Source: Escherichia coli | GTDB lineage: Bacteria > Pseudomonadota > Gammaproteobacteria > Enterobacterales > Enterobacteriaceae | Assembly: GCF_003018235.1 (NCBI RefSeq) | Contig: NZ_CP027437.1 | Length of the DNA: 64,000 nucleotides | Reading direction: 5' to 3' (one strand) | Shown: one piece after another, positions 1 through 64,000 of the stretch | Layout of the letters: each line of letters opens with the position of its first letter | Position numbering within the stretch: the first letter of the stretch is position 1 | Made by a program: the position numbers and the translations under genes | The notes under the pieces: model-generated | Database searches by the model: none | What the model was told of the DNA's origin: nothing | Seen by the model: the letters and a program-made list of their open reading frames with translations, nothing else

Positions 1-1
1 G

Positions 2-235
2 GTCGTGCAGGCCAAAAGCGAACGAATTTCAGACATCAGCACCCAACTGAACGCCTTTCCCGGCTGTGAAGTTGCTGTCAGCGACGCGCCGAGCGGTCAG
101 TTGATTGTGGTGGTGGAAGCAGAAGACAGCGAAACGCTGATCCAAACCATTGAGTCAGTACGCAACGTAGAGGGCGTGCTGGCGGTGTCGCTGGTTTATC
201 ACCAGCAGGAAGAGCAAGGTGAGGAAACACCATGA
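2..235 (+). CDS. napD: NapD chaperone for NapA, 3' portion (5' end lies before the window)
   Basis: ORF ending ...[16 protein letters not shown], stop overlaps napA start; matches NapD C-terminus from memory. Confidence 0.85.
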
Positions 236-2718
236 AACTCAGTCGTCGTAGCTTTATGAAAGCTAACGCCGTTGCGGCCGCTGCGGCGGCTGCCGGTCTC
301 AGCGTGCCGGGCGTTGCCCGCGCCGTTGTTGGTCAGCAGGAAGCCATCAAATGGGATAAAGCGCCGTGCCGTTTCTGCGGTACTGGTTGCGGCGTTCTGG
401 TCGGAACGCAGCAGGGGCGTGTGGTGGCCTGTCAGGGCGACCCGGACGCACCGGTTAACCGTGGTCTGAACTGCATTAAGGGCTATTTCCTGCCCAAAAT
501 CATGTACGGTAAAGACCGTTTGACGCAGCCGCTTCTGCGTATGAAAAACGGTAAATATGACAAAGAAGGCGAATTTACCCCAATCACCTGGGATCAAGCC
601 TTCGATGTGATGGAAGAGAAATTCAAAACCGCCCTGAAAGAAAAAGGGCCGGAATCGATCGGTATGTTCGGTTCTGGTCAGTGGACTATCTGGGAAGGTT
701 ATGCCGCGTCCAAGCTGTTTAAAGCGGGATTCCGTTCGAACAACATCGACCCGAACGCGCGTCACTGTATGGCGTCGGCGGTAGTTGGCTTTATGCGTAC
801 CTTTGGTATGGATGAGCCGATGGGCTGCTATGACGACATCGAGCAGGCTGATGCGTTTGTGCTGTGGGGCGCGAACATGGCGGAAATGCACCCGATCCTC
901 TGGTCGCGCATCACTAACCGTCGTCTCTCTAACCAGAACGTCACCGTGGCGGTGCTTTCTACCTACCAGCATCGTAGCTTCGAGCTGGCGGATAACGGCA
1001 TCATCTTTACGCCGCAATCAGACCTGGTGATCCTGAACTACATCGCCAACTATATCATTCAAAACAATGCGATAAATCAGGACTTCTTTAGCAAACACGT
1101 TAACCTGCGCAAAGGGGCGACGGACATCGGCTACGGTTTACGTCCGACCCATCCGCTGGAAAAAGCAGCGAAGAATCCAGGTTCTGACGCCTCCGAACCG
1201 ATGAGCTTTGAAGATTACAAAGCCTTCGTTGCTGAGTATACGCTGGAAAAAACCGCCGAAATGACCGGCGTGCCGAAAGACCAGTTAGAACAACTGGCGC
1301 AGCTGTATGCCGATCCGAACAAGAAAGTCATCTCCTACTGGACGATGGGCTTCAACCAGCATACCCGTGGTGTATGGGCCAACAACCTGGTCTACAACCT
1401 GCACCTGCTGACCGGCAAAATTTCCAAGCCGGGTTGCGGTCCGTTCTCCCTGACCGGGCAGCCTTCCGCGTGTGGTACTGCGCGTGAAGTGGGCACCTTT
1501 GCTCACCGTCTGCCTGCGGACATGGTGGTAACTAACGAGAAACATCGTGATATCTGCGAGAAGAAGTGGAATATCCCGAGCGGCACCATTCCGGCGAAAA
1601 TCGGTCTGCATGCGGTAGCACAAGACCGTGCGCTGAAAGACGGCAAGCTGAATGTTTACTGGACCATGTGTACCAACAACATGCAGGCCGGGCCGAACAT
1701 CAATGAAGAGCGTATGCCGGGCTGGCGCGATCCGCGCAACTTCATCATCGTCTCCGATCCGTATCCGACAGTCAGTGCGCTGGCAGCGGACTTGATTCTG
1801 CCGACCGCAATGTGGGTAGAGAAAGAGGGGGCTTACGGTAACGCCGAACGCCGTACTCAATTCTGGCGTCAGCAGGTAAAGGCACCGGGCGAAGCGAAAT
1901 CGGATCTCTGGCAGTTAGTCCAGTTCTCCCGCCGCTTCAAAACCGAAGAAGTATGGCCGGAAGATCTGCTGGCGAAGAAACCGGAACTGCGTGGCAAAAC
2001 GCTGTACGAAGTTCTGTATGCCACCCCGGAAGTGAGCAAATACCCTGTATCCGAACTGGCGGAAGATCAGCTGAACGATGAATCCCGCGAGCTGGGCTTC
2101 TATCTGCAAAAAGGGCTGTTCGAAGAGTACGCATGGTTTGGTCGCGGTCACGGTCACGATCTGGCACCGTTCGATGATTACCACAAAGCACGCGGTCTGC
2201 GCTGGCCGGTAGTGAACGGTAAAGAAACGCAGTGGCGTTACAGCGAAGGTAACGACCCATACGTGAAAGCGGGCGAAGGCTACAAGTTCTACGGTAAACC
2301 GGATGGCAAAGCGGTGATCTTCGCGCTGCCGTTCGAACCGGCGGCGGAGGCACCGGATGAAGAGTACGACCTGTGGCTCTCTACCGGACGCGTCCTGGAG
2401 CACTGGCATACCGGCAGTATGACTCGCCGTGTACCGGAACTGCACCGTGCCTTCCCGGAAGCGGTCCTGTTTATTCACCCGTTGGATGCGAAAGCGCGCG
2501 ATCTGCGCCGTGGCGACAAAGTGAAAGTGGTTTCTCGCCGTGGCGAAGTGATCTCGATTGTCGAAACGCGCGGTCGTAACCGTCCGCCGCAGGGCCTGGT
2601 GTACATGCCGTTCTTCGACGCCGCACAGCTGGTTAACAAACTGACGCTGGATGCGACCGATCCGCTCTCGAAAGAGACGGACTTCAAGAAGTGCGCGGTC
2701 AAACTGGAGAAGGTGTAA
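232..2718 (+). CDS. napA: Periplasmic nitrate reductase catalytic subunit NapA (828 aa)
   Basis: Twin-arginine signal [32 protein letters not shown]-terminal Cys cluster CRFCGTGCG, molybdopterin oxidoreductase length. Confidence 0.97.
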
Positions 2719-2724
2719 GCCATT

Positions 2725-3420
2725 ATGTCCCGGTCAGCGAAACCTCAAAATGGTCGCCGCCGCTTTCTGCGCGATGTCGTTCGCACAGCTGGCGGGCTGG
2801 CTGCCGTGGGTGTGGCGCTGGGGTTACAACAGCAAACCGCACGCGCATCTGGCGTGCGGTTGCGCCCGCCCGGAGCCATAAACGAGAACGCCTTTGCCAG
2901 TGCCTGTGTGCGTTGCGGTCAGTGTGTTCAGGCTTGCCCTTATGACACCTTAAAACTGGCGACGCTGGCTTCTGGCCTGTCGGCGGGCACGCCATATTTT
3001 GTCGCACGGGATATTCCTTGCGAAATGTGTGAGGACATTCCGTGCGCCAAAGTGTGCCCGAGCGGTGCGCTGGATCGTGAGATCGAATCGATCGACGACG
3101 CGCGGATGGGGCTGGCGGTACTGGTGGACCAGGAAAACTGTCTCAACTTTCAGGGGCTGCGCTGCGATGTTTGTTATCGCGAATGCCCGAAAATTGATGA
3201 GGCAATCACCCTGGAGCTGGAGCGCAACACGCGTACCGGTAAGCACGCCCGCTTTCTGCCGACGGTTCACAGCGACGCCTGTACCGGCTGCGGTAAGTGC
3301 GAAAAAGTGTGCGTGCTGGAACAACCGGCAATCAAGGTGTTACCGCTGTCACTGGCGAAAGGGGAGTTAGGTCACCATTACCGCTTCGGCTGGCTGGAGG
3401 GGAACAATGGCAAATCGTAA
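2725..3420 (+). CDS. napG: Ferredoxin-type protein NapG (231 aa)
   Basis: RRRFLRD Tat motif, four CxxCxxC-type 4Fe-4S cysteine clusters. Confidence 0.95.
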
Positions 3421-4270
3421 ACGTGACGCCGGGCGCGAGGCGCTGGAGAAAAAAGGCTGGTGGCGCAGCCACCGTTGGCTGGTGTTACGTCGCCTTTGTC
3501 AGTTCTTCGTGCTGGGGATGTTTTTGAGCGGTCCGTGGTTTGGTGTGTGGATCTTGCACGGCAACTACAGCAGTAGCCTGTTATTCGACACCGTTCCGCT
3601 GACCGATCCGCTGATGACGCTGCAAAGTCTTGCCAGCGGTCATCTGCCTGCCACGGTGGCGTTGACCGGTGCGGTAATTATCACCGTGCTCTACGCCCTG
3701 GCAGGAAAGCGATTATTTTGCAGCTGGGTCTGCCCGCTGAACCCGATTACCGACTTAGCGAACTGGTTACGCAGGCGCTTTGACCTCAATCAGTCTGCGA
3801 CGATCCCTCGCCACATTCGCTACGTGCTGTTGGTGGTCATTCTGCTGGGATCGGCCTTAACCGGCACACTCATCTGGGAATGGATCAACCCCGTTTCCCT
3901 GATGGGGCGCAGTCTGGTAATGGGATTCGGCAGCGGCGCGCTGCTTATTCTCGCGCTGTTTTTATTTGATCTACTGGTCGTTGAACACGGCTGGTGCGGG
4001 CACATTTGTCCGGTTGGCGCGCTGTATGGCGTGCTGGGTAGCAAAGGTGTCATTACCGTTGCGGCCACCGATCGGCAGAAATGTAACCGCTGTATGGATT
4101 GTTTTCATGTTTGCCCGGAACCGCATGTGCTACGTGCCCCGGTGCTGGATGAACAAAGCCCGGTGCAGGTCACCAGCCGCGATTGCATGACGTGCGGTCG
4201 CTGCGTGGATGTCTGTTCTGAGGATGTATTTACAATAACTACACGATGGAGTTCGGGAGCGAAATCATGA
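3407..4270 (+). CDS. napH: Membrane-bound ferredoxin-type protein NapH (287 aa)
   Basis: Hydrophobic N-terminal half plus C-terminal Cys clusters; overlaps napG end and napB start. Confidence 0.95.
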
Positions 4271-4716
4271 AAAGCCATGACCTGAAGAAAGCGCTGTGTC
4301 AATGGACGGCGATGCTGGCCCTGGTGGTGAGCGGCGCGGTTTGGGCGGCTAATGGCGTCGATTTTAGCCAGTCGCCGGAAGTATCCGGGACGCAGGAAGG
4401 GGCCATTCGGATGCCAAAAGAGCAGGATCGGATGCCGCTGAACTATGTGAATCAGCCGCCAATGATCCCGCATAGCGTTGAAGGTTATCAGGTAACGACC
4501 AATACCAACCGCTGCTTGCAGTGCCACGGTGTCGAAAGCTATCGCACCACTGGCGCGCCGCGCATCAGTCCTACTCACTTTATGGACAGCGACGGCAAAG
4601 TGGGCGCGGAAGTGGCTCCACGTCGTTACTTCTGTCTGCAATGTCACGTGCCGCAGGCTGATACCGCGCCAATCGTGGGGAATACCTTTACCCCGTCAAA
4701 AGGTTACGGGAAATAA
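4267..4716 (+). CDS. napB: Diheme cytochrome c NapB (149 aa)
   Basis: Start moved to MKSHDLKK (ATG overlapping napH stop); signal peptide; two CxxCH motifs (CLQCH x2). Confidence 0.93.
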   Translation: MKSHDLKKALCQWTAMLALVVSGAVWAANGVDFSQSPEVSGTQEGAIRMPKEQDRMPLNYVNQPPMIPHSVEGYQVTTNTNRCLQCHGVESYRTTGAPRISPTHFMDSDGKVGAEVAPRRYFCLQCHVPQADTAPIVGNTFTPSKGYGK

Positions 4717-4725
4717 GAGGTTATT

Positions 4726-5328
4726 ATGGGAAATTCTGACCGTAAGCCTGGTCTGATTAAGCGCCTGTGGAAATGGTGGCGTACCCCCAGCCATCTGGCG
4801 CTGGGGACGCTGCTGTTGATCGGCTTTGTTGGCGGCATCGTCTTCTGGGGCGGCTTTAACACCGGGATGGAAAAAGCCAATACCGAAGAGTTCTGCATTA
4901 GCTGCCACGAAATGCGTAACACGGTGTATCAGGAATACATGGATTCCGTGCACTACAACAACCGTAGCGGCGTCCGTGCGACCTGTCCGGATTGTCACGT
5001 TCCGCACGAGTTTGTGCCGAAGATGATACGCAAGCTCAAAGCAAGTAAAGAGCTGTATGGTAAAATTTTTGGCGTTATTGACACGCCGCAGAAATTTGAA
5101 GCTCATCGCCTGACGATGGCACAGAATGAGTGGCGGCGCATGAAGGACAATAACTCGCAGGAGTGCCGTAACTGTCACAACTTCGAGTATATGGATACAA
5201 CCGCCCAGAAATCGGTTGCCGCGAAGATGCATGACCAGGCGGTGAAAGATGGGCAAACCTGTATTGATTGCCATAAAGGGATAGCGCACAAGCTGCCCGA
5301 TATGCGCGAAGTCGAGCCAGGTTTTTAA
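4726..5328 (+). CDS. napC: Tetraheme cytochrome c quinol dehydrogenase NapC (200 aa)
   Basis: N-terminal membrane anchor, four CxxCH motifs (CISCH, CPDCH, CRNCH, CIDCH). Confidence 0.95.
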   Translation: MGNSDRKPGLIKRLWKWWRTPSHLALGTLLLIGFVGGIVFWGGFNTGMEKANTEEFCISCHEMRNTVYQEYMDSVHYNNRSGVRATCPDCHVPHEFVPKMIRKLKASKELYGKIFGVIDTPQKFEAHRLTMAQNEWRRMKDNNSQECRNCHNFEYMDTTAQKSVAAKMHDQAVKDGQTCIDCHKGIAHKLPDMREVEPGF

Positions 5329-5340
5329 CAGGGTTATTGC

Positions 5341-5964
5341 GTGGGTATGCTTGAAGCCAGAGAGTTACTTTGCGAGCGGGATGAACGAACCTTATTTAGT
5401 GGCTTGTCATTTACGCTGAACGCAGGAGAGTGGGTACAAATCACCGGTAGCAACGGCGCGGGGAAGACAACGCTTCTCCGTTTGCTGACGGGGTTGTCTC
5501 GCCCTGATGCGGGAGACGTTCTCTGGCAAGGGCAGCCCTTGCATCAGGTACGCGACAGCTACCATCAAAACCTGTTATGGATAGGCCATCAGCCGGGGAT
5601 CAAAACCCGGCTGACGGCGTTAGAAAATCTGCACTTTTATCATCGCGATGGCGATACCGCACAATGTCTGGAAGCCCTGGCGCAGGCCGGGCTTGCCGGA
5701 TTCGAAGATATTCCGGTAAATCAACTTTCTGCCGGGCAACAACGCCGCGTCGCTTTAGCGCGTCTGTGGTTGACCCGTGCCACGTTATGGATCCTCGACG
5801 AGCCTTTTACCGCGATTGACGTTAACGGCGTCGATCGTCTGACCCAGCGTATGGCGCAGCATACGGAGCAGAGGGGGATTGTGATTCTGACTACCCACCA
5901 GCCGCTCAACGTTGCTGAAAGTAAAATTCGCCGCATTTCACTGACGCAAACGAGGGCCGCATGA
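5341..5964 (+). CDS. ccmA: Heme exporter ABC ATPase CcmA (207 aa)
   Basis: Walker [12 protein letters not shown] signature [11 protein letters not shown] start assumed. Confidence 0.93.
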
Positions 5965-6623
5965 TGTTCTGGCGCATTTTCCGTCTTGAGCTGCGCGTAG
6001 CGTTTCGCCATAGCGCCGAAATCGCCAACCCGCTGTGGTTCTTCCTGATTGTCATTACCCTTTTTCCGCTCAGTATCGGTCCGGAGCCGCAACTGCTGGC
6101 GCGTATTGCACCGGGCATTATCTGGGTTGCTGCGCTGCTTTCATCCTTGCTGGCGCTGGAACGACTGTTCCGTGACGATTTGCAGGACGGCAGTCTTGAA
6201 CAATTGATGTTGTTGCCGTTACCCTTGCCCGCCGTTGTGCTGGCGAAGGTGATGGCGCACTGGATGGTAACCGGTCTGCCGTTACTCATCCTTTCGCCAC
6301 TGGTAGCAATGCTACTGGGAATGGATGTTTATGGCTGGCAAGTGATGGCGCTGACGCTGCTGCTGGGAACGCCTACGCTTGGCTTTCTCGGTGCACCGGG
6401 CGTGGCGCTGACAGTGGGACTTAAGCGCGGTGGTGTGCTGCTCAGCATACTGGTGTTACCGCTGACTATCCCATTACTCATCTTTGCCACCGCCGCGATG
6501 GACGCGGCTTCCATGCATTTGCCCGTTGACGGGTATCTGGCAATTTTAGGCGCGTTGCTGGCAGGCACCGCGACATTAAGTCCTTTTGCGACGGCGGCAG
6601 CGTTACGAATCAGCATTCAATAA
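5961..6623 (+). CDS. ccmB: Heme exporter permease CcmB (220 aa)
   Basis: Polytopic hydrophobic protein, start overlaps ccmA stop. Confidence 0.95.
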
Positions 6624-6664
6624 CGCTGGATTACTGATTTTTGTTCGAGTCTGGTATCGAAACT

Positions 6665-7402
6665 ATGTGGAAAACACTGCATCAACTGGCGATCCCACCA
6701 CGGCTGTATCAAATCTGTGGCTGGTTTATACCGTGGCTGGCAATTGCCAGTGTGGTCGTGCTTACCGTCGGCTGGATCTGGGGATTCGGCTTTGCTCCGG
6801 CTGATTATCAACAGGGAAATAGCTATCGCATTATCTACCTGCATGTGCCTGCGGCGATCTGGTCGATGGGCATTTATGCATCAATGGCGGTGGCGGCGTT
6901 TATTGGCCTTGTCTGGCAGATGAAAATGGCCAACCTGGCGGTGGCGGCGATGGCCCCCATTGGTGCCGTGTTTACCTTTATTGCCCTGGTTACCGGCTCT
7001 GCATGGGGAAAACCGATGTGGGGCACCTGGTGGGTATGGGATGCACGTCTGACTTCTGAACTGGTGCTGCTGTTTTTGTATGTGGGTGTGATTGCCCTGT
7101 GGCACGCCTTCGACGACCGCCGTCTGGCGGGCCGTGCGGCAGGTATCCTGGTGCTGATTGGCGTGGTGAATCTGCCGATTATTCATTACTCCGTGGAGTG
7201 GTGGAACACCCTGCATCAGGGATCAACGCGGATGCAGCAAAGTATCGATCCGGCGATGCGTTCGCCGCTGCGCTGGTCGATTTTTGGCTTCCTGCTGCTG
7301 TCTGCCACGCTGACGCTGATGCGGATGCGTAATTTGATTTTGCTGATGGAAAAACGCCGTCCGTGGGTGAGTGAACTGATACTGAAAAGAGGCCGTAAAT
7401 GA
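6665..7402 (+). CDS. ccmC: Heme exporter protein CcmC (245 aa)
   Basis: Start moved to MWKTLHQLAIPP; WGxxWxWD tryptophan-rich motif (WGTWWVWDARL). Confidence 0.9.
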   Translation: MWKTLHQLAIPPRLYQICGWFIPWLAIASVVVLTVGWIWGFGFAPADYQQGNSYRIIYLHVPAAIWSMGIYASMAVAAFIGLVWQMKMANLAVAAMAPIGAVFTFIALVTGSAWGKPMWGTWWVWDARLTSELVLLFLYVGVIALWHAFDDRRLAGRAAGILVLIGVVNLPIIHYSVEWWNTLHQGSTRMQQSIDPAMRSPLRWSIFGFLLLSATLTLMRMRNLILLMEKRRPWVSELILKRGRK

Positions 7403-7608
7403 CCCCTGCATTTGCTTCCTGGAATGAATTTTTCGCAATGGGCGGTTACGCCTTTTTTGTCTGGCTGGCGGTAGCGATGACCGTTATTCCGCTGGTGATT
7501 TTAGTCGTGCACTCGGTGATGCAGCATCGCGCAATTCTGCGTGGCGTGGCGCAACAGCGGGCGCGTGAGGCGCGTTTACGTGCTGCGCAACAGCAGGAGG
7601 CTGCATGA
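7399..7608 (+). CDS. ccmD: Small membrane protein CcmD (69 aa)
   Basis: Position and size between ccmC and ccmE, single TM helix, overlapping stop/start codons. Confidence 0.9.
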
Positions 7609-8084
7609 ATATTCGCCGTAAAAACCGCTTGTGGATTGCCTGTGCCGTTTTGGCGGGGCTGGCGCTTACTATCGGTCTGGTGCTGTATGCGCTGCGCTCG
7701 AATATCGATCTCTTTTATACGCCGGGGGAAATTCTCTACGGCAAGCGTGAAACTCAGCAGATGCCGGAAGTCGGTCAGCGTCTGCGCGTTGGCGGGATGG
7801 TGATGCCGGGTAGCGTGCAGCGCGATCCCAATTCGCTGAAAGTGACCTTCACCATTTACGATGCTGAAGGCTCAGTGGATGTTTCTTACGAAGGCATTTT
7901 GCCGGATCTGTTCCGTGAAGGGCAGGGCGTTGTGGTGCAGGGCGAGCTGGAAAAAGGCAATCATATCCTCGCGAAAGAAGTGCTGGCGAAACATGATGAA
8001 AACTACACGCCGCCAGAAGTTGAGAAAGCGATGGAAGCTAACCACCGTCGCCCGGCGAGTGTTTATAAGGACCCAGCATCATGA
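7605..8084 (+). CDS. ccmE: Heme chaperone CcmE (159 aa)
   Basis: N-terminal anchor; synteny. Confidence 0.95.
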
Positions 8085-10024
8085 TGCCAGAAATTGGTAA
8101 CGGGCTGCTGTGCCTGGCGTTAGGGATTGCGCTGCTGCTGTCCGTGTATCCGCTATGGGGCGTGGCGCGCGGAGATGCGCGCATGATGGCGTCTTCCCGC
8201 TTGTTTGCCTGGCTGCTGTTTATGTCTGTAGCTGGCGCATTTCTGGTGCTGGTCAATGCTTTCGTGGTCAACGACTTTACCGTCACCTATGTTGCCAGCA
8301 ACTCCAATACCCAGCTTCCGGTGTGGTATCGCGTGGCGGCTACCTGGGGCGCGCATGAAGGTTCGCTTCTGCTGTGGGTGCTGCTGATGAGCGGCTGGAC
8401 CTTTGCGGTGGCGATTTTTAGTCAGCGTATTCCGCTGGATATTGTGGCCCGCGTACTGGCGATAATGGGGATGGTCAGTGTCGGCTTTTTGCTGTTCATT
8501 CTATTTACCTCTAACCCATTCTCACGCACGCTTCCGAATTTCCCGATTGAAGGGCGCGATCTTAACCCGCTGTTGCAGGATCCGGGGCTGATCTTCCATC
8601 CGCCTCTGCTCTATATGGGGTACGTCGGTTTCTCGGTGGCGTTTGCTTTCGCCATTGCTTCTTTGTTGAGTGGGCGTCTGGACAGCACTTATGCGCGTTT
8701 TACTCGTCCGTGGACGCTGGCAGCGTGGATTTTCCTGACGCTCGGCATTGTGCTTGGTTCCGCATGGGCCTATTACGAACTCGGCTGGGGTGGCTGGTGG
8801 TTCTGGGATCCGGTAGAAAACGCCTCGTTTATGCCGTGGCTGGTGGGGACTGCGCTGATGCACTCACTGGCGGTCACTGAACAACGCGCCAGCTTCAAAG
8901 CGTGGACATTACTGCTGGCAATCAGTGCCTTCTCGTTGTGTCTGCTGGGGACTTTCCTGGTGCGTTCCGGCGTGCTGGTATCGGTACACGCGTTTGCCTC
9001 TGATCCGGCACGCGGTATGTTTATCCTCGCCTTTATGGTGCTGGTGATTGGCGGTTCGCTGCTGCTGTTTGCCGCGCGTGGACACAAAGTTCGTTCACGC
9101 GTAAACAATGCGCTGTGGTCGCGGGAATCTCTGCTGTTAGCGAACAACGTTTTGCTGGTCGCCGCGATGCTGGTGGTGTTGCTGGGGACGCTGCTGCCGC
9201 TGGTGCACAAGCAACTGGGACTGGGCAGTATTTCGATTGGCGAACCGTTCTTCAACACCATGTTTACCTGGCTGATGGTGCCGTTTGCGCTACTGCTGGG
9301 TGTCGGTCCTCTGGTGCGCTGGGGGCGCGATCGCCCACGTAAAATCCGCAATTTATTGATTATCGCCTTCATCTCAACGCTGGTGCTGTCGCTGCTGTTG
9401 CCGTGGCTGTTCGAAAGCAAAGTTGTGGCGATGACGGTGCTCGGCCTGGCAATGGCCTGCTGGATTGCGGTACTGGCAATTGCGGAAGCTGCGCTGCGTA
9501 TTTCACGCGGCACGAAAACCACCTTCAGTTATTGGGGGATGGTGGCGGCTCACCTGGGGCTGGCAGTGACAATTGTTGGTATTGCCTTTAGCCAGAACTA
9601 TAGCGTTGAGCGTGATGTGCGCATGAAGTCCGGCGATAGTGTCGATATTCATGAATATCGCTTCACCTTCCGTGATGTCAAAGAGGTGACTGGCCCGAAC
9701 TGGCGTGGCGGTGTGGCGACTATCGGCGTAACGCGCGATGGCAAGCCGGAAACGGTGCTGTATGCGGAAAAACGTTATTACAACACTGCCGGGTCGATGA
9801 TGACCGAAGCGGCGATTGACGGCGGCATCACGCGTGACCTGTACGCCGCGCTCGGTGAAGAGCTGGAAAACGGCGCGTGGGCTGTGCGTCTTTACTACAA
9901 ACCATTTGTTCGCTGGATTTGGGCGGGCGGGCTGATGATGGCGTTGGGCGGACTGCTGTGTCTGTTTGATCCTCGCTATCGTAAGCGCGTGACCCCGCAG
10001 AAAACTGCGCCGGAGGCTGTATGA
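8081..10024 (+). CDS. ccmF: Cytochrome c-type biogenesis protein CcmF (647 aa)
   Basis: Large polytopic membrane protein with WWFWDPVEN tryptophan-rich motif. Confidence 0.95.
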
Positions 10025-10578
10025 AGCGCAAAGTATTGTTAATTCCGTTGATTATCTTCCTGGCGATTGCCGCGGCGCTACTGTGGCAGCTGGCGCGTAA
10101 TGCCGAAGGGGATGATCCGACCAATCTGGAATCGGCGCTCATTGGCAAGCCAGTGCCGAAGTTTCGCCTCGAATCACTGGACAATCCGGGGCAGTTTTAT
10201 CAGGCGGATGTGCTGACTCAGGGCAAACCAGTGCTGCTTAACGTCTGGGCGACCTGGTGTCCGACCTGCCGTGCGGAACATCAATATCTGAATCAGCTTT
10301 CTGCGCAGGGCATCCGCGTGGTCGGCATGAACTATAAAGACGATCGCCAGAAGGCAATCAGCTGGCTGAAAGAGCTGGGCAATCCTTACGCACTAAGCCT
10401 GTTTGATGGCGACGGCATGTTAGGGCTGGATCTCGGTGTCTATGGCGCGCCAGAAACGTTCCTTATTGACGGCAACGGCATCATTCGCTATCGCCATGCG
10501 GGCGATCTCAATCCTCGCGTCTGGGAAGAAGAGATCAAGCCGCTGTGGGAGAAATACAGTAAGGAGGCCGCACAATGA
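10021..10578 (+). CDS. ccmG: Thiol:disulfide interchange protein CcmG/DsbE (185 aa)
   Basis: Thioredoxin motif WCPTC. Confidence 0.95.
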   Translation: MKRKVLLIPLIIFLAIAAALLWQLARNAEGDDPTNLESALIGKPVPKFRLESLDNPGQFYQADVLTQGKPVLLNVWATWCPTCRAEHQYLNQLSAQGIRVVGMNYKDDRQKAISWLKELGNPYALSLFDGDGMLGLDLGVYGAPETFLIDGNGIIRYRHAGDLNPRVWEEEIKPLWEKYSKEAAQ

Positions 10579-11627
10579 GGTTTTTATTGGGCGTGCTGAT
10601 GCTGATGATCTCCGGCTCAGCGCTGGCGACCATCGACGTGTTGCAGTTTAAGGATGAAGCGCAGGAGCAGCAGTTCCGGCAACTCACTGAAGAACTACGC
10701 TGCCCGAAATGCCAGAACAACAGCATTGCCGATTCCAACTCGATGATTGCCACCGACCTGCGCCAGAAAGTGTATGAACTGATGCAGGAAGGTAAAAGTA
10801 AAAAAGAGATTGTCGATTATATGGTGGCGCGTTACGGCAACTTCGTCACTTACGATCCGCCGTTAACGCCGCTGACCATGCTGCTGTGGGTGCTTCCGGT
10901 AGTGGCTATTGGCATTGGCGGTTGGGTCATATACGCCCGCTCGCGGCGTCGGGTACGCGTGGTGCCGGAAGCGTTTCCTGAACAAAGCGTGCCGGAAGGT
11001 AAGCGTGCCGGATATGTTGTTTATCTGCCGGGTATTGTGGTGGCGTTAATTGTGGCTGGCGTCAGCTACTACCAGACGGGCAATTATCAGCAGGTGAAAA
11101 TCTGGCAGCAGGCCACGGCACAGGCTCCGGCGTTACTGGACAGGGCGCTGGATCCGAAAGCCGATCCGCTCAACGAAGAAGAGATGTCGCGCCTTGCGCT
11201 GGGGATGCGTACTCAACTGCAAAAAAATCCGGGAGATATAGAAGGCTGGATTATGTTGGGCCGCGTTGGCATGGCGCTGGGTAACGCCAGTATCGCCACC
11301 GATGCATACGCTACTGCGTATCGCCTCGATCCGAAGAACAGCGATGCTGCACTGGGATACGCTGAAGCGTTGACACGTTCATCTGATCCCAACGACAACC
11401 GCCTCGGCGGTGAACTGCTACGTCAGCTGGTGAGAACGGATCATAGTAATATTCGTGTGTTAAGCATGTACGCGTTTAATGCCTTTGAGCAGCAGCGATT
11501 TGGCGAAGCCGTTGCCGCGTGGGAGATGATGTTGAAACTCTTACCTGCCAACGATACTCGCCGTGCGGTGATTGAACGTAGTATCGCGCAGGCGATGCAA
11601 CATTTGTCGCCGCAGGAGAGTAAATAA
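10575..11627 (+). CDS. ccmH: Cytochrome c maturation protein CcmH (350 aa)
   Basis: N-terminal CPKC motif (RCPKCQNNS), C-terminal TPR-like region. Confidence 0.95.
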   Translation: MRFLLGVLMLMISGSALATIDVLQFKDEAQEQQFRQLTEELRCPKCQNNSIADSNSMIATDLRQKVYELMQEGKSKKEIVDYMVARYGNFVTYDPPLTPLTMLLWVLPVVAIGIGGWVIYARSRRRVRVVPEAFPEQSVPEGKRAGYVVYLPGIVVALIVAGVSYYQTGNYQQVKIWQQATAQAPALLDRALDPKADPLNEEEMSRLALGMRTQLQKNPGDIEGWIMLGRVGMALGNASIATDAYATAYRLDPKNSDAALGYAEALTRSSDPNDNRLGGELLRQLVRTDHSNIRVLSMYAFNAFEQQRFGEAVAAWEMMLKLLPANDTRRAVIERSIAQAMQHLSPQESK

Positions 11628-11661
11628 TAAGAGGCCCGATGGTGATGCCATCGGGCTATTT

Positions 11662-12309
11662 TTATTGTGCCCCGCGTTGTTGCAGGAACAGAATGGTGGC
11701 CGCCACGCGTGAGCGGACATTGAGTTTACGCAGCAGATTGCGAATGTGTACTTTTACTGTCTGCTCGGAAATATTCAACACCGAGGCAATCTGTTTATTT
11801 GACAGCCCCTGTGCCAGCTCGTGCAGAACATCCAGCTCGCGCTCCGTCAGCACGCTGAAGGGATCTTCTTCTGCGCCAAACATTTCACGTTCACGTAAGT
11901 ACTGATTGACGCGTTCGCTAAAGACTTTGCTGCCTTTCGCTCCGGCACGAATCGCTTCCAGCAACACTTCCGGGTCGCTGTCTTTCAACAGATAACCGTC
12001 TGCGCCTGCGTCTATCAGCGCAAAGACATCGCTGGAGGCATCTGATACAGTCAGGATAATAATTTGCGCGGTAACGCCATCCCTGCGCAAGGCATTGAGG
12101 GTATCCAGGCCACTCATACCTTTCATATTGAGATCCAGCAAGATCACGTCGATATCCAGTCTATTCGCCAGATCGATCGCGCTCGCGCCGTCGCCCGCTT
12201 CGGCGACCACTTCAAAGCCAGGATCAAGCTCCAGTAACTGACGAACACCGCGTCGCATAAGTGGATGATCATCCACAATCATCACCTGAAAAGGCGTTGC
12301 TTCAGGCAT
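11662..12309 (-). CDS. narP: Nitrate/nitrite response regulator NarP (215 aa)
   Basis: Start moved to MPEATPFQVMIVDDHPLMRRG; receiver domain plus LuxR-type HTH. Confidence 0.93.
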   Translation of the reverse strand: MPEATPFQVMIVDDHPLMRRGVRQLLELDPGFEVVAEAGDGASAIDLANRLDIDVILLDLNMKGMSGLDTLNALRRDGVTAQIIILTVSDASSDVFALIDAGADGYLLKDSDPEVLLEAIRAGAKGSKVFSERVNQYLREREMFGAEEDPFSVLTERELDVLHELAQGLSNKQIASVLNISEQTVKVHIRNLLRKLNVRSRVAATILFLQQRGAQ

Positions 12310-20431: not shown

Positions 20432-21828
20432 AGTGGGTGCACATCATCGCCATCAATAGCGATTACGCCGTCACCTTCCAGCTTGTACAGCCAGCGCCGG
20501 AAATTTTTCATCTCATACCCCAGCTTTTTCATATCGTCGCGGAGAAGGGCGATAGTGCACGCCTCCCCGTGTGCTGTCCTCGTTCTGATGCACTGCCATA
20601 GCGCGGCGTGATTCTCCGTCTTGTTTCCGGCCTCCTCGATGCGCTCCAGTTCAACGGGTGGGCGCGGTTTATCCACAACCACCAGCGACGTGATTAACTC
20701 CCCGTCAGCGTCGGTAAAAAGCTCCACCACACGTAAATCGTATGCGGCCTCTTTCAGTTCCTCCGCGTCCTTCATTTTGGTGCAGGAGATAACCAGGGCT
20801 TCACAGTCCGCACCTTCACGGCGAATACGGTATTCAGCGTCCAGAGATGCACGAAATGCACTGGAACCACGCGCCCCTTTCGTCTCATCCTTGCCGGAAT
20901 GGTGAACCACCAGCACCGTGGCCCCTGTGCGTCGTTTCAGTTCGTCACATCCACGGATAAACGCCCCCATGTCACGGGAATCATTTTCATCATTGCCGCC
21001 AAAGCAACGCGCCAGCGTATCCAGAATAATCATGCGTACAGGTTTACCCGTTTCCCGCTCCACCTGGCTGGCTGCGATAACCATTTCATCAACATCAAGC
21101 GGGGCCGCCGGAAAAATGGGACGGTTTACCAGATACAGATTTTTCACCTGCTCACCGTGCACAACCTCCCAGGCTTTTACACGACGTGGAACGCCGATAC
21201 CGCCTTCACCAACCACATAGAGAACCGCACCATGTGCAACCCTGCGGCCTCCCCAGTAGCGACCTGTGGAAACGTGACACGCCCACGATCCGGCAAGGAA
21301 TGATTTATAGGAACCGCTCGCCCCGTATATGCTGCATAGCGATACCGCCGGAATAATTCCCTTAACCACGTAATCAAGTTGCGTGTCGTATCCGGCAGAA
21401 CCAATGCTCATCGGTAGTTTGGTTTTCCGCTGGTGGCTTTTTTCTTCCTCCTGCGCTTTACCGCGCTCCCGTTCCAGATATTCGCGCCAGTTCTCCCGCT
21501 TCTGGCTGTGCATCCCATCTGGGTAATAATTCGCATCCCGTACACCTGCTGCCGCCAGCTTTTGCGCTATGGCATTAATGCTCGATGGCTTGATATGGCC
21601 TGCCCTGTACAGACGGACGCAATAGCGGCCCTCGTCGATGATTCTCAGGTCTGGCAGTTCAGCCAGTTGATCATCAGCCAGCACAACGGGAGGCACATTA
21701 TCGCCAGCAAGTCGCCCGTCCTGCTCCTGCCACTGCTTCGCGTGTGCCCAGGCATCACTACCCGCAAAAATAATGACTTCTGTCATTTTGTCGTAAGGCT
21801 GTTTTCTTAAGTTCGGTGCGCTCTTCAT
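20428..21828 (-). CDS. Replication initiator/helicase, RepA-like RecA-fold ATPase (466 aa)
   Basis: Walker A GASGSYKS, Walker B MIILD, VLVVHHSGKDETKG motif typical of RepA/AAA_25 helicases; start overlaps upstream ORF stop. Confidence 0.7.
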   Translation of the reverse strand: MKSAPNLRKQPYDKMTEVIIFAGSDAWAHAKQWQEQDGRLAGDNVPPVVLADDQLAELPDLRIIDEGRYCVRLYRAGHIKPSSINAIAQKLAAAGVRDANYYPDGMHSQKRENWREYLERERGKAQEEEKSHQRKTKLPMSIGSAGYDTQLDYVVKGIIPAVSLCSIYGASGSYKSFLAGSWACHVSTGRYWGGRRVAHGAVLYVVGEGGIGVPRRVKAWEVVHGEQVKNLYLVNRPIFPAAPLDVDEMVIAASQVERETGKPVRMIILDTLARCFGGNDENDSRDMGAFIRGCDELKRRTGATVLVVHHSGKDETKGARGSSAFRASLDAEYRIRREGADCEALVISCTKMKDAEELKEAAYDLRVVELFTDADGELITSLVVVDKPRPPVELERIEEAGNKTENHAALWQCIRTRTAHGEACTIALLRDDMKKLGYEMKNFRRWLYKLEGDGVIAIDGDDVHPL

Positions 21829-22121
21829 TTGCCTTTTCTCCCTCTGGCTATCTGGTTGCGTAACTCCGCTATGTGCTGTGCTATCGTTCCTGAATCATCA
21901 CAGCAATATTTCTTTTCCTTCAGAGGCGTAAAATCCTTCTCAAATTGCAACCGGAACATCACATTCTCAAATAAATATCCAGAACGTATAAAAGTAATAA
22001 ATGTGCTGTTAACTCTCGTCACTGTCACATAATTACCGTCACCATCCAGATAAATATCACCTTTAATAATTTCAGGGCGAGGAAGGCCGCTGGCAGTTGC
22101 GCCAGTATTTTTCTTTTTCAT
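21825..22121 (-). CDS. Hypothetical protein (98 aa), translationally coupled to the RepA-like gene
   Basis: ATGA-type overlap with RepA-like gene start; family not recognised. Confidence 0.45.
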   Translation of the reverse strand: MKKKNTGATASGLPRPEIIKGDIYLDGDGNYVTVTRVNSTFITFIRSGYLFENVMFRLQFEKDFTPLKEKKYCCDDSGTIAQHIAELRNQIARGRKGK

Positions 22122-22137
22122 GGTATTTACCTTTCTG

Positions 22138-22419
22138 TTATTCGTCGTTCTGAATAAAACGTTGTTCTCTTATTTCAGAAAGTATCCTGTAAACATTCTT
22201 ATCACTTACCACTTGATGATAATCATCATCCTCAATAAAACACATCAGCGCCTTATTACGGATATATATTTCTCTGGAAAGAAACTGTATCGCCGCGACT
22301 GCCCTTTCTTCTGTAATTCCGTTCATTGACTCACGTTCAATAATAATATTAAGTGCGGCGGATGCGTCTTCCAGTTCAATAAGGTAAGCAGCGAGGTTAT
22401 TTTTTATTCCATTAGACAT
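22138..22419 (-). CDS. Hypothetical acidic protein (93 aa)
   Basis: Operon position between Icd-like ORF and 98-aa ORF; family not recognised. Confidence 0.45.
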   Translation of the reverse strand: MSNGIKNNLAAYLIELEDASAALNIIIERESMNGITEERAVAAIQFLSREIYIRNKALMCFIEDDDYHQVVSDKNVYRILSEIREQRFIQNDE

Positions 22420-22615
22420 GGCTCACCCCCTGACAGATTTTTGCAGCGAATACAGCAACACAACCGGACGGGCAAAGGTTACGCGCTTCGCGTTCCGTCC
22501 AGGCGGTTACGTGGATGATTTGATGGTCTGACGCGCCAAAGGCAATAAAGCGCCAGGTGAATTTATTCAGGTTGTGCGAGTCCCGCCCTTGCGGGTGTGT
22601 GATATGATTTAACAT
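22412..22615 (-). CDS. Small protein (67 aa), possibly Icd-like (host cell division inhibitor family of P4-like elements)
   Basis: Only the C-terminal 67 codons of the 353-aa track ORF look coding; MLNHITHPQGRDSHNLNKFTWRFIAFGASDHQIIHVTAWTEREARNLCP; motif resemblance recalled, not searched. Confidence 0.45.
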   Translation of the reverse strand: MLNHITHPQGRDSHNLNKFTWRFIAFGASDHQIIHVTAWTEREARNLCPSGCVAVFAAKICQGVSHV

Positions 22616-22708
22616 AGCTACCTCGATACTATTGCTATCGTTGGTGGTTAGAAGCCTGTGGGTGTTAGCGGCACCTACGGGCTTCGCAGTTTCTGAACCT
22701 TGAACACT

Positions 22709-22794
22709 CAAGGTGTAAGACACAACATAAAACAACAGTGTCTTACACGTCAACCCTTTAAAATAGTTTTTTTTCGTGTATATTGTCTTACACC
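22709..22794. promoter_or_regulatory. Operator-like repeats: palindrome GGTGTAAGACAC / GTGTCTTACACG plus a third copy TGTCTTACACC overlapping a TATATT -10 element
   Basis: Three copies of an 11-12 bp motif in a divergent intergenic region directly upstream of a small plus-strand ORF. Confidence 0.6.
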
Positions 22795-22814
22795 AAAAAC
22801 ATGAGGGGTTAGAC

Positions 22815-23000
22815 ATGGCAACAGGTCCAAAGAATGCAAAATCACAATCTGTAACTGCACGTATTGCCCATGAAATTATTGAAGGCATGGAAAACGTGAA
22901 AGAAGATGGCGAAAGTACAGGGCAGTTTATAAGCGCAGCCATGCGTGGCGAGATCAAACGCCGCCAACGGAAAAAAACCAAAGAATCAGATAAGGAATAA
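22815..23000 (+). CDS. Small basic protein (61 aa), possible ribbon-helix-helix-type regulator
   Basis: Start moved to MATGPKN with GAGGGG RBS; only plus-strand gene in the island. Confidence 0.45.
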   Translation: MATGPKNAKSQSVTARIAHEIIEGMENVKEDGESTGQFISAAMRGEIKRRQRKKTKESDKE

Positions 23001-23003
23001 CTT

Positions 23004-23147
23004 ATGCAGCAAGTACTATACTGGCTTGGCTCTTTGTTTTTATTTGCTTTCCTCCTGGGAAATTGCATCAGCAATGAACACGTCAGTAATGAGCGTGTAT
23101 GCAGGAGTGATGAAAAAAAGATTCCACGCCTCATATACAATGATTGA
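23004..23147 (+). CDS. Small hydrophobic peptide (47 aa), predicted single membrane helix
   Basis: Below the 60-aa track cutoff; ATG 8 nt after AAGGA RBS that overlaps the upstream ORF stop; MQQVLYWLGSLFLFAFLLGNCISNEHVSNERVCRSDEKKIPRLIYND. Confidence 0.35.
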   Translation: MQQVLYWLGSLFLFAFLLGNCISNEHVSNERVCRSDEKKIPRLIYND

Positions 23148-23292
23148 TTAGCTCGTGCAGCACTAAAGCAACGCAAGGCCAAAGAGCAGGAATAGCCCAC
23201 CAGCAAGCCAGCGCACTGATCACATTGCCCACCAGCCGCAAATGTGGCATTGTTGGCTATGCTCATGCGTTGGGGATAACGTGTAGCTTGTG

Positions 23293-23325
23293 TCGAGGGG
23301 CCACCGTAGCGGGTGGCCTTTGTTT
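23293..23325 (+). terminator. Plus-strand intrinsic terminator downstream of the two-gene cassette
   Basis: Hairpin GGCCACCGTAGCGGGTGGCC followed by TTTGTTTT. Confidence 0.55.
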
Positions 23326-23420
23326 TGCCTGTTATCCGGCAATTGTGGCGCTTCGCCACACGGTTGATATAATTCCCCTGCACTGATCCATTTTTTTCGC
23401 AGCAGGTTAATTGTTCGCAA

Positions 23421-23449
23421 GGGCGCTCCGGCAACGGGGCGCTTTTTGT
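23421..23449 (+). terminator. Second plus-strand intrinsic terminator (possible end of a short non-coding transcript)
   Basis: Hairpin GCGCTCCGG-caac-GGGGCGC followed by T5; a TATAAT-like element lies at about 23365. Confidence 0.4.
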
Positions 23450-23477
23450 TATGTTCATCGCGTTACGCCTCACACCA

Positions 23478-23684
23478 TTACGCAGCCGTTCCGCGCGCTT
23501 CTTCCTCGCGCTCTTTCAGCCAGGCCAGCACTTCATCTTCATACCAGCCAACACGACGCAGACCGATTTTGAAGCCTTTCGGGAATTTTCCGGCGTTGAT
23601 CATGTCCTGTAGCGAACTGTCCGCCTTGATGCGAAGAATATTTTTTACTTCCTGACGGGTGAGTATTTTTCTGATTACTTCCAT
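23478..23684 (-). CDS. alpA: AlpA-family phage transcriptional regulator / excisionase-like (68 aa)
   Basis: LTRQEVKNILRIKADSSLQDMINAGKFPKGFKIGLRRVGWYEDEVLAWL is typical of AlpA/Vis-like HTH proteins. Confidence 0.8.
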   Translation of the reverse strand: MEVIRKILTRQEVKNILRIKADSSLQDMINAGKFPKGFKIGLRRVGWYEDEVLAWLKEREEEARGTAA

Positions 23685-23851
23685 CGTGTTTTACCTCATT
23701 AATCCGGCGTGTTCCGGTGATAAATACGGTAAAACAGGGAAGGGCGGGAAAAACAGTACCTACCGTTTTAAAACGGTACCCACTGTTTTTTATCTCGTTG
23801 ATTGTGCTTCTTTTTGCAAAAAATAGCGACCGCAAGGGGCCGCTATTGTGA

Positions 23852-24085
23852 TTACCGTCTCCACTTCTTAGGTCGCCCACCGCATTTAAGGCTGGTGGGC
23901 CTCAGCACCTTGTCGATGCTTTCAGCCAGATTTTTCGATACGCCACGTGAGCGCAAAAAACTGACTACCTCGTGTTTTGTGGGGGCTGTTGATTTGTCTT
24001 CCGGATCGTACGTTGACCAGAATTCACGGCTTACCAGTACAGCCAGTTCAAGCCCGTCACAAGTGCCATTGATGTTTGTTTGCAT
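23852..24085 (-). CDS. Hypothetical protein (77 aa) between integrase and alpA
   Basis: Basic C-terminus GGRPKKWRR; followed on minus strand by hairpin plus T-run. Confidence 0.4.
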   Translation of the reverse strand: MQTNINGTCDGLELAVLVSREFWSTYDPEDKSTAPTKHEVVSFLRSRGVSKNLAESIDKVLRPTSLKCGGRPKKWRR

Positions 24086-24189
24086 GTTGATGCTCTCTTC
24101 ATGTTTGGCGGCCTTTGGGGGTAACGAGATAATGCAACTATACGACGGTTTTACATGGTTTTCATCGTTTTTGCTGGTTTTGTGTACAG

Positions 24190-25431
24190 TTATACCGCAC
24201 GGATACCCCTTTTACCACCAGCAAGGGTAACGCCCGTTGCCGCTGCCTCAACAAATTCCCCCCACCAGCGCATCAGCACAATGCGTTTTTCCAGGTAGTT
24301 ACTGCGGTTGTAGGCTCTCCTTACTTCGTTGGTGTCCACGTGGGCCAGTGCGGCCTCGATTACGTCCGGCTCGAATCCTTCCTCGTTTGCTGCTGTGCTG
24401 AATATGGCGCGTAATCCATGAGACACCAGCACGCCAGCGAACCCCATGCGCCGTAATGCTGCGTTGGCGGTCTGGCTGTTCATCGGCTGGCGTGGGTCTT
24501 TCAGGCTCGGGAAAACATGCTCGCGGTGGTGGCTGATTGGTTTCATGGCCTCCAGCACTGCCATAGCCTGACCGCAAAGCGGGATAACGTGATCACGTCG
24601 CATCTTCATACGTCCGGCTGGTATCGTCCATTGTTGCTCGTCCAGGTCGATTTCTTCCCAGCGTGCTGACGATGCCTCAACAGGACGGGTTACGGTAAGT
24701 AGCTGCCACTCAATCAGTAGTCTTGTCTGCCGTTCTGTTGCCGATACGGATAAAGCCCGCATAAGCTCCGGTAGCTGCTCGGGGCGGATTGTTGGCATAT
24801 GTTTTTTTACTGGGGTGGGGAAGGCCTTGCGCACGTTTGTAGCCGGATTGGTATCAATCATCCCGCTGTTGGCGGCGTAATCCATAACTTCATTGATGCG
24901 CTGTAAAACCCGCTTGAGCGTTTCCAGGTTGCCGCGTTCCTTGATGGGGGTGAGTATCTCCACGAACCTGCGGGCGGTGAGGGTGTCTACTGGCGTGTCA
25001 CCGATGAACGGGAATACATATTTCTCCAGCGATCTCCATATGTCTTTAATTGTGTTGGGTGCAAGATTCTGGCTGATTTTCACCTGGTACCATGCCGCTG
25101 CTACATTTTCGAACGTGTTGCCCTGTCTCCGTTCCTCTGCTTCGCGTTTTCGTCGCTCGTGTTCCTGTGGGTCGGTGCCGGAAGAAATTAACGTCCTGTA
25201 CTCGCTACGGCGTTTTCTGGCATCAGCCAAGGAAACATCATCAAGCGATCCAAAACTCAGCAATATTCTTTTTTTGTCCAATGGGCGGTAGTAGGAAAAT
25301 CGCCAGAGTTTTGATCCAGACGGTTTGACCAGGAGAAAAAGCCCTCCGCCGTCCTGTAGGGTGTACTCCTTTTCCGCTGGTCTGGCTGCTTTGATCTGCA
25401 CTGTGGTTAATGGGGTTGTTTTTCTCGCCAT
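24190..25431 (-). CDS. Tyrosine integrase, P4/CP4-57 IntA-like (about 413 aa)
   Basis: N-terminal arm-binding-type region (KEYTLQDGGGLFLLVKPSGSKLWRFSY), C-terminal catalytic region (HGLRAIFST, ALAHV); adjacent to tRNA 3' end. Confidence 0.9.
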   Translation of the reverse strand: MARKTTPLTTVQIKAARPAEKEYTLQDGGGLFLLVKPSGSKLWRFSYYRPLDKKRILLSFGSLDDVSLADARKRRSEYRTLISSGTDPQEHERRKREAEERRQGNTFENVAAAWYQVKISQNLAPNTIKDIWRSLEKYVFPFIGDTPVDTLTARRFVEILTPIKERGNLETLKRVLQRINEVMDYAANSGMIDTNPATNVRKAFPTPVKKHMPTIRPEQLPELMRALSVSATERQTRLLIEWQLLTVTRPVEASSARWEEIDLDEQQWTIPAGRMKMRRDHVIPLCGQAMAVLEAMKPISHHREHVFPSLKDPRQPMNSQTANAALRRMGFAGVLVSHGLRAIFSTAANEEGFEPDVIEAALAHVDTNEVRRAYNRSNYLEKRIVLMRWWGEFVEAAATGVTLAGGKRGIRAV

Positions 25432-25462
25432 ATGTCTATGATTCCACACGAAAAAATGGGGT

Positions 25463-25520
25463 TTTAGTTATACGGCTTTAGTTATACGTCAGCCCGTATA
25501 ACTAAACGTATAACTAAAAA
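25463..25520. repeat. Cluster of four CGTATAACTAAA 12-mers (two inverted, two direct) upstream of the integrase gene; candidate integrase arm-type binding sites / attR
   Basis: TTTAGTTATACGG x2 then CCGTATAACTAAACGTATAACTAAAAA; direct part matches 15392-15417. Confidence 0.6.
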
Positions 25521-25574
25521 ATCCGGCTGATAGCTTATAAATCCGGTGATGTCCGGTGACTAAAAACCATAAAA

Positions 25575-25608
25575 AAACCCGCCAATCAAGTGATTAGCGG
25601 GCTTTTCG
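25575..25608 (-). terminator. Intrinsic terminator downstream of proL
   Basis: Minus-strand hairpin GCCCGCTAATCACTTGATTGGCGGGT followed by T7. Confidence 0.7.
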
Positions 25609-25649
25609 TGTCTGAAACTGTTATTTCCGGTGGTATCCGGTGGGCGATT

Positions 25650-25726
25650 TGGTCGGCACGAGAGGATTTGAACCTCCGACCCCCGACACCCCATGACGGT
25701 GCGCTACCAGGCTGCGCTACGTGCCG
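25650..25726 (-). tRNA. proL: tRNA-Pro (77 nt, ends CCA)
   Basis: Reverse complement reads CGGCACGTAGCGCAGCCTGGTAGCGCACCGTCATGGGGTGTCGGGGGTCGGAGGTTCAAATCCTCTCGTGCCGACCA. Confidence 0.95.
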
Positions 25727-25800
25727 ACTCGTGGCTGCTAATACTACCGTTTTCCACACCGATTGCAAGTAAGATATTTTGCTAACTGATTTATAATTAA

Positions 25801-27561
25801 TCAGTTAGCGATAAAACGCTTCTCGTCTGTCAGTACTTGCAATAACAAACTTAACTGTGGTTTTTCATCTTTCACTCTTTCACCACGTAAGTTGTAAGTA
25901 CGGTATTTACCGTTATTGTTCAGCACCAGCGTCTTTTTCGGGGTGGTAATTGCCAGCGTATCGTTATCCGCGGCGGTAACCCAGTAATGACGGCGTTGAG
26001 GGTTGAACAAATCCTGACCTTGCGAATATTCGCTGGCAGGTGTGCTGACATGTAGCAGGCGTTGCATCAGCGTCGTCATCAGATCGGTATGATCAGTCAG
26101 AGCATTAATACGCTGCGCCGGCGTACCTGGCCAGTGAATCACTAATGGTACCTGCAGATGACCGTGGGACCAGTCAAAGGTTTCTTCCTCTTCGCTCAGC
26201 GGAATACCCCGACCGGCAGTGATAATCACCACCGTATTGTCCAGTTTGCCAGAATCACGCAGTGCATTGAGCACGCGGTTGATTTGGTCATCGACATTGC
26301 CTGCCGCCCGGCTATATTTCCGTGCAAATGCCTGCTGATTGCTGTCGTCAATGTTAGTGCCATTGAAAGAGATCCACGAGAACCAGCGGTTATCTTCTTG
26401 TGCGTAGCGGCCCAGCCAGTTGATCCACTGCGTGGCGGTCTGCTCGTCGGATTGGGTGCGTACGCTCGGCATCGAGAAATCTGACAACAATGCCTGGCGA
26501 TACAGCGGGCTGGTAAAGCCATCTGATGAGAATAACCCCAGCTGATAGCCTTGCTGATTAAGCGCAGTAATTAATGCCGCAGGCGTACGGGTCGACAGAA
26601 TACCGTCCATATAGCTCGGCGAGATGCCATAGAACAGGCCAAAGATGCCGTTGTCTGTAGTGTTGCCGGAGCTCATATGGCGCGTGAACGAAATATTTTG
26701 CTCAGCAAAACCTGCCAGCGCAGGCATCTGCTTCTCGAAGCGTGAGTAGTTCAGGCCATCGACAGTAATCAACAGCACATTCTGCCCGGTGCCCATATCG
26801 CGATAGCGCAGTTCGCTTAACGGATACTGAACGGAAACGGCGTCTGGATTACCTTGCTCAATGAGACGGCGTTGATACTCCTGCGCATCAAGCAGACCAT
26901 GCTTCTCAAGAAAACGTCGCGCCGTCATCGGGTACGAAAGCGGTAGGTTAGCGCGCTGCATGGTGATCGGGCGATAGAAGTTGGCATCGGCCCAGATATA
27001 CACCACATGCGAGGCGATAAAGGCGATAAATAAGAATGCGGCCAGCGGGCGCGCGAAGCGTCGACGACGCGTCAGGCTTCGCAGCTTTTGCCAGCTCCAC
27101 GTCGCAAACACCAGTTCAAGCAATAAAATAACCGGCACGCTGATGAACATCAGCTGCCAGTCGCGCGCCATCTCATTTTCGTCTGGGTTGATAACCAGTT
27201 GCCAGACGATGGGATTAAGATGGAGATGGAAACGAGTAAAGACTTCGCTATCGATCAGTAATAGCGTCATTCCCGCCGTTGCCAGAATGACGGACAAAAA
27301 CCTCATCAGCCTCTGGGAGCCGACGATAAAGGTCAGCGGGAAGAGGATCAGCAAGTAGGTGGCGAACACCAGGAAGCTGAAATGGCCGATAATGCTTACG
27401 TAGGAATAAATGCGACCAGCAAGCGTTGTCGGCCAGTCGGCGATAAACAGGTAACGGCTGCCAATGACGAGCGAAAGCAGAATATTGAACAGTGCAAACC
27501 AGTGCCCCCAACTGACCATCTGGGAGACTTTTTCACGGTAGCGCTGACGATGAGTTACCAT
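25801..27561 (-). CDS. yejM: Inner membrane protein YejM/PbgA (586 aa)
   Basis: Five N-terminal TM helices plus periplasmic sulfatase-like domain; synteny. Confidence 0.92.
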   Translation of the reverse strand: MVTHRQRYREKVSQMVSWGHWFALFNILLSLVIGSRYLFIADWPTTLAGRIYSYVSIIGHFSFLVFATYLLILFPLTFIVGSQRLMRFLSVILATAGMTLLLIDSEVFTRFHLHLNPIVWQLVINPDENEMARDWQLMFISVPVILLLELVFATWSWQKLRSLTRRRRFARPLAAFLFIAFIASHVVYIWADANFYRPITMQRANLPLSYPMTARRFLEKHGLLDAQEYQRRLIEQGNPDAVSVQYPLSELRYRDMGTGQNVLLITVDGLNYSRFEKQMPALAGFAEQNISFTRHMSSGNTTDNGIFGLFYGISPSYMDGILSTRTPAALITALNQQGYQLGLFSSDGFTSPLYRQALLSDFSMPSVRTQSDEQTATQWINWLGRYAQEDNRWFSWISFNGTNIDDSNQQAFARKYSRAAGNVDDQINRVLNALRDSGKLDNTVVIITAGRGIPLSEEEETFDWSHGHLQVPLVIHWPGTPAQRINALTDHTDLMTTLMQRLLHVSTPASEYSQGQDLFNPQRRHYWVTAADNDTLAITTPKKTLVLNNNGKYRTYNLRGERVKDEKPQLSLLLQVLTDEKRFIAN

Positions 27562-27580
27562 AACCTGTTATCTGTTTCCC

Positions 27581-27808
27581 TTAGTGCGCTTTGTCTTCGT
27601 TGATAGAGGACTGTAAGGCGCGGGCAAAAGAGTTGGCAATTGCCTGGCGTTGGGCCGGGGCAATGCTGGTGTTGATAAGGTTAGTGACCATGTTGCCTAA
27701 CACCATCAGGGAAAGGTCGGTCGGAGCCTTATGTTTTTCCAGTACGTTGAGCAGCTCTGCGAGCAATTGTTCAACCTGTTCATCACTGTAGCGGGAAATT
27801 TGTGGCAT
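27581..27808 (-). CDS. yejL: UPF0352 protein YejL (75 aa)
   Basis: Size and position; [26 protein letters not shown]. Confidence 0.88.
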
Positions 27809-27989
27809 AAATCGAAATCAGTTAGTTGATGAAAGGGCAACATATTACCGTAGCAACGGTTTTTTTTCTGCTTTTTTATGCGTTAAATCATTCTCGTTAC
27901 GCTGCCTTCTGTAAAATGACCGCCATCTTTTATTGCGTCGCTTAACCGGCGGTGGTTGAATACCGCCCGGTCTTAAAGGAGAGTTTATC

Positions 27990-28997
27990 ATGAGTCTGGA
28001 TGTCAACCAGATTGCTCTGCACCAGCTTATCAAGCGTGATGAGCAGAACCTTGAGCTGGTGTTGCGCGATTCATTGCTGGAACCGACGGAAACCGTCGTT
28101 GAGATGGTGGCAGAACTGCATCGGGTCTATAGCGCCAAAAATAAAGCTTACGGCTTGTTTAGCGAAGAGAGTGAACTGGCGCAGACGCTGCGCTTACAGC
28201 GTCAGGGCGAAGAGGACTTTCTGGCATTTAGCCGCGCGGCAACCGGTCGCCTGCGTGACGAATTAGCGAAATATCCTTTTGCTGACGGTGGATTCGTGCT
28301 GTTTTGCCACTATCGCTATCTGGCGGTGGAGTATCTGCTGGTGGCAGTTCTGAGTAACCTGAGCAGTATGCGTGTTAACGAAAATCTCGACATCAACCCA
28401 ACTCATTATCTTGATATCAATCATGCGGATATTGTTGCGCGTATCGATTTAACCGAGTGGGAAACCAATCCAGAGTCGACCCGCTATCTCACTTTCCTGA
28501 AAGGGCGAGTAGGGCGCAAAGTGGCGGATTTCTTTATGGATTTCCTCGGTGCCAGCGAAGGGTTAAACGCGAAAGCGCAAAACCGTGGGCTGTTGCAAGC
28601 GGTCGATGATTTCACTGCCGAAGCACAACTGGATAAAGCAGAGCGACAGAACGTGCGCCAGCAGGTTTATAGCTACTGTAATGAGCAGCTACAGGCAGGT
28701 GAAGAGATTGAACTGGAATCGCTGTCGAAAGAGCTGGCAGGCGTCAGCGAAGTGAGCTTCACGGAGTTTGCGGCTGAAAAAGGCTACGAACTGGAAGAGA
28801 GCTTCCCGGCAGACCGTAGCACACTGCGTCAGTTGACGAAGTTTGCCGGTAGCGGCGGTGGCTTGACTATTAACTTTGATGCGATGCTGTTAGGTGAACG
28901 CATCTTCTGGGATCCAGCCACCGATACCCTGACCATTAAAGGCACGCCGCCGAATTTGCGCGATCAATTGCAGCGCCGGACGTCTGGCGGCAATTAA
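27990..28997 (+). CDS. yejK: Nucleoid-associated protein YejK (335 aa)
   Basis: [19 protein letters not shown]... full-length match from memory. Confidence 0.92.
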
Positions 28998-29015
28998 TCG
29001 GTTTTGTGTTCTGAA

Positions 29016-29050
29016 TGCCAGATGCGGCGTGAACGCCTTATCTGGCCTGC
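29016..29050. repeat. REP (repetitive extragenic palindrome) element
   Basis: GCCAGATGCGGCGTGAACGCCTTATCTGGCCTGC resembles the REP consensus. Confidence 0.7.
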
Positions 29051-29092
29051 AAAAAATAGCAATACCGTAATCAGGCATATTCTGCAGATACA

Positions 29093-29122
29093 AAAAACCC
29101 CGCCGGAGCGGGGTTTTTTACA
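29093..29122. terminator. Bidirectional intrinsic terminator between yejK and rplY
   Basis: A-run, hairpin CCCCGCCGGAGCGGGG, T-run. Confidence 0.85.
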
Positions 29123-29135
29123 ACTTATTCAGCAA

Positions 29136-29528
<393 letters not shown>

Positions 29529-29544
29529 TCAATCAAAACTACCA

Positions 29545-31305
29545 TTAACCGCGTAATTCGTGCGCCCGACGAAAACGACCTTCGTAATCGAACACTTTTT
29601 CACGCACTTGCCAGTACTGACCTTTCATGCGGGCGACGACAAAATCCGGGTGTCGCAGTAATGCTTGCTGGGCGAGGATATCGGCGGCGGTGATCCAGCG
29701 CAGAGGGATGCCCGGTGTGCGCGTATGCGGACGGATAAAAAGTTGTTCGAAGGCGGTACGCTGGGCGGGCGTTTGTAGACGGAAACGCTCACTCACATCC
29801 GCGCCGTCTTCATCGTAATAGGTGATTTTCAACCATTCGCCTTTCTCGTCGTGCCCATGCTGCAAAGACATGCCGCTACAGCGTAATACCAGCGCGTCTT
29901 TCAGTCGTAGCGCCGCTTTTAACATATCATCCGGATCAACCAGTACGGTGTCACATTCGCGGCAGCGGCGGGCGGCAATATCATTTTCTGCGTTACATTG
30001 CGGGCAATTTTTAAAACGGAAACGGAAGTCACACTGTTCTCGATGACCGTCGTCATCTTCAAACCATCCCTGACAGCGACGACCAAAGTGTTCAATCAAT
30101 GTCCCGTCAGCGGTCGTTTTCCCCCAAAAGGTGTTGGCAAAACCGCAGGCAGGGCAGAAAACCTGTACCGGGACGTTGTCACTTTTGCCTTTCGGTGTAC
30201 CAACTTCCGGCGCGTAGAGATCGTGAGGATTACCCGCATAATCAAGAATTAAGCAATCAGTCTTGCCAGGAGCGAGACGCAGACCGCGCCCGACAATTTG
30301 TTGGTAAAGACTCACCGATTCGGTAGGGCGCAGAATGGCGATAAGATCGACGTGCGGGGCGTCAAATCCGGTGGTCAGTACCGCGACGTTGACCAGATAG
30401 CGAAAACGCTGGGCTTTAAAATCTTCAATTAACACATCGCGCTCAGCGCCGGGTGTGTCTCCAGTAATCAGTGCAGCATCTTCGGCAGGCAGCAGTCCCA
30501 CTATCTCCTTGGCGTGTTCAACGGTGGCGGCGAAAATCATCACTCCTTTACGCTTTTCGGCGAACTCCATAATCTGGCTGATGATGTGGGGGGTAATACG
30601 TTGCTGTTTTTTCAGCTCACGGTTGAGATCGGCTTCACTGAACAAACCGTTACTCTGTGCCTGCAAGCGGCTGAAATCGTATTGCACTACTGGCATATCC
30701 AGTCGTTCTGGCGGCGTCAGATAGCCGTGTTTAATCATATAACGCAGCGGCAGCTCATAAATGCAGTCACGGAAAAGGGCTTTCTCATCCCCGCGTACCA
30801 TGCCGTGATAATGGAACTGGTAGATCCAGCCTTTGCCCAGTCGAAAAGGCGTGGCAGTCAGCCCCAGCAGGCGTAAGTGGGGATTCACTTTGGTCAGGTG
30901 AGTGAGGATTTGCTGATACTGGCTCTCTTCATCGTCACCAATACGGTGACATTCATCGACAATCAACAGCGAAAATTCACCCTGAAAGGCATCAAGATTA
31001 CGGGCGACCGACTGCACGCTGCCAAATACCACTTTACCGTGGCTCTCTTTGCGCTTTAGCCCGGCGGCAAAAATATCGGCTTCCAGTCCCAGTGCCTGAT
31101 ATTTTGCATGGTTTTGCGCCACCAGTTCTTTAACATGTGCCAGCACCAGCACGCGACCACGAGCCAGCCGCGCCAGTTCCGCTATCACCAGGCTTTTACC
31201 TGCACCGGTGGGCAGCACGATAACGGCAGGGGTTTTATGACGACGAAAATGGTTGAGCGTGGCATCCACGGCTTCTTGCTGATATGGGCGGAGTGTAAAA
31301 ATCAT
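29545..31305 (-). CDS. radD: ATP-dependent DNA helicase RadD/YejH (586 aa)
   Basis: Superfamily-2 helicase motifs (GAGKS, DECH) and C-terminal Cys-rich zinc-finger region. Confidence 0.92.
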
Positions 31306-31455
31306 GGTCTCGCGTAGGTAGATTATTCTGCTAATAGTATGCCACGGATCTTTTTCCCTTGAGGGAAGTTATTAGACCGCTATACTGGGCAGACAACAGT
31401 TCAGATTTTCGGGTCATTACCCGACCTCCGTTTTTTACAGGCAAAATCACACACA

Positions 31456-32150
31456 TGCGACTTGATAAATTTATCGCACAGCAACTCGGCGTTAGCCGTG
31501 CTATTGCCGGGCGTGAAATCCGCGGCAATCGTGTCACCGTCGATGGCGAAATCGTCCGTAATGCAGCGTTCAAACTGCTCCCTGAACATGATGTCGCTTA
31601 CGATGGCAACCCGCTGGCGCAGCAACACGGTCCACGTTACTTCATGCTCAATAAGCCTCAGGGCTATGTTTGCTCCACGGACGACCCTGATCACCCAACG
31701 GTGCTCTATTTTCTGGATGAACCGGTAGCGTGGAAACTGCACGCCGCAGGGCGTCTGGATATCGATACCACCGGTCTGGTGCTGATGACAGATGATGGTC
31801 AGTGGTCGCACCGCATTACTTCTCCGCGCCATCATTGTGAGAAGACCTATCTGGTGACGCTGGAATCACCCGTAGCTGACGATACGGCAGAGCAATTTGC
31901 TAAAGGCGTGCAGCTGCATAACGAAAAAGATCTCACTAAGCCGGCGGTGCTGGAAGTGATTACCCCAACGCAGGTTCGTTTGACCATCAGCGAAGGGCGT
32001 TATCATCAGGTGAAACGTATGTTCGCCGCCGTGGGTAACCATGTGGTTGAGCTGCATCGTGAACGTATTGGCGGCATTACGCTGGATGCTGATTTAGCTC
32101 CCGGTGAATATCGTCCGTTAACTGAAGAAGAAATTGCCAGCGTCGTCTAA
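31456..32150 (+). CDS. rsuA: 16S rRNA pseudouridine(516) synthase RsuA (231 aa)
   Basis: Start moved to [13 protein letters not shown]4 domain plus pseudouridine synthase motif. Confidence 0.92.
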
Positions 32151-32177
32151 CTTTTCAATGACTTTCAGGAGCCCGTT

Positions 32178-33368
32178 GTGACCACCCGACAGCATTCGTC
32201 GTTTGCTATTGTTTTTATCCTTGGCCTGCTGGCCATGTTGATGCCGCTGTCGATTGATATGTATCTGCCCGCGCTACCGGTAATTTCAGCGCAGTTTGGC
32301 GTACCGGCAGGCAGTACGCAGATGACCCTCAGTACTTATATTCTGGGCTTTGCGTTGGGGCAGTTAATCTACGGGCCGATGGCAGACAGCTTCGGGCGTA
32401 AGCCGGTGGTTCTTGGCGGTACGCTGGTGTTTGCCGCCGCCGCGGTGGCGTGTGCGTTGGCACAAACCATCGATCAGCTGATTGTGATGCGTTTCTTCCA
32501 CGGGCTGGCTGCGGCTGCGGCCAGCGTGGTCATTAATGCCCTGATGCGCGATATTTACCCGAAAGAAGAGTTCTCGCGGATGATGTCGTTTGTCATGCTG
32601 GTGACGACCATTGCACCGCTGATGGCACCGATAGTTGGCGGCTGGGTGCTGGTGTGGCTGAGCTGGCATTATATCTTCTGGATCCTCGCTGTGGCGGCGA
32701 TTCTGGCTTCGGCAATGATCTTCTTTCTGATCAAAGAAACCTTACCACCGGAGCGTCGCCAGCCTTTTCACATTCGTACCACTATTGGTAACTTTGCGGC
32801 GCTGTTCCGTCATAAGCGTGTCCTGAGTTATATGCTGGCCAGCGGTTTCAGCTTTGCCGGGATGTTCTCGTTCCTGAGCGCCGGACCGTTTGTCTATATT
32901 GAAATTAACCACGTCGCGCCGGAAAACTTTGGTTATTACTTTGCGCTAAACATTGTTTTCCTGTTCGTAATGACCATCTTTAACAGCCGCTTCGTCCGCC
33001 GAATTGGCGCGTTAAATATGTTCCGCTCGGGGTTGTGGATACAGTTTATTATGGCGGCGTGGATGGTCATCAGTGCGCTGCTGGGGCTGGGATTCTGGTC
33101 GCTGGTGGTTGGCGTTGCGGCGTTTGTGGGCTGCGTGTCGATGGTGTCATCTAATGCGATGGCGGTCATTCTTGATGAGTTTCCCCATATGGCGGGAACG
33201 GCATCTTCGCTGGCAGGAACCTTCCGTTTCGGCATAGGGGCAATTGTTGGCGCATTGCTTTCTCTTGCGACCTTTAACTCTGCATGGCCGATGATTTGGT
33301 CAATTGCATTCTGCGCAACCAGCTCCATTCTCTTCTGTCTGTACGCCAGTCGGCCGAAAAAACGGTGA
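32178..33368 (+). CDS. bcr: MFS efflux transporter Bcr (bicyclomycin/sulfonamide resistance), 396 aa
   Basis: 12-TM MFS profile; GTG start. Confidence 0.92.
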
Positions 33369-33700
33369 TCTATTGCACAACGAGGAAGCTAAAAGGCTTC
33401 CTTTGTTGATGCATGTCAACCATAAATCCATCATTCCCCCGATATATGTTTATTTTATGTAAAATCAATTTATGTAAAAAGTCACATCATTGTAGTTAAA
33501 AAGGTTGAGTTAGATCGCAGAAACGGGTACATATAGCCCCGCAAACGTGACCACGCCCGCAGATATTATTTTAATCAGAGCCATAGAGGCCACGCAGGCG
33601 AGGCATCAATCTTTACGATCTGTATAAAGACGGATTGTTGATGATGTGTTAAAATTGATGTAAGCAAATTGTGAAGTAAATGTGCTTCCGGGGAAAATAA

Positions 33701-34045
33701 GTGACTTCATTACAACTCTCAATCGTCCATCGTCTGCCGCAGAACTTTCGCTGGTCTGCTGGTTTCGCAGGTTCGAAGGTTGAACCGATTCCGCAAAATG
33801 GACCGTGCGGTGACAACAGCCTGGTGGCGCTTAAATTGCTTAGCCCGGATGGTGATAATGCATGGTCGGTGATGTACAAACTCAGCCAGGCGTTAAGCGA
33901 CATCGAAGTTCCATGTTCGGTACTGGAGTGTGAAGGTGAGCCGTGCCTGTTTGTAAATCGCCAGGACGAGTTTGCTGCAACATGCCGATTGAAAAATTTT
34001 GGTGTGGCAATTGCCGAACCCTTCTCAAACTACAATCCTTTTTAA
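33701..34045 (+). CDS. yejG: Uncharacterized protein YejG (114 aa)
   Basis: Size and synteny. Confidence 0.85.
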
Positions 34046-34048
34046 GCG

Positions 34049-35638
34049 TCAGCTCAACGCCAGTAGCTGACGCGTATACTCCTGCTGCGGTGCGGCAAAC
34101 ACGCGCGCGCACGGTCCTTGTTCCACTACTTCCCCTTGTCGCAGTACGATAACCTGATGACATAACGCGCGGACAACGTGCAAATCGTGACTGATAAACA
34201 AATAGGCCAGTTGATGCTTTTGTTGCAATGATTTCAATAGCGTCAATATTTGCGCCTGTACCGTTTTGTCGAGCGATGATGTCGGTTCATCGAGTATGAT
34301 CAGCGAGGGCTTAAGAATTAATGCCCTGGCAATCGCAATACGTTGCCGCTGACCACCAGAGAACTCCGCCGGATAACGGTGGCGTGTTTCAGGATCTAAT
34401 CCCACTTCATGCATCACGGCTATCACTTGTTGTTCGCGTTGTGCGGCAGAAAGCGTCGGCTGGTGAACCCGTAAGCCTTCCTCAATAATCTGCAAAACGT
34501 TGAGTCGTGGGTTGAGCGAGGAGTTTGGATCCTGAAATACCACCTGAATGCGATGACGAATAGGTAACAGCTGGCGACGATTTAAATTTTGCAGTGGCTG
34601 ACCGTCAAAGATAATGCTGCCCTGAGAGTTAATCAGTCGCAGCAGCGCCAGTCCCGTCGTGCTTTTCCCGGAACCTGACTCGCCTACTAAACCCAGTGTT
34701 TCACCCGCTCGTAGCGTAAAACTGATGTTTTTCACCACCACATTATGATCCACAATGCGCTTCAAAATCCCTTTGCGAATGGGGAAGGCAACCTGAAGCT
34801 GTTCAACATCCAGCAACGTTGAGGCAGGTTCTGGCAATGGTACCGGGTCGCCTGACGGTTCACTGTTGAGTAGCTTTTGTGTGTAAGGATGAGTGGGTGA
34901 GGCAAATAGCGTAGCGGCGTTATTTTGCTCGACACAGCGACCGTTTTGCATTACCGCCACGCGATGGGCCAGTTTTCTGACAATGCTGAGGTTATGAGTA
35001 ATAAACAGCATACCCATATTCAGCTCGCCTTGCAGTTCGCGCAACAGCTGTAAAATCTGCGCCTGAACAGAGACGTCCAGTGCGGTGGTTGGTTCATCGG
35101 CAATTAATAATTCCGGTCGCGTTAACAGCGCCATCGCAATCATCACCCGCTGGCGTTCGCCGCCGGAGAGCTGATGCGGATAATCTGTCAGCCGTTTTGC
35201 CGCCTGGCGGATACCGACGCGATCAAGGCAGTTAAGAATTTCGCCACGAGCCGCTTCCCGACGCATCCCGCGGTGGAGTGAAAGCACTTCATAAAGCTGT
35301 TTTTCCAGGGTATGCAATGGATTTAATGACACCATCGGCTCCTGAAAAATCATGGCGATCTTATTACCGCGTACACCGCGCAACGTTTGATCGCTGGCAT
35401 GAAGCAGCGATTCGCCATGAAAACGAATATCGCCGGAGAGATATTCAACCGGCGGGGAAGGGAGCAGGCGTAAAATTGACAGCGCGGTAACGCTCTTACC
35501 TGAACCAGACTCACCCACCAGCGCCAGCGTTTCGCCAGCCTCAATCTGTAGTGAAACATCATTGACTACTGTGCGTACGGTTTGCTGATGGCGAAAACCC
35601 ACCGACAAATTTTCAATCGCTAACAGAGTTTGCGTCAT
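34049..35638 (-). CDS. yejF: ABC transporter ATP-binding protein YejF (duplicated ATPase, 529 aa)
   Basis: Two Walker A motifs (GESGSGKS x2), two ABC signatures; start moved to [11 protein letters not shown]. Confidence 0.92.
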
Positions 35639-35639
35639 G

Positions 35640-36665
35640 CTACACCGCCTTATTAGGATCAAATGCGTCGCGGACGGCTTCACCAATAAAGATCAGCAAA
35701 GACAACAATATCGCCACCGACAAGAAGGCGGTGATCCCAAGCCACGGGGCCTGAAGGTTATTTTTCCCTTGTAACAGCAGTTCGCCGAGTGACGGTGAAC
35801 CGAGCGGCAGACCGAAGCCGAGAAAATCGAGTGAGGTCAGGGTGGTTATCGAACTACATAAAATAAACGGTAAAAAGGTGAGGGTAGCGACCATGGCATT
35901 TGGCAACATATGACGCAGGATGATACTGCGATCGCTGACGCCAAGCGCCTGCGCCGCGCGGATGTAGTCGAAATTACGGGTACGTAAAAACTCCGCCCGC
36001 ACCACGCCGACCAGACTCATCCAGCCAAACAAGACGGTAATTGCCAGCAGCCACCAGAAGTTAGGCTGTACGACGCTGGAAAGTAAAATAATCAAAAACA
36101 GCGTCGGCATCCCTGACCATACTTCAATAAAGCGTTGCCCCCAGAGATCGACTTTACCGCCGTAATAGCCTTGTAGCGCCCCCGCCAGCACGCCCATCAC
36201 GCTGGAGCTGAGAGTCAGCATCATGCCAAACAGAACCGAGATCCGCGTGCCATAGAGAATACGTGCCAGCACATCGCCGCCGTTGGCATCCGTTCCCAGC
36301 CAGTTTTGCCGGGAGGGTGGGGAGGGGAAGGGCTTGTCGGTAGCAAAGTTGATACTGGTAGCACCAAAGCGAATCGGTGCCCACAGTACCCAGCCGTTAT
36401 TTTCCAGCCGTTGTTTCAGCCACGGGTCCTGATAATCAGCCTGACTTGCCAGCGGGCCGCCAAAATCGCTTTCGCTGTAGTTTTTCAACAACGGGAAATA
36501 CCAACTGCCGTCATAACGCACCAGCAACGGTTTATCGTTGGCGATAAGTTCAGAACACAAACTCAAACCAAACAAAACGAGGAAAATCCATAACGACCAG
36601 TAGCCGCGACGGTTATGACGAAAACGCGCCCAACGGGCCTGATTGACGGGGCTGAGTCGCGACAT
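35640..36665 (-). CDS. yejE: ABC transporter permease YejE (341 aa)
   Basis: Polytopic permease; synteny. Confidence 0.92.
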   Translation of the reverse strand: MSRLSPVNQARWARFRHNRRGYWSLWIFLVLFGLSLCSELIANDKPLLVRYDGSWYFPLLKNYSESDFGGPLASQADYQDPWLKQRLENNGWVLWAPIRFGATSINFATDKPFPSPPSRQNWLGTDANGGDVLARILYGTRISVLFGMMLTLSSSVMGVLAGALQGYYGGKVDLWGQRFIEVWSGMPTLFLIILLSSVVQPNFWWLLAITVLFGWMSLVGVVRAEFLRTRNFDYIRAAQALGVSDRSIILRHMLPNAMVATLTFLPFILCSSITTLTSLDFLGFGLPLGSPSLGELLLQGKNNLQAPWLGITAFLSVAILLSLLIFIGEAVRDAFDPNKAV

Positions 36666-37759
36666 TAACGTCCCTCAAAATCTATACGCGGATCGACCAG
36701 CGTATAGCTGATATCACTGACAATATTCAGCAGCAGGCCAATCAGGGTGAAAATATACAAAGTACCAAACATTACAGGATAATCGCGCGAGACGGTCGCT
36801 TCGTAGCCCAGTAAGCCAAGACCATTGAGCGAAAACATTACTTCAATCAGCAGCGAGCCGGTAAAAAACATGCTGATAAACGTCGCCGGAAAACCGGCAA
36901 TCACCAGCAGCATGGCGTTGCGGAACACATGTTTCCAGAGAATATTTTTTTCACTTACCCCTTTCGCACGGGCGGTCACCACGTATTGCTTACGCACTTC
37001 ATCAAGGAATGAGTTTTTTGTCAGCATGGTCAGCGCCGCAAAGCCGCCAATCACTGTCGCCAGCACCGGCAGCGTGATATGCCACAGATAATCGGTGATT
37101 TTCTGATACCACGGCAGCGAATCAAAGTTAGCGGAAACCAGGCCGCGTAGAGGGAACAGGTCGAAATAGCTGCCGCCTGCGAAGAAGACAATCAGCAGGA
37201 TGGCAAACAAAAAGGCCGGAATGGCGTAGCCGATGATGATAAATGCGCTACTCCAGACGTCAAAGCGGCTCCCATTATAAACAGCTTTGCGAATGCCTAA
37301 CGGAATCGACACCAGATAGATAATCAGTGTGCTCCACAATCCGAGGGTGATGGAAACCGGCAGACTGTCTTTAATCAGCGTCAGCACCGAGGCGCTGCGA
37401 AACAGGCTATCGCCAAAATCAAAGCGGATGTAGTCCCAGAGCATTTTGAAGTAACGTTCGTGGATCGGCTTATCGAAACCGTAGCGATGAGTGATCTCGG
37501 CGATCACTTCTGGATCTAATCCGCGTCCGCCACGGTAATTACTGTCGCTGATATTACCGACGCCCGTTTGCGCATGGCTGGCGCGAACACCTTCACCGCC
37601 TGCGCCGGGTAATACTCCGGCATTACCAAACTCAATGGCGGCGATGGCCTGGTCGACCGGACCGCCAGGCGCAATTTGCACGATGAAAAAGTTGATAGTG
37701 ATAATCGCCCATAACGTTGGGATCACCAGCAACAGACGGCGAATCAGATAAGCGCCCAT
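36665..37759 (-). CDS. yejB: ABC transporter permease YejB (364 aa)
   Basis: Polytopic permease; synteny. Confidence 0.92.
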
Positions 37760-39574
37760 CTACTCTCCCTGTTGTCTGGCTGACGGCAGTTTGGCCGCTT
37801 TATTAACGTCATACCACCAGGTATCGATACCCAGGCTGTAAACAGGGCGTACAGCGGGTTGGGAGAATTTATCCCACCAGGCGAGACGGTCTTCCGCCAT
37901 GTACCACATTGGCAGCATGTAATAATTCCACGTTAATACGCGATCCAGTGCTCGCCCCAACGGCAGTAATTTTTCTTTATTTCCCTGCGCGGCAATAATT
38001 TGGTTGATCAGCGAGTCGATAACCGGACTTTGCACGCCGGGGGCATTATAAGTGGAATTGATATATTCCGATGACCAGGAAATCTGTAAATCGGAACTGG
38101 GCCACGGCATCGCCCGCCATAGGCGCGGCATCATGTCATAGTCGCGACTGCGCATGCGGTTGGTGATTTGCGAGTTATCCACTTTGCGAATGTCCATGTT
38201 GATACCCAGCCGTTGCAGGCTGTGCTGGAACGGCAATACCCACTGACTATTGCTGCTCGAAGGTAGCAATAACTCAAAGCTGAGCGGCTGACCCGTTGTG
38301 GCATTAACGCGTTGCTGACCCTTCAGCACCCAGCCTGCTTCGTTGAGAAGTTTGTCGGCTTTTAACAGGTTGTCACGATCGTAGCCATCGCCTTTGGATA
38401 CCGGCGGCTGGTAGATTTGCGTGAAGACTTCTGGCGGTAGATCTTTTTTCATTGGTGCCAGAAGCACCAGCTCCGCGGCGTCGGGGTAATTTCTGGCCGC
38501 GTATTCGGTATTCTGAAAATAACTGTTCGTGCGACTCCAGGCATTGTAAAACAACGCTTTGTTCATCCATTCAAAGTCAAAGGCGAGAGTGATCGCTTCC
38601 CGCACCCGGCGATCGCTGAATACCGGACGTTGGATATTAAACGCCAGCCAGCGCGTATCCTGGGCTGATTCGTTCTTTTGCTCATCTTTGATGATGTATT
38701 TCTTATCGAAATTTTTACCGGTATAGCGAGTGGCCCAGTTTTTGGCGTCGTTTTCCATACGCAAATCAAAGGCACCGGCTTTAAACGCTTCAAAGGCGAC
38801 ATTATCATCGAGGTAATAATCGTAGCGAATGGTGTCGAAATTCCAGCGTCCACGGTTTACTGGTAAGTTTGCTGCCCAGTAATCTTTCACGCGGGAATAG
38901 ACAATATTTTGCCCCATTTTCCAGGACGTAATTCGGTACGGACCACTGGCAAGCGGAGGCGTGGCGAGCGGGTCGCTAAGTTTGTGATCCTTCCAGTACT
39001 TTTCTGGAAAGACCGGCAGCGAAAACAGACTCAGCATATCTTCTTTGCCGGGTTTAGCTAACTCAATGCGCACGGTTAACGGCGCAATGGCTTTGACGGT
39101 GGTGCCTTTGTAGACCAGACGAAATTGCGGCACGCCTTCGGTCATAAATTTTTGAAAAGTAAACTCTACATCGCGGGCAGTAATGGGCGAACCATCATGA
39201 AAACGGGCGAGCGGATTAATAGCGACCTCCACCCAGGAATAATCGTCAGCATAGCGTGCACTTTCAGCAATCAGCGGGTAATAACTGCCTGGTTCGTCAT
39301 CGGAAGTCGTAAATAGCGTGTCGTACAGCTGCTCGGTGCGTGCGCCCGGGTTGCCGCGCAGTGCATAGCGGTTGAAATTATCGAAGGTGCCGAGGGCTGA
39401 CAACGTTATCTGCCCCCCTTTTGGCGCGGCGGGGTTCACATAATCAAAATGGTTGAAATTAAAGGCGTACCGGGGTTCGCCCAGCACGGCAAAGGCATAG
39501 CTTTCCTTGATAGCCTGCGCCTGCGCACCAAAGGTGAACAGAGCGATAAACAGCAGCAGTATGCGCACAATCAT
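37760..39574 (-). CDS. yejA: Periplasmic oligopeptide/microcin C-type substrate-binding protein YejA (about 604 aa)
   Basis: Signal peptide, family-5 solute-binding protein size. Confidence 0.9.
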
Positions 39575-39655
39575 CTGCAACGGATTTCCTTTTACTCATC
39601 ATTAGCCGCAATCCGGCATGCTTTCACTATGAATAATAAGGGACGTAAGCACACC

Positions 39656-41212
39656 TTACCACTGCGGCGTATACGGTTTCTTCAGCCAGCGAACAAAATT
39701 GTCCAGCGGTAACGGGCGACTAATCCAGAAGCCTTGCATGAAATTAACGCCGCGTTCGCTTAGCCATCGCGCCTGTTCCGGCGTTTCGACCCCTTCAGCA
39801 ACCGTCAGCATATTGAGACGTTTCGCCAGCGTCAGCACCGCGTCAAGTACGGGTGAAGTGATCGTTTCCGTACCGATGGCGTTGATAAATCCACGGTCAA
39901 TTTTCAGATAATCGAGCGTAAAACGCTCAAGGTAGATAAGCGCGCTGTGCCCGGTACCGAAGTCATCAATAGCAATTTCTACGCCGACCGAGTGTAGCCA
40001 GGCAAAGAGTTGCGTGGCTTCTTGCTCTTTCAGCATATCGCGCTCGGTAATTTCCAGCACAATCTGGAAATGGTGTGCGGGCAGGGAAGTGAGCAGTTTC
40101 TGGATATCTGCTTTAAAGCTTTCGCTGTGCAGATGGTCCGGCGCAATGTTAATGCCAAATTTGACGCCTACCGGCAGTACTTTTTCTAATTCTGCGGCAT
40201 CGCGGGCAATTAACTCAAACAGGTGCTGAGTCAGCGGCACAATCATCTTTTGCGATTCGGCAAAGTTAATGAAGGCATCCGGGGGAATTTCTCCCGCTAC
40301 AGGATGCCGCCAGCGTAGCAGTACTTCCAGGCCCGTTACCCGCAAAGCTTGTGTATCCACCACCGGTTGATACGCCACGTAAAATTGTTCGCGCTTGATG
40401 GCGGTCATGATTTCTCTGCCGGGGCGCATACGTACGCTCATCAGGTAATAGCAAAGCAGGCCAACGACAGTTCCACTCATGCCGCCCAGTAAAAATGCGT
40501 ACCACACATCGTTCCATGTCCAGTCATCCGCATAAAGCCGAACGGTCAGAGGAATGCCCGCAATTTTAGTTTCACGGACCGGCATGTCGGTTAATTCATT
40601 AACATTCATCAAACGTGACGAAAAGGTAGATAGCGCAGTATTACCAATAATGAGGGCGACACCATCGTAATCTTCCTGCCGTGAGCTATAGAAGAGTGAA
40701 GGCGTCAGATTGAGATTCAGCGCGGCAAACACGCCACTATTTTTCAACAACGGGTTGCGATACCAAATGACGATTGCGGGTTTGTTCGGCACCATCGGCG
40801 TGCCGGGTAAGATCGCCATATCGACGTTTTTATTAATGTCGAGCGCCGGAATCAATTCATTGAGTGGAATGTCCATCTCACCGGTCGCAGATGAACAGAA
40901 TGTTTTTTTATCTTTCACCAGCACAAACGTACGGACATTCATGCTAAATGCCGCGCGGGCAGTCAGTTCGGGGTTAGCCTGCTGGCAGGTATCTAAGGTC
41001 AGCGGCTGGAGCCGGTCAGTAGTGGATTTCAGGTCGGCAAAATAGGTATCGAGATATTTTTGTACGTCGGTAATCAGTGTGTCGTATTTGACTTCGTGCT
41101 TATGCCAGGCCACTAAAAACTGAAGGCAGCTCACCAGTATCGCAATCATCACGCCTGCAACAATGCAGGTAAGCAGGAGCTTACGTCCAGAATTGGGAGC
41201 GCGTATGAACAT
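39656..41212 (-). CDS. pdeN: c-di-GMP phosphodiesterase PdeN/Rtn (518 aa), membrane-anchored EAL domain protein
   Basis: N-terminal TM/periplasmic sensor, C-terminal EAL-type domain (ELEITE region). Confidence 0.9.
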   Translation of the reverse strand: MFIRAPNSGRKLLLTCIVAGVMIAILVSCLQFLVAWHKHEVKYDTLITDVQKYLDTYFADLKSTTDRLQPLTLDTCQQANPELTARAAFSMNVRTFVLVKDKKTFCSSATGEMDIPLNELIPALDINKNVDMAILPGTPMVPNKPAIVIWYRNPLLKNSGVFAALNLNLTPSLFYSSRQEDYDGVALIIGNTALSTFSSRLMNVNELTDMPVRETKIAGIPLTVRLYADDWTWNDVWYAFLLGGMSGTVVGLLCYYLMSVRMRPGREIMTAIKREQFYVAYQPVVDTQALRVTGLEVLLRWRHPVAGEIPPDAFINFAESQKMIVPLTQHLFELIARDAAELEKVLPVGVKFGINIAPDHLHSESFKADIQKLLTSLPAHHFQIVLEITERDMLKEQEATQLFAWLHSVGVEIAIDDFGTGHSALIYLERFTLDYLKIDRGFINAIGTETITSPVLDAVLTLAKRLNMLTVAEGVETPEQARWLSERGVNFMQGFWISRPLPLDNFVRWLKKPYTPQW

Positions 41213-41322
41213 GATTCCGTTAATTTCCTGAAATTACGACAACATTTAAAAGATAACAATGACCGGACTATAGCCTGGATCAAGACGCGGAAACATCATT
41301 TTCTCTGATGAATGAAAACAAA

Positions 41323-41352
41323 AAAGCACTGCCTAAGCAGTGCTTTCAGTTA
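41323..41352. terminator. Intrinsic terminator downstream of mepS (bidirectional hairpin)
   Basis: GCACTGCCTAAGCAGTGC hairpin with flanking A-run/T-run. Confidence 0.75.
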
Positions 41353-41392
41353 ACTCGTCAGGATAGCCAAGGGATTGCATCCAAACGGTTTA

Positions 41393-41959
41393 TTAGCTGC
41401 GGCTGAGAACCCGGCGTGCTTCGTTGTAACGCTTCTTCCAGTACGGTTCATTCATGCTGGAAATAATAACACCACTGCTGGTGGAAGCATGGACAAACTG
41501 ATTGTTGCCGATATAAATACCGACATGGCGTCCCGTTGAACCGGCACGGAACAGAACTAAATCACCCGTACGCAAATTACTGCGGGAAACAGATTTACCC
41601 ATTTCCTGCTGTTCGTAAGTCGAACGCGGAAGTTCTAAGCCAAATTGCTCACGGAATGTACGCTGTACGAAACCAGAACAATCGATACCTTTTTTAGTGC
41701 TGCCGCCCAGACGATAGCGTACGCCTTTCCAGTCAGCATACTGATCCATAATTCGCGATTTTACGTCGACATTACGAACCAGGTTTTCAAATTCATCCTG
41801 AGAAGCTTGCAGTGATGATGTTTCACTACCCACTGCACGTGTCTCAGGATGCATATTCTTTGCGGTGTTATTTGCACTACATGCAGAAAGCAGAACCGCT
41901 ACTGCAATCGCGGGGATCCCGCGCAAGATATATCTCAAAATCGGTTGAGATTTGACCAT
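41393..41959 (-). CDS. mepS: Peptidoglycan DD-endopeptidase / LD-carboxypeptidase MepS (Spr), NlpC/P60 lipoprotein, 188 aa
   Basis: Lipobox LSAC, NlpC/P60 catalytic region (DCSGF, H...H). Confidence 0.93.
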
Positions 41960-42370
41960 GTTGTTTGTTTTCCCTTGAAGTCCTTAACGACAAATATCGT
42001 TATAAAAAAATGCCAAGCGACACGAGACTAATTACCTGGGCATGTTGAAACAATTCCTTAAGGCCAAATCTGTGGACTAACGCACAAAATTATATGCTGT
42101 GAGGATAATCTACCGCCGAGGCAAAACGAGTTCGAGATTACCCGATTGGTGCGGTCTTGGCGAGCGGTTTTACATGATTTTTTATAAGAAAAAGTGATAC
42201 AGAAAGTTAATAAGCGGGATTGGTCAATTAAAGTACGATTGAGTGAAACGCATGCAATCCATTCATTTACTTAGAGAATGATTTTTGCGCGCGATGGATG
42301 AAAGCACGGTGCGCATCATCAGGATTATCCTCACTATAAAAATAACCCTGATGATGTTAATTACTGTGAG

Positions 42371-43084
42371 TTATTTGTTTTGGAAATGTTTGTTTTTTCC
42401 CGGTAGTGATTTGTCAAAAAAGGTGATTAATCGATCACTTAATGGCGTCAGCAACACCCAGGGCAAACCGATCAATATCACGGTCATCGAACCTACAATG
42501 ATGTCAGTAAACCAGTGTGCGCCAATCATTACTCTGGGAAATGCAAAAACCACAAAAATAATAAGGGCGATAAGGCCTGCAACTTTGCCGAAATAACGCC
42601 ACATGAATGCCGAAAAAATAAGCAGCATCATACCATGATCGCCGGGAAAGCTATCTCGTGAGGCATCTTTCGTGGGGACAGAGAGCAGTTCGCTGACGCG
42701 GTTAATATTGGTAAAAGTCAATGTTGGGCTGGCCCGTTTTACAGGAATTAATGCCTGACCCAGCTGGTTTAATACCACTGCAGTTAATAGCATGACCAGA
42801 CCAATAATCACGATACGTCGTCTGCCAGGGGCGTTTTCTTTCAGCCAGAAACTCAGCATCAACATTCCCATCGCCAGCAGAGAACAACCGTCGAAAGCGC
42901 GATTGTTGGTCAATGCAACCAGCCACAAAAAGGCCTTACTTTCGACCAGTTTCTGATTAAAAAAATAAAAAATATCCGCATCAATCGGCAACCAGAATCC
43001 ATGATTAACGGGAATATACCAGGAAAGAAACAGCGCGAGGCCGACAATATTCAACAACACTATTTGCGGCAAATTTTTAATCAT
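42371..43084 (-). CDS. lpxT: Lipid A 1-diphosphate synthase LpxT (YeiU), PAP2 family, about 237 aa
   Basis: Start moved to MIKNLPQIVLLNIVG; PAP2 motifs. Confidence 0.9.
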   Translation of the reverse strand: MIKNLPQIVLLNIVGLALFLSWYIPVNHGFWLPIDADIFYFFNQKLVESKAFLWLVALTNNRAFDGCSLLAMGMLMLSFWLKENAPGRRRIVIIGLVMLLTAVVLNQLGQALIPVKRASPTLTFTNINRVSELLSVPTKDASRDSFPGDHGMMLLIFSAFMWRYFGKVAGLIALIIFVVFAFPRVMIGAHWFTDIIVGSMTVILIGLPWVLLTPLSDRLITFFDKSLPGKNKHFQNK

Positions 43085-43122
43085 ATTTTCTCTAATTATC
43101 TTACTGAAAAACGCAGGCAACC

Positions 43123-44109
43123 TTACGCGGTAGTCGCTAAACGAAGCTTCAACAGCGCGCTCTGCAAGGCATTCCAGTCAGCTTCGCTGCTGGAAATCAG
43201 CTCAATACGGCTGTCCGGTGGCTCAACGTTTTGCGTTTCAATGTGCAGGTCATCGCCCTGACGGTTGATTCGCACCAGCCCTTCGGGAATACGCATCACG
43301 CCTTTGACGCGTTCCACCGGTGCAAGTCGCGCCCATTCCAGAATGCCAATGGTGTCGAATACCGTATCAGCGTCGAATATCCAGCCACAGGCCTGATGCC
43401 CTTGTCCGCTGTTCAGACTGCGACGCCAGCGTTGATGCTCTGGCAGGCTTAACGCTGCTAACCCTTTTTTCACGACATGCTGATGAGAATGCGCGGCGCT
43501 GGCGGGCAACTCGGCTAAATTGCGACGCGGCAAATCCAGAAGATGACCGTCAATTTTCCCATGCTCGCTGTGAATTAATTGCCGATCGCCACCATTTTGC
43601 TGCCACCAGCGCTGTAGCGCTTGCTCACTTTCGGGCGTCGCACGGTCGGATTTATTGGCGACAATGATGTCTGCGGCAGCCAACTGGTCACGGAAGTTTT
43701 CATTGCTGGCGCTTTTTTCGTCCAGCAGCAGGCGTGGATCGAGAATGCACAAGGTGGCGCGCAGATCTATCCACGGTTCATAGACTGGCGCGGTTAAGAG
43801 ATCGAGGATCTGTTTCGGATGGCCCAGCCCGGTCGGCTCTATCAACAAGCGGTCTGGTTTTCCCTGACGCAGTAAGGTATTCAACCCTACCTGCATGGGT
43901 AAACCATTAACGCAGCACATGCAGCCGCCGGGGATCTCTTTCAGCAGTGCGCCGCTATCGGCGAGCAAAGCACCATCAATTCCGACTTCCCCAAATTCAT
44001 TAACCAGTACCGCCCATTTTTCGTTGGGATCTTTATGGGCTAACAGATGAAGAATCGACGTGGTTTTCCCGCTGCCGAGAAAACCGGTGATGAGGTTGGT
44101 CCTGGTCAC
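43123..44109 (-). CDS. yeiR: CobW/COG0523-family GTPase YeiR (328 aa)
   Basis: Walker A GFLGSGKTT, CxCC motif (GGCMCCV). Confidence 0.92.
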   Translation of the reverse strand: MTRTNLITGFLGSGKTTSILHLLAHKDPNEKWAVLVNEFGEVGIDGALLADSGALLKEIPGGCMCCVNGLPMQVGLNTLLRQGKPDRLLIEPTGLGHPKQILDLLTAPVYEPWIDLRATLCILDPRLLLDEKSASNENFRDQLAAADIIVANKSDRATPESEQALQRWWQQNGGDRQLIHSEHGKIDGHLLDLPRRNLAELPASAAHSHQHVVKKGLAALSLPEHQRWRRSLNSGQGHQACGWIFDADTVFDTIGILEWARLAPVERVKGVMRIPEGLVRINRQGDDLHIETQNVEPPDSRIELISSSEADWNALQSALLKLRLATTA

Positions 44110-44226
44110 AACGGCTCCGCAATACTCTGGTAAGTTAACTGAGCGTTAATCCTGGCTAAAAAAGGCAGAAAAGAGAAGGGGAGAGCGGACGAAGGCGAGC
44201 TTCATCCGCTTTAACCGCAGAAATCG

Positions 44227-45693
44227 TTAAATTTTGAGGGTGTTTAATAGCGCCTGATGCGCGCCGAATTGTGAGATTTGTTGCCAGGCTTGTTCGATGG
44301 TCTGCACAAAATGCGGGTTATCTGGCAGATCATCACCGAAAACTTCACGCAGGGAAAGCAGGGCGGTGACGCGTTGTTCACTGCTGCTGCCCGCAACAAG
44401 TTCGCGAATTTTATCGCTAAGCGGATCGCGAACATCAATGGCATTTCCGGCATCATCAACGCCGCTGACGTAACGCATCCAGCCTGCAACGCCTAATGCC
44501 AGCATCGACCAGTCCGTTTCGCGCCCCAGATGTATGCGAATACCTGCCAGCATGCGTTGCGGTAATTTCTGGCTACCATCCATTGCGATTTGCCAGGTCT
44601 TATGTTTCAGCGCCGGATTAGCAAAACGTGCAATTAACTTATCCGCATATTGTGTTAAATCGACATCTTTAATCCGCAGTGTCGGCGCTTGCTCATCCAG
44701 CATTAATGTTCTGGCGGCATGGCGAAATGCGCGATCCTGCATGCAATCACTGATATGGGCGAATCCTGAGAGGTAACCCAGATAAGCGAGAAAAGAGTGG
44801 CTGCCATTAAGCATACGCAGTTTCATCTCTTCCCATGGCAGGACATCATTCACCATTTGTACACCTGCGACTTCCCAGGCAGGACGCCCAGCGACGAAGT
44901 TATCTTCCACCACCCACTGGATAAACGGTTCGCAGCTAATCGCGCAGGGATCATTCACCCCCAGATGCTGACTGATTTCCGCCAGTGATTCGTCGGTTGC
45001 TGCCGGAACAATACGGTCGACCATGGTTCCCGGAAAACTGACGTGTTCTTTTATCCACCCGGCGAGTTCTGGCGAACGTTTTTCTGCCATTCCCAGCACC
45101 GCGTTTTTCACCACATGGCCATTGTCGGGAATATTGTCGCAGGAGAGTACGGTAAACGGTGTAAGGCCGCGCTCACGGCGGCGTTTCAGTGCTTCGACGA
45201 GAATACCCGGTGCGGAGTGAGGTTCTTCAGGGGTTTGTTGATCGTGAATAATCCGCGGATTGCTGGTGTCGAGTGCACCGGTGGCCGGGTCAATACAATA
45301 GCCTTTTTCGGTAATCGTCAGGGAAACAATTGCCACCTGTGGCTCGCAAAATTTCTCAATAATTGCCGCTAAGGAATCCAGTTTTGCATTCAGGCATTCG
45401 TGAACGGCACCGACAATTATCGCCTGATTGCCGTCCGTACCTTTCTCCAGCACGGTATATAAATGGTTCTGTGCGCGGAGCTGGCTCATCAGTTGATCGC
45501 CGCTGAACAAGCTGATCTCACAGATCCCCCAGTCGCCGCCCTGGGCATTCAGCACACGATCGGTCAGTAACGCCTGATGAGCGCGGTGAAAGGCTCCAAA
45601 GCCAAAATGAACGATACGTGATTGCAACTGCTGGCGATCGTAGCGTGGAGCGTGTACATGATGCGGGAGCGTAGCGGAGGCGATTGTATTCAT
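44227..45693 (-). CDS. yeiQ: Mannitol dehydrogenase-family oxidoreductase YeiQ (about 488 aa)
   Basis: Rossmann motif HFGFGAFHRAH; start assumed at MNTIAS. Confidence 0.9.
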   Translation of the reverse strand: MNTIASATLPHHVHAPRYDRQQLQSRIVHFGFGAFHRAHQALLTDRVLNAQGGDWGICEISLFSGDQLMSQLRAQNHLYTVLEKGTDGNQAIIVGAVHECLNAKLDSLAAIIEKFCEPQVAIVSLTITEKGYCIDPATGALDTSNPRIIHDQQTPEEPHSAPGILVEALKRRRERGLTPFTVLSCDNIPDNGHVVKNAVLGMAEKRSPELAGWIKEHVSFPGTMVDRIVPAATDESLAEISQHLGVNDPCAISCEPFIQWVVEDNFVAGRPAWEVAGVQMVNDVLPWEEMKLRMLNGSHSFLAYLGYLSGFAHISDCMQDRAFRHAARTLMLDEQAPTLRIKDVDLTQYADKLIARFANPALKHKTWQIAMDGSQKLPQRMLAGIRIHLGRETDWSMLALGVAGWMRYVSGVDDAGNAIDVRDPLSDKIRELVAGSSSEQRVTALLSLREVFGDDLPDNPHFVQTIEQAWQQISQFGAHQALLNTLKI

Positions 45694-45915
45694 AGGAGTC
45701 ACGTCTTAGTAACGATTGATTAACAATGACAGTGTAAAGTTATATGACAGCAATTGAAATTGGTCTGGATTGTTAATGCGATGAAGTGTGAGGGCGATCA
45801 ATGAACTGGTGAATATTACGGGAGAACTATATTCAGGAAGCGCAAAATAGAAGATTGGTATAATAAATTAAAAAAGGGACAGCCTGAGCTATCCCTTTTC
45901 TGCATGCGGCTGAAG

Positions 45916-46488
45916 TTAGTCAGCACGCCCCATATAACGGCGTTCTTCGATATGGATACGAATTTTTTCGCCCGGGCTTAAGTATTCTGGTACCTGAATC
46001 ACCAGACCAGTGCTCAATGTCGCCGGTTTGTTACGGGCGCTGGCAGATGCCCCTTTGATGCCAGGTGCGGTTTCAACGATTTCCAGATCAACGGTCTGCG
46101 GCAGCTCAAGCGCCAGCAGTTGACCGTCCCAGGTCAGCACCTGCATGTCCGGCATGCCGCCCTCTGGCATAAACAGCAACTCTTCTTCAATCTGATCTTT
46201 GGTGAAGGTATACGGGGTATAGTCTTCTTTATCCATAAAGACATATTCGTTGCCATCGACATAGGAGAAGTCAACGTAACGGCGGGTCAGCGTCACGGTG
46301 TCAACGATATCATCTCCTTTGAAACGCTCTTCTACTTTCAGCCCGGTACGGACATCAGAAAAACGCATTTTGTACAGCGTAGCGGCACCGCGGGCAGTGG
46401 GCGACTGAATATCAATGTCCTTAACCAGCAGCAGTTTGCCGTTGTAATTCAGTACCATACCTTTTTTAATTTCGTTCGCTCTTGGCAT
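45916..46488 (-). CDS. efpL: Elongation factor P-like protein EfpL/YeiP (190 aa)
   Basis: Start moved to [22 protein letters not shown]; track ORF is over-extended upstream. Confidence 0.9.
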
Positions 46489-46642
46489 CGAAAAATTCCT
46501 GTAGTCGAAAATGTCAAAAATATCGCGACAAAGTACTCGCGACGGGCCTTTCGGGCAAGTGGTATTCGCACTTTTGCTGGTGCAAAAAAGGTGGTACTGT
46601 GCGCGCTCATCAATCCGGTGGTTAACCTTAAGAGAACAACGT

Positions 46643-46897
46643 ATGGAATGCCGTCCGGGTTGCGGGGCGTGTTGCACTGCCCCTTCAATTTCCAGCCCTA
46701 TTCCCGGTATGCCAGATGGCAAGCCCGCCAATACGCCCTGCATTCAGCTTGATGAACAGCAACGCTGTAAAATTTTCACCTCGCCACTGCGACCGAAAGT
46801 CTGTGCAGGCTTACAAGCCAGCGCTGAAATGTGCGGTAACTCGCGTCAGCAGGCAATGACCTGGCTTATCGATCTGGAAATGCTGACCGCGCCTTAA
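46643..46897 (+). CDS. yeiW: Small cysteine-rich protein YeiW (84 aa)
   Basis: Start moved to [15 protein letters not shown]. Confidence 0.8.
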
Positions 46898-48075
46898 ACA
46901 TCTTTAATCCGCAGTAAGCAAAACAGAGTGGCGATAATCATCACCATCGCAAACCAGAACACAGCGTGATAATTCCAGATCTCGGCGACGATGCCCGCCA
47001 CTGATCCTGCGATGATCCAGCCCACGCGCGAAGTGTTGGTATAGAGCGTGGTGGCTGAACCTGCCTGACCGGGCATCAAATCCTGAAAATAGAGCATCCC
47101 GATGCCGCCCAGAATGCCAATAAAAATAGCATTAAGCAGCTGCAAGCCCAACAGAATGACAGGTGAATGCGCCATCAGCATTCCTGCGTAAAAACAGACG
47201 CCACCCACGGCAGCAACGCGCATTAAGAAACGCTTACCCAGACGTTTGGCGAAATATCCGGCAATCAACATGGTCGGGATTTCCAGCCCGGCGGCGGTTC
47301 CCATCATCACACCGGCCAGTTTCTCGGGAAGATGCAGTTCGTTGATAATAAATAGCGGCATGTTGATGATGTACAGGCTGTTCGAGCCCCACATCAATGT
47401 ACAAATGACAAACAGCAGCAGCGTATCGCGACGGTTACGGCGCGGCGCTTCAACCGTGCCGGTCGCCAGTGGAAGTTCTTTTTGCATCGACGGTAAAAAC
47501 AGCCACACCATCACGCCGCAAACAATAAACGCTACCGCTGCGCTCAGATACATTACTGTAAAGCTGAAACCCATCGCTAAGGCATAAGCCAGCGGCGGGC
47601 CAATGACCCATGCCAGTGAAACCTGAGCGCGTAAAAAAGAGCTGAACATCACCGCTTCACGTCCGGTTTTGTCAGCATGTTCACGGGCGAGGGCAAACAT
47701 TTGCGGGTTAGCAGTAGAGCCAAAGCTGCTAAGAAAGACGCCAACGAATAGCAAAACAAAGTAGTTGCGATTCCAGGCAAAAAGAGTGCAGGCCAGCACG
47801 CCTAACAGGCAGCAAAAGACAATCAGCGATTTGCGATCGCCGCGCTTATCAGAGCGCCCGGCGAGAAACTGACTTACCAGAATCCCAATGACAGCGCTGC
47901 CGGTAAAGAAGAATCCCACCATCGCCGGGCGGGCATGTACTTCATCAGTAAGAAAAATACTGAGTGTCGGGGTTTGTAGAGCGCCCGCAATACCGGTGAG
48001 AAAGGCAACGATTAAAAACGCCATCGAGGTCAGGTCAAACGATTTCGCGCTGGAGACTGCGGGGGAGTTATGCAT
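46894..48075 (-). CDS. setB: Sugar efflux transporter SetB (MFS, 393 aa)
   Basis: 12-TM MFS profile; synteny. Confidence 0.92.
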
Positions 48076-48343
48076 GCTGGTCGATCACTGGAAGAGGAAG
48101 ACGCGGAGTTTACGCTGCTTGTCAGAAAATAAACAGACAGCGAAATCAAAAGCGCCACGAATAATCAAAATGCCATTTCACTGTTGCTGATTGGCTGCTG
48201 ACGCTGCTGAAATGAAATTGCTGATAACGGATTTTCCCATCAGTAATTAGGAAAAATGACAAAAAATTGTGCAGCACATCAAACTTTTGCTCATAACTTT
48301 ACGGCTTTCCTTGCGTGCTGAAACAGAAGTATTATGCTTTCTT

Positions 48344-48428
48344 GAAACGTTTCAGCGCGATCTTGTCTTTAACCCTAAGCCAGGTTGGCGCTTTTTTTCT
48401 CATAGAAGCTGAATCGTTTCAATTCAGC
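48344..48428. promoter_or_regulatory. fruB promoter region with two Cra (FruR) operator-like palindromes
   Basis: CTTGAAACGTTTCAGC at 48344-48359 and GCTGAATCGTTTCAAT at 48408-48423. Confidence 0.8.
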
Positions 48429-48442
48429 AAGAGAGGAGAACT

Positions 48443-49573
48443 ATGTTCCAGTTATCCGTACAGGACATCCATCCGGGCGAAAAGGCCGGAGACAAAGAAG
48501 AGGCGATTCGCCAGGTCGCTGCGGCGCTGGTGCAGGCCGGTAATGTAGCTGAAGGCTACGTCAATGGCATGCTGGCGCGCGAACAGCAAACCTCTACGTT
48601 CCTCGGCAATGGTATTGCTATTCCACACGGCACTACCGACACCCGCTATCAGGTGCTGAAAACCGGCGTTCAGGTATTTCAGTTCCCGGAAGGCGTCACC
48701 TGGGGTGACGGCCAGGTAGCGTACGTGGCGATCGGTATTGCTGCCAGCTCGGATGAACATCTGGGCCTGCTACGCCAGCTGACCCACGTACTGAGCGATG
48801 ATTCCGTTGCTGAACAACTGAAGTCAGCAACAACAGCAGAAGAACTTCGCGCATTGCTGATGGGCGAAAAGCAGAGTGAGCAGCTGAAGCTCGACAACGA
48901 AATGCTGACGCTGGATATCGTCGCCAGCGATCTGCTGACTCTTCAGGCGCTGAACGCTGCTCGTCTGAAAGAGGCGGGGGCAGTTGACGCCATTTTCGTC
49001 ACCAAAGCTATCAATGAACAACCGCTGAACCTCGGACAGGGTATCTGGCTGAGCGATAGCGCCGAAGGCAATCTGCGTAGCGCGATTGCGGTAAGCCGTG
49101 CGGCAAATGCTTTTGATGTGGACGGCGAAACGGCAGCCATGCTGGTGAGTGTGGCGATGAATGACGATCAGCCCATTGCGGTTCTTAAGCGTCTCGCTGA
49201 TTTGTTACTCGACAATAAAGCTGACCGCTTGCTGAAAGCGGATGCGGCAACGTTGCTGGCGCTGCTGACCAGCGATGATGCGCCGACCGACGACGTGTTA
49301 AGCGCGGAGTTTGTGGTGCGCAATGAACACGGCCTGCATGCTCGTCCAGGTACCATGCTGGTCAATACCATTAAACAATTTAACAGTGATATTACCGTGA
49401 CAAACCTTGATGGCACCGGCAAACCGGCAAACGGACGTAGTCTGATGAAAGTTGTGGCACTTGGCGTTAAGAAAGGTCATCGCCTACGCTTTACCGCCCA
49501 GGGTGCAGATGCTGAACAGGCGCTGAAAGCCATTGGCGACGCTATCGCTGCTGGTCTTGGGGAGGGCGCATAA
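48443..49573 (+). CDS. fruB: Fructose PTS multiphosphoryl transfer protein FruB (IIA-M-HPr-like), 376 aa
   Basis: EIIA-Fru domain then HPr-like domain; synteny. Confidence 0.95.
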
Positions 49574-50511
49574 TGAGCAGACGTGTTGCTACTATCACCC
49601 TTAATCCGGCTTATGACCTTGTTGGTTTCTGCCCGGAAATTGAACGCGGCGAAGTGAACCTGGTGAAAACCACCGGTCTGCATGCGGCGGGTAAAGGCAT
49701 CAACGTGGCCAAAGTATTAAAAGACCTGGGAATTGATGTCACCGTTGGCGGCTTCCTGGGTAAAGACAATCAGGATGGTTTTCAGCAACTGTTCAGCGAG
49801 CTGGGCATTGCCAACCGTTTCCAGGTTGTACAGGGGCGCACCCGAATTAACGTTAAGCTGACGGAAAAAGACGGCGAAGTGACCGACTTCAACTTCTCGG
49901 GTTTTGAAGTCACCCCCGCCGACTGGGAACGCTTTGTGACTGATTCTCTGAGCTGGCTCGGTCAGTTCGATATGGTCTGTGTCAGCGGAAGCTTACCGTC
50001 AGGCGTCAGCCCGGAAGCGTTCACCGACTGGATGACTCGCCTGCGTAGTCAGTGTCCTTGCATTATCTTTGATAGTAGCCGTGAAGCGTTAGTAGCAGGT
50101 TTGAAAGCGGCACCGTGGCTGGTGAAACCTAACCGCCGCGAGCTGGAAATCTGGGCAGGCCGTAAACTGCCTGAAATGAAAGATGTGATTGAAGCTGCGC
50201 ATGCGCTGCGTGAACAAGGTATCGCGCATGTCGTTATTTCACTGGGTGCCGAAGGCGCGCTTTGGGTTAATGCCTCCGGCGAATGGATCGCCAAACCACC
50301 GTCAGTCGATGTCGTAAGCACCGTTGGCGCAGGGGATTCTATGGTTGGCGGCCTGATTTATGGCTTGCTGATGCGTGAATCCAGTGAACACACACTGCGT
50401 CTGGCGACAGCTGTTGCAGCCCTGGCGGTAAGTCAAAGCAATGTGGGTATTACCGATCGTCCGCAGTTGGCCGCAATGATGGCGCGCGTCGACTTACAAC
50501 CTTTTAACTGA
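49573..50511 (+). CDS. fruK: 1-phosphofructokinase FruK (312 aa)
   Basis: PfkB family motifs (GAGDSMVGG); start overlaps fruB stop. Confidence 0.95.
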   Translation: MSRRVATITLNPAYDLVGFCPEIERGEVNLVKTTGLHAAGKGINVAKVLKDLGIDVTVGGFLGKDNQDGFQQLFSELGIANRFQVVQGRTRINVKLTEKDGEVTDFNFSGFEVTPADWERFVTDSLSWLGQFDMVCVSGSLPSGVSPEAFTDWMTRLRSQCPCIIFDSSREALVAGLKAAPWLVKPNRRELEIWAGRKLPEMKDVIEAAHALREQGIAHVVISLGAEGALWVNASGEWIAKPPSVDVVSTVGAGDSMVGGLIYGLLMRESSEHTLRLATAVAALAVSQSNVGITDRPQLAAMMARVDLQPFN

Positions 50512-50527
50512 CAGCAGGAGAGGCATA

Positions 50528-52219
50528 ATGAAAACGCTGCTGATTATTGACGCTAATCTCGGTCAGGCACGCGCCTATATGGCGAAGACCCTGCTGGGCG
50601 CGGCGGCGCGAAAAGCAAAACTGGAAATCATCGACAATCCGAACGACGCTGAAATGGCGATTGTTCTCGGTGATTCCATCCAGAACGACAGCGCGCTGAA
50701 CGGTAAAAATGTCTGGCTGGGCGATATTTCCCGGGCAGTTGCGCACCCTGAGCTGTTCCTGAGTGAAGCCAAAGGCCATGCGAAACCTTACACTGCGCCG
50801 GTCGCTGCGACAGCACCGGTTGCCGCCAGCGGTCCGAAACGCGTAGTTGCGGTGACTGCTTGCCCGACTGGCGTAGCACACACCTTTATGGCGGCTGAAG
50901 CCATTGAAACCGAAGCGAAAAAACGTGGCTGGTGGGTGAAAGTTGAAACCCGTGGTTCTGTTGGCGCGGGTAATGCAATCACTCCCGAAGAAGTCGCAGC
51001 AGCGGATCTGGTGATTGTGGCGGCAGATATCGAAGTGGATCTGGCGAAATTTGCTGGTAAACCGATGTATCGTACCTCTACCGGTCTGGCGCTGAAGAAA
51101 ACCGCGCAGGAACTGGATAAAGCGGTTGCTGAAGCAACGCCGTATGAACCGGCGGGCAAAACTCAAACAGCGACCACTGAAGGTAAGAAAGAGAGTGCAG
51201 GCGCTTACCGTCACTTGCTGACGGGCGTCTCTTACATGCTGCCGATGGTCGTTGCAGGTGGTCTGTGTATCGCGCTTTCTTTTGCTTTTGGTATCGAAGC
51301 GTTTAAAGAGCCGGGTACGTTGGCTGCGGCGCTGATGCAGATTGGTGGTGGTTCAGCCTTTGCGTTGATGGTGCCGGTACTGGCAGGTTATATTGCCTTT
51401 TCCATTGCCGATCGTCCGGGTCTCACGCCGGGTCTGATTGGCGGTATGCTGGCGGTCAGCACCGGTTCTGGCTTCATTGGCGGTATTATTGCGGGCTTCC
51501 TGGCTGGTTACATTGCGAAGTTAATCAGTACGCAATTGAAACTGCCGCAGAGTATGGAGGCGCTGAAACCGATCCTGATCATTCCGCTAATTTCCAGTCT
51601 GGTGGTCGGTCTGGCGATGATCTACCTGATCGGTAAACCGGTTGCTGGCATTCTCGAAGGGTTGACTCACTGGCTGCAGACCATGGGGACTGCGAATGCG
51701 GTTCTGCTGGGGGCGATCCTCGGTGGCATGATGTGTACTGACATGGGCGGTCCGGTAAACAAAGCAGCGTACGCGTTCGGTGTGGGTCTGCTGAGTACTC
51801 AAACCTATGGCCCGATGGCGGCGATTATGGCGGCAGGTATGGTGCCACCGCTGGCAATGGGCCTGGCAACAATGGTGGCGCGTCGCAAATTTGACAAAGC
51901 GCAGCAGGAAGGGGGCAAAGCCGCTCTGGTACTGGGACTGTGCTTTATTTCGGAAGGTGCAATTCCGTTTGCTGCTCGTGATCCGATGCGTGTGCTGCCG
52001 TGCTGTATCGTGGGTGGGGCGCTGACTGGCGCAATCTCAATGGCGATTGGTGCGAAACTGATGGCACCGCACGGTGGTCTGTTTGTTCTGCTGATCCCTG
52101 GCGCGATTACGCCGGTATTGGGTTACCTGGTAGCCATTATTGCCGGTACGCTGGTGGCGGGTCTGGCCTATGCCTTCCTGAAACGTCCGGAAGTGGACGC
52201 AGTAGCGAAAGCAGCGTAA
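50528..52219 (+). CDS. fruA: Fructose PTS EIIB'BC component FruA (563 aa)
   Basis: Duplicated IIB region (CPTGVAHT) plus IIC membrane domain. Confidence 0.95.
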   Translation: MKTLLIIDANLGQARAYMAKTLLGAAARKAKLEIIDNPNDAEMAIVLGDSIQNDSALNGKNVWLGDISRAVAHPELFLSEAKGHAKPYTAPVAATAPVAASGPKRVVAVTACPTGVAHTFMAAEAIETEAKKRGWWVKVETRGSVGAGNAITPEEVAAADLVIVAADIEVDLAKFAGKPMYRTSTGLALKKTAQELDKAVAEATPYEPAGKTQTATTEGKKESAGAYRHLLTGVSYMLPMVVAGGLCIALSFAFGIEAFKEPGTLAAALMQIGGGSAFALMVPVLAGYIAFSIADRPGLTPGLIGGMLAVSTGSGFIGGIIAGFLAGYIAKLISTQLKLPQSMEALKPILIIPLISSLVVGLAMIYLIGKPVAGILEGLTHWLQTMGTANAVLLGAILGGMMCTDMGGPVNKAAYAFGVGLLSTQTYGPMAAIMAAGMVPPLAMGLATMVARRKFDKAQQEGGKAALVLGLCFISEGAIPFAARDPMRVLPCCIVGGALTGAISMAIGAKLMAPHGGLFVLLIPGAITPVLGYLVAIIAGTLVAGLAYAFLKRPEVDAVAKAA

Positions 52220-52229
52220 TAAAAGGTGT

Positions 52230-52258
52230 GTTACAGGGCAGAAATTTCCTGCCCTGTA
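52230..52258 (+). terminator. Intrinsic terminator after fruA
   Basis: Hairpin CAGGGCAGAAATTTCCTGCCCTG; a second hairpin plus T-run at 52375-52402. Confidence 0.75.
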
Positions 52259-52541
52259 ACATTTGATGAGCGCAAAGGGAATGACCGGTTTGTGAATGTA
52301 ATTTTATGAATTTAAATGGTTTTATCTTTCAGTAGAAACCTGAAACGTTCATCAAACACTAAGGTTATTTCCTCAAGGGCAGATTAATTTCTGCCCTTTT
52401 TTATTGTTCCTGTTCTGTGCATCCCGTCACAAATTCCCCCTTTTTATAATTCAGGTATTTAATCGCGTTTTGTGAGCCTGCTCAAATCTGCCCATTTTGC
52501 CTCTCTGGCGGTAATTTACTTTACGTAAAACATGCATACTA

Positions 52542-52575
52542 TGAGCACATGTTTAAATATGAACACATGTTTAAA
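52542..52575. promoter_or_regulatory. Tandem 16-bp direct repeats TGA(G/A)CACATGTTTAAA upstream of psuK
   Basis: Two copies 18 bp apart, each containing the palindrome ACATGT; about 70 bp upstream of the start codon. Confidence 0.5.
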
Positions 52576-52642
52576 CCGTCTTTGCAGTATCAATATTCTT
52601 GTGGATTGACAGGGTTGGTAATTTTTTACCAGAGGACGTGCT

Positions 52643-53584
52643 ATGCGCGAAAAGGATTATGTCGTAATTATAGGTTCGGCGAATATTGATGTCGCCGGAT
52701 ATTCACATGAATCATTAAATTATGCGGATTCAAATCCAGGTAAAATAAAATTTACGCCTGGTGGAGTAGGGCGAAATATTGCACAAAACCTAGCGTTGCT
52801 GGGTAACAAAGCCTGGCTACTGAGCGCAGTAGGCAGTGATTTTTATGGTCAATCGCTGCTAACGCAAACCAATCAATCTGGCGTTTATGTCGATAAATGC
52901 CTGATTGTGCCGGGAGAAAATACGTCAAGCTATTTATCATTACTCGATAATACCGGTGAAATGCTGGTTGCTATAAATGACATGAATATTAGCAACGCTA
53001 TTACAGCTGAATATCTCGCACAGCACCGTGAATTTATTCAGAGGGCAAAGGTCATTGTCGCGGACTGTAATATCAGTGAAGAGGCACTGGCATGGATTCT
53101 GGATAATGCCGCCAACGTACCCGTATTTGTCGATCCTGTTTCCGCGTGGAAATGTGTCAAAGTGCGCGCCCGTCTAAATCAAATCCACACTCTCAAGCCA
53201 AACCGCCTTGAAGCGGAAACCCTGAGTGGGATTGCGCTGTCAGGGCGTGAAGATGTGGCAAAAGTTGCTGCCTGGTTCCATCAACATGGCCTGAACCGAC
53301 TGGTATTGAGCATGGGCGGCGATGGCGTTTATTACAGCGATATCAGCGGTGAAAGTGGCTGGTCTGCGCCGATTAAAACCAATGTTATTAATGTTACCGG
53401 AGCGGGCGATGCCATGATGGCGGGGCTTGCTTCGTGTTGGGTAGACGGAATGCCGTTTGCCGAATCTGTTCGTTTCGCACAGGGATGTTCGTCAATGGCG
53501 CTCTCCTGTGAATACACCAATAACCCCGATTTATCGATTGCCAACGTTATATCGTTAGTGGAGAACGCAGAATGTCTGAATTAA
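52643..53584 (+). CDS. psuK: Pseudouridine kinase PsuK/YeiC (313 aa)
   Basis: PfkB/ribokinase family motifs (GAGDAMMAG). Confidence 0.92.
   Translation: MREKDYVVIIGSANIDVAGYSHESLNYADSNPGKIKFTPGGVGRNIAQNLALLGNKAWLLSAVGSDFYGQSLLTQTNQSGVYVDKCLIVPGENTSSYLSLLDNTGEMLVAINDMNISNAITAEYLAQHREFIQRAKVIVADCNISEEALAWILDNAANVPVFVDPVSAWKCVKVRARLNQIHTLKPNRLEAETLSGIALSGREDVAKVAAWFHQHGLNRLVLSMGGDGVYYSDISGESGWSAPIKTNVINVTGAGDAMMAGLASCWVDGMPFAESVRFAQGCSSMALSCEYTNNPDLSIANVISLVENAECLN

Positions 53585-64000: not shown

What the first reader, a model, noticed from the sequence alone, without database searches (positions are those of the whole stretch)
22709..23147. Plus-strand two-gene cassette (61-aa basic protein + 47-aa membrane peptide) behind operator-like palindromes
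This is the only plus-strand coding unit in the island, lying between alpA and the replication operon. A promoter-like TATATT is flanked by three copies of GTGTCTTACAC (one as the inverted partner GGTGTAAGACAC), the pattern of an autoregulated switch. The first ORF (22815-23000) is basic with a possible ribbon-helix-helix fold. The second (23004-23147) is missed by the 60-aa ORF track, has an AAGGA RBS overlapping the first ORF's stop, and encodes a single hydrophobic helix with a charged tail. A regulator plus small membrane peptide could be a toxin/exclusion or abortive-infection type module, in a position where mobile elements often carry variable cargo.
Basis: inference. Interest (0 to 1): 0.75.

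Follow-up and report, generated by a model that had tools for sequence, protein, structure and literature searches.

The report
Phage-satellite repressor switch, antisense-embedded
The small plus-strand cassette is most likely the repressor-and-operator switch of a phage satellite (PICI) of the kind found in the model element EcCICFT073. Its repressor gene is written backwards inside a long reading frame that the satellite keeps open, and the 47-aa membrane peptide is a rare add-on of unknown function.

Summary
They are the only such matches in the 64 kb window.

ORF1 (61 aa) belongs to the uncharacterised YlcI/YnfO family, and its model has a ribbon-helix-helix fold. In 59 related satellite loci the three sites keep fixed positions over two divergent promoters. 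Their 5-bp core changes in step with beta-strand residues 12 and 14 of YlcI, but not with AlpA or the Icd-like protein. I read this as a repressor with its operators, shutting off the Icd-like/replication operon and its own gene. EcCICFT073, the model Gram-negative PICI, carries the same module, and the founding paper called a global repressor for these elements "unclear".

Unexpectedly, the whole cassette lies antisense to a stop-free minus-strand frame. This frame starts next to the alpA stop and ends in the Icd/Kil-like domain, as in the nested eta/kil genes of phage P4. It is open in 53 of 59 loci, against 0.3% of shuffles.

ORF2 (47 aa) is probably a real small membrane protein but is rare accessory cargo, present in 8 of 5426 E. 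coli genomes. Nothing supports a toxin or abortive-infection role.

The parts
22712..22723 (.). Operator O1 (GGTGTAAGACAC). It starts right after the -10 of the leftward promoter and covers its likely start site.
   Evidence: the general form is (G)GTG-N5-CAC(C)
22738..22748 (.). Operator O2 (GTGTCTTACAC). It fills the spacer of the leftward promoter and abuts its -35. It sits at -77 from the ylcI ATG in nearly all 59 loci.
22783..22794 (.). Operator O3 (TTGTCTTACACC). It overlaps the last base of the ylcI -10 and the likely start site.
22724..22753 (-). Leftward promoter-like site (TTGACG, 18 nt, TATGTT) for the Icd-like/replication operon. The -35 (NTCAA on the + strand) is conserved at a fixed offset across loci.
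   Evidence: a consensus match only, not shown to be active
22757..22784 (+). ylcI promoter-like site (TTTAAA, 16 nt, TATATT). The -10 is conserved as TATACT or TATATT across loci.
22815..23000 (+). ORF1: a YlcI/YnfO-family ribbon-helix-helix protein of 61 aa, the proposed repressor.
23004..23147 (+). ORF2: a 47-aa small protein with an N-terminal hydrophobic helix, an invariant Cys21 and a polar tail. It is accessory cargo.
23148..23195 (+). Relic of the 3' end of a 59-aa-type ylcI (LARAALKQRKAKEQE*), in frame with ylcI. It marks where the ORF2 block was recombined in.
   Evidence: reading
23296..23321 (+). Intrinsic-terminator-like hairpin followed by a T run. It would end the + strand transcript.
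23419..23446 (+). Second + strand terminator-like hairpin, just before the 3' end of alpA.
22412..23473 (-). Long stop-free minus-strand ORF of 353 codons from GTG 23473 (or ATG 23458 with a GAGG ribosome-binding site). It runs antisense to ORF2, ylcI and the operator region, and resembles P4 eta.
22412..22621 (-). Icd/Kil-like gene (69 aa). It is the in-frame C-terminal part of the long ORF and the first gene after the leftward promoter.
   Evidence: NF033153 60.6 bits; P4 eta/kil hits the same model
22645..22686 (-). Conserved hairpin in the leader between the leftward promoter and the Icd-like ATG.
   Evidence: compensatory changes in 8 of 11 predicted pairs
23478..23684 (-). alpA-like gene. 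Its stop codon is 4 nt before the first start codon of the long ORF.

Best explanation
The island at tRNA-Pro (proL) is a phage satellite of the Gram-negative PICI type. ORF1 is a dimeric ribbon-helix-helix DNA-binding protein of the YlcI/YnfO family. It most likely binds three 11-13 bp sites of the form GGTG-N5-CACC. Two sites (O1, O2) lie on the core of the leftward promoter that drives the Icd/Kil-like gene and the RepA replication operon. One site (O3) lies on the -10 and start site of its own promoter. On this reading ORF1 keeps the satellite's early operon shut and limits its own synthesis. Its variable beta-strand residues 12 and 14 would set an immunity specificity that differs between satellites.

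The + strand transcript ends at two one-way terminators before alpA. The whole cassette lies antisense to a long open frame that starts at the alpA stop and ends as the Icd-like protein, like the nested eta/kil genes of P4.

The following steps are inferred. When a helper phage turns on alpA, transcription and coupled translation run leftward through this frame. That would protect the transcript from premature termination, collide with ylcI transcription, and express the replication genes whatever YlcI is doing. ORF2 would be a small membrane protein picked up by recombination in the lysine/arginine-rich tail of ylcI. It would be co-expressed with the repressor in the resting state. Its function is unknown.
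For: Family: NF041551 scores 65 bits.
Sites: they are the only three matches in the window. They sit at fixed offsets of about -102, -77 and -31 in 59 loci from many Enterobacterales genera, while the N5 core differs in at least 12 classes that track residues 12 and 14. Of pairs of loci with the same residues, 122 of 184 have close operators, against 38 of 1301 otherwise; Mantel r is 0.51, reached by 0 of 2000 permutations.
Not AlpA: the window and L006 share the same AlpA prefix, as do L031, L039 and L046, yet each set has different operators.
Not Icd-like: its N-terminus is nearly the same across five operator classes.
Promoter overlap.
Antisense frame: it is stop-free over operators plus ylcI in 53 of 59 loci, against 35 of 11800 shuffles. 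The other two minus frames carry 7.4 and 10.9 stops on average. Its start lies within 17 nt of the upstream gene's stop in about 29 loci. Its C-terminus and that of P4 eta both hit NF033153 and phrog_1743.
EcCICFT073 has the same module and open frame.
Published work: AlpA activates itself and suffices to induce replication, and a global repressor is 'unclear' (PMC6092414). The P4 eta/kil logic is summarised in PMC10111431.
Against: No binding, transcription or translation data exist for any part. The promoters are consensus matches no more frequent than in shuffles. The covariation is not perfect: L011 has the QLNA strand but a different core from other QLNA loci, and KTSV and RFDV strands share one core. 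The loci are related, so the statistics overstate independence. pN/pS barely separates the two overlapping frames for ylcI (0.36 against 0.48), because they share wobble positions. Foldseek found no PDB match, and neither did sequence searches of the PDB. The published description of Gram-negative PICIs as unidirectionally transcribed and controlled by AlpA needs no repressor. The role of translating the long frame is an analogy with P4, partly recalled from memory.
Confidence: 0.6

Rival explanations
1. ORF1 and ORF2 form a two-gene effector module: an RHH antitoxin or regulator plus a small membrane toxin, exclusion or abortive-infection peptide.
Against: In 38 of 59 loci ylcI has no downstream + ORF. 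ORF2 is present in 8 of 5426 E. coli genomes, against hundreds with ylcI. In L007 and L011 ORF2 follows a different 42-43 aa ORF rather than ylcI. In L065 it is 27 nt from a 95-aa YlcI. It has no hit in Pfam, NCBIfam, PHROGs or PADLOC. The operators sit on the replication-operon promoter, which a self-contained TA module would not need.
Confidence: 0.12
2. The + strand ORFs are shadow frames of a genuine long minus-strand protein gene (a Bro/Eta-type protein). On this view the repeats are sites for another factor such as AlpA or a helper protein.
For: The minus frame is kept open in 53 of 59 loci and is coupled to the upstream gene. All + ORFs lie in the one frame that shares wobble positions with it. 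The EcCICFT073 long ORF keeps a weak anti-repressor-like stretch near its N-terminus. PGAP did not call ORF2.
Against: ORF1 is a curated family with 109 close relatives, a confident RHH model and a conserved promoter. Codon position 2 of the + frame is the most conserved, with 20% of differences. The operator cores follow ORF1 residues and not AlpA. Apart from the last 91 residues, the minus-frame product hits no PHROG or NCBIfam family. Its sequence changes freely.
Confidence: 0.07
3. ORF1 is an autoregulated RHH that controls only its own small operon (ylcI plus cargo), or assists recombination or partition. It has no role in holding the satellite quiescent, and AlpA alone decides induction.
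For: Published work explains induction with AlpA alone (PMC6092414). O3 on its own promoter is enough for autoregulation.
Against: Two of the three sites are placed on the -35/-10 spacer and start region of the opposite promoter, at fixed offsets in 59 loci. That placement would be unnecessary for autoregulation only.
Confidence: 0.15
4. The repeats are replication iterons or packaging sites rather than operators.
For: Short repeats in satellites often mark origins. P4 has ori repeats near its regulatory region.
Against: There are only three copies. They lie exactly over promoter elements and co-vary with a DNA-binding protein encoded 20 bp away. The helicase differs between loci with the same sites: RepA in the window, D5-type primase in others.
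Confidence: 0.03

Closest known systems
Phage P4 immunity/early region (vis-eta/kil, promoters PLL and PLE, CI RNA)
   Same: A long ORF follows the alpA/vis homologue and ends in an Icd/Kil-like domain; both hit NF033153 and phrog_1743. An internal promoter lies upstream of the short nested gene. The same gene order then leads into the primase/helicase operon.
   Different: P4 immunity is an RNA (CI with seqA and seqC). Here no C4 or isrK-type RNA was found. Instead a protein gene with its own operators is written antisense inside the long ORF. P4 has no such antisense gene.
SaPI/Gram-positive PICI master repressor Stl (Rpr), divergent from the replication operon
   Same: A small regulator gene is transcribed divergently from the excision/replication operon, with binding sites in the shared intergenic region. 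It is a satellite-specific immunity element (PMC6092414).
   Different: There is no sequence or fold relation: Stl proteins are larger HTH proteins. De-repression by a helper protein is known for Stl and untested here. Here AlpA-driven read-through offers a bypass.
Ribbon-helix-helix repressors with repeated sites (P22 Arc/Mnt, plasmid Omega, CopG)
   Same: The strand-helix-helix fold with a G-x-S/T turn is shared. Several short sites overlap the -35/-10 of divergent promoters. Specificity is set by alternate beta-strand residues.
   Different: Sequence identity is only 12-17%. The conserved MATGxKNAKSQ arm and the basic RRQRKK tail are particular to this family.
YlcI (DLP12) and YnfO (Qin) of E. 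coli K-12, DUF3950
   Same: They match the same curated N-terminal model.
   Different: K-12 ylcI lies at the right end of a lambdoid prophage, divergent from the terminase gene nohD and next to cos. It is not between alpA and a replication operon. Its function is also unknown.
Lambda cI-rexAB type arrangement (cargo co-transcribed with the maintenance repressor)
   Same: Accessory ORFs (ORF2, the 57-aa and 75-aa proteins) sit directly downstream of the putative repressor in the same transcript.
   Different: No homology exists. An exclusion or defence function for ORF2 is pure conjecture.

Membership tests
YlcI/YnfO family (NCBIfam NF041551, DUF3950) | Score above the curated cut-off of the N-terminal model | tested here: met
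   65.3 bits against a cut-off of 30, residues 9-50. RefSeq gives the identical protein this name.
Ribbon-helix-helix superfamily | N-terminal strand, helix A, a G-x-S/T turn and helix B | tested here: met
Ribbon-helix-helix superfamily | Dimer that reads DNA through a paired beta-sheet | tested here: inconclusive
   Only indirect: residues 12 and 14 co-vary with the site core. No dimer model or binding assay was possible.
Type II toxin-antitoxin pair (RHH antitoxin plus toxin) | A conserved partnership with a toxin of a recognisable family | tested here: not met
   ORF2 has no family hit. 38 of 59 loci have no partner ORF.
Type I / Hok-like small membrane toxins | Match to known toxin families, plus an antisense RNA regulator | tested here: not met
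   No Pfam hit even at E of 10 or less. No Rfam hit in 22300-23900.
Bacterial lipoprotein (for ORF2) | Lipobox [LVI][ASTVI][GAS]C at the end of the hydrophobic segment | tested here: not met
   The sequences are LGNC, MKYC and LKSC. The -1 and -2 positions do not fit, although the Cys is invariant.
P4-type eta/kil nested-gene region | Long ORF after the alpA/vis homologue whose C-terminus is the Icd/Kil domain | tested here: met
P4-type eta/kil nested-gene region | CI/C4-type immunity RNA with seqA and seqC targets | tested here: not met
   No Rfam match at the gathering threshold or at E of 1 or less. A different conserved leader hairpin is present.
P4-type eta/kil nested-gene region | Rho-dependent terminator overcome by translation of eta | not testable with these tools
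   Needs in vivo transcript analysis.
Gram-negative PICI | int and alpA at a tRNA site, a replication module, PerC and capsid-related genes, size of about 10 kb | tested here: met
   The same module is present in EcCICFT073.
Gram-negative PICI | Induction and packaging by a helper phage | not testable with these tools
   -

The most novel reading that the evidence does not exclude
YlcI/YnfO-type RHH proteins are the missing master repressors and immunity determinants of Enterobacterales PICIs, including the model EcCICFT073. They fall into a dozen or more operator specificities. Each repressor gene is encoded antisense inside a translated eta-like frame, so that AlpA-driven transcription and translation through the repressor gene is itself what flips the switch.
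Probability: 0.4. Interest if true: 0.8.

Novelty: new variant of a known kind. Interest (0 to 1): 0.66.

Why it matters
PICIs are widespread vehicles of gene transfer and phage interference. For the Gram-negative ones, the founding paper states that a global repressor is 'unclear' and describes transcription as unidirectional (PMC6092414).

A conserved, divergently oriented RHH gene with co-evolving operators on the replication-operon promoter, present in the model element, would be a directly testable candidate for that repressor. It would also explain immunity groups among co-resident satellites. The operator/residue table is a small natural recognition code for an RHH family.

Keeping a frame open for 0.6-1.8 kb antisense to one to four real genes is an unusual case of double coding. 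Its constraint appears to be 'stay open', not 'keep the protein', and it links PICI control to the P4 eta/kil logic.

The slot after ylcI is a small cargo site, and anything inserted there must be compatible with the antisense frame.

Tried and rejected
- **Rfam:** neither the whole window at the gathering threshold nor 22300-23900 at E of 1 or less gave a C4, isrK or other RNA family.
- **Pfam for ORF1:** the only hit was a spurious SspO match (E 0.016).
- **ORF2 family searches:** Pfam, NCBIfam, PHROGs and PADLOC gave nothing.
- **Conserved stretch 23150-23480:** I suspected it was a small RNA. It has no phage match, and folding was no better than shuffles on either strand (z +0.38 and -1.13). 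I now read it as the 5' part of the long minus frame plus two + strand terminators.
- **Automatic pick of the first leftward ORF:** it wrongly started at the TTG of the -35 box. I used those translations only to compare the Icd-like N-termini.
- **Direct BLASTP of the P4 137-aa 'cI' ORF (the C-terminal part of eta) against the window's long ORF:** no match. The relation shows only through the shared HMMs.
- **Cargo in L057:** its ORFs look like a BrnT/BrnA pair by eye, but NCBIfam gave no hit, so I do not claim it.
- **Literature:** searches for YlcI, YnfO or DUF3950 function, for RHH proteins in PICIs, and for an EcCICFT073 repressor found nothing relevant. The P4 eta/kil paper (PMC94026) is not held.

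Full report
**Setting.** The window is an Escherichia-type chromosome (yejM, tRNA-Pro, yejL, yejK). A satellite of about 10 kb is inserted at the tRNA-Pro gene at 25653-25726. All of its genes lie on the minus strand except the cassette in question. In order they are:
- integrase, 24190-25449
- a 77-aa ORF
- an AlpA-like gene, 23478-23684
- [the + strand cassette]
- an Icd-like gene, 22412-22621
- a 93-aa ORF
- a DUF4222 protein
- a RepA-type helicase, 20428-21828
- an 86-aa ORF
- a second tyrosine recombinase
- PerC
- a ClpP-protease/capsid fusion

This list rests, and on the RefSeq annotation of a 98% identical island in strain SCU-111. It is the gene plan of a Gram-negative phage-inducible chromosomal island (PICI).

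**The observation.** The three copies of GTGTCTTACAC (two exact, one with 10 of 11) are the only matches in 64 kb, and all fall within 82 bp. Shuffles of the window gave a mean of 0.54 matches.

**ORF1.** It scores 65 bits against the curated YlcI/YnfO model, whose cut-off is 30. It also hits two PHROGs of unknown function, and RefSeq gives it the YlcI/YnfO name. No paper in the held library assigns this family a function.
- An alignment of 53 relatives shows an invariant N-terminal arm (MATGxKNAKSQ). It also shows a strand with alternating hydrophobic positions, a G-E-S-T turn and a basic tail.
- AlphaFold2 gives a confident model (pLDDT 88) with the strand-helix-helix order.

**The repeats are its operators.** I collected 59 loci in all. 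These are the window, nine E. coli or metagenome loci and 49 loci from one genome per species across Enterobacterales.
- In nearly all of them one site sits at -77 from the ylcI ATG and is followed by NTCAA, which on the other strand is the -35 TTGA of the leftward promoter.
- A second site starts at about -31, on the last base of a conserved TATACT or TATATT box.
- A third lies at about -100 to -112.
- The sites have the form (G)GTG-N5-CAC(C).
- The flanks are conserved, but the five central bases fall into a dozen or more classes that follow YlcI residues 12 and 14. In the list below the two letters are those residues:

| Residues 12, 14 | Site core (N5) |
|---|---|
| S, T | TCTTA |
| M, T | AAATA |
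| L, T | AAACA |
| K, E | TCAGC |
| R, D | TCGGA |
| A/S, K | TGGCC or TGGTC |
| K, Q | TGCTC or GAYTC |
| K, S | GCACC |
| Q, N | AATCG |
| Q, V | AATGC |
| Q, S | AACAC |

Pairs of loci with the same two residues have near-identical sites in 122 of 184 cases, against 38 of 1301 for other pairs. Mantel r is 0.51, reached by 0 of 2000 permutations.

The association is not with the neighbouring proteins. The window and L006 share the same AlpA over the 60 residues compared but have different sites, and so do L031, L039 and L046. The Icd-like N-terminus is nearly the same across five site classes. Conversely, the window's strand variant and its sites recur together in Superficieibacter, Cedecea and Xenorhabdus.

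There are exceptions. L011 does not match the other QLNA loci, and two different strands share TCGGA. Other residues must therefore contribute.

**Placement.** In the window O2 fills the spacer of the leftward promoter-like site (TTGACG, 18 nt, TATGTT). O1 begins right after its -10. O3 overlaps the -10 and start site of the ylcI promoter-like site. This is the geometry of repression of both promoters. It is an inference from position. The promoter scan alone is no better than chance, although the hexamers are conserved across the loci.

**The antisense frame.** The ORF list shows a 353-codon minus-strand ORF at 22412-23473. It covers ORF2, ORF1 and the operator region, and ends as the Icd-like protein.
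- The same is true elsewhere. Stop-free minus frames of 0.6-1.8 kb cover ylcI in almost all loci.
- Over a fixed 390 nt (operators plus ylcI), 53 of 59 loci have one stop-free minus frame. The other two minus frames carry 7.4 and 10.9 stops on average, and only 35 of 11800 shuffles have any open frame.
- In the AT-rich 190-nt intergenic part, the open frame has no stop in 53 of 59 loci, against 5.4 stops in the other frames.
- In the window the first start codon (GTG 23473) is 4 nt after the alpA stop. An ATG with a GAGG ribosome-binding site follows at 23458.
- In about 29 loci the start lies within 17 nt of the stop of the upstream AlpA-like or Bro/AntA-like gene, and often overlaps it.
- In P4, a 214-codon ORF (8168-8812) in the position of eta overlaps the end of the alpA homologue ORF88.
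- The P4 eta C-terminus, which I recall being the 65-aa Kil, hits the same NF033153 and phrog_1743 models as the C-terminus of the window's frame.
- PMC10111431 summarises the P4 logic: a promoter inside eta, Kil as a truncated Eta, eta coupled to the alpA homologue, and eta translation preventing termination.

The satellite here has that skeleton, but no C4 or CI-type RNA. In its place it has a protein repressor gene written on the opposite strand. All + strand ORFs (ylcI, the 57-aa, 42-aa and 47-aa ORFs) lie in the single frame that shares wobble positions with the minus frame. That arrangement makes it cheap to keep both open. The minus-frame amino-acid sequence itself drifts freely.

**EcCICFT073.** The model Gram-negative PICI carries the same module: alpA, a 57-aa gene and ylcI on the opposite strand, then the Icd-like gene. 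It also has a 429-codon open frame antisense to both small genes. The paper that defined these elements describes them as unidirectionally transcribed. It says a global repressor is 'unclear', and shows that AlpA activates its own promoter and that AlpA over-expression alone induces replication (PMC6092414). Later papers that I could search do not mention this gene.

**ORF2.** Its DNA is found in only 8 of 5426 complete E. coli genomes.
- The frame is intact in six loci of two clades that differ at 20% of bases.
- A third, distant member (P0112, E 2.9e-5 in a search of 1.8 billion representatives) sits at the same position after a 95-aa YlcI in another satellite. It has the same AAGGAAT-N-ACTTATG start context, the same length, the same hydrophobic segment and the same Cys21, despite very different DNA.
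- pN/pS is 0.28-0.34 in the hydrophobic half, against 0.66-0.70 for the opposite frame. The counts are small.

I consider it a real gene (about 0.65). It is a single-pass or signal-anchored small protein with a disulfide-capable tail and no canonical lipobox.

It is cargo, not a partner of ylcI. In 38 of 59 loci ylcI stands alone. Other islands carry unrelated hydrophilic ORFs in the slot. In L007 and L011 ORF2 follows a 42-43 aa ORF whose tail (RRQRKKTKESDKE) matches the ylcI tail. In the window, the 48 bases after ORF2 (23148-23195) still encode LARAALKQRKAKEQE*, the end of a 59-aa-type YlcI. The ORF2 block therefore entered by recombination within the repeated lysine/arginine-coding stretch. 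Its function is unknown. Co-expression with a maintenance repressor is where exclusion genes often sit, but that is only an analogy.

**Verdict.** The finding is real. The effector-module reading is unsupported. The more interesting content is twofold. First, the cassette is a candidate master repressor with a readable operator code in a well-studied satellite family. Second, it is embedded antisense in a P4-like eta/kil frame that selection keeps open. Everything about activity is inferred from sequence comparison.

Noticed in passing
window 22645-22686 (minus-strand RNA), leader between the leftward promoter and the Icd-like ATG: A conserved hairpin (GAAGCCCGG-CAGTG ... CACTA-CCGGGCTTC) is followed by the conserved sequence TCTAACCACAA. 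RNAalifold on 23 loci finds compensatory changes in 8 of 11 predicted pairs. It has no Rfam match. It could be a processing, attenuation or immunity element of the leftward transcript.
   Followed up: partly
window 23172-23480: A stretch of about 300 nt downstream of alpA is 95-97% identical among E. coli satellites whose flanking cassettes differ. It holds two + strand terminator-like hairpins and the 5' part of the long minus frame. It has no phage match and no unusual overall fold energy.
   Followed up: partly
window 18981-19994 (-): A second, XerC/D-like tyrosine recombinase (337 aa) lies inside the island between the helicase and PerC, in addition to the P4-type integrase at 24190-25449. 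RefSeq calls its counterpart 'phage integrase'. Its role is unknown.
   Followed up: no
window 16170-18065 (-): A 631-aa ORF corresponds to a gene that RefSeq annotates as a ClpP-like prohead protease/major capsid protein fusion in the related island. This suggests the satellite makes or remodels capsids.
   Followed up: no
L002 3450-3623; L063 (EcCICFT073) 7243-7416; also L004, L005, L007, L008, L011: A family of proteins of about 57-67 aa with an invariant core ERFAPCAF(A/V)L(E/D)xFLK(E/K) follows ylcI in several E. coli satellites, including the model PICI. It has no family hit, and RefSeq annotates it only as 'hypothetical protein'.
   Followed up: partly
L057 2746-3328 (Superficieibacter sp.): Two + strand ORFs (94 and 74 aa) that look like a BrnT/BrnA toxin-antitoxin pair by eye sit downstream of ylcI. 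The antisense frame stays open across them (1704 nt). NCBIfam gave no hit, so the identification is unconfirmed.
   Followed up: partly
L064 4252-4446 (E. coli K-12 DLP12): The namesake ylcI lies at the right end of the cryptic lambdoid prophage, divergent from the terminase gene nohD and next to a sequence I recognise from memory as lambda-type cos. This is a different context from the satellite module, so the family has at least two genomic settings.
   Followed up: partly
L001 (E. coli 06-00048, NZ_CP015229 1163616-1176313): The only complete E. coli genome with the same ylcI-ORF2 block carries it in a different satellite. That satellite has other int/HTH/Bro-N genes and abuts a truncated terminase gene of a prophage, which looks like a helper-embedded PICI. 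The switch module therefore moves between satellite backbones.
   Followed up: no
L063 6767-7010 (EcCICFT073 long ORF, residues 49-84): The N-terminal part of the long antisense-spanning frame keeps weak similarity to anti-repressor (Ant/Bro) families. This is consistent with the frame being a decayed Bro-type gene.
   Followed up: partly

What the first reader, a model, noticed from the sequence alone, without database searches (positions are those of the whole stretch)
23852..24085. Small basic ORF with its own terminator in the integrase-alpA intergenic slot
A 77-aa ORF with a basic C-terminus (GGRPKKWRR) lies between the P4-type integrase and alpA and is followed by a hairpin plus T-run. 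In P4-like and PICI-like elements the neighbourhood of the integrase is a frequent site of variable cargo.
Basis: inference. Interest (0 to 1): 0.35.

Follow-up and report, generated by a model that had tools for sequence, protein, structure and literature searches.

The report
Unannotated conserved gene between integrase and alpA
The small ORF is a real gene with its own promoter and terminator. It encodes a stand-alone copy of a widespread but unnamed protein domain that sits between the integrase and alpA genes of phage satellites in many Proteobacteria, so it looks like an unstudied part of the satellite's control module rather than interchangeable cargo.

Summary
A 77-aa ORF (23852-24085, minus strand) lies between a P4-type integrase and alpA in a roughly 10-kb PICI-like satellite at tRNA-Pro (proL) of E. 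coli, and a strong hairpin plus T-run follows it. It is a real gene: only its frame is open in 28 distinct alleles, and dN/dS is 0.05-0.13. A conserved promoter sits directly after the int stop codon. Two allele groups carry unrelated terminator stems at the same position. 370 of 5426 complete E. coli genomes carry a homologue, always annotated 'hypothetical'. An exhaustive profile search shows ORF77 is the stand-alone form of a C-terminal domain (FWSTYDP-D-TAP ... ILRP ... GRPKK) found in 190-380-aa proteins (672 representative hits). Pfam, NCBIfam, PHROGs, PADLOC and the PDB give no significant match. In distant Proteobacteria these proteins occupy the same place: P4-type int, then X, then alpA. 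The 'variable cargo' reading is therefore not supported. However, two studied PICIs (EcCICFT073, EcCIMP1) lack the gene, and in distant relatives restriction-modification cargo sits upstream of X. The function is inferred, not shown: most likely a small helical, basic-tailed accessory regulator of the int/alpA switch.

The parts
23852..24085 (-). ORF77 coding sequence (77 aa). Residues 1-10 are a variable N-terminus, 11-62 a conserved three-helix core, and 63-77 a basic tail (RPTSLKCGGRPKKWRR).
   Evidence: for the ORF and the RefSeq CDS. for purifying selection and the single open frame. for the AF2 model (pLDDT 78.6 and 83.6; helices 10-22, 37-46, 51-61). for charge: core 0, tail +6.
23816..23847 (-). 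Intrinsic terminator of ORF77: a 10-bp stem with a 6-nt loop, followed by U6. It starts 5 nt after the stop codon.
   Evidence: I6; -14.3 kcal/mol, z -3.3. Allele group B has an unrelated stem (AAGCGGCA/GAAA/TGCCGCUU + U7; -15.0 kcal/mol, z -3.9) at the same position.
24137..24165 (-). Candidate sigma-70 promoter of ORF77: ATGAAA, 17-nt spacer, TATAGT. Most relatives have TATAAT.
   Evidence: for the scan. One search shows that the block from the int stop codon to the -10 hexamer is conserved in all 24 distinct upstream sequences, and that the sequence becomes variable immediately after the -10.
24148..24181 (-). Three A-tract repeats (AAAAC...) phased at 9-10 nt, spanning the -35 and upstream region. 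This suggests a bent upstream element or a protein-binding array. One unit at 24145-24152 reads AAAACCGT.
   Evidence: (D1).
24056..24136 (-). Variable 5'UTR and first ~10 codons. This is the mosaic breakpoint between the int-linked and alpA-linked sequence.
   Evidence: many E. coli hits keep 94-97% identity through alpA and ORF77 and stop at query positions 629-661 (window 24028-24060). Searches show different start codons and N-termini.
23749..23790 (.). A 42-bp dyad with four AAAACNGT half-sites, lying between the ORF77 terminator and alpA. It is a candidate operator of the alpA promoter; the protein that binds it is unknown.
   Evidence: 4 of the window's 20 matches cluster here; I1, 21-nt arms, 86% complementary; conserved in both allele groups. 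A related motif, AAACAGTG, occurs three times in the Serratia X-alpA gap.
23478..23684 (-). alpA (68 aa), the satellite's AlpA-family regulator and the downstream neighbour of ORF77.
   Evidence: PF05930; phrog_66, excisionase/transcriptional regulator.
24190..25449 (-). P4-type tyrosine integrase, the upstream neighbour. RefSeq starts the CDS at the position equivalent to 25431.
25650..25726 (-). tRNA-Pro(GGG) (proL), the integration target that marks the right end of the island.

Best explanation
ORF77 is a genuine protein-coding gene transcribed as its own unit, with a conserved promoter directly after the int stop codon and an intrinsic terminator directly after its own stop codon. It is the natural domain-only form of an unannotated, widespread protein family that I call X here. 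In the longer members (190-380 aa) this conserved ~60-aa domain sits at the extreme C-terminus behind a variable N-terminal region. Across Gamma- and Betaproteobacteria, X is a syntenic partner of P4-type integrases and AlpA, in the order int, X, alpA. I infer that it is an accessory component of the satellite's integration and regulation module, not cargo. The most likely mechanism is that ORF77 is made while the island is integrated. Its three-helix, HTH-like core and its Gly-Arg-Pro-Lys-Lys tail would then contact DNA in the int-alpA control region. Candidate sites are the four AAAACNGT half-sites upstream of alpA and the AAAAC repeats in its own promoter. There it would tune alpA or int expression, or the DNA architecture. 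The terminator would keep its transcription from reading into alpA, which must stay off until a helper phage arrives. Shown: the gene is real, the promoter-like and terminator elements are conserved, and the family and its synteny exist. Inferred: expression, DNA binding, the target sites and the regulatory effect.
For: Gene reality: a single open frame in 28 alleles and pN/pS of 0.05-0.13. 370 of 5426 complete E. coli genomes carry a homologue.

Own transcription unit: the conserved block ending in CGTATAAT after the int stop, and two unrelated but equally strong terminator hairpins at the same site in the two allele groups.

Family: the profile search gave 672 representatives at E<=1e-3, with the domain at the C-terminal end of 190-380-aa proteins. 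W23, D27, T33, P35, L44, G48, A54 and R62 are nearly invariant.

Synteny: int lies immediately upstream and an AlpA-like gene about 160 nt downstream in all 54 E. coli-type satellite contigs. Among 15 distinct non-E. coli elements, an AlpA-like gene follows X within about 210 nt in 10, and a P4-type int precedes it within about 520 nt in 9. Several of the remaining contigs end at X.

Linkage to alpA: E. coli mosaics break at the 5' end of ORF77, so the core travels with alpA while the integrase and att site change.

Clustered dyad sites lie between ORF77 and alpA, and a related unit lies in the ORF77 promoter.

Against: The conserved core is on average slightly acidic (mean net charge -1). Its most conserved stretch is a loop (YDPxDxxTAP), which suits a protein-protein surface as well as a DNA-binding one.

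The repeated DNA motifs in the X-alpA gap differ between clades (AAAACNGT or AAACAGTG versus GTCCGCGCC) although the X domain is highly conserved. This argues that those sites may belong to the more divergent AlpA, which is known to activate its own promoter (PMC6092414).

Two functional PICIs, EcCICFT073 and EcCIMP1, have no X homologue in the slot. EcCIMP1 has Int and AlpA types similar to those of the X-carrying Serratia element. X is therefore dispensable for the basic excision, induction and transfer cycle.

A terminator after X was not clearly found in distant relatives.
Confidence: 0.45

Rival explanations
1. X/ORF77 is a protein-protein adaptor rather than a DNA-binding protein. Its conserved acidic loop and helices would dock onto a conserved partner, such as the P4-type integrase, AlpA, or a host or helper-phage protein. 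This would modulate the direction of recombination or the timing of induction. The short basic tail would give at most non-specific DNA affinity.
For: The strictest conservation lies in a surface loop (W23, D27, T33, P35) and at R62, and the core is neutral to acidic. The only gene types consistently next to X across phyla are Int and AlpA. The DNA motifs in the gap change between clades while the X domain does not. The N-terminal regions of the long forms are variable, as expected if a common C-terminal docking module is attached to different functional heads.
Against: No partner has been identified. The tail motif G-[GPR]-R-[PK]-K is conserved at the very C-terminus and resembles a minor-groove-binding arm. 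The helix-Gly-helix geometry is HTH-like. Elements with similar Int and AlpA work without X.
Confidence: 0.3
2. The int-alpA slot is a cargo hotspot, and ORF77 is an interchangeable accessory gene (for example defence, host modulation or a toxin-like function) unrelated to the satellite's own life cycle.
For: Slot content differs between PICI lineages. EcCICFT073 and EcCIMP1 carry other, non-homologous sequence there. PMC11773190 treats EcCIMP1_002 in this slot as a possible accessory gene. Restriction-modification genes lie next to X in two distant elements. ORF77 is a self-contained promoter-gene-terminator cassette.
Against: The same gene family holds the same position next to alpA from E. 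coli to Halomonadaceae, Oceanospirillaceae and Zoogloeaceae. Within E. coli it stays put while the late, replication and integrase modules are exchanged. There is no PADLOC, PHROG or Pfam hit. The restriction-modification cargo is inserted upstream of X, not in place of it.
Confidence: 0.07
3. ORF77 is a decaying remnant of a longer X gene, or a conserved non-coding regulatory stretch (promoter or attP-like region) that happens to stay open.
For: It lacks the N-terminal ~130-300 residues present in most family members. Its first ~10 codons and its start codon vary between alleles. Frameshifted and fused copies exist (P0006, P0016-P0018, L071).
Against: There is strong purifying selection on the protein frame at high synonymous divergence. 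The frame is intact in 28 alleles, with conservative replacements. The promoter and terminator are maintained, and the terminator has even been replaced by a different stem.
Confidence: 0.03

Closest known systems
AlpA / Vis / HTH_17 excisionase-type regulators (Pfam PF05930, PF12728)
   Same: A small, partly basic protein encoded next to a P4-type integrase in satellites and islands. It is co-oriented with int and plausibly acts on the same control region.
   Different: There is no sequence relationship: hmmscan gives no hit and hhalign of the X profile against an AlpA profile gives probability 4%. The AF2 model is three helices without the beta-wing of this family. A separate bona fide alpA lies 167 nt downstream.
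'Integration zone' of Gram-negative PICIs (int + alpA; PMC10111431, PMC6092414)
   Same: The element is a PICI-like satellite with unidirectional int, alpA, a RepA/primase-type replication gene and captured capsid genes. ORF77 lies inside this zone.
   Different: The published description lists only Int and AlpA/HTH_17 in this zone. A third conserved gene family is not mentioned in the papers I read. The model elements EcCICFT073 and EcCIMP1 lack it.
AT-hook and other minor-groove-binding basic arms (core Arg-Gly-Arg-Pro; for example the Gly-Arg-Pro-Arg arm of Hin recombinase). This comparison is from my own knowledge.
   Same: The C-terminal GGRPKKWRR contains the Gly-Arg-Pro core flanked by Lys and Arg. 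The family consensus is G-[GPR]-R-[PK]-K at the extreme C-terminus.
   Different: The first Arg of the canonical R-G-R-P is missing. Many family members have GPRK instead. No binding data exist.
RecX three-helix repeats and IclR-type winged-helix domains (best structural neighbours)
   Different: The scores are in the range where small helical bundles match by chance. Identity is 13-21%, rmsd is up to 7 A, and nothing is significant by sequence.
EcCIMP1_002 (small ORF between int and alpA of EcCIMP1, mis-annotated in databases as 'UvrB'; PMC11773190)
   Same: It occupies the same slot, is of similar small size, and has unknown function.
   Different: It is not homologous. tblastn of ORF77 and of the Serratia long form against the EcCIMP1 gap finds nothing at E<=10.

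Membership tests
AlpA / HTH_17 (MerR-like excisionase) family | Significant match to PF05930 or PF12728, or to a profile of AlpA proteins | tested here: not met
   No hit for ORF77 in Pfam, NCBIfam or PHROGs. hhalign of the X profile against an AlpA profile gives probability 4%. BLASTP of ORF77 against the neighbouring AlpA gives E=0.55.
AlpA / HTH_17 (MerR-like excisionase) family | Winged-helix fold (HTH followed by a beta-hairpin wing) | tested here: not met
   The AF2 models show three helices plus a disordered tail. The only strand-like element is a two-residue bridge.
Gram-negative PICI (element level) | Roughly 10-15-kb island at a specific att site, with co-oriented int, alpA and pri/rep genes plus phage-derived packaging or capsid genes and no full phage gene set | tested here: met
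   int, alpA, a DUF4222 gene, a RepA-type AAA_25 helicase, PerC and a ClpP-protease/major-capsid fusion lie between yejO and tRNA-Pro. Related islands carry terS, a major capsid protein and a decoration protein.
Gram-negative PICI (element level) | Helper-phage-dependent induction and transfer | not testable with these tools
   This needs induction and transduction experiments.
P4-like satellite | P4 core genes (psu, delta, sid, alpha primase, epsilon; CI RNA) | tested here: not met
   None are annotated in the identical island of SCU-111. There is no C4/isrK-type Rfam hit in the window. ORF77 has no tblastn hit in 50,697 phage records.
Anti-phage defence or cargo gene of a satellite hotspot | Match to a known defence family, and replacement by unrelated genes among close relatives | tested here: not met
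   PADLOC gives no hit for ORF77 or for 9 long homologues. The gene is retained in all 54 related satellite contigs and in the islands examined.
Rho-independent terminator | GC-rich stem-loop directly followed by a U-run, downstream of a stop codon | tested here: met
   A 10-bp stem, -14.3 kcal/mol, U6, 5 nt after the stop. A functional counterpart with a different sequence is present in allele group B. Termination itself was not measured.
Helix-turn-helix DNA-binding domain | Significant structural or sequence match to an HTH family, and DNA binding | tested here: inconclusive
AT-hook | R-G-R-P core flanked by basic residues | tested here: inconclusive
   The sequence is G-G-R-P-K-K-W-R-R, so the GRP core and the basic flank are present but the leading Arg is absent. 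The family consensus is G-[GPR]-R-[PK]-K.

The most novel reading that the evidence does not exclude
X is the missing quiescence or sensing component of Gram-negative PICI-type satellites. Its conserved C-terminal domain would bind the control region upstream of alpA, and its own promoter, and hold the alpA switch off or poised. The variable N-terminal domains of the long forms would sense helper-phage proteins. The E. coli 77-aa form would be a sensor-less version displaced by a helper-encoded factor. That would give Gram-negative satellites a counterpart of the Stl-type repressor logic of Gram-positive PICIs, built from an entirely new protein family.
Probability: 0.12. Interest if true: 0.8.

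Novelty: new variant of a known kind. Interest (0 to 1): 0.5.

Why it matters
Gram-negative PICIs are said to be controlled by AlpA alone. Whether they have a repressor, and how helper phages switch alpA on, were left open in the founding paper (PMC6092414). This work identifies a third, widely conserved and completely unannotated gene family wedged between int and alpA. It is present in about 7% of complete E. coli genomes, including Nissle 1917 and ATCC 25922, and in satellites or islands of many Proteobacteria. That makes it a concrete, easily testable candidate for a role in that switch or in integrase directionality. It also defines a domain family that merits a database entry, and it could be tested as an extra marker when annotating P4-integrase/AlpA islands. 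If it turns out to have no effect on the satellite cycle, it remains an ordinary conserved hypothetical gene.

Tried and rejected
1. ORF77 as a diverged AlpA/Xis paralogue. This was prompted by the ...P-x-x-K-x-G-x-R-x-x-W resemblance and by the ORF77::AlpA fusion protein P0018. I rejected it: BLASTP gives E=0.55 and hhalign gives probability 4%. P0018 is simply a deletion joining the two genes.

2. The N-terminal domain of the long forms (HWKxVxEFTxEQAALLLAGIDP...) as an HTH_17-like domain. hhalign gives probability 0.2%, and there is no Pfam or PDB hit.

3. PDB sequence-profile hits to designed ankyrin repeats (E about 1e-4). These are an artefact of summing weak matches of 'kEVVxfLxsrGA' over repeats, and no single stretch is significant. 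The same applies to the 2552-aa and 663-aa multi-stretch hits P0019 and P0100.

4. Foldseek against the PDB and BFVD found nothing below E about 0.5. The afdb50 library was unavailable.

5. The word-indexed protein search found only E. coli relatives and no names. Cluster look-ups returned only 'hypothetical protein', plus one 'predicted GNAT acetyltransferase' label that has no Pfam support.

6. The genome-contig scan with the broad alignment failed because it had no conserved 7-mer. The narrower alignment found only 3 loci.

7. EcCIMP1_002 as a homologue: rejected.

8. A terminator after X as a family-wide feature: not supported outside E. coli.

9. Literature searches for the accessions and for the motif returned nothing.

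10. A TGT-N12-ACA Ogr/Delta-type site upstream of alpA, considered from my own knowledge of P2/P4 late promoters. The dyad here has a different geometry, so I did not pursue it.

Full report
WHAT IS THERE

The window is E. coli chromosome: yejM, yejL, yejK and rplY lie to the right, and the best match is strain SCU-111 at 99.6% identity. Between the yejO pseudogene and tRNA-Pro(GGG) (25650-25726, minus strand) lies a roughly 10-kb island read on the minus strand. In order it carries:
- a P4-type integrase (24190-25449; Arm-DNA-bind_3, Phage_int_M, Phage_integrase)
- the 77-aa ORF (23852-24085)
- alpA (23478-23684; PF05930)
- an Icd-like gene and a DUF4222 gene
- a RepA-type AAA_25 helicase
- a second integrase-like gene and PerC
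- a ClpP-protease/major-capsid fusion

This is the layout of a Gram-negative PICI-type phage satellite as described in PMC6092414 and PMC10111431. It is not a P4-like element: no P4 core genes are annotated, and Rfam finds no CI-type RNA.

The ORF, its C-terminus (...KCGGRPKKWRR) and its position are as stated. RefSeq annotates the same CDS as a hypothetical protein. Five nucleotides after the stop codon, a 10-bp stem with a 6-nt loop is followed by six U. It folds at -14.3 kcal/mol with z = -3.3, and 0 of 200 shuffles fold as well. The simple terminator scan had missed it.

IT IS A REAL GENE

I collected 54 related satellite contigs from IMG/VR and several E. coli islands. Among 28 distinct alleles, only the ORF77 frame is free of stops.
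- Within allele group A, pN/pS = 0.05.
- Within allele group B, pN/pS = 0.13.
- Between the groups, synonymous sites are saturated (pS 0.78) while pN is 0.17.

Replacements are conservative (K/R, S/T, I/V). A homologue is present in 370 of 5426 complete E. coli genomes, including Nissle 1917, ATCC 25922 and several O55, O111 and O157-type strains. It is always annotated 'hypothetical protein'.

IT IS ITS OWN TRANSCRIPTION UNIT (INFERRED FROM CONSERVATION)

The 24 distinct upstream sequences were aligned. The block from the int stop codon to a -10 hexamer is highly conserved. The hexamer is TATAAT in most relatives and TATAGT in the window (24137-24142). The -35-like ATGAAA lies at 24160-24165 with a 17-nt spacer. 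Three AAAAC repeats phased at 9-10 nt lie at 24148-24181.

Immediately after the -10 hexamer, the sequences become unalignable between sub-lineages. Start codons and the first ~10 residues also differ.

Downstream, the two allele groups carry completely different terminator stems at the same place: AAUAGCGGCC/.../GGUCGCUAUU + U6, versus AAGCGGCA/GAAA/UGCCGCUU + U7. Both are strong, at -14.3 and -15.0 kcal/mol with z of -3.3 and -3.9. Replacing one hairpin with another of equal strength is good evidence that termination here is selected. Its plausible purpose is to insulate alpA, the master activator whose expression must await a helper phage (PMC6092414, PMC11773190).

After the terminator comes a 42-bp dyad with four AAAACNGT half-sites (23749-23790). 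It is conserved in both allele groups. One further AAAACCGT lies in the ORF77 promoter spacer.

WHAT THE PROTEIN IS

ORF77 has no hit in Pfam, NCBIfam, PHROGs or PADLOC. The word-indexed search found only E. coli relatives. The exhaustive HMMER profile search found 672 representatives at E<=1e-3. The match lies almost always at the extreme C-terminus of 190-380-aa proteins.

The family consensus is ...L-x-x-L-x-x-A-x-x-x-F-W-S-T-Y-D-P-x-D-x-x-T-A-P-T-x-x-x-V-x-x-W-L-x-x-x-G-V-S-x-x-x-A-x-x-M/I-A/D-x-I-L-R-P/A-x-x-L-x-x-G-x-R-P/K-K. W23, D27, T33, P35, L44, G48, A54 and R62 are nearly invariant.

None of 20 long members has a significant Pfam or NCBIfam hit, and PHROGs and PADLOC are also silent. 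All source names are 'hypothetical protein'.

One subgroup of long forms shares a conserved N-terminal domain (HWKxVxEFTxEQAALLLAGIDP...RWK...AIRRG...TIITR..L..W) that is equally unannotated. Other subgroups have different N-termini. The E. coli protein is therefore a natural domain-only version, and its strong selection shows that the domain works on its own.

AF2 with the 64-sequence alignment gives pLDDT 83.6. The model has helices at 10-22, 37-46 and 51-61, a tight conserved loop between the first two helices, and a disordered basic tail.

CONTEXT ELSEWHERE: THE KEY RESULT

In every E. coli-type satellite contig, int is immediately upstream of X and an AlpA-like gene lies about 160 nt downstream.

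For distant homologues I could examine 15 independent elements. They come from Serratia, Vreelandella, Sedimenticola, Oceanospirillaceae and Zoogloeaceae, other gammaproteobacterial MAGs, and metagenomes. An AlpA-like gene follows X within about 210 nt in 10 of them. A P4-type integrase precedes X within about 520 nt in 9. Several of the remaining contigs end at X.

Downstream genes are the primases and helicases typical of satellites: DnaB/AAA_25, Toprim_3 with DUF5906, DUF3987 and DUF3631. In two elements a restriction-modification system (MmeI-type, type III) lies just upstream of X.

Within E. coli, many islands share alpA and ORF77 at 94-97% identity and lose similarity exactly at the 5' end of ORF77. 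Beyond that point a different integrase allele follows, and in one case a different att site next to icd. So X travels with alpA, and the recombination or cargo junction lies between int and X.

Not all PICIs have X. EcCICFT073 (a 365-nt int-alpA gap with no ORF on the coding strand) and EcCIMP1 (427 nt) have no homologue. Both are experimentally functional satellites (PMC6092414, PMC11773190). The small EcCIMP1_002 discussed in PMC11773190, mis-annotated in databases as 'UvrB', is unrelated.

HOW IT MOST LIKELY WORKS

Shown: a selected small protein; a conserved promoter-like element and a terminator; a conserved domain family; and tight synteny with int and especially alpA.

Inferred: it is an accessory part of the integration and regulation module. 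I favour (about 0.45) a nucleic-acid-binding regulator or architectural factor. The reasons are the helix-Gly-helix geometry, the conserved terminal G-x-R-P/K-K arm, the overall charge of +5, the clustered dyad sites beside it, and a related site in its own promoter.

A pure protein-protein adaptor acting on Int, AlpA or a phage or host factor is nearly as good (about 0.3). The core is neutral to acidic, the best-conserved element is a loop, and the DNA repeats in the X-alpA gap differ between clades while X does not. Those repeats may well be AlpA's own sites.

Because X-less relatives complete the PICI cycle, X is a modulator rather than an essential recombination or induction factor. Cargo or defence (about 0.07) and remnant or non-coding (about 0.03) readings are poorly supported.

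COMPARISON WITH WHAT IS KNOWN

The element is a Gram-negative PICI-type satellite by gene content. ORF77 is not an AlpA/Vis/HTH_17 member: this was tested and not met. It is not a known defence protein, not in PHROGs, and not found in 50,697 phage records.

The published four-zone scheme lists only Int and AlpA/HTH_17 in the integration zone (PMC10111431). I found no paper that mentions this family.

I therefore rate it a new variant of a known kind: a small accessory protein of an integrase/RDF module, built on an undescribed domain family. It is not categorically new, since no new mechanism has been demonstrated.

VERDICT

The 'variable cargo' interpretation is largely wrong. The find is a conserved, unannotated third gene of the int-alpA module. 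Interest is moderate (0.5). It is cheap to test in well-known strains and bears on the open question of how alpA is controlled, but its function remains inferential.

Noticed in passing
window 23749-23790: A 42-bp dyad made of four AAAACNGT half-sites lies between the ORF77 terminator and alpA. It is conserved in both E. coli allele groups. The Serratia relative has AAACAGTG three times in the equivalent gap, and another clade has GTCCGCGCC repeats. It is a candidate operator of the alpA promoter, and the protein that binds it is unknown.
   Followed up: partly
window 24137-24189; L073 7800-7900: The sequence directly after the int stop codon (phased AAAAC repeats followed by CCATCGTATAAT) is conserved across satellites. 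EcCICFT073, which lacks ORF77, has an analogous array of phased RAACAAC repeats followed by CCATCGTAATAAC. The -10-like CGTATAAT also resembles the CGTATAAC repeats at the island ends, so it might be an Int arm-type site as well as, or instead of, a promoter element.
   Followed up: partly
window 15392-15417, 25460-25487, 25494-25519: CCGTATAAC(C/T)AAACGTATAACTAAAA occurs near both island ends, and GGYTTTAGTTATAC occurs twice next to int. These are probably integrase arm-type binding sites that mark the attL and attR regions. The core att repeat itself was not located.
   Followed up: no
window 20238-20429: Three copies of a 24-nt unit (CCTCACTTTTACTCCTCACTTTTT) are spaced 83-85 nt apart, immediately downstream of the RepA-type helicase gene (20428-21828, minus strand). 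They look like iterons of the satellite's replication origin.
   Followed up: no
window 16054-16142 and 18603-18690: A segment of about 90 nt is duplicated at 84-85% identity, 2.55 kb apart, upstream of two minus-strand gene blocks in the late zone. These may be twin regulated promoters.
   Followed up: no
window 16170-18065 and 18981-19994: The island carries a 631-aa ClpP-like prohead protease/major capsid fusion and a second, shorter (337-aa) integrase-like gene in its late zone. Sister islands at the same proL site instead carry terS, a major capsid protein and a decoration protein, or ProQ/FinO, SSB and DUF927 genes. The late zone is highly mosaic.
   Followed up: partly
protein P0018 (record labelled Cooperia oncophora): A 90-aa 'AlpA family' protein in a nematode assembly is a deletion fusion of ORF77 residues 1-41 to the C-terminal half of AlpA. 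It presumably comes from E. coli contamination carrying a deleted island.
   Followed up: partly
L078 1171-4629; L005 1146-5755: In two distant relatives a restriction-modification system (MmeI-type in one, type III methylase plus helicase in the other) lies immediately upstream of the X gene. This suggests that the actual cargo insertion point of these islands is between int and X.
   Followed up: partly
L012 5542-6252: The 83-aa 'short' homologue P0032 is probably a mis-called long form. The frame is open for 236 codons and encodes an N-terminal domain resembling the HWK...EQAALLLAG type. Other short database members may likewise be truncated gene calls.
   Followed up: partly
window 22412-23473 (minus strand) and 22776-23147 (plus strand): Between alpA and the replication genes lies a divergently oriented YlcI/YnfO-family gene (phrog_949). 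A long 353-aa minus-strand ORF overlaps it, and RefSeq annotates only the last part of that ORF as an Icd-like protein. This is the P4 eta/kil-like 'Bro zone' and was not analysed.
   Followed up: no
window 29442-29467: An Rfam L25 ribosomal-protein leader lies upstream of rplY. This is ordinary chromosomal context.
   Followed up: no

What the first reader, a model, noticed from the sequence alone, without database searches (positions are those of the whole stretch)
52542..52575. Tandem 16-bp repeats TGA(G/A)CACATGTTTAAA upstream of psuK
Two near-identical copies, each with the palindromic core ACATGT, lie 18 bp apart in the psuK leader. Regular spacing of a palindrome-containing motif suggests a dimeric regulator binding site. 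I do not recognise it as the consensus of a characterised E. coli regulator, and the neighbouring HTH-kinase paralog YeiI is an obvious candidate binder.
Basis: seen in the sequence. Interest (0 to 1): 0.4.

Follow-up and report, generated by a model that had tools for sequence, protein, structure and literature searches.

The report
Operator pair at the psuK promoter
The two repeats are a deeply conserved pair of palindromic protein-binding sites on the start of the pseudouridine-utilisation operon, most likely the operator of the uncharacterised regulator YeiI, which also explains a promoter mutation seen repeatedly in E. coli evolution experiments.

Summary
TATGAGCACATGTTTAAA and TATGAACACATGTTTAAA lie head to tail at 52540-52575. 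The conserved unit, however, is a 12-bp palindrome, RAACA-NN-TGTTY (52543-52554 and 52561-52572), not a direct repeat. Two such boxes sit exactly 18 bp apart in 36 of 37 Enterobacteriaceae psuK promoters. They directly follow a conserved TTTACT-16-TAnnAT promoter and a CRP-like site at -70.5, so they cover about -6 to +24. That is a repressor position. The same boxes, in the same place, precede psu operons in Yersinia, Serratia, Photorhabdus, Pasteurella, Shewanella, Aliivibrio, Ferrimonas and two unnamed organisms. There the first gene (or a convergent neighbour) encodes a YeiI-like HTH-kinase fusion. In Enterobacteriaceae, YeiI keeps the pseudouridine pocket and a near-invariant HTH but carries fixed changes in phosphoryl-transfer motifs. 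YeiL does not track the boxes. The best reading is that YeiI is a pseudouridine-sensing repressor acting on a weak, CRP-dependent promoter. The recurrent adaptive SNP (-126 A>C; window 52517) turns TTTACT into TTGACT. No binding, start-site or expression experiment exists, and nothing in the searchable literature describes this site or YeiI's function.

The parts
52543..52554 (+). Box 1 (O1): GAGCACATGTTT, a 12-bp palindrome of type RARCA-NN-TGTTY, directly after the -10 hexamer. The inferred transcription start (about 52549) lies at its centre.
   Evidence: Positions 2, 4, 5, 8, 9, 10 and 11 are invariant in 33 non-redundant promoters and the centre dinucleotide varies (CA, TG, CG, TA, GA).
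52555..52560 (+). 6-bp spacer between the boxes (AAATAT). Its sequence is free, its length is fixed, and it is AT-rich.
   Evidence: 23 different spacer sequences in 33 promoters, 74% A+T, length invariant.
52561..52572 (+). Box 2 (O2): GAACACATGTTT, the second palindrome, 18 bp from box 1 (about +13 to +24).
   Evidence: In most genera it reads GAACATGTGCTC, the same palindrome with a flipped centre.
52540..52575 (+).
   Evidence: family D2, 94% identity, spacing 18.
52537..52542 (+). Inferred -10 hexamer, TACTAT.
   Evidence: TAnnAT is conserved directly in front of box 1 in the Enterobacteriaceae. The same abutment is seen with TAAAAC in Yersinia, Serratia and Photorhabdus and with consensus TATAAT in L049. 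No start-site experiment.
52515..52520 (+). Inferred -35 hexamer, TTTACT, 16 bp upstream of the -10. Base 52517 is the site of the recurrent adaptive SNP (K-12 2259422 A>C, -126 from psuK), which gives TTGACT.
   Evidence: TTTACTTT is nearly invariant. SNP mapping, independently confirmed as '2259422 A->C intergenic (-126/+297)' and '(-126/+297)'. The scan tool calls no + strand promoter here; by my count the wild type matches 8 of 12 hexamer positions and the SNP gives 9 of 12.
52471..52486 (+). CRP-like site 1, TGTGAGCCTGCTCAAA, centred at -70.5 from the inferred start (a class I position).
   Evidence: TGTGA-N6-TCAWA at -70.5 in 36 of 37 promoters and at -71.5 in the other.
52416..52431 (+). 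CRP-like site 2, TGTGCATCCCGTCACA, centred at -125.5.
   Evidence: Present with <=2 mismatches at -122.5 to -125.5 in most promoters.
52616..52631 (+). Small hairpin in the inferred 5' UTR, just before the Shine-Dalgarno AGAGGA (52631-52636).
   Evidence: 5 predicted pairs, 4 of them with both-sides-changed substitutions across genera; covariation term only -0.25 kcal/mol.
52643..53584 (+). psuK, pseudouridine kinase (PfkB, no HTH), first gene of psuK-psuG-psuT.
53572..54510 (+). psuG, pseudouridine-5'-phosphate glycosidase.
54604..55854 (+). psuT, nucleoside transporter, interrupted in this window by a nonsense codon (TAC>TAA, Tyr117*, base 54954).
59097..60185 (-). yeiI: winged-HTH (residues 1-48) fused to a PsuK-like PfkB domain (58-348). 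The proposed binder of the two boxes.
   Evidence: Pfam HTH_24 1.2e-10 and PfkB 5e-68; synteny; residue analysis.

Best explanation
The two repeats are a pair of operator palindromes (O1 52543-52554, O2 52561-52572; consensus TGAACA-NN-TGTTCA, centres 18 bp apart). They lie directly downstream of the -10 hexamer of the psuKGT promoter and cover roughly -6 to +24. The promoter is weak (TTTACT-16-TACTAT) and carries a class I-positioned CRP site at -70.5. The most likely binder is YeiI, a dimeric winged-HTH protein whose C-terminal domain is a paralog of pseudouridine kinase. One YeiI dimer would sit on each palindrome and block RNA polymerase binding or promoter escape. Pseudouridine, or its 5'-phosphate, would bind the retained nucleoside pocket and close the beta-clasp dimer, as it does in PsuK. 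That would move the two HTHs and release the DNA. The ancestral state, still seen in Yersinia, Pasteurella, Shewanella and others, is one bifunctional HTH-kinase that heads and autoregulates the operon. In Enterobacteriaceae it split into PsuK (enzyme, no HTH) and YeiI (sensor-regulator). Shown here: the conservation of boxes, spacing and promoter elements; the synteny with HTH-PfkB genes; the residue patterns; and the identity of the adaptive SNP. Inferred: the start site, binding by YeiI, repression, the inducer, and CRP dependence.
For: (1) Footprint: TTTACTTT, a 16-nt spacer, TAnnAT, box 1, 6 nt and box 2 are conserved in 36 species, while the inter-box spacer and outer flanks vary. Spacing is exactly 18 bp in 36 of 37, whereas distance to the ATG ranges from -71 to -241.
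(2) Each box is a palindrome whose centre flips freely between CA, TG, CG and TA. That is expected for a symmetric dimer site and not for a direct repeat. A second E. coli haplotype has GAACATGTGTTT / GAACACGTGCTC.
(3) yeiI lies immediately downstream of psuKGT in most genera. The yeiL-rihB-nupX block is an insertion found in a few.
(4) In eight distant loci the HTH-PfkB fusion is the first gene of a fusion-psuG(-psuT) operon. A matrix trained only on Enterobacteriaceae boxes puts its best hit in the whole ~13-kb locus just upstream of that gene in 7 of 8, with a second box 18-19 bp away (binomial about 3e-15). Two further loci behave the same way. In L049 the arrangement is consensus TTGACT-17-TATAAT followed directly by box 1.
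(5) YeiI in 20 of 20 Enterobacteriaceae orthologs keeps Asn14, Asp16, Ser30, Tyr97, Asn112, Asn143 and Lys170 (the pseudouridine contacts in PMC9061257) and a near-invariant HTH. It has fixed changes N187T, G255D, N250D and M114T. PsuK and all eight fusions keep the canonical residues. In L050 the HTH paralog has lost the TLKPN and GAGD motifs altogether but keeps the HTH.
(6) PsuK is a beta-clasp dimer that closes on pseudouridine binding.
(7) The same SNP at -126 arose in mouse gut, long-term stationary phase and laboratory evolution, and changes TTTACT to TTGACT. This supports the promoter assignment.
(8) A CRP-like site lies at -70.5 in 36 of 37 promoters and at -71.5 in the other.
Against: No experiment shows YeiI binding DNA, the start site, or repression. 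Every species examined has both the boxes and a YeiI-type gene, so there is no natural negative control. In the evolution experiments other repressors (frlR, srlR, dgoR, glpR) are repeatedly knocked out, but no yeiI mutation appears in the held, partly truncated supplements. That is unexpected for a simple repressor unless CRP dependence or the weak -35, not repression, limits expression. An 18-bp spacing puts the two sites on different faces of the helix, which is not the usual cooperative geometry. No box lies upstream of yeiI or nfo in the window. YeiI keeps the catalytic Asp256 and Lys185, so residual kinase activity is not excluded. The RecA-dependent abundance of PsuG and PsuK under ciprofloxacin is not explained by this model.
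Confidence: 0.7

Rival explanations
1. The boxes are bound by a different transcription factor that is not encoded at the locus, for example a global or nucleoside-related regulator. YeiI would then be linked to the operon for another reason, such as a second kinase activity.
For: There is no direct evidence for YeiI binding. No yeiI loss-of-function mutations appear in evolution experiments that readily knock out other repressors. PsuG and PsuK levels depend on RecA under ciprofloxacin, which hints at an input I cannot place. The box shape GAAC-N4-GTTC is shared with other regulator families (from memory).
Against: The box travels with HTH-PfkB genes across Enterobacteriaceae, Yersiniaceae, Morganellaceae, Pasteurellaceae, Shewanellaceae, Vibrionaceae and two unrelated organisms (GC 42% and 63%), and no other regulator gene is common to these loci. 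The HTH of YeiI is under strong constraint while its catalytic motifs have drifted. No E. coli LexA box (CTGT-N8-ACAG, <=1 mismatch) occurs in any of 37 promoters.
Confidence: 0.13
2. YeiL, the CRP/FNR-family regulator encoded just downstream of psuT in E. coli, binds the boxes. TGAACA-NN-TGTTCA has the geometry of the PrfA box TTAACA-NN-TGTTAA.
For: yeiL is adjacent in this window (55922-56620, minus strand) and has cNMP-binding and Crp-type HTH domains. The resemblance to the PrfA box is recalled from memory, not tested.
Against: yeiL, rihB and nupX are missing from the locus in most genera that keep the boxes. Named YeiL homologs are patchy, and none among the top 120 comes from Klebsiella, Enterobacter, Leclercia, Yersinia, Serratia, Pasteurella, Shewanella or Vibrio. 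The yeiL-rihB divergent region has no such box and carries a different palindrome.
Confidence: 0.04
3. The boxes act in the RNA. Box 1 pairs with box 2 to form a 12-bp hairpin in the psuK 5' UTR that affects stability, termination or translation.
For: Two copies of one palindrome are necessarily complementary. Inter-box pairing is 82% Watson-Crick on the arms and 91% on the centres when G-U is allowed, within Enterobacteriaceae. In the fusion operons box 2 lies next to the start codon.
Against: The conserved -35 and -10, the adaptive -35 SNP and the L049 consensus promoter all place the start inside box 1, so its left arm would not be transcribed. This E. coli haplotype has CA/CA centres, giving two mismatches. 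In distant taxa the centres are not complementary either (AA/GG, AA/AA, CA/AG). Box 2's usual right arm TGCTC mismatches box 1's left arm GAACA with no compensation. There is no Rfam match.
Confidence: 0.05
4. It is a recent, functionless 18-bp tandem duplication.
For: 17 of 18 identity between adjacent copies in this haplotype.
Against: Both boxes and their spacing are conserved across genera and families, including lineages where the two copies differ in sequence.
Confidence: 0.01

Closest known systems
ROK-family repressors (NagC, Mlc, B. subtilis XylR) and their operators
   Same: A DNA-binding HTH is fused to a sugar-kinase-fold domain that serves as ligand sensor, with active kinase paralogs in the same genome. 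They bind palindromic operators overlapping catabolic promoters that are also CRP-dependent. (From general knowledge.)
   Different: ROK proteins have the ASKHA fold, whereas YeiI has the ribokinase/PfkB fold. The operator sequences are unrelated. For YeiI neither binding nor loss of catalysis has been demonstrated.
NadR of Enterobacteria (HTH + NMN adenylyltransferase + ribosylnicotinamide kinase)
   Same: A regulator built from an HTH and nucleoside/nucleotide-metabolising enzyme domains, acting on palindromes rich in TGTTTA/TAAACA. Some lineages keep only the enzyme part. (From memory.)
   Different: The enzyme folds differ. The NadR box as I recall it is TGTTTA-N6-TAAACA, while the inner arms here are 4 bp apart and all four arms are conserved. 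The regulon is unrelated.
CRP/CytR- and DeoR-controlled nucleoside catabolic promoters (deo, udp, cdd, nupC, nupG)
   Same: These are nucleoside utilisation or transport genes with weak -35 boxes, one or two CRP sites, and a specific repressor. Here two CRP-like sites lie about 53-55 bp apart.
   Different: I saw no CytR-type TTGCAA motifs by eye (not searched formally). The CRP sites sit at -70.5 and about -123, not at -41/-93, and the repressor sites lie at +1/+19, not between the CRP sites. CRP dependence is untested.
PrfA box / CRP-FNR family sites
   Same: A 14-bp palindrome with 6-2-6 geometry and the shared core AACA-NN-TGTT.
   Different: The only local CRP/FNR protein, YeiL, does not co-occur with the boxes.
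Gram-positive LexA 'Cheo box' GAAC-N4-GTTC
   Same: The same core pattern as RAAC-N4-GTTY. PsuG and PsuK abundance is RecA-dependent under ciprofloxacin.
   Different: E. coli LexA recognises CTGT-N8-ACAG, and that pattern is absent from all 37 promoters. The resemblance is probably coincidental.

Membership tests
Promoter-overlapping dual palindromic repressor operator | Two-fold symmetric half-sites conserved, with free central and inter-site bases | tested here: met
   AAC/GTT arms invariant or nearly so; centre dinucleotide and 6-bp spacer variable.
Promoter-overlapping dual palindromic repressor operator | Sites overlap the core promoter or transcription start | tested here: inconclusive
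   Box 1 abuts a conserved -10 that lies 16-17 bp after a conserved -35. An adaptive SNP improves that -35, and L049 has the same layout with a consensus promoter. No experimental start site was found.
Promoter-overlapping dual palindromic repressor operator | A cognate protein binds and lowers transcription | not testable with these tools
   Needs EMSA or footprinting and a yeiI deletion.
Regulon site of YeiI-type HTH-PfkB proteins (not a described family) | Motif co-localises with the HTH-PfkB gene across distant taxa | tested here: met
   The best matrix hit of the locus lies at the psu promoter in 9 of 10 distant loci, all of which encode an HTH-PfkB protein in or beside the operon.
Regulon site of YeiI-type HTH-PfkB proteins (not a described family) | The protein has a conserved DNA-binding domain and a conserved ligand pocket | tested here: met
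   HTH_24 E=1.2e-10; HTH nearly invariant in 20 orthologs; 7 of 8 pseudouridine-contact residues retained.
Regulon site of YeiI-type HTH-PfkB proteins (not a described family) | Boxes absent where the protein is absent | not tested
   No Enterobacterales psu locus lacking a YeiI-type gene was found among the loci fetched.
CRP/FNR-family (YeiL) binding site | Co-occurrence of site and regulator; a site in the regulator's own divergent promoter | tested here: not met
   yeiL is absent from most loci that have boxes and its distribution is patchy. The yeiL-rihB spacer has no box.
E. coli LexA SOS box | CTGT-N8-ACAG near the promoter | tested here: not met
   No match with <=1 mismatch from -140 to +40 in 37 promoters.
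Class I CRP-dependent promoter | A TGTGA-N6-TCACA-like site centred near -61.5, -71.5 or similar, and conserved | tested here: met
   TGTGA-N6-TCAWA (1-2 mismatches) at -70.5 in 36 of 37 and at -71.5 in the other, relative to the inferred start.
Class I CRP-dependent promoter | Expression depends on cAMP-CRP | not testable with these tools
   Two literature searches returned only four papers holding psuK or yeiC together with CRP, and none is about CRP control of psuK judging by title and abstract.
Direct-repeat (response-regulator or iteron-type) site | Head-to-tail orientation of the units conserved | tested here: not met
   In most genera the two boxes have opposite centres (CA/TG in 18 of 33). 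The direct-repeat look occurs only in this Escherichia haplotype.
Known cis-regulatory RNA (Rfam) | Match to a covariance model at or near its gathering score | tested here: not met
   Best hits score 15.8-22.1 bits against thresholds of 64-100 bits.

The most novel reading that the evidence does not exclude
YeiI-type proteins are a previously unrecognised class of one-component regulator in which a ribokinase-fold (PfkB) pseudouridine kinase domain is the sensor. The ancestral form is a bifunctional enzyme-repressor that autoregulates a kinase-psuG-psuT operon through two RAAC-N4-GTTY palindromes fixed 18-19 bp apart at the transcription start. In Enterobacteriaceae, and independently or anciently in at least one other lineage (L050), it split into a pure enzyme (PsuK) and a pseudo-kinase regulator (YeiI). 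The widely recurring -126 A>C 'psuKp' mutation is a -35 up-mutation that frees the operon from CRP dependence while leaving this control in place.
Probability: 0.5. Interest if true: 0.7.

Novelty: new variant of a known kind. Interest (0 to 1): 0.6.

Why it matters
It would give a function to YeiI, a conserved E. coli protein still listed as uncharacterised in 2022 and 2025. It would also supply the missing regulatory logic of pseudouridine catabolism. It offers a concrete mechanism, a -35 up-mutation in a repressed and probably CRP-dependent promoter, for a single-nucleotide change that sweeps in mouse-gut colonisation, long-term stationary phase and laboratory evolution, whose mode of action those papers left open. 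It also provides a clean example of a bifunctional enzyme-regulator splitting into an enzyme and a pseudo-enzyme sensor. Finally, a pseudouridine-responsive operator and repressor pair could be useful as a biosensor for pseudouridine production strains.

Tried and rejected
- **Known E. coli regulator consensus.** From memory I compared the boxes with CRP, FNR, LexA, NadR, PhoP, TorR, ArcA, KdgR, Cra/LacI-family, ArgR, TyrR, NsrR and the mar box. None fits in both sequence and spacing. Only the LexA and CRP patterns were scanned formally.
- **Promoter scan.** The tool finds no + strand promoter in 52200-52700. By my count the wild-type hexamers match 8 of 12 positions.
- **Rfam.** Nothing near threshold in the spacer.
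- **RNA hairpin versus DNA palindrome by pair counting.** The two cannot be separated within Enterobacteriaceae, because two copies of a palindrome are mutually complementary. The argument rests instead on start-site position and on the centres in distant taxa.
- **Third inverted partial copy (TAAAACATGCA, 52526-52536).** The aAAAaca.GC block in the promoter spacer is moderately conserved, but it is not a box by the matrix, so I did not pursue it.
- **Direction of the psuK expression change caused by the SNP.** It is in Supplementary Data 16 of PMC9509342, which is truncated in the held copy, and is absent from the bioRxiv text.
- **Within-species co-loss of psuK and yeiI.** Not informative. 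yeiI is in 5,422 of 5,426 genomes. The roughly 1,200 genomes with no psuK match may carry the divergent haplotype (PsuK 88% identical at protein level in the one genome examined), which megablast could miss, and need not lack the gene.
- **Not attempted.** A structure prediction of YeiI, because a monomer model would not settle the dimer-DNA geometry.

Full report
**Context**

The window is an Escherichia coli chromosome segment in the order fruB-fruK-fruA | psuK-psuG-psuT | yeiL(-) | rihB-nupX | yeiI(-)-nfo(-)-yeiH(-) | yeiE. The finding lies in the 423-bp spacer between fruA (ends 52219) and psuK (ATG at 52643).

**1. The observation**

The sequence is as reported. The repeat finder shows that the unit is really 18 bp and that the two copies are directly head to tail: TATGAGCACATGTTTAAA (52540-52557) and TATGAACACATGTTTAAA (52558-52575), 17 of 18 identical. 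No other copy with fewer than 3 mismatches exists in the window. K-12 MG1655 is identical across the element.

**2. What the conserved unit is**

I fetched 36 orthologous psuK loci from one genome per species: Escherichia, Citrobacter, Klebsiella, Enterobacter, Buttiauxella, Kluyvera, Kosakonia, Phytobacter, Leclercia, Pseudocitrobacter and Entomohabitans.

- In all but one degenerate case (L038), two matches to GAACANNTGTTC lie exactly 18 bp apart upstream of psuK. Their distance to the ATG, by contrast, ranges from -71 to -241.
- I allowed spacings from 14 to 23 bp, and only 18 occurs.
- In about 514 kb scanned, the only other pair is one weak hit inside the yeiE coding region.
- In each box, positions 2, 4, 5, 8, 9 and 11 are invariant. 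The central dinucleotide varies (CA, TG, CG, TA) and so does the 6-bp spacer, which is 74% A+T.

In most genera, box 1 has a CA centre and box 2 a TG centre, so the two are inverted copies. The direct-repeat look arises only because both centres are CA in this Escherichia haplotype. A second haplotype, seen in E. coli GN02350, reads GAACATGTGTTT / GAACACGTGCTC. That genome also carries a yeiI allele only about 80% identical to the window's, an allele class found in about 2,000 E. coli genomes. A palindrome whose asymmetric centre flips freely is what a symmetric protein dimer site predicts.

**3. Where it sits**

An alignment anchored on box 1 gives a sharp footprint: TTTACTTT, 16 nt, TAnnAT, box 1 directly abutting, 6 nt, box 2, then TAATAA. 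Conservation collapses on both sides.

I read TTTACT (52515-52520) as the -35 box and TACTAT (52537-52542) as the -10 box. That puts the start near 52549, at the centre of box 1. Three independent observations support this.

- **A recurrent adaptive SNP.** Evolution papers report psuK/fruA A>C at NC_000913.2 position 2257444 in mouse gut. Using four srlR coding mutations from the same paper, I fixed the .2-to-.3 offset at 1978. This gives 2259422, which is -126 from psuK and window base 52517, T>G on the psuK strand: TTTACT becomes TTGACT. Two other studies list the identical change explicitly: '2259422 A->C intergenic (-126/+297)', the only mutation shared by both laboratory-evolved lines, and '(-126/+297) C' in 3 of 4 long-term stationary-phase populations. 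The TTGACT allele is present in only 5 of 4,147 E. coli genomes at full identity. I recognise four of them as laboratory K-12 derivatives (ER1821R, ER2683, S17-1, ST18).
- **A conserved CRP-like site.** TGTGA-N6-TCAWA lies at exactly -70.5 from the inferred start in 36 of 37 promoters and at -71.5 in the other. This is a class I position. A second site lies near -123 in most.
- **Distant organisms keep the same layout.** Yersinia, Serratia and Photorhabdus have TTTACT-17-TAAAAC-box 1-6-box 2. An unrelated GC-rich organism (L049) has consensus TTGACT-17-TATAAT followed directly by box 1.

The boxes therefore cover about -6 to +24, which is a repressor position. The promoter scan tool calls no promoter here. 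By my count the wild type matches 8 of 12 hexamer positions and the SNP raises this to 9.

**4. Who binds**

- **YeiI is the regulator-like gene that stays with the operon.** It has a winged HTH (HTH_24, E=1.2e-10, residues 1-48) fused to a PfkB domain (E=5e-68). In most genera yeiI lies immediately downstream of psuKGT and convergent to it. The yeiL-rihB-nupX block is an insertion limited to Escherichia, one Citrobacter amalonaticus, Phytobacter diazotrophicus and Entomohabitans.
- **Distant homologs head the operon.** YeiI homologs with the same two domains occur across Gammaproteobacteria. In Yersinia, Serratia, Pasteurella, Shewanella, Photorhabdus, Xenorhabdus, Aliivibrio and Ferrimonas, the fusion gene is the first gene of a fusion-psuG(-psuT) operon.
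- **The boxes follow it.** A weight matrix trained only on Enterobacteriaceae boxes puts its best hit in the whole ~13-kb locus within 40 bp upstream of the fusion gene in 7 of 8 loci. A second box lies 18-19 bp away in most. Chance placement has a probability of about 3e-15 under a simple binomial. Two still more distant loci behave the same way. One of them, L050, independently shows the Enterobacteriaceae layout (PfkB-only psuK-psuG-psuT, convergent to an HTH-PfkB gene), with the boxes in front of the PfkB-only psuK.
- **YeiL does not track the boxes.** Named homologs are patchy, and none among the top 120 comes from Klebsiella, Enterobacter, Leclercia, Yersinia, Serratia, Pasteurella, Shewanella or Vibrio. 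The yeiL-rihB spacer has no such box.

**5. How it probably works**

PsuK is a beta-clasp dimer that undergoes a large closure when pseudouridine binds. The contacts are Asn14, Asp16, Ser30, Tyr97, Asn112, Met114, Asn143 and Lys170, with Asp256 as catalytic base (PMC9061257).

| Residue class | YeiI (20 of 20 Enterobacteriaceae orthologs) | PsuK and the eight distant fusions |
|---|---|---|
| Pseudouridine contacts | 7 of 8 kept; Met114 to Thr | all kept |
| Asp256, Lys185, Glu190 | kept | kept |
| Asn187 (NxxE motif) | Thr | Asn |
| Gly255 (GAGD anion hole) | Asp | Gly |
| Asn250 | Asp | Asn |
| Asp29 | Ala, Val or Ser | Asp |
| HTH domain | nearly invariant | present in the fusions, absent from PsuK |

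In L050 the HTH paralog has lost the TLKPN and GAGD motifs altogether while keeping the HTH.

I infer an ancestral bifunctional kinase-repressor that split into an enzyme (PsuK) and a pseudouridine-sensing regulator (YeiI). One dimer would bind each palindrome. Ligand-driven closure of the dimer would move the HTHs and release the DNA.

CRP dependence would explain two things: why the weak -35 box is kept in nature, and why selection in glucose-rich or laboratory settings finds a -35 up-mutation and not loss of the repressor.

**6. Rivals**

- **An RNA hairpin formed by box 1 and box 2.** Pair counting cannot exclude this within Enterobacteriaceae. It is disfavoured because the inferred start lies inside box 1, because this haplotype has CA/CA centres, because centres are non-complementary in distant taxa, and because Rfam finds nothing.
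- **LexA.** It is excluded at the sequence level, even though PsuG and PsuK are strongly RecA-dependent under ciprofloxacin. That observation remains unexplained.
- **A functionless duplication.** Conservation excludes it.
- **An unidentified trans-acting factor.** This remains possible, because every species examined has both the boxes and a YeiI-type gene, and because no yeiI knock-outs appear in the evolution data held.

**7. Known or new**

Literature searches found no description of the site, of a psuK start site, of CRP control, or of a function for YeiI. YeiI is called uncharacterised in 2022 and 2025. No solved structure includes the HTH.

The logic is ordinary: a ligand-released repressor on a CRP-dependent catabolic promoter. 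The regulator type, an HTH fused to a PfkB-fold sensor, appears not to have been described, as does its operator.

**Verdict**

The feature is real and functional, and it was correctly flagged. All evidence is comparative, so binding, repression, the inducer and the start site remain to be shown.

Noticed in passing
window 52517 (K-12 NC_000913.3 2259422): The single base whose A>C change (T>G on the psuK strand) recurs in mouse-gut, long-term stationary-phase and laboratory-evolution experiments lies in the inferred -35 box and makes it TTGACT. Only 5 of 4,147 complete E. coli genomes match this allele exactly, and I recognise four of them as laboratory K-12 derivatives.
   Followed up: yes
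window 52471-52486 and 52416-52431: Two CRP-like sites. The first is at -70.5 from the inferred psuK start in 36 of 37 promoters and at -71.5 in the other; the second is near -123 in most. The searchable literature has no report of CRP control of psuK.
   Followed up: partly
window 54952-54954 (psuT): psuT carries a TAC>TAA nonsense codon (Tyr117*) relative to strain PCN033 and K-12, splitting it into 116-aa and 297-aa ORFs. The transporter is probably inactive in this strain, unless this is a sequencing error.
   Followed up: partly
window 52616-52631: A small hairpin (GGTAA-TTTT-TTACC) directly before the psuK Shine-Dalgarno sequence. Across genera, 4 of its 5 pairs show both-sides-changed substitutions (GGCA/TGCC, AGC/GCT, GGAC/GTCC). 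Function unknown.
   Followed up: partly
window 52229-52261 and 52375-52398: Two terminator-like hairpins sharing the core AGGGCAGA..TCTGCCCT follow fruA. The second has a strong T-run and lies 140 bp further on. Nothing in Rfam matches the stretch between them.
   Followed up: partly
PMC11039860 (proteomics), bearing on window 52643-54510: PsuG and PsuK are among the proteins most depleted (log2FC down to -6) in recA deletion versus wild type under ciprofloxacin, in 4 of 6 E. coli strains, alongside DinI, YebG and RecN. No E. coli LexA box is present at the promoter. Unexplained; possibly indirect induction by pseudouridine released from RNA turnover.
   Followed up: partly
L048 (E. coli GN02350) 5486-5688 and 11001-12089: E. 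coli carries two deeply divergent yeiI alleles: about 2,012 genomes have one only ~80% identical at DNA level. In the one such genome examined (GN02350), PsuK is 88% identical at protein level, the psuK promoter resembles that of E. albertii (-35 TTTACA) and nupX is deleted. This suggests an old recombination or introgression.
   Followed up: partly
L040 and L041, positions 6001-6027: The annotated start codons of the Yersinia and Serratia HTH-kinase genes (372 aa) are the ATG inside box 1. The true start is probably 27 nt downstream (MTSREKQIL..., 363 aa as in other genera).
   Followed up: partly
L040, L041, L044, L045, about 50-70 bp upstream of the -35: A conserved CTTACGATC...TC(C/T)CA(A/C) block lies upstream of the psu promoter in Yersinia, Serratia, Photorhabdus and Xenorhabdus. 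It is unidentified and occupies the place that the CRP site holds in Enterobacteriaceae.
   Followed up: no
window 56635-56650: The yeiL-rihB divergent spacer contains its own palindrome, TATGAGAtTTCTCATA. It is a candidate site for YeiL or another regulator and is unrelated to the psuK boxes.
   Followed up: no
one search hit list (P0230-P0240): YeiL has homologs at about 58% identity in Enterococcus species, which is unusually close for a Gram-negative to Gram-positive comparison and suggests horizontal transfer of the yeiL module.
   Followed up: no
window 62489-62518 (inside yeiE): The only other pair of box-like 12-mers 18 bp apart in about 514 kb scanned (GAACAGGCGATC / GAACAACTGTTT). 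It lies in coding sequence and is probably chance.
   Followed up: no
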